This document shows positions 1 through 32,000 of a stretch of 32,000 bases of DNA, piece by piece. The stretch is from Dickeya dadantii NCPPB 898 (GTDB taxonomy: Bacteria > Pseudomonadota > Gammaproteobacteria > Enterobacterales > Enterobacteriaceae). Numbering within the stretch: position 1 is the stretch's first letter; each line of letters begins with the position of its first letter. Under the pieces are notes generated by a model. The model was not told the origin of the DNA. It did not search any database and saw only the letters and a list, made by a program, of their open reading frames with translations. A program made the position numbers and the translations under genes. The stretch covers positions 2,353,543 to 2,385,542 of the forward strand of contig NZ_CM001976.1 in the NCBI RefSeq assembly GCF_000406145.1. The letters are read 5' to 3'.

Positions 1-897
1 CTGTGGGGCGGCGACCTCATACTCATGACGAATTTCGATGCCCTGAACCGCCGGATCGTCGGTATTGATGGTGGCTGGAATACCGTGGCGCAAAAAATGC
101 ACCAGCGGATGTTCGTTCATCGCTTTTACCGTGCTGGTTTGCAGGTTGGAAGTCAGGCAGGACTCGATGCCAATCTGGTGTTCGGCCATGTATTCCATTA
201 ACGAGCGATCGACAATGGCGGTCACGCCGTGGCCGATGCGTTCGGCCCCCAGTTGCTTAATCGCCTGCCAGATGCTTTCCGGACCAGCGGCCTCGCCGGC
301 ATGGGTGGTGAGGTGCCAGCCTGCATCTCGGGCGCGGGTAAAGTGGGTGGTGAACAATTCGCCGGGGAAGCCAAGCTCATCACCCGCCAGATCGATGGCG
401 ACGATATGGTCTTTGTGGGCCAGCAGTGCGTTCAGTTCCTGTTCACAAGCCTGAGTACCAAAGGTGCGGCTCATGATGCCGATCAGGCGTATCATGACGT
501 CGTGGTTATGGTCGCGGCAGCCCGCTGCGATGCCGTCGATCACCGCTTCTACTACGCCTTCCAGCGGTAGTTGATGACTACGGGCCATGTAGTAGGGGGA
601 AAAGCGCAGTTCAGCATAATCCAGTCCGGCACGTATGGCGTCTTCAACGTTTTCGTAAGCCACCCGGCGACAGGCATCCAGCGATCCCAGAACGGCCACT
701 CCCCAGTCCAGTTTTTGCAGAAAACGTAGTAGGTCAGGTTCATTGTCGACGATCTGGACATGAGGGCGCAGTGAAGCCAGGTCGTGACCCGGCAGGTCGA
801 TAGTAAACTGGCGGCCCAATTCAAGGATGGTCTGAGGACGAATATTACCATCAAGATGGCGATGGATATCCGTCAGCGGAATGTGCGGATTAATCAT
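1..897 (-). CDS. add: adenosine deaminase, first 299 codons (C-terminus lies beyond the window start)
   Basis: Absent from the ORF track because it is open at the window edge. Hand translation of the minus strand from ATG at 897 gives [31 protein letters not shown]...[15 protein letters not shown]...[26 protein letters not shown]...[14 protein letters not shown]...[11 protein letters not shown]. This is colinear with E. coli Add, including the HxH metal motif and the TDDP motif. Confidence 0.9.
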
Positions 898-1159
898 GTT
901 TTACTCTTTTATTATTAAGAAAATCCATCAGCAGGCGGTATTCCTCATGATGCTGGCATGGCACCGCCGCACCGCGAGGGTCAGGGGCTGATAACTTGTT
1001 GTGCAGTATAAGAATAAAGTTACGTATATTTCTATTGATAAAAAGAAATTTTCGTATCAAGGGCGAGATTACGCAGGTTACGCTCAGACGTGCAAATACC
1101 GCCAGCTCGGATATTTCGGATATATTGACGGGCTGGCGTCATCCTATGCGAGCAGTTAA

Positions 1160-2101
1160 TTATCTGGAAGATCGGTTAAATGGTGCATTGGCAAGAATGA
1201 CACCCAACGTAATGACGACGACGCCAAAGACATTAGGCAAAGAAAAACGCTCTCCAAGCAACGGAACAGCGAGTAAATAGGCTAGCGCTGGACATAACGA
1301 CCCTATCAGCGCACTGCGGTTTGGCCCGAGTTTCTGCACGGCAACCGTATAACTCAAGCTGGAAATAATCCCCGTACCCAATCCTTGTATCAGCAGGAAA
1401 GGCAGCATCTCGTGCAAAGTGACGCGACTGAGATGCGATTCGACAACGCCTGTCGTCATTAAACCAAGCAACAGCAAGGCGGATGGGAGACTGAGCAACA
1501 AGACGCATCCTATCGTATCGAGTCCACTTCGACGAATCGCCAGCGTATAGCCACCCCACAAAAGACTGGCCAAAAGCAGCATGGCGCTGCCGCTAATCAT
1601 GGTTGCACTGAATCCCGGCAAGACCATGGAGACGACACCTACCAAAATAAGCAGAATGGCACGCAATTGTGTCGTGCCGACGCGATGTCGAAACAGGACA
1701 AAAGCTAACAAGGCGACTGAAAGGGGTGACGTGCCGGCGATCAAAGCGGCGACATGCGCGGCTGTCGTTAAGTGGCCGCCTAGCGATGCGATAAAGAAAT
1801 AGGGGACGCCGCCGCCGACAAGTACGGCGATGATTTCACGTGGGCGAAGGTTTGATAGTTGATACAGGCGCGCGGGGAGCCAGGGTAACAACAGCAGGGC
1901 AGGTATGCCAAACCGGAACAGCGCAACGTCGGCAATGGACAGTGGCGAAGCACTAATGGCCCTGATGGAAACTGCGAATAGCGACCACGCTATCACGGCG
2001 ATGGCCATCGCCACATAACCAAAAATCATTCCGGCAGGTTGGGCTTGCTCCGACCGGTAAGACTGAGCCGTCTGCGTGTTTTTTACGTTTTCAACTTGCA
2101 T
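1160..2101 (-). CDS. DMT-superfamily (EamA-type) permease
   Basis: 313-aa ORF, strongly hydrophobic with about 10 spans in two similar halves. A GGGGGAA Shine-Dalgarno lies 5 nt before ATG 2101. It is divergent from an Lrp/AsnC regulator, a common exporter arrangement. Confidence 0.8.
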   Translation of the reverse strand: MQVENVKNTQTAQSYRSEQAQPAGMIFGYVAMAIAVIAWSLFAVSIRAISASPLSIADVALFRFGIPALLLLPWLPARLYQLSNLRPREIIAVLVGGGVPYFFIASLGGHLTTAAHVAALIAGTSPLSVALLAFVLFRHRVGTTQLRAILLILVGVVSMVLPGFSATMISGSAMLLLASLLWGGYTLAIRRSGLDTIGCVLLLSLPSALLLLGLMTTGVVESHLSRVTLHEMLPFLLIQGLGTGIISSLSYTVAVQKLGPNRSALIGSLCPALAYLLAVPLLGERFSLPNVFGVVVITLGVILANAPFNRSSR

Positions 2102-2214
2102 TTGGTTCCCCCACGGTAATAGTCTTTATTTTGATCATATTACATATTTTTCAGTGGTGACTTACTGCTATATCTTCTATTTATTAATACTATATTGGTG
2201 GATTCATCTAATTT

Positions 2215-2679
2215 ATGAACAAACTCGATGCAACGGATCGACAAATCGTTATGCTCTTGCAGCAAGACGGACGGCTGACGATCCAAAACTTATCGGAGAA
2301 AATTAATCTGTCTCCGACACCATGCCTGCGGCGAGTACGGCAGTTGGAAAAGGCAGGAATTCTTACTGGCTACACCGCTATCGTTAATGAAGAGGCCTAC
2401 GGCTTGCCGATTACCGCTCTGGTGCGAATTCGCCTTGAGCGTCATTCTGAAGCATCGGTACAGGCATTTGAGCAATCGGTAGGTGTAATTGACGACATTA
2501 TGGACTGCTATGTCATGGCGGGTGATGCAGACTATTTGTTGCGCGTGTTGGTCAGTAGCCTCCGCGATTACGAACGCTTCGTGCGGGATAAACTACAGAA
2601 AATTGGCGGTATTGCTTCAATCGAGACTAGTTTTGCGTATGGGATGGTTAAACGGTCAAAGGTATTTCCTCGTCTGTGA
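2215..2679 (+). CDS. Lrp/AsnC-family transcriptional regulator
   Basis: 154 aa. N-terminal HTH signature LDATDRQIVMLLQQDGRLTIQNLSEKINLSPTPCLRRVRQLEKAGIL, followed by a C-terminal AsnC-type ligand domain pattern (DYLLRV...LRDYERFV). Confidence 0.88.
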   Translation: MNKLDATDRQIVMLLQQDGRLTIQNLSEKINLSPTPCLRRVRQLEKAGILTGYTAIVNEEAYGLPITALVRIRLERHSEASVQAFEQSVGVIDDIMDCYVMAGDADYLLRVLVSSLRDYERFVRDKLQKIGGIASIETSFAYGMVKRSKVFPRL

Positions 2680-2841
2680 TGTTGGCGCTGTCGCAAGGTA
2701 AGTCGTAATTGTCGCGTTTTGTCCATTACGGCTTGACGTAACGCGGGTCACCTCCCGCAGAACACGCCTTTGGGTGGCTGAGCGGCGGGAAACCAGCCGC
2801 ATCAGCAAGGGGAGACGAGTTGGGCCTGTGTGGGTAAGCCC

Positions 2842-2869
2842 GACGAAACCGGCGCCTTGTCGGCGCCGG
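2842..2869 (-). terminator. candidate rho-independent terminator of ydgA
   Basis: Minus strand reads CCGGCGCC-GACAA-GGCGCCGG (8-bp perfect GC stem at 2849-2869) followed by TTTCGTC. It starts 8 nt after the ydgA stop. Confidence 0.5.
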
Positions 2870-2876
2870 CGGGCGG

Positions 2877-4433
2877 TTATGGGCTGACTGATGCGTCCGA
2901 CTGCTGTTCTTCCGGCGCGGAATCATCGCCTTCTTCAGGCACGTTCTCCGACGGCAACGTGATGAACGGCGCGATAAACTCTCCCAGCGGAATCTTGCGA
3001 CCGTTGAAGGTCACGGTACCGTCGCTGTACTGCAGCGAACTGGTGATGGCGTTGTCCTTGGTCACGGTGACCTGACTCATCTGGCCGATGTTCGCCATCA
3101 GTTGCGTCTGCTGACGCGCCATCTGTTCCAGCTGTTTTTTCTCGTCGTCGGAAGAGGCTTTCGGCGCGGTTTGCACCATCAGTTCGGTGATCATGTCCAG
3201 CGGCACGTTGAGGCGGGCATCCAGATTTTTCACCGACTGACGAATAATCGCTTCCTCATCGGACAGATTGCCGGTCGGCGCCGCGTTTTTCTGCAGCGGA
3301 TCGGTCAGGTCCAGCGCCAGCGTGAAGGTACTTTCGCCTTTGGCGTTCTTCCAACTGAACGGTGCAATCTTGACGCTTGGATTGCCTTTCAGCAGTTGCG
3401 GCAGGTTGTGCAGAACCAGCGCGGCCAGTTGCTGGTCGTAGACCTCCGGCGTGATCTGGTCGATATTCTGCAACAGCGACTGCAGGTTTTTCTGGTATTC
3501 GGTCATGAACTGGCGCGTGCCTTTGCCATCCAGCCCGGCGAAGTTGACGTTCATGTTCAGCGATCCCAGATTTTGATCGCGGAACAGCGCCGAGCCCAGG
3601 GTCAGCGTCATCTGTCCGGCCAGGTTGGCGTCATCTTCCGTGGTGTGATTGACCAGCGCGAAATCGTTCAGCGCCAGGCTATCGCCGCCCTGAACGTCCA
3701 GCGCCAGTTTTTTCAGCGTGAGCTTGACGTCGCCGACTTCGAGGTCGAATTTGCCTTTGCGGGTATCGCTGTTAAGCGCCAGATCCTGCAGCGTCAGCTT
3801 TTCGTTCTGCCCGTGCAGGTTGGGTTTTTCCATCGCCAGATTGGCGACATTGCCGATCACTTTACCCGCCCGCAGATCGCCGGCCAGATCTACCAGCAGC
3901 GTGGTGCCGCTGAAACTGGCCTTCATGTCAGGACTCTGCACGTCCAGCGCTTCCAGCGTGACGGCGGAGTGCGTATCGCCGCTGTAATCGATACGGCTAT
4001 CGGCGGTGATGAACGGTTTGTTTTTGGTCAGCTCAAACAGCGCTTTCACCGAGTCGGTGTTGGCCAGTTCGCCGTGCACGGCCGCCATCGCCGGCTTCAG
4101 GCTAAACTGGCTGGCGGTGAGCGGGAAAGGGCCGTGGAAGACGGTCGCGTTAAACACCACTTCTTCGTTTGCGGCCAACAGGTGCTGACGGGCGTCGGAA
4201 CCGTCAGACTGTACGACCAGCGCTACCTGGCTTTTGAAGATGCCGCGCTGATAGTCGCGGAACGTCACCTTGATGCCCGCCTGCGGGTAGGCGTTTTTCA
4301 GCCCGTTGTTCAGGTTGTCGGTGACTTCGCCAATGTGTTGCTCAATCTGCTTACCGGTAAACCAGGAGGCGCCCCCCCAGGCCGCTGCAAGTGCAATAAC
4401 GATTCCTGCCGCTACCACTGTTTTTTTGGCCAC
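2877..4433 (-). CDS. ydgA: DUF945-family membrane-anchored protein YdgA
   Basis: 518 aa with a single N-terminal TM (VVAAGIVIALAAAWGGASWF). Length, repetitive beta-rich body and position next to manA match E. coli ydgA. It carries an extra acidic C-terminal tail. Confidence 0.8.
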   Translation of the reverse strand: MAKKTVVAAGIVIALAAAWGGASWFTGKQIEQHIGEVTDNLNNGLKNAYPQAGIKVTFRDYQRGIFKSQVALVVQSDGSDARQHLLAANEEVVFNATVFHGPFPLTASQFSLKPAMAAVHGELANTDSVKALFELTKNKPFITADSRIDYSGDTHSAVTLEALDVQSPDMKASFSGTTLLVDLAGDLRAGKVIGNVANLAMEKPNLHGQNEKLTLQDLALNSDTRKGKFDLEVGDVKLTLKKLALDVQGGDSLALNDFALVNHTTEDDANLAGQMTLTLGSALFRDQNLGSLNMNVNFAGLDGKGTRQFMTEYQKNLQSLLQNIDQITPEVYDQQLAALVLHNLPQLLKGNPSVKIAPFSWKNAKGESTFTLALDLTDPLQKNAAPTGNLSDEEAIIRQSVKNLDARLNVPLDMITELMVQTAPKASSDDEKKQLEQMARQQTQLMANIGQMSQVTVTKDNAITSSLQYSDGTVTFNGRKIPLGEFIAPFITLPSENVPEEGDDSAPEEQQSDASVSP

Positions 4434-4491
4434 GCTATATATTTCCTTGTTGATTCACGGTTTCGTATCCCTCATCGGGGAGTACAGGGCT

Positions 4492-5676
4492 TTATGCCAT
4501 TAAAGGCCGGTTATAGACGCGGGCAATCTGACCCTGCCCCTGAACCTGAACCGGCGATTCGCTGGCGGGGATAAAGCAGGATTCGCCTGGCAGCAGTGTG
4601 ACCTGCTGAGCCCCTTTTTCCAGCACCGCCTGGCCTTCGACGCAAAAGATAATCGCCGCACTCTGCTGGCTGAGCGTCTGCGGCGCATCGGTAAGATAAT
4701 GCAGTGAAAAGGCAAAGTCATCGACCGGAATAGGGAAACTCAGCTCGTTGGCCGTTTTTATCGGCGAGGTGAGCAGAGAAGCGGCAGGTTTCGATTCGAA
4801 ACGGACGTTGGCGATCAGCTCGGGGATATCGATGTACTTGGGCGTCAGGCCGGCGCGCAGGACGTTGTCTGAATTGGCCATCACTTCCAGCGCCACGCCC
4901 TGAAGGTAGGCGTGCGGGGTTTCGGCGTACAGGAACATGGCTTCGCCGGGTTTCAGCGTGACGACGTTCAGCAGCAGCGGAGAGAACAGGCCGCCGTCAT
5001 CGGGATAAAACTGCGCAATAAATCGGATGGTGTCCCAGGGTTCGCCGTGTTGACCGTCCAGCACGCGTTGCAGTTCTGCGATGGCCTGCGCTTTCTGTTC
5101 GCCGTTCATGCTCAGCAGGCTGGAGAACAGCGTCGTCAGCGTCTGGCTGTCCGGGCGCTGCAAAAACGCGGCGATCGCCGGATGGGCATCGGCCAGCGGT
5201 TGCAACAGGCTGGCGATCTCGGCCAGCTCGCGAAAGCCGTTCATCGCCAGATAAGGCGTGAGAGCGAAGACCAGTTCCGGTTTGTGGTTGGCATCCTTGT
5301 AATTGCGTTGGGGCGAGTCCAGCGCGATACCGGCGGCATTTTCCCGAGCGAATCCCGCCTCGGCGGCGGATTTACTGGGGTGAACCTGAATCGACAACGG
5401 TTGTTCGGCGCACAAAACCTTGAACAGGAACGGCAACTCGCCAAAGCGCTGGGCCACCGCGTTACCCAGAAAACCGGGTTGATCGCTATTGATCAACTCA
5501 CGCAGATTGTGCGCTTGCCCTTGCTCGTCAAGCAGCAGGGAACTGCTTTTCGGATGTGCGCCCATCCACAGTTCGGCCATTGGAAGGTTGTCTGGGTTTT
5601 CAATCCCATACAGTTCAGTTAACGCATGTTTACTGCCCCAGGCGTAATTCTGCACACTGTTGCGCATTTTTTGCAT
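4492..5676 (-). CDS. manA: mannose-6-phosphate isomerase, class I
   Basis: 394 aa. MQKMRNSVQNYAWGSKHALTELYG...AELWMGAHPK...LPFLFKVLCAEQPLSIQVHP...VMANSDNVLRAGLTPKYIDIPEL is colinear with E. coli ManA. Confidence 0.96.
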   Translation of the reverse strand: MQKMRNSVQNYAWGSKHALTELYGIENPDNLPMAELWMGAHPKSSSLLLDEQGQAHNLRELINSDQPGFLGNAVAQRFGELPFLFKVLCAEQPLSIQVHPSKSAAEAGFARENAAGIALDSPQRNYKDANHKPELVFALTPYLAMNGFRELAEIASLLQPLADAHPAIAAFLQRPDSQTLTTLFSSLLSMNGEQKAQAIAELQRVLDGQHGEPWDTIRFIAQFYPDDGGLFSPLLLNVVTLKPGEAMFLYAETPHAYLQGVALEVMANSDNVLRAGLTPKYIDIPELIANVRFESKPAASLLTSPIKTANELSFPIPVDDFAFSLHYLTDAPQTLSQQSAAIIFCVEGQAVLEKGAQQVTLLPGESCFIPASESPVQVQGQGQIARVYNRPLMA

Positions 5677-5853
5677 AATATTTTCCTGTCATTAAACAGA
5701 TTGTTAATTTCCATAACGGCGACGGTGGAGACTTCGGCGAGGAATGGCTGCACCATCTTAATGCACGCCATGTTAATGCTTTATATGCCATGATTCCAGA
5801 AGGGTAAAAATTCGCACTCATCTGAAAGTGACTTGTTTTACAAAGGAGAAACC

Positions 5854-7251
5854 ATGTCAGACACTCGAATCGAAAAAGACTCCATGGGGCCGATTGCCGT
5901 GCCGGCAGCGCACCTTTGGGGGGCTCAGACCCAGCGTTCGCTGGAGCATTTCCGTATTTCGGAAGAGAAAATGCCGAGAGCGCTGATCGTGGCGCTGGCG
6001 CAAACCAAGCGGGCGGCCGCCCGCGTGAATATGGATTTGGGGCTGTTGCCTGCGGATAAAGGCGACGCCATTCTCCAGGCGGCGGATGAAGTGCTGAACG
6101 GGCTGCATGCCGGCGAATTTCCGCTGGCTATCTGGCAGACCGGTTCCGGTACTCAGACCAATATGAATATGAACGAAGTGCTGGCGAATCGGGCCAGCGA
6201 AGTGCTGGGCGGCGTTCGGGGCAATGAGCGGCTGGTGCACCCGAACGACGACGTCAATAAGAGCCAGAGTTCTAACGATGTTTTTCCTACGGCGATGCAT
6301 GTGGCGGCGGTTACCGTGGTACGGGAACACCTGCTCCCTGAACTGAAGGTGTTGCAGCAAACGCTGGCGGATAAAGCCGTGCAATTCGCCGATATCGTCA
6401 AAATAGGCCGCACCCATTTGCAGGATGCGACGCCGCTGACGCTGGGGCAGGAGATTTCCGGCTGGGTGGCGATGCTGACGCACAACCTGCGTCATATCGA
6501 AAACAGTATCCCGCACCTGTGCGAACTGGCGTTGGGCGGCACCGCGGTCGGCACCGGATTGAACACGCACCCGGAATACGCGGTGCGGGTGGCGGCGGAA
6601 CTGGCCTCGCTGACCGGTCACCCGTTTGTCACCGCGCCGAACAAGTTTGAAGCGTTAGCGACCTGCGATGCGCTGGTTCACGGGCACGGCGCCTTGAAAG
6701 GGCTGGCGGCGTCGCTGATGAAGATCGCCAACGACGTCCGCTGGCTGGCGTCCGGGCCGCGTTGTGGTATTGGTGAAATCGCCATTCCGGAAAACGAACC
6801 GGGCAGTTCCATCATGCCGGGCAAGGTCAATCCGACACAGTGTGAAGCCATGACCATGCTGTGTTGCCAGGTGATGGGGAACGATGTGGCGGTAAACCTG
6901 GGCGGCGCGTCCGGTAATTTTGAATTGAACGTGTTCCGACCGATGGTGATCCACAACTTCCTGCAGTCGGTACGGTTGCTGGCCGACGGTATGAAGAGTT
7001 TCAACGAGCATTGCGCCGTCGGGATTGAACCGAATCGCGAACGTATCAATCAGTTACTGAACGAGTCGCTGATGTTGGTGACGGCGCTCAATCCGCACAT
7101 CGGTTATGACAAAGCGGCGGAGATCGCCAAAAAAGCGCATAAAGAAGGGCTGACGCTGAAAGCGTCGGCGTTAAAGTTGGGCTACCTGACCGAAGAACAG
7201 TTCATCCAGTGGGTACGCCCGGAAGACATGGTTGGCAGTATGAAGTCGTGA
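5854..7251 (+). CDS. fumC: class II fumarate hydratase
   Basis: The track ORF starts at TTG 5833. ATG 5854 is preferred because of an AAGGAG 6 nt upstream and the match to the E. coli N-terminus. The GSSxMPxKxN signature is present ([15 protein letters not shown]), and the protein is near-identical in long stretches to E. coli FumC. Confidence 0.96.
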
Positions 7252-7254
7252 CGT

Positions 7255-8181
7255 TCATATGCCGTCATCGGTGTACAAATGCAGCCTAGGGATCAATAGC
7301 CGCAATGGTTTGGCTTTGGGGCGGTGCCGATGCTGAATGTTATCGGCGTCATAGTCGTTCAGTTCGCCCATTACGGGGACGGCGTCCTGGCGGCATAGCA
7401 CCAGTAACGGCGAAGGGCAGGGATACTGCACCTGTTTCTGCTGCTCCTGATACCAGACTCTGGCGATAGGCTGTACTTTCACCGGCCGTTTAATTTTCAG
7501 CGACGCCTGCTCCGGCAGGCGTTTTACATCCTGTATTTCCTGCTCCAGCAACGATGCCCACTGTTCCTTGCTGTACGGCGCCTGACTGCGCCCGGCGCGC
7601 AGGCTTTTCTCCAGCTTTTCCAGCAAGGCATCCCGGGTGAGATTTTTGATGATGTTCTTGTTCGCCCAGCCAAATCGCACCGATGTCGGATCGACCAGCA
7701 GGGTGATGGTGCGGTAGGCGCTCAGCGTGATCAGCCCTTTTAGGTGCGTATGAACAAAATCGAAACGCTGCTCCGGTTCCAGCCCGGATTCCACCGTAAT
7801 GATCTGTTCCAGCTCTTTTTTGCGCGCGTTGATGTCGGTAATTAGCCGATGAGCCTGCCGGTATTCCTGCTGCTCAACGCGAAAACACAGTACGCCGGGC
7901 AGGCGAATCGCCGCTTTGCTGCTGACGGTTTCTGCGTGGTGATGAATAAACAGATGACGAAAATGCGGCAAGCCGATATCGCACGCGTCATCGCCGGTGA
8001 CCGGCGTGACGTGAATCTGTGTAACCGGATCGTGCTCGGTGCCTTTCTCCACTGGCGGAAGCGTAAAAATATGCCCGCCGGCGAAGCGAAATGTCCGGAA
8101 CAACTGATGCATTTCAGACAATTGCGCCTCAAGGGTGGTGAAGCAATGATTCATGCGTTCGATCAGGTCGTAGGCTGCCAT
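7255..8181 (-). CDS. tus: DNA replication terminus site-binding protein Tus
   Basis: Start moved to ATG 8181 (MAAYDLIERMN... versus E. coli MARYDLVDRLN...), giving 308 aa. Conserved strings: FRHLFI, SSKAAIRLPGVLCF, RFGWANKNIIKNL, LKIKRPVKVQPIARVWY, LRLLIPRLHLY. Confidence 0.94.
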   Translation of the reverse strand: MAAYDLIERMNHCFTTLEAQLSEMHQLFRTFRFAGGHIFTLPPVEKGTEHDPVTQIHVTPVTGDDACDIGLPHFRHLFIHHHAETVSSKAAIRLPGVLCFRVEQQEYRQAHRLITDINARKKELEQIITVESGLEPEQRFDFVHTHLKGLITLSAYRTITLLVDPTSVRFGWANKNIIKNLTRDALLEKLEKSLRAGRSQAPYSKEQWASLLEQEIQDVKRLPEQASLKIKRPVKVQPIARVWYQEQQKQVQYPCPSPLLVLCRQDAVPVMGELNDYDADNIQHRHRPKAKPLRLLIPRLHLYTDDGI

Positions 8182-8197
8182 TATTACACCCATCATT

Positions 8198-8220
8198 TAT
8201 TTAGTTACAACATACTTATG
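8198..8220 (-). other. Ter site (TerB-like Tus-binding replication terminator) in the tus promoter
   Basis: Minus strand reads CATAAGTATGTTGTAACTAAATA versus E. coli TerB AATAAGTATGTTGTAACTAAAGT. That is 20/23 identical, with positions 2-21 uninterrupted. It lies 17 bp upstream of the tus ATG. Confidence 0.88.
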
Positions 8221-8303
8221 CATTCTAAACTAAACGCTAAGTTTAGCAACCTACGTCATTATCGTTTTAGCAGCGAAGAAAACGGAGAGTAGCGGGGAGA
8301 TGG

Positions 8304-8338
8304 GACTCACCGGCCGGCGCGTTCAGGCTCGGTGAGTC
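8304..8338. other. stem-loop downstream of ynfM (9-bp perfect stem, no U-tract)
   Basis: GACTCACCG (8304-8312) pairs with CGGTGAGTC (8330-8338) across a 17-nt loop. No T-run follows on either strand, so a classical terminator call is weak. Confidence 0.35.
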
Positions 8339-8362
8339 GCAAATAATACCATTGTTCGTGAA

Positions 8363-9646
8363 TTACACCCTGCTTTTCAGGGACTTTAGTTTAAACCCGA
8401 GCAACAGTGCCAGCATCAGCAGGCATGACAGAAACAGCACCAGACCGGTCCAGCCGTAGTGATACCAGAAGAAACCGCCGGAGGTACCGGCCAGGCTCGA
8501 CCCCAGATAATAACAGAACAGGTATTGAGACGATGCCTGTCCTCTGGCGCGCAGCGCCCGCACGCCAATCCAGCTGCTGGCGACCGAGTGGGAGGCAAAG
8601 AACCCCGCGGCAAACAGCATCATCCCGACGAACATTACTGGTAATGAACTGAACAGGGTTAACAGCAGGCCGGACAACATCAGGGCAATGCTGCCGACCA
8701 GCACCGGTCCGCGTCCAAAGCGAGCAATCATCGCCCCGGCGCGGGGAGACGCGTAACTGCCGGTCAGGTAGACCACCGACAACAACCCGACGACCGTCTG
8801 ACTCAGATTATAGGGAGCACCCAGCAGGCGGTAGCCAATGTAGTTGAACAGCGTGACAAAGCTCCCCATCAGCAGGAATCCCTCGGCGAACAACAACGGC
8901 AAACCCGCGTCACGCCAGTGTAGGCGAGCATTGATCCACAGCGTTTTGGGGCGCAGTGAGCCGGCGCGAAAATGGCGTGAGTCGGGCAATATTCGCCAGA
9001 ACGTCACCGAGGCCAGCAACGCGACCACGCCGATACAAGCAATAGACACACGCCAGTTGAAAAAATCGGTAATCACCCCGGTCAGCAGGCGTCCGCTCAT
9101 GCCGCCAATGGAGTTGCCGCTGATGTATAGCCCCATGGAGAATGCCACCACGCTGGGGTGAATTTCCTCGCTCAGGTAGGTCATCGCCACCGCCGCCACG
9201 CCGCTGAGCGATAAGCCGACCAGTGCCCGCATGGCCAGCAGCCCGGCCCAGTTAGTCATCATCGAACCAATCAGGGTACAAACCGAGGCCAGCAACAGAG
9301 ACACCACCATCACATTTTTGCGCCCGATGGTGTCCGACAGCGGGCCGGTAAACAATAACCCGACCGCCATGGTAATAGTGGAGACAGAGAGCGACAGGCT
9401 GCTGGTTGCCGGCGACACGCCAAAGGCCTGCGACAGCACCGGCAGTATCGGTTGCACGCAGTACAGTAAGGCGAACGTCGCCAGGCCGGCGGAGAACAAC
9501 GCCAGCGTAACGCGAATGAACGTCGGCGTGCCTCGGGTGATAAACGGGTTTTTATAAACGGGCGAGTGAGTCAAGCGTTGAGGTTGGATGTCATCGGTGA
9601 CAGAAGCGGACATTCCTTGTGCTGACAGCGGGGTACTCAAAATCAA
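8363..9646 (-). CDS. ynfM: MFS transporter YnfM
   Basis: 427 aa. RVTLALFSAGLATFALLYCVQPILPVLSQ, MRALVGLSLSGVAAVAMTYLSEEIHPS and LPLLFAEGFLLMGSFVTLFNYIGYRL are near-identical to E. coli YnfM. The start codon is uncertain (TTG 9646 or ATG 9613). Confidence 0.9.
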   Translation of the reverse strand: MILSTPLSAQGMSASVTDDIQPQRLTHSPVYKNPFITRGTPTFIRVTLALFSAGLATFALLYCVQPILPVLSQAFGVSPATSSLSLSVSTITMAVGLLFTGPLSDTIGRKNVMVVSLLLASVCTLIGSMMTNWAGLLAMRALVGLSLSGVAAVAMTYLSEEIHPSVVAFSMGLYISGNSIGGMSGRLLTGVITDFFNWRVSIACIGVVALLASVTFWRILPDSRHFRAGSLRPKTLWINARLHWRDAGLPLLFAEGFLLMGSFVTLFNYIGYRLLGAPYNLSQTVVGLLSVVYLTGSYASPRAGAMIARFGRGPVLVGSIALMLSGLLLTLFSSLPVMFVGMMLFAAGFFASHSVASSWIGVRALRARGQASSQYLFCYYLGSSLAGTSGGFFWYHYGWTGLVLFLSCLLMLALLLGFKLKSLKSRV

Positions 9647-9725
9647 TCCTTATCCGGAAAAAATGCGGCAGAAACATCAGTGAGCGCATCATAGAATTGG
9701 CTCGATTGTTTTGTATAATATATTA

Positions 9726-9740
9726 ATCATTAATAATGAT
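9726..9740. promoter_or_regulatory. perfect 15-bp palindrome, candidate LysR (T-N11-A) box
   Basis: ATCATTA-A-TAATGAT. The embedded TCATTAATAATGA fits T-N11-A. It sits in the ynfM/ynfL divergent intergenic region, 11 nt before the ynfL ATG. A TATAAT hexamer lies at 9714-9719. Confidence 0.4.
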
Positions 9741-9751
9741 ACTTTATAAAT

Positions 9752-10666
9752 ATGAATATCGAACTCAGACATTTACGCTACTTCGTTGCCGTAGCGGAAG
9801 AACTTCATTTTGGACGAGCCGCTGAAAAGCTGCATATATCCCAACCTCCGCTCAGCCAGCAGATACAGGCGCTGGAAGAGCAGATCGGCGCCCAGTTGCT
9901 GGAGCGCAATAATCGCAACGTGCGCCTGACCCAGGCGGGCGAACTGTTCCTGAAGGAAGCTTGGGCGATCATCAATCAGGTGAATCAGGCGGCGGAGCGC
10001 GCCGCCCGCATCCAGCGCGGGGAAATAGGGGAACTCAATATCGGTTTCACCTCGTCGGCGCCTTTCGTCAAACAGGTTTCGCGCAGTTTGTTGCAGTTTC
10101 GCCAGAGCTACCCCGAAGTGCATATCCAGATGCTGGAGATCAACACCAAACAGCAGATTGAGCCGCTGCTTGACGGCAAGCTGGATCTGGGCGTGATGCG
10201 CAACAATCCGCTGCCGGAAACGTTACGCCATCAGCTGTTGTTGCATGAACCGATGGTCGCAGTGGTACATGAAGAGCATCCGCTGGCCGCCGCTCCCGGC
10301 GGTCACATCAGTATTCAGCAACTGGCCAGTGAGCCGTTTGTTTTTTTCGCCCGTGAAGTGGGTACCGCGCTGTACGACGAGGTGCTGACGTTGCTCAAGA
10401 AATACGGCATTACCCCTTACATCACTCAGGAGGTGGGCGAGGCGATGACCATTATCGGCTTGGTGTCTTCCGGTCTGGGGGTGTCCCTGCTGCCGGCGTC
10501 ATTCCGCCGTATTCGGGTTGATGGCGTCAAATACCTGTCGTTGCAGGAAAAAGACGCTATCAGTGAAATGTGGTTAGTTACCCATCAACATCGGCCGTTG
10601 AACACCGCCGCTCAGACGTTGATCACACTTATGCTGGGCAGTACCGCCAAAAATATGTGCGGTTAA
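9752..10666 (+). CDS. ynfL: LysR-family transcriptional regulator YnfL
   Basis: 304 aa with N-terminal MNIELRHLRYFVAVAEELHFGRAAEKLHISQPPLSQQIQALE HTH. Divergent from ynfM and upstream of mlc, as in E. coli. Confidence 0.85.
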   Translation: MNIELRHLRYFVAVAEELHFGRAAEKLHISQPPLSQQIQALEEQIGAQLLERNNRNVRLTQAGELFLKEAWAIINQVNQAAERAARIQRGEIGELNIGFTSSAPFVKQVSRSLLQFRQSYPEVHIQMLEINTKQQIEPLLDGKLDLGVMRNNPLPETLRHQLLLHEPMVAVVHEEHPLAAAPGGHISIQQLASEPFVFFAREVGTALYDEVLTLLKKYGITPYITQEVGEAMTIIGLVSSGLGVSLLPASFRRIRVDGVKYLSLQEKDAISEMWLVTHQHRPLNTAAQTLITLMLGSTAKNMCG

Positions 10667-10727
10667 TCACATATCGAATCAAATATTTGACGGCTATTTA
10701 CAAAAGCCCCACCATAGCCTCAGTTTT

Positions 10728-10749
10728 TTATTTTACAGCGTAAAAAATA
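10728..10749. promoter_or_regulatory. candidate Mlc/NagC-type operator upstream of mlc
   Basis: TTATTTTACAGCGTAAAAAATA has inverted TTTTAC/GTAAAA arms within a TTATTT-N9-AAAAAT layout, 34 bp before the mlc start. E. coli mlc is known to be autoregulated. Confidence 0.45.
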
Positions 10750-10782
10750 CCGATTACGCCTATTCGCAGGAGCCGTTTCAGA

Positions 10783-12000
10783 GTGATTGTCAGTGGTCAG
10801 CCGGGACACATCGATCAGATTAAACAGATGAATGCAGGTGGCGTTTATCGGCTGATCGATGAAAATGGCCCCATCTCCCGCATTGAGTTGTCAAAACAGG
10901 CCCAGCTTGCTCCTGCCAGCATCACCAAGATTGTGCGCGAACTGATGGAAGCCCATCTGGTCCGGGAAACGGAGTATCAGGATATGGGCAGTCGCGGGCG
11001 CCCGGCTATCGGTCTGGTGTTGGATACCGAAGCCTGGCACTACCTGTCGGTACGGATCGGCAACCAGGTGATGACGCTGGCTCTGCGCGATCTCAGCGGC
11101 CATCTGGTTGTGGAAGAGCAGGTTGATTTACCGACGGAACATCCACAGTCGCTGCTTGACCGCATCCTGGCTGAAATCGACCAGTTTTTTATTCGTCATC
11201 AGCGCAAACTGGAGCGCCTGACGGCTATCGCCATCACCTCGCCGGGAATGGTGGATTCATCCACCGGTATCATCCATCGTATGCCGTTTTACGACGTGGA
11301 AGAGATGGCGATCGGCCCGGCACTGGAAAAGCGCACCGGCGTACCGGTCTATTTGCAGCATGATATCTGCGCCTGGACTATGGCGGAGGCGCTGTTTGGC
11401 GCGTCACGCGGTTGCCAGAACGTCATCCAGATTGTCATCGACCATAACGTGGGCGCCGGCGTCATTACCGGCGGCCGTATCCTGCATGCCGGTAGCCGAA
11501 CACTGGTGGAAATCGGTCATACTCAGGTCGACCCTTACGGCAAACGCTGTTATTGCGGTAATCACGGTTGTCTGGAAACCGTCGCCAGCATAGAAAGCAT
11601 GCTGGAACTGGCCCAACAGCGCCTGAAAGGGTCAATGAGTTCGCTACTGCACGGATCGCCGTTAACGGTAGAGTCGTTGTGCGACGCCGCGCTGAAGGGC
11701 GATCAACTGGCGAAAGATATCATTGTTGATGTCGGTAATAACGTGGGGCGGATTACCGCCATCATGGTTAACCTGTTCAATCCGGAAAAAATTCTGATCG
11801 GTTCACCGCTGAATCAGGCCGCCGATATCCTGTATCCCGCCATCATCGACTGCGTTCGCCGCCAGGCGTTGCCGGCCTATAGCCACCACCTGCAGGTGAC
11901 GTCCACCCATTTCTACAATCAGGGGACCGTGCCTGGTGCTGCGTTGATCAAAGATGCGCTCTATAACGGCTCCTTGCTGATTAAACTGATGCAGGGCTAA
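10783..12000 (+). CDS. mlc: ROK-family global regulator Mlc (DgsA)
   Basis: 405 aa with a GTG start. QPGHIDQIKQMNAGGVYRLID, LAPASITKIVRE and HTQVDPYGKRCYCGNHGCLETVAS (zinc motif) are colinear with E. coli Mlc. Confidence 0.94.
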   Translation: MIVSGQPGHIDQIKQMNAGGVYRLIDENGPISRIELSKQAQLAPASITKIVRELMEAHLVRETEYQDMGSRGRPAIGLVLDTEAWHYLSVRIGNQVMTLALRDLSGHLVVEEQVDLPTEHPQSLLDRILAEIDQFFIRHQRKLERLTAIAITSPGMVDSSTGIIHRMPFYDVEEMAIGPALEKRTGVPVYLQHDICAWTMAEALFGASRGCQNVIQIVIDHNVGAGVITGGRILHAGSRTLVEIGHTQVDPYGKRCYCGNHGCLETVASIESMLELAQQRLKGSMSSLLHGSPLTVESLCDAALKGDQLAKDIIVDVGNNVGRITAIMVNLFNPEKILIGSPLNQAADILYPAIIDCVRRQALPAYSHHLQVTSTHFYNQGTVPGAALIKDALYNGSLLIKLMQG

Positions 12001-12188
12001 TCGTTAATCAATCGCGCAATATCAATATCGTGCAATATTCATGTACGCAAAGCGCGGTTTCCCGTTGACCGACAAAACATTGCGCTAACGCAAGCCGCTC
12101 CGGCGGCCCATCCCCTAGACTTTGGACTTCATCAGTAAGTTTTTTGAGGTTTATTTTTTCAGGTGGGGCCTGCCGGAGTGGTGTTTTC

Positions 12189-12860
12189 ATGTTAAAGCGT
12201 ATGTTTGTTACAGGAACGGATACAGCCGTAGGAAAAACGGTAGTGTCGAAGGCGTTATTACAGGCGCTGACGAAAACGGGCAAAACCGTAGTAGGTTATA
12301 AACCTGTAGCCAAGAGCTGTACGGAAACGGAAGAGGGGCTGCGTAACAAAGATGCGCTGGTGTTGCAGGAAGCGTCGTCTATCCCGTTGTCTTATCAGCA
12401 GGTTAATCCGGTGTCGCTGCAGGAAGATGAAATCAGCGCCAGTGAGCTGGAGATCAATTACTGTGCAATGACCGAAGGGCTAAACCAGCTCAGCGAATTG
12501 TCGGATATGGTGGTTGTCGAAGGCAGCGGTGGCTGGCGTACATTGATGAACGACATGCGAACCTATTCGGAATGGGTGGTTCAGGAACAACTGCCGGTCG
12601 TGCTGGTGGTCGGGATCAAACTGGGTTGCATCAACCATGCGCTGCTGACGGCGCAAGCCGTTATTAACGATGGGCTACCGCTGGTGGGCTGGGTGGCGAA
12701 CCGCATCAATCCCGGTTTGGCCAACTATGCCGAAATCATTCAGGCTCTGCGCGAAAAAATCCCCGCGCCTCAACTGGGCGAATTACCGTATTTGCCCCGC
12801 GCCGAGCAGCGGGACCTGTCCGCGTACATTGACCTTTCCGCTATTAACCAGTCGTTCTAA
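12189..12860 (+). CDS. ynfK: dethiobiotin synthetase paralog (BioD2/YnfK)
   Basis: Start moved to ATG 12189 (MLKRMFVTGTDTAVGKTVVSKALLQAL versus E. coli YnfK MLKRFFITGTDTSVGKTVVS). Contains a P-loop and sits adjacent to mlc, as in E. coli. Confidence 0.9.
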   Translation: MLKRMFVTGTDTAVGKTVVSKALLQALTKTGKTVVGYKPVAKSCTETEEGLRNKDALVLQEASSIPLSYQQVNPVSLQEDEISASELEINYCAMTEGLNQLSELSDMVVVEGSGGWRTLMNDMRTYSEWVVQEQLPVVLVVGIKLGCINHALLTAQAVINDGLPLVGWVANRINPGLANYAEIIQALREKIPAPQLGELPYLPRAEQRDLSAYIDLSAINQSF

Positions 12861-12873
12861 TCTGGCAAACATT

Positions 12874-12908
12874 CCCTGTTCCTTATCCCAAAGAGCAGGG
12901 TATTTTTA
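12874..12908 (+). terminator. rho-independent terminator of ynfK
   Basis: CCCTGTTC (12874-12881) pairs with GAGCAGGG (12893-12900, one G-U pair) and is followed by TATTTTTAT. Confidence 0.6.
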
Positions 12909-12909
12909 T

Positions 12910-12937
12910 AACAACACCCGATTAACAACACCCGATT
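12910..12937. repeat. perfect tandem duplication, 2 x 14 bp (AACAACACCCGATT)
   Basis: Read directly: 12910-12923 equals 12924-12937. Confidence 0.9.
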
Positions 12938-13102
12938 ATCCGTACCTGCGCGCTCTTCACTCGACTGAATGAAGGGCAAAAAAGGGAGAACCCTGTCCCC
13001 CTTGTAATCACCAACCAGAGTCACCAACCACAGCGTTGGTATCAAGCCTTTGTATTTTTTAGCTGTTTCACTGCCATTGGCAACGCGTTTTTTAGAAACC
13101 GG

Positions 13103-13390
13103 TCAGCGAGATTTACCGGCCGGCGACGTAGGTTGAGACAACATATCGTTGTCATCCGACAGACGGATATAGACGATTTTTTGCGTATCCTGTTCGCAAT
13201 GGCCAACAACCTGCCCGCCGTGCTGACTGACCTGATCATTAGGCACAATATCCAGCTCGAAACCCGATTCAGGTACACCGTTGGCGATAATCTTACGGGC
13301 GATATCATCACGAACACTTTCACAGGACGCTTGTGCCAGGAACGGTGTAAGCAGCAGTAACAACGCACCGGTCAGTATTGTTTTCTTCAT
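13103..13390 (-). CDS. DUF1161-family secreted small protein (YnfD-like)
   Basis: Start moved to ATG 13390, with AGGAGG 7 nt upstream. 95 aa with a signal peptide MKKTILTGALLLLLTPFLAQA and the motif string SCESVRDDIARKIIANGVPESGFELDIVPNDQV...GGQVVGHCE, as remembered for YnfD/DUF1161. Confidence 0.7.
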   Translation of the reverse strand: MKKTILTGALLLLLTPFLAQASCESVRDDIARKIIANGVPESGFELDIVPNDQVSQHGGQVVGHCEQDTQKIVYIRLSDDNDMLSQPTSPAGKSR

Positions 13391-13408
13391 CACATCCTCC
13401 TGTCGAGT

Positions 13409-13449
13409 CAACGGGTTTACCCGCCCAGCGTGAGCCGATAAACCCGTTG
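13409..13449. other. 11-bp perfect stem-loop between ynfB-like and ynfD-like genes
   Basis: CAACGGGTTTA (13409-13419) pairs with TAAACCCGTTG (13439-13449) across a 19-nt loop. There is no U-tract on the transcribed (minus) strand. Confidence 0.4.
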
Positions 13450-13467
13450 AAAGTATAGGTCAAAAAA

Positions 13468-13827
13468 TCAAGGCGTTACTGGGCGGCCAGAGCGACGGTC
13501 AAGACAACGCGATGAACTGGGTTCCCAGTAAGCATTGAAGTTGGAACTGGCTTTGCATTTCTCTTCAAGCGCTTCGGCCATATCGGCCTTGTCAAAATCT
13601 CTGTCCGCCTTGTCGACGCGTTTTTCGAGATGCTTGTTGAGCTTATTACGCAAGGTGCGTGTTTCGTTCCAGTCTTCGCTGCTCTGACGCGCCGCTTCTT
13701 TGGATAACGCACTGTTGCCGTTATCAATAATGATATGTTGCGCGGCCTGTGCAGACTGCAAGAGACTCAAACTAAACAGCGATGAAGTAAGAAGAAGGAG
13801 TAGTAAGTTACGTGTTTTTTTCTGCAT
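13468..13827 (-). CDS. ynfB: UPF0482/DUF1283 secreted protein YnfB
   Basis: 119 aa with a signal peptide. The C-terminal string NFNAYWEPSSSRCLDRRSGRPVTP and WNETRTLRNKLNK match remembered E. coli YnfB ([23 protein letters not shown]). Confidence 0.85.
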   Translation of the reverse strand: MQKKTRNLLLLLLTSSLFSLSLLQSAQAAQHIIIDNGNSALSKEAARQSSEDWNETRTLRNKLNKHLEKRVDKADRDFDKADMAEALEEKCKASSNFNAYWEPSSSRCLDRRSGRPVTP

Positions 13828-14102
13828 GTTTCACCCAGACAGGAATTCTGTAAATACGTTCGTTGTCATAACCAAGAATCATTACGTTGACTATAACATC
13901 CGCCGCCATAACCAAACTATAACCGACCCGAAATATTCAGGAATACGCCTTTGCCGTCCACACCCGGCAGCGCGGCTATATCCCTGAACAGGGTCACCCA
14001 ATGAACAGCAAAGACCGAGTTTGATCTCTTAATCACCCCGCGCTGTTGGCGTACGGCGTGGCAATGGTTAACCGCTGCCGCGCCGAAATGCAAAGGCAGG
14101 GG

Positions 14103-14852
14103 TTACTCGTCGCGATTAACCTTCAGGCCGCCGTAGGTTTGGCTCACCGGCATCATTTCCAGCGTGTTGATGTTTACGTGAGCCGGCAGCGTCGCCACCC
14201 AGAATACCGCTTCCGTCACGTCTTCCGGCGTCAATGGGTTGGATTTGTCATAAGTCTGGCTGACCTTGGCATCATCCCCTTTGAAACGTACGGCAGAGAA
14301 CTCGGTTCCCCCCACCAGACCCGGCTCGATATTGGTTACCCGCACCCGGGTACCAGACAGGTCGGCGCGCAGCCCCAGACTGAACTGGCGCACAAACGCC
14401 TTACTGGCACCGTAGACATTCCCACCCAGATAAGGCCAGTTGCCGGCAGTGGAGCCGATATTAATGATATGACCGACATTGCGCTTCACCATTTCCGGCA
14501 GCAGCGCATGGGTCATGAACACCAGCCCTTTATTGTTGGTATCGATCATGGTTTCCCAATCGCTGACGCTGGCTTTGTGCGCCGGCTCCAGCCCTAACGC
14601 CAAACCGGCGTTGTTGACCAGCACGTCAATATTGCGCCACTCGGCAGGCAGGGAGCCGATGGCCTGCTCGATAGCCTGTCGATCGCGCACATCGAGACGC
14701 AGCGTGAGAAGCGCCGCGCCAAACTCAGCTTTCAGAGCATCAAGACGTTCCTGGCGGCGGCCCGTGGCGATAACCTGATGACCTTCCTGAATAAACCGCC
14801 GGGTAATCGCTTCACCAAATCCCGCCGTTGCGCCGGTAACAAAAATAATCAT
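14103..14852 (-). CDS. ydfG: NADP-dependent 3-hydroxy acid dehydrogenase (SDR) YdfG
   Basis: Start moved to ATG 14852 (MIIFVTGATAGFGEAITRRFIQEGHQVIATGRRQERL), giving 249 aa. Colinear with E. coli YdfG through ...LPAHVNINTLEMMPV. Confidence 0.93.
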   Translation of the reverse strand: MIIFVTGATAGFGEAITRRFIQEGHQVIATGRRQERLDALKAEFGAALLTLRLDVRDRQAIEQAIGSLPAEWRNIDVLVNNAGLALGLEPAHKASVSDWETMIDTNNKGLVFMTHALLPEMVKRNVGHIINIGSTAGNWPYLGGNVYGASKAFVRQFSLGLRADLSGTRVRVTNIEPGLVGGTEFSAVRFKGDDAKVSQTYDKSNPLTPEDVTEAVFWVATLPAHVNINTLEMMPVSQTYGGLKVNRDE

Positions 14853-15226
14853 GCGTTTTTCCTCTTTCATTCCTGACTGCAATTACTGACTGCAATGATC
14901 CTGAGCAACCCGATGACGCTGTGCCACTTACTCCGTGCCGCTTTATCGCAAAGAGCCCATCTCATCGTTCGCGGTGATACCACTATGACAATGAGCATAC
15001 CTTAACCTTATCGCTATCTCTATGTCAGCATTGATCTTTTCGGGAAGCCTCGCAGGCGGGGTATCTCCTTGCTGTATTTTGCAAACATAACCTCGGGAAG
15101 GATCGCAGCCCGGCTAAAACAGGTTTGCCACCCGCGGTTTTTTCGCACTATATTGTTTTGTCGAGGTAATTGGTTTTTTGGGGCAATTATTGGCCTGGAT
15201 ATTGATAACACTGGTAAGGAATACTC

Positions 15227-15997
15227 ATGGAAAGCAGCAAAAGTCACCAGCAGTCCGTCGAAAAACAGTTTGGCGAGCAAGCCAGCGCCTATCTGAGCAG
15301 TGCCGTTCACGCGCAGGGAGAGGATTTGGTCGAACTGGCTCGACGTCTGAAGGGTAAGAACCATGTCAGCGTGCTGGATTTGGGCTGCGGCGCCGGTCAT
15401 GTCAGCTTTACCGTTGCCAGCCTGGTCGGCAACGTGGTGGCATGCGATTTGTCGCCGCGTATGCTGGATGTCGTCGCCAGCGCCGCGCAGGAAAAAGGCC
15501 TGACCAATATCCGGACGCAACAGGCGATGGCGGAATCCTTGCCGTTTGCTGACGATAGCTTTGACGTGGTGATCAGCCGCTATTCGGCCCATCACTGGCA
15601 GGATGTCGGGCAAGCCCTGCGGGAAGTGAAAAGGGTGTTGAAACCGGAAGGAGAAGCGATTCTCATGGATGTGATTTCACCTGGGCACCCGGTGCTGGAT
15701 GTGTATCTGCAAACCGTAGAAATGCTGCGCGATACTTCACACGTACGTAACTATACGCCGGGTGAATGGCTGACGCTGCTGAGTGAGGCCGGGCTGACAG
15801 TGCGTTCATTGCAAACGTCGCGCCTGCATCTGGAGTTCCAGAGCTGGGTGACGCGCATGCGAACTCCTGAGCATTTTGTCACTGCCATTCGCGCTCTGCA
15901 GCAACAGATGTCTGCCGAAGTCACTCGCCATTATGACATTCGACAGGATGGCTCCTTCACCACCGATATTGCTTTTATCGTCGCCAGCCAGGGTTAA
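15227..15997 (+). CDS. class I SAM-dependent methyltransferase (Methyltransf_11-like)
   Basis: 256 aa with SAM motif I VLDLGCGAGH and the post-I/II pattern ...VACDLSPRML...FDVVISRYSAHHW...LKPEG. Confidence 0.85.
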   Translation: MESSKSHQQSVEKQFGEQASAYLSSAVHAQGEDLVELARRLKGKNHVSVLDLGCGAGHVSFTVASLVGNVVACDLSPRMLDVVASAAQEKGLTNIRTQQAMAESLPFADDSFDVVISRYSAHHWQDVGQALREVKRVLKPEGEAILMDVISPGHPVLDVYLQTVEMLRDTSHVRNYTPGEWLTLLSEAGLTVRSLQTSRLHLEFQSWVTRMRTPEHFVTAIRALQQQMSAEVTRHYDIRQDGSFTTDIAFIVASQG

Positions 15998-16000
15998 GTT

Positions 16001-16021
16001 TATCGCCCCGTCGGGGCGATA
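16001..16021. terminator. GC-rich hairpin between convergent genes (possible bidirectional terminator)
   Basis: TATCGCCCC-GTC-GGGGCGATA, a 9-bp perfect stem, lies between stop 15997 (+) and stop 16029 (-). U-tracts are poor on both sides. Confidence 0.45.
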
Positions 16022-16028
16022 CCTTGAG

Positions 16029-17255
16029 TCAAGCATCGTTCATTTCCTGATTATCTGCCTCAACGGCATCGTACAGCCGCTCCAGAATATCAGGGAATGC
16101 CGACTGAACCCGGTTCCAGCTGGGTACAAACGGTTTATCACCCGGACTTTCGCTGTAGGCCTGGCCCGACTGGGTAATGACATTGGCAAACAGTTCTACT
16201 GCCGATTCCTCGGTATGCCGGTCAAAATGCAGGCCGTTCATGCGCGCATCGTGTTCAAACGAATCGATCATATCCAGTGCGGTGCGGTAGTAGGTGGCGC
16301 GCAGCACCCGGAATGAATCGGTAGTGATATTGACGCCCTGAATCGCCAGTTTGCGGTACAGCGCTTTGGTGATGTCCATCGCCATACGCTGCAACCCGGA
16401 GCTGGGGTCGTTTTCTGATATCGGCTGATGTTTGTGATCATAGTTATCGGCAATATCCACCTGGCAGATACGACTGGTCGCCGTTCCCCGATGGATTTCC
16501 GACAGCATTCCGATTTCCAGCCCCCAGTCGCTCGGGATCCGTAAATTACGCAGTACATGGCTGCGCATGGCGAATTCGCCGGATAGCGGATAACGGAAAC
16601 TGCGCATATAGTCGAGGTAATCCGAATTACCGTAAACGCTTTGCAGCGATTTCAGCAGCGGGAATACCAATAGCCTGCCAACACGACCGTTCAATTTTCC
16701 CTCGGCTACCCGGGCGTAGTAGCCTTTACAAAAGTCGTAATGAAAATAAGGGTTGGCGATCGGGTAGAGCAGGCGTGCCAGCATGGCGCGGTCATAGGTG
16801 ACAATGTCACAATCATGCAGCGCAATACACGCGGTACGGCGCGACGCCAGAGTATAACCGACGCAAAACCAGACATTGCGACCTTTTCCCTGTTCCACCG
16901 GCGCCAGTTCCTTGTCTGCCAGTTCCTGGCTGAGCCGGGTCAGTCGAGGTCCGTCATTCCACAAAATGCGGTGCCGCTGTGGGAGACGGGAAAAGAATTG
17001 CCGGGCAAACAGAAACTGATCGCGGTCCGCCCGATCAAGCCCGATGACAATCTCAGATAGATAGGGAACCTGGGCCAGCATATCGACGATCTTGTCCAGC
17101 GCGGGTCCTTCCAGTTCGGAAAACAGGGAAGGGAGGATCAGCCCCATGCTGCTCTGACCAGAAAACACCTGCAGCTCGTATTCCAGTTCCTCTACACTGC
17201 GTCGGGTAAGATTATGAAAGTTGGTGATAATACCATCCTGATAAAACTCGCTCAT
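16029..17255 (-). CDS. glycosyl-3-phosphoglycerate synthase (MpgS/GpgS-type glycosyltransferase)
   Basis: Start moved to ATG 17255, with GGGGGAG 7 nt upstream, giving 408 aa. Length and strings (GLILPSLFSELEGPAL, GKGRNVWFCVGY, ALHDCDIVTYDR, PLSGEFAMR) fit the mannosyl-/glucosyl-3-phosphoglycerate synthase family. It lies 17 nt downstream of a cognate-type phosphatase gene. Confidence 0.75.
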   Translation of the reverse strand: MSEFYQDGIITNFHNLTRRSVEELEYELQVFSGQSSMGLILPSLFSELEGPALDKIVDMLAQVPYLSEIVIGLDRADRDQFLFARQFFSRLPQRHRILWNDGPRLTRLSQELADKELAPVEQGKGRNVWFCVGYTLASRRTACIALHDCDIVTYDRAMLARLLYPIANPYFHYDFCKGYYARVAEGKLNGRVGRLLVFPLLKSLQSVYGNSDYLDYMRSFRYPLSGEFAMRSHVLRNLRIPSDWGLEIGMLSEIHRGTATSRICQVDIADNYDHKHQPISENDPSSGLQRMAMDITKALYRKLAIQGVNITTDSFRVLRATYYRTALDMIDSFEHDARMNGLHFDRHTEESAVELFANVITQSGQAYSESPGDKPFVPSWNRVQSAFPDILERLYDAVEADNQEMNDA

Positions 17256-17272
17256 GTTGCGCTCCCCCTTTG

Positions 17273-18106
17273 TCAATCAAGCAGTTCAACCCCATAACGG
17301 CTGAGAAAGTAGGTTAATCCTTCACTCCAGCCAGCCGGTCCGGTAGCCTGAGTGCGATAAGACTGACCACAATAACCAGGTGACAATGTCACTTTATCGC
17401 TAACCCGTCCCTTAATGATGACGGCATAGTCGGTTGCCTCCAGCAGTGAAATATCATTCGGTCCATCGCCTAAACCGAGGGTGACTGGCGAAGCATTACC
17501 AGTCGCGTCAATATGCCGCTTCAGCCAGTTCACGGCGGTGCCTTTACTGATGCCTTCATGCATCACGTGGAAAAAGCGGCCGCCCTCGGTCACCGACAAA
17601 TGTTTTTGGACCAGACATGCCTTAAACATGTCGAGTGATGCCGCATTTCCTTGCCACAGCACGGGTTCTGACGCGGTGCGCTGGCGAGCCAGTGCCGCTT
17701 GCGACAGCGTTAGTCCGGTAGCTGCCGCCACGGCGGCATCGTCCATATCGGCAAAACCGTGGAACAGGAAACCGTACTGCTCGCGTAACGTCTGCAACTG
17801 CCGGCAAATGTCGGGATAGGTACGGTAAGTTGGCGGCGGCGATGTCGACGAACGCATTTGCCAGGATACCGGTAGCAGAATATGAGCGCCGTTTTCCGCG
17901 ATGGCGGGCATGTCGTGCAATGCCAGCGCCTGCTGAATCGGCATAATTTCTGCCGCGGTTTTGCTTGTCGTGATGACTACCGGCACACGGTGAGACAGTA
18001 GCCGTCTCAGCCAAGGGCGAGCCTCATCCCAGCGATAGGTGTCGTGATCCAGCAGTGAACCATCAAGATCAGTAAAAATGACCCATTTTTTAGCCGATTC
18101 AGGCAT
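17273..18106 (-). CDS. HAD-IIB mannosyl/glucosyl-3-phosphoglycerate phosphatase family protein
   Basis: 277 aa with HAD motif I FTDLDGSLLD, motif II ITTSKT and C-terminal GLGDGPNDISLL. This resembles MPGP/YedP-type phosphatases. Confidence 0.8.
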   Translation of the reverse strand: MPESAKKWVIFTDLDGSLLDHDTYRWDEARPWLRRLLSHRVPVVITTSKTAAEIMPIQQALALHDMPAIAENGAHILLPVSWQMRSSTSPPPTYRTYPDICRQLQTLREQYGFLFHGFADMDDAAVAAATGLTLSQAALARQRTASEPVLWQGNAASLDMFKACLVQKHLSVTEGGRFFHVMHEGISKGTAVNWLKRHIDATGNASPVTLGLGDGPNDISLLEATDYAVIIKGRVSDKVTLSPGYCGQSYRTQATGPAGWSEGLTYFLSRYGVELLD

Positions 18107-18366
18107 TTCGTCTCCTATAAGCGCTCAACAGGTAGCGATTTATCCAGAGTACGGCACAAGACAAACTGACATGCGGATCGGGCAGGAAACGCTATTTGCC
18201 TGATTATTCTGATGAAAATGATTTGAGTGCTTTATTAAGCCTATGCGCAGATCACAGTTTTCGCAAATTCATCGCCAAAATGACCGTTGAAGTAAACTGC
18301 TGGTAAAAGATTAGGGCTGAGCATAAGGTAAAAGCTATTGATGGACTCAAGCTAAAGACATTTTCC

Positions 18367-18819
18367 ATGACGATCAAGACGCAAGATCTGCGGCTAATCA
18401 CGGCCAGTAAAACCGATTACCGATGGATAGAGGAGTTAAGCAGATCAAATATGATGGATAACTATCGGCGTTATGGCCTGATCTGGAATGGAGAACGTTA
18501 CGGTAACTTACTGCATTCACTCGATGTATTGGTTATCTGTTCTCACCAACAGACCGCCGGTTTTGTCAGCCAGCTGATTGATAGCCAGGATTCGTTTTGC
18601 TTGATAAATGATTTGCAGCTTTACCCACAATGGCAAGAAAAAGGGATTGGGAAATGGGTATTAGAACAAATCGAAGGGCGAGTACAACAGCAGGGGTTAA
18701 AAAGCCTTCGCATTTGTGTCTTTCGGGATAACCCGGCCAAAGGCCTTTACCAGCGTCATGGGTTCAGGCAAGTCAGTGAATCGACGGAGATCCTCAGGCT
18801 GGAAAAAACATTAAGTTGA
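18367..18819 (+). CDS. GNAT-family N-acetyltransferase
   Basis: 150 aa with an acetyl-CoA motif A-like QEKGIGKWVLEQIE...GLKSLRICVFRDNPAKGLYQRHGF. Confidence 0.8.
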   Translation: MTIKTQDLRLITASKTDYRWIEELSRSNMMDNYRRYGLIWNGERYGNLLHSLDVLVICSHQQTAGFVSQLIDSQDSFCLINDLQLYPQWQEKGIGKWVLEQIEGRVQQQGLKSLRICVFRDNPAKGLYQRHGFRQVSESTEILRLEKTLS

Positions 18820-18859
18820 TTGACCAGCCCGAACGCCAGAACCCGCCTGATCTCATCTT

Positions 18860-18887
18860 GGTTCGCATAATGTATATTATGTTAAAT
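18860..18887 (+). other. dif: dif, XerC/XerD chromosome dimer resolution site
   Basis: GGTTCGCATAA-TGTATA-TTATGTTAAAT versus E. coli dif GGTGCGCATAA-TGTATA-TTATGTTAAAT, 27/28 identical. The single mismatch is in the XerC arm. Confidence 0.92.
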
Positions 18888-19034
18888 TGCTAACTGACAG
18901 CATACGGCTGAACCTCTTAAAAGCCATTAGCCCACTATTTTGACGACTGTCATCACCCCTTCCAGCAGGATCTCTCTTTCTGGATTGCGATGTGGAATTC
19001 CGCTCCAGTATTTCTGTGCGGCCGCGCGTAGTTC

Positions 19035-19508
19035 CTATAATGAACTTGATTCAGTGCTCAGGTGTCGGCCATCAGCCTCGCAGAGATTACCATCCACTTT
19101 CACTTCCACAATGCGTGAAGGCCCTGGTTTATTCAGGCGTTTATACCAGTAGTATGCGTCTTCGAGATTGTCAGTTAACCATATACAGCGTGTTCGGGAT
19201 GGGTGGTCAGCGAACTGTTCTCGCCGCACGTTCTCAAACTCCATCTCTCTGAGTAGGCGAATATACGTATCAATAACGTTGTGAAAATTACTCGCCAGTT
19301 CTTCGCTTGAGAAACGTTTAACGTCATGACTACAGAGAAATTCTTTGAGCCTGCGATCTTGCCTGCATACTGGAATCACATGATGAATATCACATATTTG
19401 CTCATAGTAAGGATTGAAGGACAGGCTGTTGGTACTGATAGTTTGCCCTATTTCAAGGAGTTTCTTACCTGCAGATTGATAGCAAGTGTCGATGTGGAAA
19501 TATTGCAT
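19035..19508 (-). CDS. hypothetical protein (possibly DUF2441-like), terminated by an in-frame TAG with 35 further open codons
   Basis: 157-aa ORF. The frame stays open after TAG (19035-19037) for 35 codons down to TAA at 18927-18929 (ELRAAAQKYWSGIPHRNPEREILLEGVMTVVKIVG). The family assignment is from memory only. Confidence 0.55.
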   Translation of the reverse strand: MQYFHIDTCYQSAGKKLLEIGQTISTNSLSFNPYYEQICDIHHVIPVCRQDRRLKEFLCSHDVKRFSSEELASNFHNVIDTYIRLLREMEFENVRREQFADHPSRTRCIWLTDNLEDAYYWYKRLNKPGPSRIVEVKVDGNLCEADGRHLSTESSSL

Positions 19509-19581
19509 TCAAAATCTCATGTTGTTTGTATTCCGAGTACTACACTTCACCAGCCAGTATTACACGTCGGGATTCCTAAAA

Positions 19582-20586
19582 TCACACCACTCTTCTTAAG
19601 TAAGGGACCTTCTTTATCAAAAAAACCGAAGCGATGCAGCACAAGAAAACGATAATGGACAGCAGTGGTATTGAAATGATGGAATAGTCAACCCATCGCC
19701 TTGCAGCCAGATAGTAAAAAACCTCAATAAAAATAGGATGAATCAAATAAACACCCAGGCTAATATCAGATAAGAATTTTAATTTATCGTTGTGGGATTT
19801 ATTCAAGTGGGACAGTTTCAAAATCCACATAAAAGAAACAGACATGAGTATAACATTGAAACTTAAATAGTTATAAAAATAGAGGCCAACTTCTTTTCCT
19901 GAAAAAGACGATAATAAATAGCAACCTGCAGAAGTCAAAATCAGTGAAATTAAAAACAAAGCAATATAAATAGAAATGGGTTTGGCTGTGCGTTTTCTGG
20001 CGATCAAGTGGCCAAGAATGTAATACGGAATATAATAAATGAACTCACCGATAAACAAGAAATCATCATTTCCGGTAAAAAAATTGTACATATCACTTAA
20101 GGAGCAACACACAAACATCAGGAAAATAAAAAACAATAGCCTCTCTTCGCTTGTGTTGGTCACTAAAGTTTTAACAAGTGGAGTGAATACATACAGTCCT
20201 ATTATCATATACAAAAACCACATGTGATAATAAGGCCTTCCATTCATAATATTTTTTAGTATATCCCCTTCCCCTCCGCCATTGAATTTAGCCTTCCCTA
20301 TACTCCATAAAATAAAGAAAAAAGACCAAAACAACAACGGAACCAGTATCTTTCCTATCCTTTTCTTGTAAAAACCGGATAGGTTGTCGACTTTTTCAGG
20401 GGAAAGTAATAGCGCCCCGCTAATCATAATGAAAACCGGAACACACCAGCGAACTAATGAGTCATATAAATTCCCAACCCACCAGGGAAAAGTCCCAAGA
20501 TCGGCCAGAGCCACGGTATAAGCAGAGAGATGCAAAACAATAACAGCGAAAGTTGACACGATTCTAGCTATATAGAGCCATTCCAT
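19582..20586 (-). CDS. acyltransferase family 3 (OafA/Oac/WecH-like) membrane O-acyltransferase
   Basis: 334 aa, polytopic. TM1 carries an R-X10-H motif (R8...H19 in IARIVSTFAVIVLH) and there is a VPVFIMISGALL motif, both typical of AT3 carbohydrate O-acetyltransferases. This is the most AT-rich gene in the window. Confidence 0.85.
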   Translation of the reverse strand: MEWLYIARIVSTFAVIVLHLSAYTVALADLGTFPWWVGNLYDSLVRWCVPVFIMISGALLLSPEKVDNLSGFYKKRIGKILVPLLFWSFFFILWSIGKAKFNGGGEGDILKNIMNGRPYYHMWFLYMIIGLYVFTPLVKTLVTNTSEERLLFFIFLMFVCCSLSDMYNFFTGNDDFLFIGEFIYYIPYYILGHLIARKRTAKPISIYIALFLISLILTSAGCYLLSSFSGKEVGLYFYNYLSFNVILMSVSFMWILKLSHLNKSHNDKLKFLSDISLGVYLIHPIFIEVFYYLAARRWVDYSIISIPLLSIIVFLCCIASVFLIKKVPYLRRVV

Positions 20587-20629
20587 TCTATTATGTTCTC
20601 TTTGTTATATTTCTTATAAAATAATCAAC

Positions 20630-20646
20630 AGTATATTATGTTTTAT
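20630..20646 (+). repeat. dif-like half site (central region plus XerD-arm homolog)
   Basis: AGTATA-TTATGTTTTAT versus dif TGTATA-TTATGTTAAAT, 14/17. The exact 12-mer GTATATTATGTT is shared (18872-18883 and 20631-20642). The XerC-arm position (20619-20629, AAATAATCAAC) is not conserved. Confidence 0.45.
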
Positions 20647-20915
20647 AGATAATAATTAGAATCTATCCCAACTAATAAACGGTCATTGGCGTAGCCGGCT
20701 TATACCTAAATAGCACATTTTAACGGACAAGGGGATTGTCCGGAACAATGGACGAACGTAAGGAGTAACCCGGAATATGTAAAGATATCGAGGATTACCC
20801 AGGTTAAAGAGTGACAATTAAAATAATCCTAACGGGATAATAGCTTAATCATATCACAGTAAAAATAGCATTCCACGCATAAAACACGCTATGACATTAT
20901 AAAAGAAATTTTGCC

Positions 20916-21713
20916 CTAATGGTTTGTGAGCAAGGCGTCATCGATTTCTGGTTGACTACAGCTCAACACTGCCTGACGCAGCCAGTGATGGGTCGCGTCA
21001 TTTTCACTGCGGACATGCCATCCTTGCTGATAGGCAAAACGGGAAAGCTTCAGCGGCGGAGTAAACTGGTGCAAGGCGTTGTGCCGCTGTATGTGCTCCA
21101 CCGTCCGGCTGGCAACGGTGAGAATCAGATCGGTGCCGACCAAGAGTTCGGCCGCCGCTCCCCAATGGGGCAACACGACGGCGATTCGCCGTTCCAGGCC
21201 GATTAACGCCAATGCTCTTTCAATTTCATCATTGGAGTCCGGGCGCAGGGCCACCAATATGTGCGGGCGCCGTAACCACTCTTCCAGCGATAACCCACCA
21301 TCGACAGGCAGTGTTGACTTGTCCGCCACACTGATATAACCGTCGGAGAACAGCGTTTGCACCCGAATGTGATCCGGCGCATCCGGGAACAATCCCAACG
21401 CTAAATCCAGCTCCCCATCCGTCAACTGCACCAACATCGCATCACGGTTAACCTGGCTGACGGCCAGATCCAGACCCGGTGCGAACTCGCGAACATGTCG
21501 CGCCAGCCGGGGTAACACAATGCGCGTCGCGTAGTCCGACATCGCAATCCGGAAACGACCGCGGGCCTGAGACGGATCAAACGCCATCGAGCCACCCAAC
21601 AGGCCGTTCAGGCTAGTCAGGGCGTCATGTAACGGCTGCATCAATGCCTTGGCGCGAGCCGTCAGCACCATTTTGCCGCCGCGTCGTACCAGTAACGGAT
21701 CCTCGAACCTGCG
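20916..21713 (-). pseudogene. LysR-family regulator lacking its N-terminal HTH domain (5' truncated)
   Basis: The ORF encodes only the linker plus effector-binding domain (..RRFEDPLLVRRGGKMVLTARAKAL...). Upstream in frame there are only about 8 unrelated codons, then TAA at 21744-21746. About 55-60 N-terminal residues, including the wHTH, are missing. Confidence 0.75.
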
Positions 21714-22419
21714 GGTATTGCATTGCTTCTCATCGTTCGGCGCTTACCTTCTGGCAAGTGGTGGTGGCGTTCTGCCGTGCTTGGTTCCCTGAGTATGGGG
21801 CTGTTCTTCCTTCTACTTTATATCGCTGCCCAGCGATTACCTTCGAGCATTGCCGCCTCCATCGGCGCGCTCAGCCCACTGGTGTTTGCAGGTGTTGCCT
21901 GGTTACTAATGGGCGAGCGTGTCAACGCCCGATTTCTGGGCGGCGCGGCCCTTGGAATTATCGGTATCTTATTGATTGTGGGGGCTAAGGGGGGAGGCAA
22001 TCGATGCTGTAGGGGTAGCTGCTTCATTTGGGGCGATTATTCTAATGGCGATTGGTGCCGTACTAGGCAAACGATGGGGTGACGGTACGCCAGTCCTTGC
22101 AACAACGGCATGGCAGCTCATGGCCGGTGGTGTAGAACTACTCATTGTCGCCATTCTGGCAGAAGGTGCCCCGCCTGCAGTTAGTAGCAGCGAGCTCATC
22201 GCCTTCACCTATATCAGTTTGATTTCAACTGCTTTCAGCTATGCTTGCTTGTTCGCCGGGTTTCGGTATTTGGGGGCCGGCACGGTTGGACTTGTCGGAC
22301 TATTAAGCCCAGTTACCGGTGTGCTGATGGGGGTTACTCTTGCCTCGGAATCGCTGACGATGACTCAAAGTTTGGGTATCGGCTTGGTACTTTTTAGCAT
22401 CGTATTAGCGCAAAGTTAG
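21696..22419 (+). pseudogene. DMT/EamA (PecM-like) transporter, 5' truncated and frameshifted
   Basis: Two overlapping track ORFs (21723-22082 and 21976-22419) are consecutive parts of one EamA protein (..PAGIALLLIVRRLPSGKWWW...LLIVGAKGG / GEAIDAVGVAASFGAIILMAIG...). The frame changes within the G-runs at 21980-21994. The first roughly 60 residues (TM1-2) are absent. Confidence 0.75.
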
Positions 22420-22425
22420 GGTAAT

Positions 22426-22457
22426 GCCAGTCAGTTAAACCGCTGACTGGCTTTTTT
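22426..22457 (+). terminator. rho-independent terminator (retained behind the DMT pseudogene)
   Basis: GCCAGTCAG-ttaaaccg-CTGACTGGC, a 9-bp perfect stem, followed by TTTTTT. Confidence 0.8.
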
Positions 22458-22745
22458 ATGCGTCAGCTGATTTTCATGTGCAGGCAGTGAGCCTGGCGTA
22501 AACGATATTCGTATTTATCGTCTATTTTTCAGCATTTGTTATTTTCAAGTTATAACAAAAAGTTAGCCGATGAGTTCCTTTCGCAAGAGATAGACATTCG
22601 TTGATAACTATATGAGTATACCCGCCCATAACTGGACGGCGTTTTGAACACCGGCAAGAAAGCGATAAATAATGGCCTCTTCCTGACCTCATGAATGCTG
22701 CATCAATAAATATTTTAATAATTTTGAATTTTCAGGAGACTGGTG

Positions 22746-23708
22746 ATGAACAACTCACACATTAACCTCCCCGCTGGTTACTTTGGCATCGTCCTTGGCA
22801 TCATTGGATTGGGATTTTCCTGGCGGTTCGCGGCGACTATCTGGCCCGTCACAACCATACCCGCTAATACCCTCATCTTTCTGGCAATAATCATATGGGC
22901 GCTCTTGATGTTGGCGTTGATTATAAGAATGCTCCGGCATGCCGACAGCCTTCTTCAGGAGATAAGACACCCGCTCAAAAGCAGTTTTGTGAGCCTGGCG
23001 CCGGCGACGTCGATGCTTGTCGCGATAGGGATTGCGCCATGGAATCACCCGATAGCTCTCGGCCTTTTCCTGATTGCTGTCGCTATCCAACTCACCTACT
23101 CAGCCTGGCAAACAGCAGGATTATGGAAAGGGAAACATCCCAGAGAAGCCACTACGCCGGGGCTGTATCTTCCAACCGTCGCGAATAATTTTATCAGTGC
23201 GATGGCATGTGGGGCGCTGGGGTTCCAGGATGTCGGGATCCTGTTTCTTGGGGCCGGGATTTTTTCCTGGCTTAGCCTTGAACCCGCAATTCTGAGTCGG
23301 TTACGAAATCTTGATGAAATGTCCCCAGCCGTACGGACGTCGCTCGGCATTCAGATGGCTCCGGCTTTTGTGGCCTGCAGCGCCTGGTTAAGCGTGAATG
23401 GCGGCCAGGCGGATGTTTTTGCTAAATTATTGTTCGGTTATGGCCTGTTACAGATGCTGTTTATGATAAGGCTGATTCCCTGGTACTGTTGTCAGCCATT
23501 TAACCCCTCATTCTGGAGTTTCTCATTTGGTGTCGCGTCATTGGCGACAACGTCCATCCGACTGGGGAATGCTGTACCGGGCGGAGCATTATACTGGATA
23601 TCATTCCCGTTATTTATTGCCTCTAATCTGGTTATCGTACTCCTTATGATAAAAACAGCGTCTCTTTTATTCAGCGGGAAATTAATCATCAGGGAAAACA
23701 GTAATTGA
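22746..23708 (+). CDS. tehA: TehA/SLAC1-family anion channel (tellurite-resistance protein TehA)
   Basis: ATG 22746 is preferred, 7 nt after [52 protein letters not shown] and [13 protein letters not shown] are colinear with E. coli TehA. Confidence 0.93.
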
Positions 23709-23764
23709 CCCCCTATTTTCCCCGCGCTTAAAAATCACAATGGCCTGATGCGATAATACGGTAT

Positions 23765-23799
23765 GAAAAAGAGTCTTCCGCTATCCGGGTGGAAGGCTC
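23765..23799 (-). terminator. rho-independent terminator of the ClbS-like gene (possibly bidirectional with tehA)
   Basis: Minus strand reads GAGCCTTCC-acccggatagc-GGAAGACTC (one G-U pair) followed by TTTTT. Confidence 0.6.
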
Positions 23800-23851
23800 C
23801 TGATCTGATGTTTAACTGCCATAATGGAACATCACCGTCAATTTGAGATGT

Positions 23852-24370
23852 TCACTTTAAACGCAGGTGATTGTTCTTTGCCCACTGCCTTAATCTCCCA
23901 TTAGCATTGGCATAGGGTGATGACGTGTTCAATGAGATCATACGTCCCATTGTCCATTTGCCATACCATGGCTTGCCATACAGATCTTCATCAGTGCGCT
24001 CGTCAATCAGCCTCACTATTTCGTCTTTTACCGACTGAAGGTTATTGATTAACGTCTGGTAATTTAATCCTTTGTAATCAAAGTAAAATTTCTGCGCCAG
24101 AAGCCCGAGCTGATTCCACTTGTAACCGGTTTCTGGGAAATCAACAGGTTGCCCTGTTGCGTCACCGCTAATCCATTTTACAACCAGAGTGTTCCATCCC
24201 AGCAAATACGAAACAAGCTCACAAACACTCATCTCCGTGCCTTTTGCATGGCCATCCAGCGATTTATCCGCAGTGAGCTCTGGCGGAATCGCATTGAGGT
24301 AACCGATTAATTTCGTGAAATTTTTATCAATAGCGAAAAGTAGTTCGGATTTTGTTTGTGGCACGCCCAT
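23852..24370 (-). CDS. ClbS/DfsB-family (DUF1706) four-helix-bundle protein
   Basis: Start moved to ATG 24370 (MGVPQTKSELLFAIDKNFTKL...), giving 172 aa. Size and the N-terminal PQTKxELL..I...F.KL pattern, plus LLGWN...W and KPWYGKWTMGRMI, fit the ClbS/DfsB family as remembered. Confidence 0.75.
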   Translation of the reverse strand: MGVPQTKSELLFAIDKNFTKLIGYLNAIPPELTADKSLDGHAKGTEMSVCELVSYLLGWNTLVVKWISGDATGQPVDFPETGYKWNQLGLLAQKFYFDYKGLNYQTLINNLQSVKDEIVRLIDERTDEDLYGKPWYGKWTMGRMISLNTSSPYANANGRLRQWAKNNHLRLK

Positions 24371-24768
24371 CAAGAACGCCCTCTCAGTTTTAAAAAAGAT
24401 GCCGGTGTGGTGTCTGGAAAACAATCAATTATGACCCACCTGCCACTACAGGGGAAGCACCATAAAAAACACCGGTTCGGATCGATAAAACGCAACGGTC
24501 AGGCTGGTGAGGAATAATTCTGGTCGTTGCCATAAAATTCCCATCAGTTCTCAATTGAATATATGGATATCATTGCGTTACATCACATTATTTCCCATTT
24601 ATTCCTCCCGGATTTATATTTAATCCACACAATGACGAATAATTTCTTTTTCTATGATGAATCGTTGTCTTTAATTTTTTTAGGATTTATCTTATTCACT
24701 GAAATATAAATATTACACAATGTTTAATGTGAAGCGGGATGTGCTTCTCATCTTACATCAAATAATAT

Positions 24769-25473
24769 ATGGACATGACTATGATGACATTCAAAAAGGC
24801 TTTATTAATATCTTCACTGTTATTACCTCTGGCCCATAGTGCCCAGGCTGCCTGGGAACTTGGCGATATCTGCTACGGCTATGCGACTGCCACGGGTTCA
24901 GGTTATTCCGGCGGCGCTTTATTATTGGACCCAATCCCTGCCAATATGGAGATAACCGCGTTAAACAGAGCGCAACTGGACTATAAAGGAGTTAAAGCGG
25001 CGCTCGCCGGCGCTTATCTCAAAGTTACCGGGCCTAAGGGAAGTACAACGGTGTATGTCACTGACTTATACCCTGAAGGCGGCGATTGTGCACTGGATCT
25101 ATCATTCAATGCGTTCGAGAAAATTGGTAATTTGCAGGATGGTAAAATTAATATCCAATGGGAATTAGTAAAGGCACCGATAAGCGGTAATGTGGTGTAC
25201 AGAGTTAAAGAAGGATCTAATCCTTATTGGGCTGCAGTACAATTCAGAAATGTCAAATATCCGATTATTGGGATGAAGTATCTGCGAGGCAATCAGTGGG
25301 TCAGTGCGCCAAAAACAGATTACAATCATTTTATTTTGGAGTTCGTTGGTAAAAATGATATTCCGATCGAATTTACCGATCTCAAAGGTAATATCTTAAG
25401 CGATACGCTCCCGCCGATGTCAGACAGCACGTCGTCCGCCTATTTGATCACCGGAAAAGTACAACTGCCTTAA
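24769..25473 (+). CDS. bacterial expansin (EXLX1/YoaJ family), secreted
   Basis: 234 aa with signal peptide ...PLAHSAQA|A. The mature part is colinear with B. subtilis EXLX1: GYATATGSGYSGGALLLDPIPANMEITALN, GVKAALAGAYLKVTGPKGSTTVYVTDLYPEG, ALDLSFNAFEKIGNLQDGKINIQWELVKAP, YRVKEGSNPYWAAVQFRNVKYP, DYNHF. The start is ambiguous among four ATGs at 24769-24784. Confidence 0.9.
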   Translation: MDMTMMTFKKALLISSLLLPLAHSAQAAWELGDICYGYATATGSGYSGGALLLDPIPANMEITALNRAQLDYKGVKAALAGAYLKVTGPKGSTTVYVTDLYPEGGDCALDLSFNAFEKIGNLQDGKINIQWELVKAPISGNVVYRVKEGSNPYWAAVQFRNVKYPIIGMKYLRGNQWVSAPKTDYNHFILEFVGKNDIPIEFTDLKGNILSDTLPPMSDSTSSAYLITGKVQLP

Positions 25474-25503
25474 TTTCTATGATGACAGGATACTGAGCAA
25501 ATA

Positions 25504-25534
25504 AGAGTTACCGGTGATACCGGTAGCTCTTTCC
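25504..25534 (+). terminator. candidate terminator of the expansin gene
   Basis: AGAGTTACCGGT-gat-ACCGGTAGCTCT (12-bp stem, one mismatch) followed by TTCCTCTCTCC, a weak U-tract. Confidence 0.4.
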
Positions 25535-25697
25535 TCTCTCCTCTGGCCCTCTTCGCTTTTTCCACTAAACCGCCCACGTTTTGCCTGCAAACTGGTTTTA
25601 TCCACTCCGTGTTTTTCGTCAACGCGGGCGCTGCCTGCTGACACACCTCGCCTGCCCCCAGATAGCCAACGCCATGCTGAGTGCCCGCAACATTCCC

Positions 25698-25745
25698 TTG
25701 ACAGGCCTTAAATGTCAATGCAAAACTATACCGTACGGTTTAGTT
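25698..25745 (+). promoter_or_regulatory. candidate sigma70 promoter overlapped by a 22-bp near-palindromic operator (site A)
   Basis: TTGACA (25698-25703), an 18-nt spacer ending in TGc, then AAAACT (25722-27). The motif AACTATACCGTACGGTTTAGTT (25724-25745) has a perfect ACCGTACGGT palindrome core and AACTA/TAGTT outer arms. Confidence 0.45.
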
Positions 25746-25881
25746 AATGTGTTGGCGTTAGCTCACCCGGTAAGTGGGGTTAATCAGAAGGCTAACGCCG
25801 TATAGAGAAGGTTTCCGCCTTCACCAGGGAAGTCAGTGTTACGTCACTCAACAATAAGTTCTTTATCACAGGATACGTCAA

Positions 25882-26547
25882 ATGAAAGCATTCGCACGGG
25901 CCGCCCAGCCAGCCATCGTGACCCTCGCCATCTTTTTGGCCGGTTGTTCTGGTAGCCAGCAACCCTTACGCTACACCGGTATTGGTTCATCAGCCCAGTT
26001 GACCCCTAACAGCGGTGATGCATCCGACCGAATCCCCTTCAAGTACGCCGCGCCGGTTGACTGGAAAAAGTACAACAGCATTATCATTGAGCCTGTCGTG
26101 GTGTATTCAGGCAGCGACAATCAGTTTGGCGACCTGTCCGTGTCTGACAGGCAACAACTTGCCGCCTATATGCAAACAAAGTTCGAAGAGGCGCTGCGCC
26201 CACGCTTCAGGCAGGCGACAGCATCTGCGCCGGATGCTTTACGTCTGAAACTGACGCTTACCGGTGCCGAAACCACGACGCAAGTGGTAGGGACATTCAC
26301 CAAGTTCGACCTTGCCGGCGGCCCTTACAACATCGTGCAATCTATTCGTGGCAAAGAGGGCATGTTCAGCGGTTCGGTGAGTTATGCTGTCGAGATCTAC
26401 GACTCTACTTCCAATCGCTTGCTTCATGCCTATGTCGCTAAGCAATACCCGAACGCCATGAACGTTTCTGCCACCATTGGCTCATTGAGCGCGGCAGAAG
26501 TCGGGATCGATAAAGGTGCAGACGAGCTGGCCGGCATACTGAAATAA
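25882..26547 (+). CDS. lipoprotein, DUF3313-like
   Basis: 221 aa with lipobox FLAGC at residues 18-22 and AGGA 8 nt upstream of the ATG. The family name is from memory of similar roughly 220-aa lipoproteins and is not verifiable here. Confidence 0.65.
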   Translation: MKAFARAAQPAIVTLAIFLAGCSGSQQPLRYTGIGSSAQLTPNSGDASDRIPFKYAAPVDWKKYNSIIIEPVVVYSGSDNQFGDLSVSDRQQLAAYMQTKFEEALRPRFRQATASAPDALRLKLTLTGAETTTQVVGTFTKFDLAGGPYNIVQSIRGKEGMFSGSVSYAVEIYDSTSNRLLHAYVAKQYPNAMNVSATIGSLSAAEVGIDKGADELAGILK

Positions 26548-26617
26548 GCGATCCCCGTTGACCGGCCGAGTCGCCTGTAAGGCGTCACCGCGGGCATACC
26601 GGTAAATGTTAAAAACA

Positions 26618-26644
26618 ACAGATAACCGAAAGCCGGTTATCTGT
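26618..26644. other. 11-bp perfect hairpin between the lipoprotein gene and pqiA-like 1
   Basis: ACAGATAACCG-aaagc-CGGTTATCTGT. On the plus strand it is preceded by AAAAACA and followed by only TT, then a C-run. The T-rich tail would be on the minus strand, so its function as a plus-strand terminator is uncertain. Confidence 0.4.
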
Positions 26645-26679
26645 TTCCCCCCTTATCTTGCTGAGTATTGTCCACCGCG

Positions 26680-27309
26680 ATGAAAAGCTACCCGTATTTA
26701 ATCGCCTGCCCACACTGCGGTGGCGTGTATCGCCTCCGCCCGCTGGTCGGCAACGATGTCGCGCAATGTGTGCGCTGTCTGGCCATTCTTTATCGCTCCT
26801 CGTCGATGGACCCGGCACGTTTGCTTCCGCTGGCTTTTGCTTCCGCCATCACCTTTCTGATGGCTAATGCCTGGCCTGTCATGACGGTGAGTTTTCATGG
26901 ATTAACCCATAACGTGACGCTCTGGCAATCCATGTGGTCGCTTGCTCAGGGTGATACCGCCCTTCTGGCGTGGTGCGCGGTGCTGTTCCTTATTCTTGCC
27001 CCTTCTTTACAAATCATGCTGTTAACCTGGATTTTGTTGTTCGCAAGCGCCCGCCGGCGGGCACCGGGCTTTATCGCCATCATGAAAACGCTGAGGTGGT
27101 TACGCCCCTGGAACATGATGGAAGTGGGTCTGCCCGGTTTTTTGGTCGCGGCGGGGAAACTGTCCGGTCTGCTGGATGTCTCTGTCGAGCCCGGAGGGTG
27201 GTTTCTGGTGGCTTCATTGATACTGGTTTTTATCATTACCCGTCAGGAGAATCGTTGGCTGTGGGCGCTTGGCGCGACCGTTCATCACGGAAAGGCGCAT
27301 CATGCATAA
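26680..27309 (+). CDS. PqiA-domain inner-membrane protein, half 1 of a split PqiA/LetA-type subunit
   Basis: ATG 26680 (MKSYPYLIACPHCGGVY...CVRC) gives 209 aa with a CxxC...CxxC zinc-ribbon-like N-terminus followed by 4 TM spans. Confidence 0.85.
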   Translation: MKSYPYLIACPHCGGVYRLRPLVGNDVAQCVRCLAILYRSSSMDPARLLPLAFASAITFLMANAWPVMTVSFHGLTHNVTLWQSMWSLAQGDTALLAWCAVLFLILAPSLQIMLLTWILLFASARRRAPGFIAIMKTLRWLRPWNMMEVGLPGFLVAAGKLSGLLDVSVEPGGWFLVASLILVFIITRQENRWLWALGATVHHGKAHHA

Positions 27310-27922
27310 AGTGCCGTCAGCCCGTCAGATGAATGTCTGCGATTGCCCGGTTTGCGGGCTGGTTTTCGACGCACCGGCGGCGGATGACCGTAACGCCCGT
27401 TGCCCACGTTGCCACACCCGGTTTGATGCACATTCCCCAGGCAGCACCGCCCTGTCGTGGGCTCTGCTGCTTGCCGCCCTGATTTTTTACATTCCGGCCA
27501 ATACCCTACCGGTGATGCACACCAGCCAGCTCGCCAGCGGCGGCGAAAGCACGATTATGTCTGGCGTCGTCGACTTCTGGCAGCATGGCTCGTATGGCAT
27601 TGCCCTGATCATATTTGTTGCCAGCGTGGTGATCCCTTGCATGAAGTTCCTGTCCCTGATACTCCTGCTGGTCACCGCTCGTCGGAAAAGCGCTTGGGCA
27701 AGACGCGAACGCACCCGGCTCTATCGCATAACGGAATGGATCGGCCGCTGGTCCATGCTGGATGTGATTGTCGTGGCAGTGGTGTGCAGCCTGGTTCGCT
27801 TTCATTCGCTGGGCGAAGCGGAACCCCGCCCCGGCATCCTGTTTTTTGGACTGGTGGTTATCCTGACCATGCTCTCCGCCATGAGTTTCGATCCGCGTTC
27901 GATCTGGGAGGAGGAGCAATGA
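27302..27922 (+). CDS. PqiA-domain inner-membrane protein, half 2
   Basis: ATG 27302 overlaps the upstream stop by 8 nt. 206 aa with CPVCGLVF...CPRC, then TM spans, YIPANTLPVM and RWSMLDVIVVA strings typical of PqiA repeats. Confidence 0.85.
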   Translation: MHKVPSARQMNVCDCPVCGLVFDAPAADDRNARCPRCHTRFDAHSPGSTALSWALLLAALIFYIPANTLPVMHTSQLASGGESTIMSGVVDFWQHGSYGIALIIFVASVVIPCMKFLSLILLLVTARRKSAWARRERTRLYRITEWIGRWSMLDVIVVAVVCSLVRFHSLGEAEPRPGILFFGLVVILTMLSAMSFDPRSIWEEEQ

Positions 27923-29589
27923 ATCCGATGTTACCGGGTGAGATCACCGCCATTCGCCGCAGCTGGCGTCATGCCGCTATCTGGTTCGTCCCGGTTATCG
28001 CGCTGGCGATCAGCCTCGCTATGCTGGTTCAGTCTCGCCTGTCCGCCGGTCCTGACATCACCCTTTCCTTTCGCAGTGCGACAGGGCTTGAAGCCGGTAA
28101 AACCACGGTTAAATACAAAGACGTCACGGTCGGAATAGTAAAAGATATCGTTATTAACGATGACGGTTCCCGTGTTCTGGTCAGGGTGCAACTGAACAAA
28201 AGCGCAGAGAATCTGGCGCGCAGCGGCTCACGGTTTTGGGTAGTCAGGCCACGCGTGGGGATGAGCGGCGTCAGCGGCATTGATACCCTGTTATCCGGCG
28301 CCTATATCGGCGTGGATAAAGGCTATTCATCGGAAACCCGGCGCGAATTTACCGGTCTGGAAACCCCGCCCGCCATTATCAATGACATGCCAGGGAGCCA
28401 TTTTGTCATCGACGCCGACGATTTGGGGTCGTTGGATATCGGCTCGCCGATTTACTACCGCCGGGTACAGGTGGGACGTCTTGCTTCTTATCATCTGAAA
28501 GAAGACGGCCGTGGCGTCAGTTTACAGGTTTTCATCGATGCGCCTTATGACCGACTGGTGCAGCCTGACACCCGTTTCTGGAATGTCAGCGGCGTCGACC
28601 TATCCGTCGGTGCCAACGGCTTTCGCCTGAAAACGCAGACCGTGGCTGCGGTGCTGGCCGGCGGCATCGCGTTTGCCACCCCGGAGAGCAATAAAGATAG
28701 CGATAAAACGCCGGCGATTAACTCCCCCGTCAGCTATCGATTGGCACCGGATCAGGAGTCCGCCATGTCGGCGCCGGATGGGCAGGCGATTCCATTCCGG
28801 CTTCGGTTTGAACGTGCGTTACATGGGCTGGACATCGGCGCGCCGGTAGAATTTTCCAGCGTCACCATTGGTCGGGTTACGGCTATCACGCTGGATTATA
28901 ATCCCACTGGCTATCGTTTCCCGACGATCGTGGATGTTGAGGTCTACCCCGCTCGTCTGGGAAATTTGCTGGATAAACTGCCCGGTTCATCGCCATCTGA
29001 ATCCCCTTCGCCCGCAGAAACAGTGAACAAAGCCGCCCTGTTCACCCGTGACCTTGTCGCCCACGGCCTGCGGGCCCAGGCGGTTCCCGGCAACCTGTTG
29101 ACCGGGCAACTGTATGTTTCATTCGATTTTGTGCCTGATGCCCCCAACGTCCGCTTTAATCCAAACGCCCGCCCCATCGAATTACCGACCGTCAGCGGCG
29201 GGCTGGATAAACTGCAAGCGCAATTGGGCGGTATCGTCGCCAAAGTTAACAACATGCCGCTGGAGTCTATCGGCAATAACCTGAACAACACCCTGGTTGA
29301 ATTGAACAAGACGCTGCGGTTGGTCAATAACCAGACCTTGCCGACCGCCAACAGCCTGATGAAACAAACGCAACTGACGACGGAAAACGCCCAGGAACTC
29401 ATCGCGGAAGACTCGCCATTGCTGATTCATTTCACTCAGACGTTACAGGAAGCAAGCCGGACGCTGCGCACCCTACGCGAGTTTACGGAGCAACTGGAGC
29501 GTAACCCGGAGTCGCTACTGCGTGGACGCTCATCGGATTCAGCCCCTAACGCAGCGGATGACCGTTCTGCTTCCCCCAAAGGAAAATAG
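27919..29589 (+). CDS. multi-MCE-domain intermembrane transport protein (PqiB-like)
   Basis: True start is ATG 27919 (ATGA overlap with the upstream stop, GGAGGAGG SD), giving 556 aa. It has an N-terminal TM (AAIWFVPVIALAISLAMLV), repeated MCE-type segments (GLEAGKTTVKYKDVTVGIV.., GSLDIGSPIYYRRVQVGRL.., HGLDIGAPVEFSSVTIGRV..) and a long C-terminal helical region. Confidence 0.88.
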   Translation: MNPMLPGEITAIRRSWRHAAIWFVPVIALAISLAMLVQSRLSAGPDITLSFRSATGLEAGKTTVKYKDVTVGIVKDIVINDDGSRVLVRVQLNKSAENLARSGSRFWVVRPRVGMSGVSGIDTLLSGAYIGVDKGYSSETRREFTGLETPPAIINDMPGSHFVIDADDLGSLDIGSPIYYRRVQVGRLASYHLKEDGRGVSLQVFIDAPYDRLVQPDTRFWNVSGVDLSVGANGFRLKTQTVAAVLAGGIAFATPESNKDSDKTPAINSPVSYRLAPDQESAMSAPDGQAIPFRLRFERALHGLDIGAPVEFSSVTIGRVTAITLDYNPTGYRFPTIVDVEVYPARLGNLLDKLPGSSPSESPSPAETVNKAALFTRDLVAHGLRAQAVPGNLLTGQLYVSFDFVPDAPNVRFNPNARPIELPTVSGGLDKLQAQLGGIVAKVNNMPLESIGNNLNNTLVELNKTLRLVNNQTLPTANSLMKQTQLTTENAQELIAEDSPLLIHFTQTLQEASRTLRTLREFTEQLERNPESLLRGRSSDSAPNAADDRSASPKGK

Positions 29590-29591
29590 CC

Positions 29592-30194
29592 ATGAGATTG
29601 ATACTGCCGCTGCTCACTGTCATTGTGGCGCTGACGCTACCGGCCTGCCGCTCCCCGCAGGTTCGCTACCATACGCTACTTCCCCCGACCGCCGGTGCGG
29701 TATCGCCCCCGGCGCCATTCGCGATTGAGGTATTACCGGTCGATGTACCGGCGCAGGTGGACCGACAGCAGGTGGTGATTCGCACTGGTCAGGACGGCGC
29801 CATGATCCTTGACGGCGATCGCTGGCTGAGTCCGCTAAGCGATGAGATTCACACGGCGCTGTCATCACTGCTGGCTCAGCGGCCGGGGGCCTCTAATGCA
29901 TCTGGGCAGCCGCTGCCGCGCGATATCCCTGTACTGCGGGTCCGCATGCAGATTCGGCGTTTTGACAGCTGGCCCGGTCAGTTCGTCTCGCTCGACGCCG
30001 ACTGGAGCCTGACCGCCAAAAGCGGGGATAAGCACCTCAAACTGTCTTGCCGCAGCCAGTTGACGGAAAGCGCCGCCGGCGATCTCACGCAACTGTTTTC
30101 TGCCTGGCAGAAGATTATTGAGCGAGTCGCGACACAGATGGCGGAAACCGCCCGGCAATGGCAACAAGATGGGAATATGGCGTGTCAATCGTGA
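29592..30194 (+). CDS. PqiC-like (DUF330) outer-membrane lipoprotein
   Basis: 200 aa with lipobox LPAC, then RYHTLLP and a DRWLSPL-type string, as in ABC-type transport auxiliary/PqiC lipoproteins. It starts 2 nt after the pqiB-like stop. Confidence 0.8.
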   Translation: MRLILPLLTVIVALTLPACRSPQVRYHTLLPPTAGAVSPPAPFAIEVLPVDVPAQVDRQQVVIRTGQDGAMILDGDRWLSPLSDEIHTALSSLLAQRPGASNASGQPLPRDIPVLRVRMQIRRFDSWPGQFVSLDADWSLTAKSGDKHLKLSCRSQLTESAAGDLTQLFSAWQKIIERVATQMAETARQWQQDGNMACQS

Positions 30195-30219
30195 AACGGA
30201 AAAGCGACGTGTAAACAAA

Positions 30220-30251
30220 CAGAGGATACGTCGATCAGAGGATACGCCGAT
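30220..30251. repeat. tandem 2 x 16 bp repeat (CAGAGGATACGYCGAT)
   Basis: 30220-30235 CAGAGGATACGTCGAT and 30236-30251 CAGAGGATACGCCGAT differ at one position. Confidence 0.85.
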
Positions 30252-30279
30252 GCAGCGATAGCTGGTGTTTCCTGAAGAA

Positions 30280-30307
30280 GAGCCAGTTCGGTCACCCGAC
30301 CTGGCTC
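30280..30307. terminator. bidirectional hairpin terminator between the pqi-like operon and the micro-ORF operon
   Basis: GAGCCAGTTCGG-tcac-CCGACCTGGCTC (12-bp stem, one mismatch). On the minus strand it is followed by TTCTTC, on the plus strand by CTGTTTC. Confidence 0.6.
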
Positions 30308-30332
30308 CTGTTTCACGCCCAGAGGCGGCGCG

Positions 30333-30413
30333 CTAAATATGACTGCCGATAGACAGACAACCGTTCAGGATCATGGCGGCCATGACGATACAAACCAGCC
30401 CAATAATTCTCAT
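30333..30413 (-). CDS. micro-ORF 2: 26-aa lipobox peptide MRIIGLVCIVMAAMILNGCLSIGSHI
   Basis: Hand translation. GAGGAAAG lies 5 nt upstream of the ATG. Basic residue, hydrophobic core and LNGC lipobox are present. The predicted mature part is only 8 residues. Not in the ORF track (too short). Confidence 0.4.
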   Translation of the reverse strand: MRIIGLVCIVMAAMILNGCLSIGSHI

Positions 30414-30452
30414 GTTCTTTCCTCACTCGTAACCGAATAAGATGGCTTCCCC

Positions 30453-30524
30453 CTAAAACAGGGAGACACAACCGGTCAGCATACAGACAGCCGCAGCAAA
30501 CCCTGCCAACGCCAGAATTTTCAT
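30453..30524 (-). CDS. micro-ORF 1: 23-aa lipobox peptide MKILALAGFAAAVCMLTGCVSLF
   Basis: Hand translation. GGTGGAG lies directly upstream of the ATG. It has an LTGC lipobox, and the predicted mature part is only 5 residues. It looks paralogous in design to micro-ORF 2. Confidence 0.4.
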   Translation of the reverse strand: MKILALAGFAAAVCMLTGCVSLF

Positions 30525-30538
30525 ACTCCACCCTCAAT

Positions 30539-30584
30539 AAATAAACTGTACGGTTTAGTTTATATAAAGAAAAAACACTGTCAA
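30539..30584 (-). promoter_or_regulatory. strong sigma70-like promoter overlapped by the 22-bp motif (site B)
   Basis: Minus strand: TTGACA (30579-30584), a 16-nt spacer, then TAAACT (30557-30562). The motif on the minus strand is AACTAAACCGTACAGTTTATTT (30539-30560), 19/22 identical to site A and beginning inside the -10 hexamer just as at site A. Confidence 0.5.
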
Positions 30585-30734
30585 GGCGTTGATTGTCTGA
30601 AAAAGAGGGATGAAGACGTACCAAAAAATATCGCTGCGTGACGTACGATGCCGTTGAGCAAACGCCACGCAGATGAGGTTAACGAGGAAAATGTTGGATT
30701 TATTGTCCCAATGGGCAACCAGCCCGCTGGCGAT

Positions 30735-31361
30735 TCATTTCCCTGCCTGCGGGGATGCCCCATGCAGGAAAAGCTGGACACCGTTTCTCACCATTTCTTT
30801 GACGCGATCGGTCGAATAATCAGGCAGTTCACGCTGCAACAGCACCGCATCCGCTTCGGCTTTGACCAGCGACGTAAACTGCATGGCTCTCAGCATGGGA
30901 TCTGCCGGAGCCAGTTCGCCGGTTTGCATAGCCTCGGCCATGAGATCGGCCAACCTGGCCATGCTCTCTTTCGGCCCCGACCCCTGAAACAAGGCACCGA
31001 TATCTGAATGGCCCGCCTCGCCAACCACAATGCGATAAATTTGCAAAGCCGGGTTGCCACCGGTCAGAACATGCATCATTTTTTCACCAAAACGCGTCAA
31101 CTTGATCTCCAGAGAACGCTGCCCGTCTTCCGGCATGTCGAGCTCCGCCGCCGCGTCCGTCAAAAAGCGCGTACTGTAGGTGCGTACAACCGTCTCAAAC
31201 AACGCTTCCTTTGAGGGAAAGTAGTTATAGAGCGTCGCCTTCGACCCCCCTGCTCGTTTAGCCACCTCATTCATGGACGCCCGTTCGTATCCCGTTTCCT
31301 GAAACAATTGGGCGGCGGCATCGATAATGGCCTGCCGTTTTTCCTCAGTCAGTGTTCGCAT
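30735..31361 (-). CDS. TetR/AcrR-family transcriptional regulator
   Basis: 208 aa. N-terminal HTH: KRQAIIDAAAQLFQETGYERASMNEVAKRAGGSKATLYNYFPSKEALF. Confidence 0.9.
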   Translation of the reverse strand: MRTLTEEKRQAIIDAAAQLFQETGYERASMNEVAKRAGGSKATLYNYFPSKEALFETVVRTYSTRFLTDAAAELDMPEDGQRSLEIKLTRFGEKMMHVLTGGNPALQIYRIVVGEAGHSDIGALFQGSGPKESMARLADLMAEAMQTGELAPADPMLRAMQFTSLVKAEADAVLLQRELPDYSTDRVKEMVRNGVQLFLHGASPQAGK

Positions 31362-31415
31362 TACGCCTCCTCTGGCACCTGTCCGGAATGATGTAGTCAG
31401 CGTTATTCTTAGGTA

Positions 31416-31437
31416 ACCGGACAGTACAGTTTAATTA
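31416..31437. promoter_or_regulatory. degenerate third copy of the 22-bp motif (site C) upstream of the TetR gene
   Basis: AACCGGACAGTACAGTTTAATT is 16/22 identical to site A. On the minus strand it contains TAAACT (31429-31434), 68 nt upstream of the TetR ATG. An 8-bp inverted repeat CTGTCCGG (31379-31386) / CCGGACAG (31418-31425) flanks this region. Confidence 0.3.
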
Positions 31438-31802
31438 TGTCGCAGTATGCCACATTCCGGCCCCCCAAGAAACCGCGCGGCGTTGACCATCTCCCGTATG
31501 TGTAAGTCGAGTTTCGGTAACAGCGCGCCCAGCAGTTAAAATCGTACATTTGTATTAAAATAGATATTTAAGTCCGTAAAATTAAATTTTATGAAAATAA
31601 ATAAGAATTAAATTCTGAATATAAAATCATAAATGGTTTTTTGATCCAAAAGTTCATTCTGTTTTTTTGAGCAAGATTGTCAAATCCACGCTATTCTCTT
31701 CTCACTGCCAGCAAGGATACGATGCAGGCCGGATTACGGAACGCCCGATATCGCCCGCTGTCATCGTGGGCTGGCATTCCCGCTGACGCCCGGAGAGGAA
31801 CC

Positions 31803-32000
31803 ATGAGATCGAAAAGTGAAATCACAGCAGAACAACTGATACGCAGCGCCGCGGCCATCATTCGGCGTGATGGTCTGCACGCCTGTACGCATCGGGCTGT
31901 AGCTGAAGAAGCGCAGATGTCGCTGGGCGCCACCACCTACCATTTTAAAACGCTGGATGATCTGCTGGCCGCGGTGATGCATCAGGCGATTGAAGACTTT
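31803..32000 (+). CDS. second TetR-family regulator, first 66 codons (runs off the window end)
   Basis: Not in the ORF track because it is open-ended. GGAGAGGAA SD precedes ATG 31803. Translation is MRSKSEITAEQLIRSAAAIIRRDGLHACTHRAVAEEAQMSLGATTYHFKTLDDLLAAV, a TetR HTH pattern. Confidence 0.8.
   Translation, partial: MRSKSEITAEQLIRSAAAIIRRDGLHACTHRAVAEEAQMSLGATTYHFKTLDDLLAAVMHQAIEDF

Follow-up and report, generated by a model that had tools for sequence, protein, structure and literature searches.

A conserved pair of micro-ORFs predicted to encode ultra-short prolipoproteins beside a TetR-family gene in Dickeya dadantii

The entericidins EcnA and EcnB of Escherichia coli are encoded by adjacent paralogous genes for very small lipoproteins. 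Their mature parts are amphipathic helices of ~21-27 aa under RpoS and EnvZ/OmpR control, whereas the paired micro-ORFs described here would yield mature parts of 5 and 8 residues under predicted TetR control. An acylated cysteine followed by a few residues, the predicted form of the mature micro-ORF products, is found in Pam3CSK4, FSL-1, and MALP-2; these lipopeptides are made synthetically or derive from larger lipoproteins, and are not directly gene-encoded at that length. The N-terminal 24-residue peptide of Lpp, a classical synthetic Lgt substrate, comprises a signal peptide, a lipobox, and 4 residues after the cysteine, a layout much like that of the first micro-ORF (ORF1). Yet the Lpp 24-mer is an artificially shortened version of a 78-aa protein, whereas the short form of ORF1 and of the second micro-ORF (ORF2) is natural and conserved. 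Lgt lipidates the 24-residue Lpp peptide in vitro, and the short lipopeptide FSL-1 is accepted by Lnt (PMC8048626).

Other described systems resemble the locus in arrangement or regulation. Co-regulation of a small peptide and an envelope system by one repressor, as proposed here, is known from NalC-ArmR and from AcrZ with AcrAB; unlike the micro-ORF peptides, the cytoplasmic ArmR and the unlipidated transmembrane helix AcrZ both lack a lipobox. The Leptotrichia PEP3458 family consists of unannotated lipobox small ORFs in arrays, with variation mostly in the signal peptide, as in the micro-ORFs, but its members are longer (48-81 aa), their mature domains are folded and rich in Cys, and they belong to a phylum other than that of Dickeya. 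Enterococcal pheromones of the cAD1 type carry their active peptide inside the signal peptide, whereas the micro-ORFs conserve the part after the cysteine instead (dN/dS 0.014 versus 0.57). For comparison with the type I toxins Ibs, Ldr, TisB, and ShoB, Rfam gave no match on either strand of the locus, and control of the micro-ORFs appears to be protein-based, although an antisense RNA of an undescribed kind may exist.

The window, the whole 32,000-nucleotide stretch of Dickeya dadantii NCPPB 898 DNA that was analysed, carries the two micro-ORFs in tandem near a TetR-family gene, a DUF3313 lipoprotein gene, and a Pqi-like MCE system (Table 1). A sequence-only reading of the window had already located both ORFs, their Shine-Dalgarno sites, the promoter, the operator, and the hairpin, and every one of these positions was reproduced.

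Table 1. Features of the micro-ORF locus and its neighbours, in window coordinates
Feature	Position	Strand	Details
Micro-ORF 1 (ORF1)	30524-30453	minus	23 aa, MKILALAGFAAAVCMLTGCVSLF = MKILALAGFAAAVCMLTG followed by CVSLF
ORF1 Shine-Dalgarno	30529-30526	minus	GGAG
Micro-ORF 2 (ORF2)	30413-30333	minus	26 aa, MRIIGLVCIVMAAMILNGCLSIGSHI = MRIIGLVCIVMAAMILNG followed by CLSIGSHI
ORF2 Shine-Dalgarno	30424-30420	minus	GAGGA
Sigma-70-type promoter of micro-ORF operon	30557..30584	minus	10/12 consensus matches
-35 element	30584-30579	minus	TTGACA; 16-nt spacer to -10
-10 element	30562-30557	minus	TAAACT
Candidate TetR-type operator, palindromic	30542..30562		TAAACT-N9-AGTTTA; core TAAACCGTACAGTTTA at 30542-30557, 0 mismatches to motif TAAACYGTACRGTTTA
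Second operator copy	25727..25742		TATACCGTACGGTTTA, 1 mismatch; upstream of DUF3313/pqi operon
Degenerate operator copy	31418..31438		upstream of tetR; 89% complementary to micro-ORF operator
GC-rich hairpin closing micro-ORF transcript	30275..30312	minus	-34 kcal/mol (81-nt context), z = -2.6
TetR-family repressor gene	30735..31361	minus	TetR_N + TetR_C_7; directly upstream of pair, same strand
DUF3313 lipoprotein gene	25882..26547	plus
Pqi-like MCE system	26668..30194	plus	convergent with micro-ORFs
Split PqiA	26668-27309 and 27269-27922	plus
PqiB-like protein	27922-29589	plus	three MlaD domains
PqiC-like lipoprotein	29592-30194	plus

Each peptide amounts to ~21 contiguous hydrophobic residues, with a basic residue within the first 7 (K2 in ORF1, R2 in ORF2). 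Lipoprotein signals were assessed against a PROSITE PS51257-type description: a basic N-terminus, an uncharged hydrophobic core, and the pattern [LVI][ASTVI][GAS]C with the Cys at 15-35. Both lipoboxes had initially been called canonical. This holds for ORF1, whose LTGC, with its Cys at position 19, fits the pattern; the LNGC of ORF2 does not, and the Asn at -2 is the sole reason. The suspicion that the pair arose by duplication was borne out, as ORF1 and ORF2 are paralogues with a common 20-nt repeat across the lipobox. The predicted products are most likely lipid-anchored peptides of 5 and 8 residues, far below typical bacterial lipoprotein size. By chance, ~1.3 lipobox micro-ORFs occur per Markov-shuffled 32-kb sequence, or 0.11 when a Shine-Dalgarno site is required; decisive against chance is that distant relatives keep both ORFs in this order, together with their promoter, operator, and terminator. 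An overlapping 103-aa ORF in another frame (30624-30313) was set aside: it is not conserved, and the codon pattern backs the micro-ORF frame.

The ordered ORF1-ORF2 pair is present in ~25 independent loci from at least 6 genera and metagenomes. Carriers include Dickeya, Erwinia, Pantoea, plasmids of Klebsiella and Enterobacter, a Gibbsiella-like contig, and metagenomes. These loci are not recent horizontal copies, since dS is saturated; proteins flanking the pair are 46-70% identical to those of the window, with PqiC the lowest (46-52%). ORF lengths (23-25 and 26 aa), frames, and stop positions are maintained throughout, and the Shine-Dalgarno sites are conserved in related loci. Both paralogues share an invariant Leu(-3), Gly(-1), and Cys(+1), with S, T, or N at -2; in ORF2 the -2 residue is Ser or Thr in all orthologues outside the Dickeya dadantii group. 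The core lipobox pattern is passed by 18/19 ORF1 and 18/20 ORF2 sequences, with the Cys at 19 or 21. Of the ORF1 and ORF2 sequences, 18/19 and 19/20, respectively, have a Lys or Arg in the N-terminal region.

The part after the cysteine is the most strongly constrained. The ORF1 tail CVSLF is unchanged in 18 of 19 orthologues (the exception is CVSLL, in Dickeya chrysanthemi), yet 4 Val, 3 Ser, and 3 Leu codons are used to encode it. The ORF2 tail CL[ST]IG[SG][HN][IL] is kept in 18 type-A orthologues, which are always 26 aa long with the Cys at 19. Every invariant residue is encoded by multiple synonymous codons, and variation lies mostly at synonymous sites. The dN/dS ratio, with dS saturated, is 0.014 for the 13 post-Cys codons versus 0.13 for the lipobox Leu-x-Gly and 0.57 for the hydrophobic cores. 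Comparative synteny and dN/dS analysis, which the sequence-only reading had named as a check, thus recovered the same ordered pair in distant relatives under strong constraint, and the lipobox Cys, also to be checked, is invariant in every intact copy. One copy, L071, is truly decayed: its Cys is replaced by Tyr, TetR and DUF3313 are missing, and the locus is disrupted. Another candidate, L072, proved to be a chance match to an ordinary lipoprotein N-terminus. Judged by comparative sequence evidence, the micro-ORFs are real and evidently translated genes, in which the lipobox and the residues after the Cys are strongly selected. The C-termini were also considered as ligands of PDZ proteases or as BAM beta-signals and set aside, because their register does not appear to suit the known YxF and alternating-hydrophobic patterns.

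A longer relative occupies the same operator-controlled slot beside TetR/DUF3313/pqi in Serratia plymuthica and Klebsiella aerogenes. In this variant, a 25-aa micro-ORF with an LLSGC lipobox and a six-residue predicted mature part, CLSIGW (SGC-LSIGW), is followed by a canonical small lipoprotein of 59-62 aa. The two longer proteins, P0121 and P0122, carry the motif LLSGC-ISLG, comparable to LxGC-VSLF in ORF1, and unlike the micro-ORFs they continue into a polar extension of ~40 residues in which Tyr, Asp, Arg, and His are abundant. One source labels the longer protein YceK; this identity was rejected, since against the YceK/YidQ model NF007555, with its cut-off of 123 bits, the 59-aa protein reaches 12.9 bits (E = 0.098). 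The same model does not match the micro-ORFs.

Promoter, operator, and hairpin surround both ORFs and are kept in relatives, which upholds the earlier proposal of a single operator-controlled, terminator-bounded unit. Both promoter elements, -35 and -10, are retained in 18 related loci. The predicted operator overlaps the -10 element as well as the site where transcription is expected to start, and the same motif is found at the micro-ORF promoter in all pair-carrying loci. Within the window the motif occurs 3 times versus 0.18 expected by chance, and related loci have an equivalent site upstream of DUF3313. In most pair-bearing loci the operator lies at the micro-ORF and DUF3313 promoters and is more degenerate upstream of tetR, where it probably reflects autoregulation of tetR. 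A TetR_N protein thus adjoins promoters with a common palindrome (three in the window, and others in relatives), a pattern that points to a TetR regulon. The hairpin had been described as a strong terminator. It is present as described, but its U-tract is weak (UUCUUC) and a simple terminator scan gave no call; relatives have GC hairpins of non-homologous sequence followed by T-runs at the same place. For D. dadantii 3937, Table S1 of a published transcript map (PMC9239193) places the end of the tetR transcript (2423107) before the micro-ORF promoter, and the prediction used for that map scores the operator palindrome itself as a terminator. Among its listed entries the map has no start or unit for the micro-ORFs; a repressed operon would be expected to leave no entry, and annotated genes were also the basis on which the map was built. 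In the 3937 chromosome (CP002038.1) the pair occupies about 2,422,770-2,422,961 on the minus strand, and tetR is Dda3937_04333.

In each of the 17 intact type-A loci whose sequence covers the upstream flank of the pair, tetR is found there. The closest solved relative of this TetR is the flavonoid-binding FrrA, and NalC is also among the closest. Apart from the regulator, DUF3313 is the one gene whose linkage to the pair is consistent, and the common operator indicates that it is co-regulated with it. In an AF2 model, the predicted DUF3313 fold best matches PelC, PqiC, and LptE. The Pqi-like system was earlier proposed as a possible partner of the peptides. It does adjoin them in the window, but it is an optional neighbour: the Pqi genes are missing from pair-bearing loci of Pantoea, Erwinia billingiae, Enterobacter, and Dickeya chrysanthemi, and in D. 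dadantii 3937 pqiC is frameshifted while the pair is intact. The partnership was therefore overstated, as the pair travels with TetR and DUF3313 and not with Pqi. The pair has also been lost repeatedly from otherwise identical loci in Klebsiella, Raoultella, Pectobacterium, Phytobacter, Brenneria, and Dickeya oryzae, which implies that it is dispensable for the DUF3313/Pqi system. In Pantoea At-9b, PagP adjoins a TetR homologue.

The explanation that we favour, with a probability of about 55%, is that the pair forms a bicistronic operon, repressed by the TetR encoded just upstream, for two paralogous ultra-short prolipoproteins. The steps that follow are ones that we infer from this arrangement, from repression to physiological role. 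TetR would bind the strong micro-ORF promoter at the palindrome that covers its -10 element and start site, as well as the DUF3313(-pqi) promoter and probably its own, and a hydrophobic inducer, possibly a plant phenolic, would lift repression. At 23 and 26 residues the peptides are too short to be targeted co-translationally, and they would enter the inner membrane with the N-terminus in and the C-terminus out. Lgt would then add diacylglycerol to Cys19, LspA would cut before it, and Lnt would N-acylate it, yielding triacyl-CVSLF and triacyl-CLSIGSHI. Because neither peptide has Asp at +2, the Lol pathway should deliver both peptides to the outer membrane, in its inner leaflet. There they may act alongside DUF3313, a co-regulated outer-membrane lipoprotein with a predicted fold like that of ring-forming lipoproteins, and with the Pqi-like lipid transporter where it is present, in an accessory role in envelope or lipid homeostasis. 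Mature parts this short (5-8 residues) cannot fold, which makes any partner-binding role conjecture. A bolder extension, which we regard as doubtful, is that the operon provides a ribosomal route to lipid-like molecules: triacylated penta- and octapeptides, made on demand when TetR senses a hydrophobic and possibly plant-derived compound, that would serve as dedicated ligands or cargo of a PelC-like DUF3313 ring and, where there is one, an MCE tunnel, or as membrane remodellers.

The lipobox could instead be incidental, with the peptides remaining unprocessed as single-pass inner-membrane micro-proteins that modulate a larger membrane protein such as PqiA or another product of the TetR regulon. 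AcrZ, MgrB, and KdpF act as such modulators, the ~21-residue hydrophobic length suits a membrane span, the pair is co-regulated with membrane proteins, and the S/T17...S21 spacing (conserved S/T-G-C-x-S) reads as a small-xxx-small helix-packing motif. The atypical Asn at -2 of the window ORF2, and the one ORF1 and one ORF2 copy that lack an N-terminal Lys or Arg, also speak against lipoproteins. However, invariant Leu(-3), Gly(-1), and Cys(+1) with S, T, or N at -2 is exactly a lipobox; the motif is common to the 59-62-aa homologue, whose polar Tyr/Asp/Arg-rich part must exit as a lipoprotein; and many pair-carrying loci lack Pqi. We consider membrane modulators without lipidation unlikely, if worth keeping in view. 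The last possibility is that nothing functional is encoded, the ORFs being chance frames, decayed 5' ends of lipoprotein genes, or incidental to a non-coding RNA. The longer homologue in Serratia and Klebsiella aerogenes, the general lack of annotation in the records examined, and the decayed L071 would fit, and remnants of decayed genes had been the alternative offered by the sequence-only reading. Decay is contradicted by the post-Cys dN/dS of ~0.014 at saturated dS, and L071 looks quite different from the intact copies; frames, lengths, and stops kept in ~25 loci, conserved Shine-Dalgarno sites, and the lack of an Rfam match leave a non-functional pair extremely improbable.

If the peptides are lipoproteins, they might be miniature lysis or vesiculation factors, similar to BRP or Kil, that perturb the outer membrane on derepression, for example through phospholipase A or vesicles. 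Such an activity would account for tight TetR repression of a near-consensus promoter, and it suits small lipoprotein genes behind a strong, operator-occluded promoter, their frequent location on plasmids, and an envelope-lipid theme in the neighbourhood (the Pqi-like MCE system, and PagP beside the TetR homologue of Pantoea At-9b). It is nevertheless improbable: BRP activity requires a mature part of ~28 aa, no colicin lysis model in Pfam or NCBIfam matched above threshold, the neighbours are TetR, DUF3313, and pqi with no linked bacteriocin or SOS-type promoter, and the pair is stable on Dickeya chromosomes. An exported signal or ligand, consisting of the lipidated peptides or of cleaved signal peptides sensed by other cells or by a plant or animal host, is distinctly improbable. 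The carriers are plant- and host-associated bacteria, and immunomodulatory lipobox microproteins are known in Leptotrichia (bioRxiv 10.64898/2026.08.11.744246), but TetR regulators respond to small molecules rather than peptides, and beyond TetR and DUF3313 no receptor, exporter, or processing gene is conservedly linked. A pheromone released from the signal peptide, an earlier suggestion, is disfavoured in particular, since the freely diverging signal-peptide core (dN/dS 0.57) is the least conserved part.

Searches of families and collections returned no described relative of the pair. Scanned against Pfam and NCBIfam, the two peptides produced nothing beyond sub-threshold signal-peptide noise, with no match to the entericidin family or any other above that level, and Rfam found nothing relevant on either strand of the micro-ORF locus. 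Exact look-up of four peptide sequences in a collection of 15 billion proteins retrieved none, and a concatenated 49-column alignment had no match at E <= 10 in the protein collection; these nulls arise partly because gene callers seldom predict ORFs under 30 aa. Complete E. coli genomes did not match the window locus or the Klebsiella copy, and the pair was not found in viral contigs. Literature searches retrieved no relevant paper on the conserved peptide motifs and no functional study for DUF3313 or the Dda3937 locus tags. No record examined annotates the pair on its own strand; in one genome an antisense 'hypothetical protein' is annotated over it.

The micro-ORF family is thus invisible to current annotation. 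If processed as predicted, its products, whose mature parts have 5 and 8 residues, would be by far the shortest natural lipoproteins of which we are aware, the lipoprotein pathway would be making what amount to gene-encoded lipids, and the question of the minimum in vivo substrate would be raised for Lgt, LspA, Lnt, and Lol. The bolder reading, a ribosomal route to lipid-like molecules, would if true add to Gram-negative envelopes a class of genetically encoded lipopeptide that is new. The pair also offers an entry to two uncharacterised partners, DUF3313 and a TetR regulon with a second Pqi-like MCE system among its members, and Dickeya dadantii 3937, a pair-bearing host, is a genetically tractable plant pathogen. 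The Dickeya copies sit stably on chromosomes, and elsewhere the pair is often plasmid-borne; large Klebsiella pneumoniae plasmids with carbapenemase genes (by strain name) also carry it.

The two minus-strand micro-ORFs of 23 and 26 codons, ORF1 and ORF2, are certainly real and unusual genes. The sequence-only reading had proposed both, with their Shine-Dalgarno sites, their promoter and an overlapping operator, and all of these were recovered (Table). The palindrome at the promoter, together with its left extension, forms TAAACT-N9-AGTTTA, the 22-bp operator of that reading. The hairpin on the 3' side of ORF2 is stable and has a weak U-tract. A correction applies to the lipobox of ORF2 (LNG followed by Cys), described like that of ORF1 as canonical: it has an Asn at -2 that falls outside the usual pattern. 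Lipobox micro-ORFs are not rare by themselves (Markov-shuffled windows contain about 1.3, or 0.11 with a Shine-Dalgarno site), and the case for genes therefore rests on comparative data.

Features of the micro-ORF locus and its neighbourhood in the window
Feature	Position	Strand	Remarks
Operator copy	25727-25742		one mismatch; 5' of DUF3313 gene
DUF3313 lipoprotein gene	25882-26547		first gene of the "pqi" operon, not pqiA
PqiA, N-terminal half	26668-27309		overlaps C-terminal half
PqiA, C-terminal half	27269-27922		overlaps N-terminal half
Tandem 16-nt direct repeat	30220-30251		CAGAGGATACGTCGAT / CAGAGGATACGCCGAT; between pqiC and hairpin
Stable hairpin	30275-30312		3' of ORF2
ORF2	30413-30333	-	MRIIGLVCIVMAAMILNGCLSIGSHI; Shine-Dalgarno GAGGA, 7 bases 5' of ATG2
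ORF1	30524-30453	-	MKILALAGFAAAVCMLTGCVSLF; Shine-Dalgarno GGAG, 4 bases 5' of ATG1
Palindrome	30542-30557		TAAACCGTACAGTTTA; starts inside -10 element of micro-ORF promoter
Promoter TTGACA-16-TAAACT	30584-30557	-	consensus scan
TetR-family gene	30735-31361	-	TetR_N + TetR_C_7; upstream of micro-ORFs, same strand
Operator copy	31418-31438		degenerate
AT-rich stretch	31550-31700		marked; upstream of tetR

The window belongs to a Dickeya chromosome. Six Dickeya records encode the same two peptides, with one substitution in one hydrophobic core, and none of the six has a gene call over the pair. The same layout occurs on a Klebsiella pneumoniae plasmid (peptides MKIVMLLSLMSSVLCLSGCVSLF and MKIFGLLCVITTVVMLSGCLSIGGHL), where the TetR gene has 67% DNA identity, and PqiC 47% protein identity, to the window. 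In plasmid searches, nine plasmids bear the pair: Pantoea agglomerans accounts for three, K. pneumoniae for two, and Pantoea sp., P. vagans, Erwinia billingiae and K. michiganensis for one each. A species-level genome scan finds a copy in Erwinia typographi, and DUF3313 homologues lead to copies in a Gibbsiella-like contig, Enterobacter cloacae and D. chrysanthemi. Scanning metagenomes from the ORF2 alignment yielded an intact ORF2 in 11 loci and the full pair in 10; the sequence of the eleventh (L070) ends within ORF1. ORF1 precedes ORF2 in every copy, ORF2 is always exactly 26 codons long with Cys19, and each pair has an operator-bearing promoter on its 5' side and a GC hairpin on its 3' side. 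A decayed cassette is present in metagenome Ga0207696_1000607 (L071 4900-5081), with TetR, DUF3313 and a recognisable promoter all missing nearby; its ORF1 has Tyr for the lipobox Cys and a Glu in the hydrophobic core, its ORF2 has an Asp in the core, and these changes have the look of real decay. The region of the direct repeat, between pqiC and the hairpin, varies in length among Dickeya strains (indels total about 16 nt in L082 and L083).

The residues after the lipobox Cys are the most constrained part of the peptides. Of 19 ORF1 sequences, 18 encode CVSLF and one, from D. chrysanthemi, CVSLL, although Val is specified by four different codons and Ser and Leu by three each; ORF2 ends in CL[ST]IG[SG][HN][IL]. 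Nei-Gojobori counts from 11 representative loci give a dN/dS of about 0.014 for the 13 post-Cys codons (pS 0.74, pN 0.044), 0.13 for the lipobox Leu-x-Gly (pS 0.68, pN 0.193) and 0.57 for the hydrophobic cores (pS 0.62, pN 0.477), ratios that are rough because the pairwise comparisons are non-independent and dS is saturated. The direction of the contrast among these regions is unambiguous. Codon-level selection supports translation of the micro-ORFs and points unambiguously to the lipobox and the few residues after Cys, rather than the signal-peptide core, as its target. The frames are kept, as the sequence-only reading would predict, and its alternative of decayed lipoprotein remnants is ruled out by the codon data, which exclude non-functional readings.

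A longer relative occurs in Serratia plymuthica (L089 10829-11255) and K. aerogenes (L091 6804-7189), where tetR is divergent from the DUF3313-pqi operon. A promoter with the operator lies 3' of pqiC in the same orientation; after it come a 25-aa ORF, MKKWVLLGCGIASVFLLSGC continuing into LSIGW (mature part CLSIGW), and then a hairpin. Next comes a lipoprotein of 59-62 aa, in which LLSGC is followed by ISLGKHS and a polar tail rich in Tyr, Asp, Arg and His, and which has only two clusters in a 5.8-billion-cluster database. One source labels it YceK; it fails the YceK/YidQ family model. The C[VI]SL and CLSIG forms indicate two paralogue types, whose common conserved element is the lipobox plus four or five residues.

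With its signal peptide and exported polar domain, the long form is an ordinary lipoprotein, and the simplest interpretation is therefore that the short forms are processed as lipoproteins too. The main competing reading is a transmembrane micro-protein that stays unprocessed: the hydrophobic residues of each peptide number about 21, and the conserved stretch might serve as a helix-packing motif. Mini-lipoproteins for lysis or vesiculation, or exported signals, are possible, but supporting context for them is missing. A pheromone released from the signal peptide, one of the roles first suggested, is disfavoured because the hydrophobic core is divergent. For lipoprotein processing, the invariant lipobox and precedent in vitro suggest that both peptides would be lipidated and cleaved: a synthetic 24-residue Lpp peptide is lipidated by Lgt, and the short lipopeptide FSL-1 is acylated by Lnt (PMC8048626).

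The architecture suggests that TetR would occlude the -10 element and the transcription start. Peptides of this length are shorter than the ribosome exit tunnel, and would thus insert in the membrane N-in/C-out, independent of co-translational targeting. In enterobacteria Asp at +2 is the Lol-avoidance signal; the residues here are Val and Leu, so sorting to the outer membrane would be expected. We conjecture that the lipopeptides reside in its inner leaflet as accessories of an envelope regulon, since DUF3313 is itself a lipoprotein whose model matches ring-type outer-membrane lipoproteins. PelC is the best match of that AF2 model (pLDDT 74, pTM 0.68); XCC0632/DUF330, LptE, CsgG and E. coli PqiC match more weakly, and the TM-scores are modest (0.35-0.57). 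All are outer-membrane lipoproteins that form or join rings, PelC being dodecameric. No functional study of DUF3313 was found in the literature.

Among neighbouring genes, TetR and DUF3313 are constant and Pqi is optional. Wherever that flank is covered by sequence, the TetR gene lies directly 5' of type-A pairs (ORF1 then ORF2, as in the window) and a DUF3313 gene is always close by, either within about 2.5 kb or heading the convergent operon, which in the window encodes DUF3313, a split PqiA, a PqiB-like protein with three MlaD domains and a PqiC-like lipoprotein. The Pantoea, E. billingiae and Enterobacter modules lack Pqi genes, as does D. chrysanthemi Ech1591, and D. dadantii 3937 has a +1 frameshift in pqiC with micro-ORFs intact; the proposed partnership with the adjacent MCE system overstates the link. 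Many Enterobacterales (Klebsiella spp., Raoultella, Pectobacterium, Phytobacter, Brenneria goodwinii, D. oryzae) retain the DUF3313-pqi operon and tetR in convergent orientation but have no micro-ORFs, and the PqiC gene adjoins the TetR gene. The inconstancy of Pqi and these pair-less loci mark the pair as an accessory cassette of the TetR/DUF3313 regulon, gained or lost repeatedly.

Within the operon, the PqiA split is kept in all of about 60 related loci and is thus the normal state of this Pqi paralogue, not a frameshift. Compared with the window (equivalent position 29728), pqiC carries one inserted G in L083 and L082 (D. dadantii 3937, CP002038.1, and one metagenomic contig); it is frameshifted after about 46 codons and is called as 166 aa or as 130 + 73 aa. 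The adjoining micro-ORFs are identical, and the frameshift may reflect either a true pseudogene or an error in sequencing. In B. goodwinii and the Gibbsiella-like contig (L087 7215-7967, L088 7215-7967), a MipA/OmpV-family outer-membrane protein gene lies between DUF3313 and pqiA, another envelope component recruited into the operon.

The micro-ORF peptides and locus match no family model, RNA family or protein cluster, and none was found in the literature. Small lipoproteins such as the entericidins are known; we are aware of none whose conserved mature part is only 5-8 residues long. Lipobox microproteins have already been described (bioRxiv 10.64898/2026.08.11.744246). On the nine PLSDB plasmids, a gene table that is incomplete has no same-strand feature over the pair. 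On E. billingiae pEB170 (L067 2167-2409), an 80-aa "hypothetical protein" (WP_013199842.1) is annotated antisense over ORF2 and the terminator, probably an erroneous call made because the micro-ORFs had gone unrecognised.

Three operator matches are observed in the window (0.18 expected by chance). Most pair-bearing loci have copies at the micro-ORF and DUF3313 promoters and a more degenerate one 5' of tetR. The tables of the published D. dadantii 3937 transcript map (PMC9239193) place the tetR transcript end at 2423107, before the micro-ORF promoter is reached, in keeping with a transcription unit of their own for the micro-ORFs; no micro-ORF start site appears in these tables. They give the palindrome and its T-rich flank (CP002038.1 2422966-2423006, equivalent to window 30527-30567) as a predicted intrinsic terminator ("Both" predictors), more likely a repressor binding site at the promoter instead. 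D. dadantii 3937 (CP002038.1), a host for direct testing of the peptides' chemistry and role, encodes a TetR protein identical to that of the window. Among solved structures the closest to this TetR is Bradyrhizobium FrrA, whose crystals contained a flavonoid; NalC and AefR come next. The FrrA match (~1e-25) is only a lead towards a possible hydrophobic or plant-derived inducer.

In Dickeya records L081-L086, a second, different TetR gene (TetR_C_31) is called about 440 bp beyond tetR and probably runs past the window end. On a plasmid of Pantoea sp. At-9b (L001 1352-2442), the gene for a close TetR homologue (70% aa identity) has an operator-like site on its 5' side. In place of micro-ORFs, the genes after it are a BhsA/YdgH-like one, a hypothetical one of 48 aa and pagP (lipid A palmitoyltransferase), a further pointer to outer-membrane lipids as a theme of this TetR clade.
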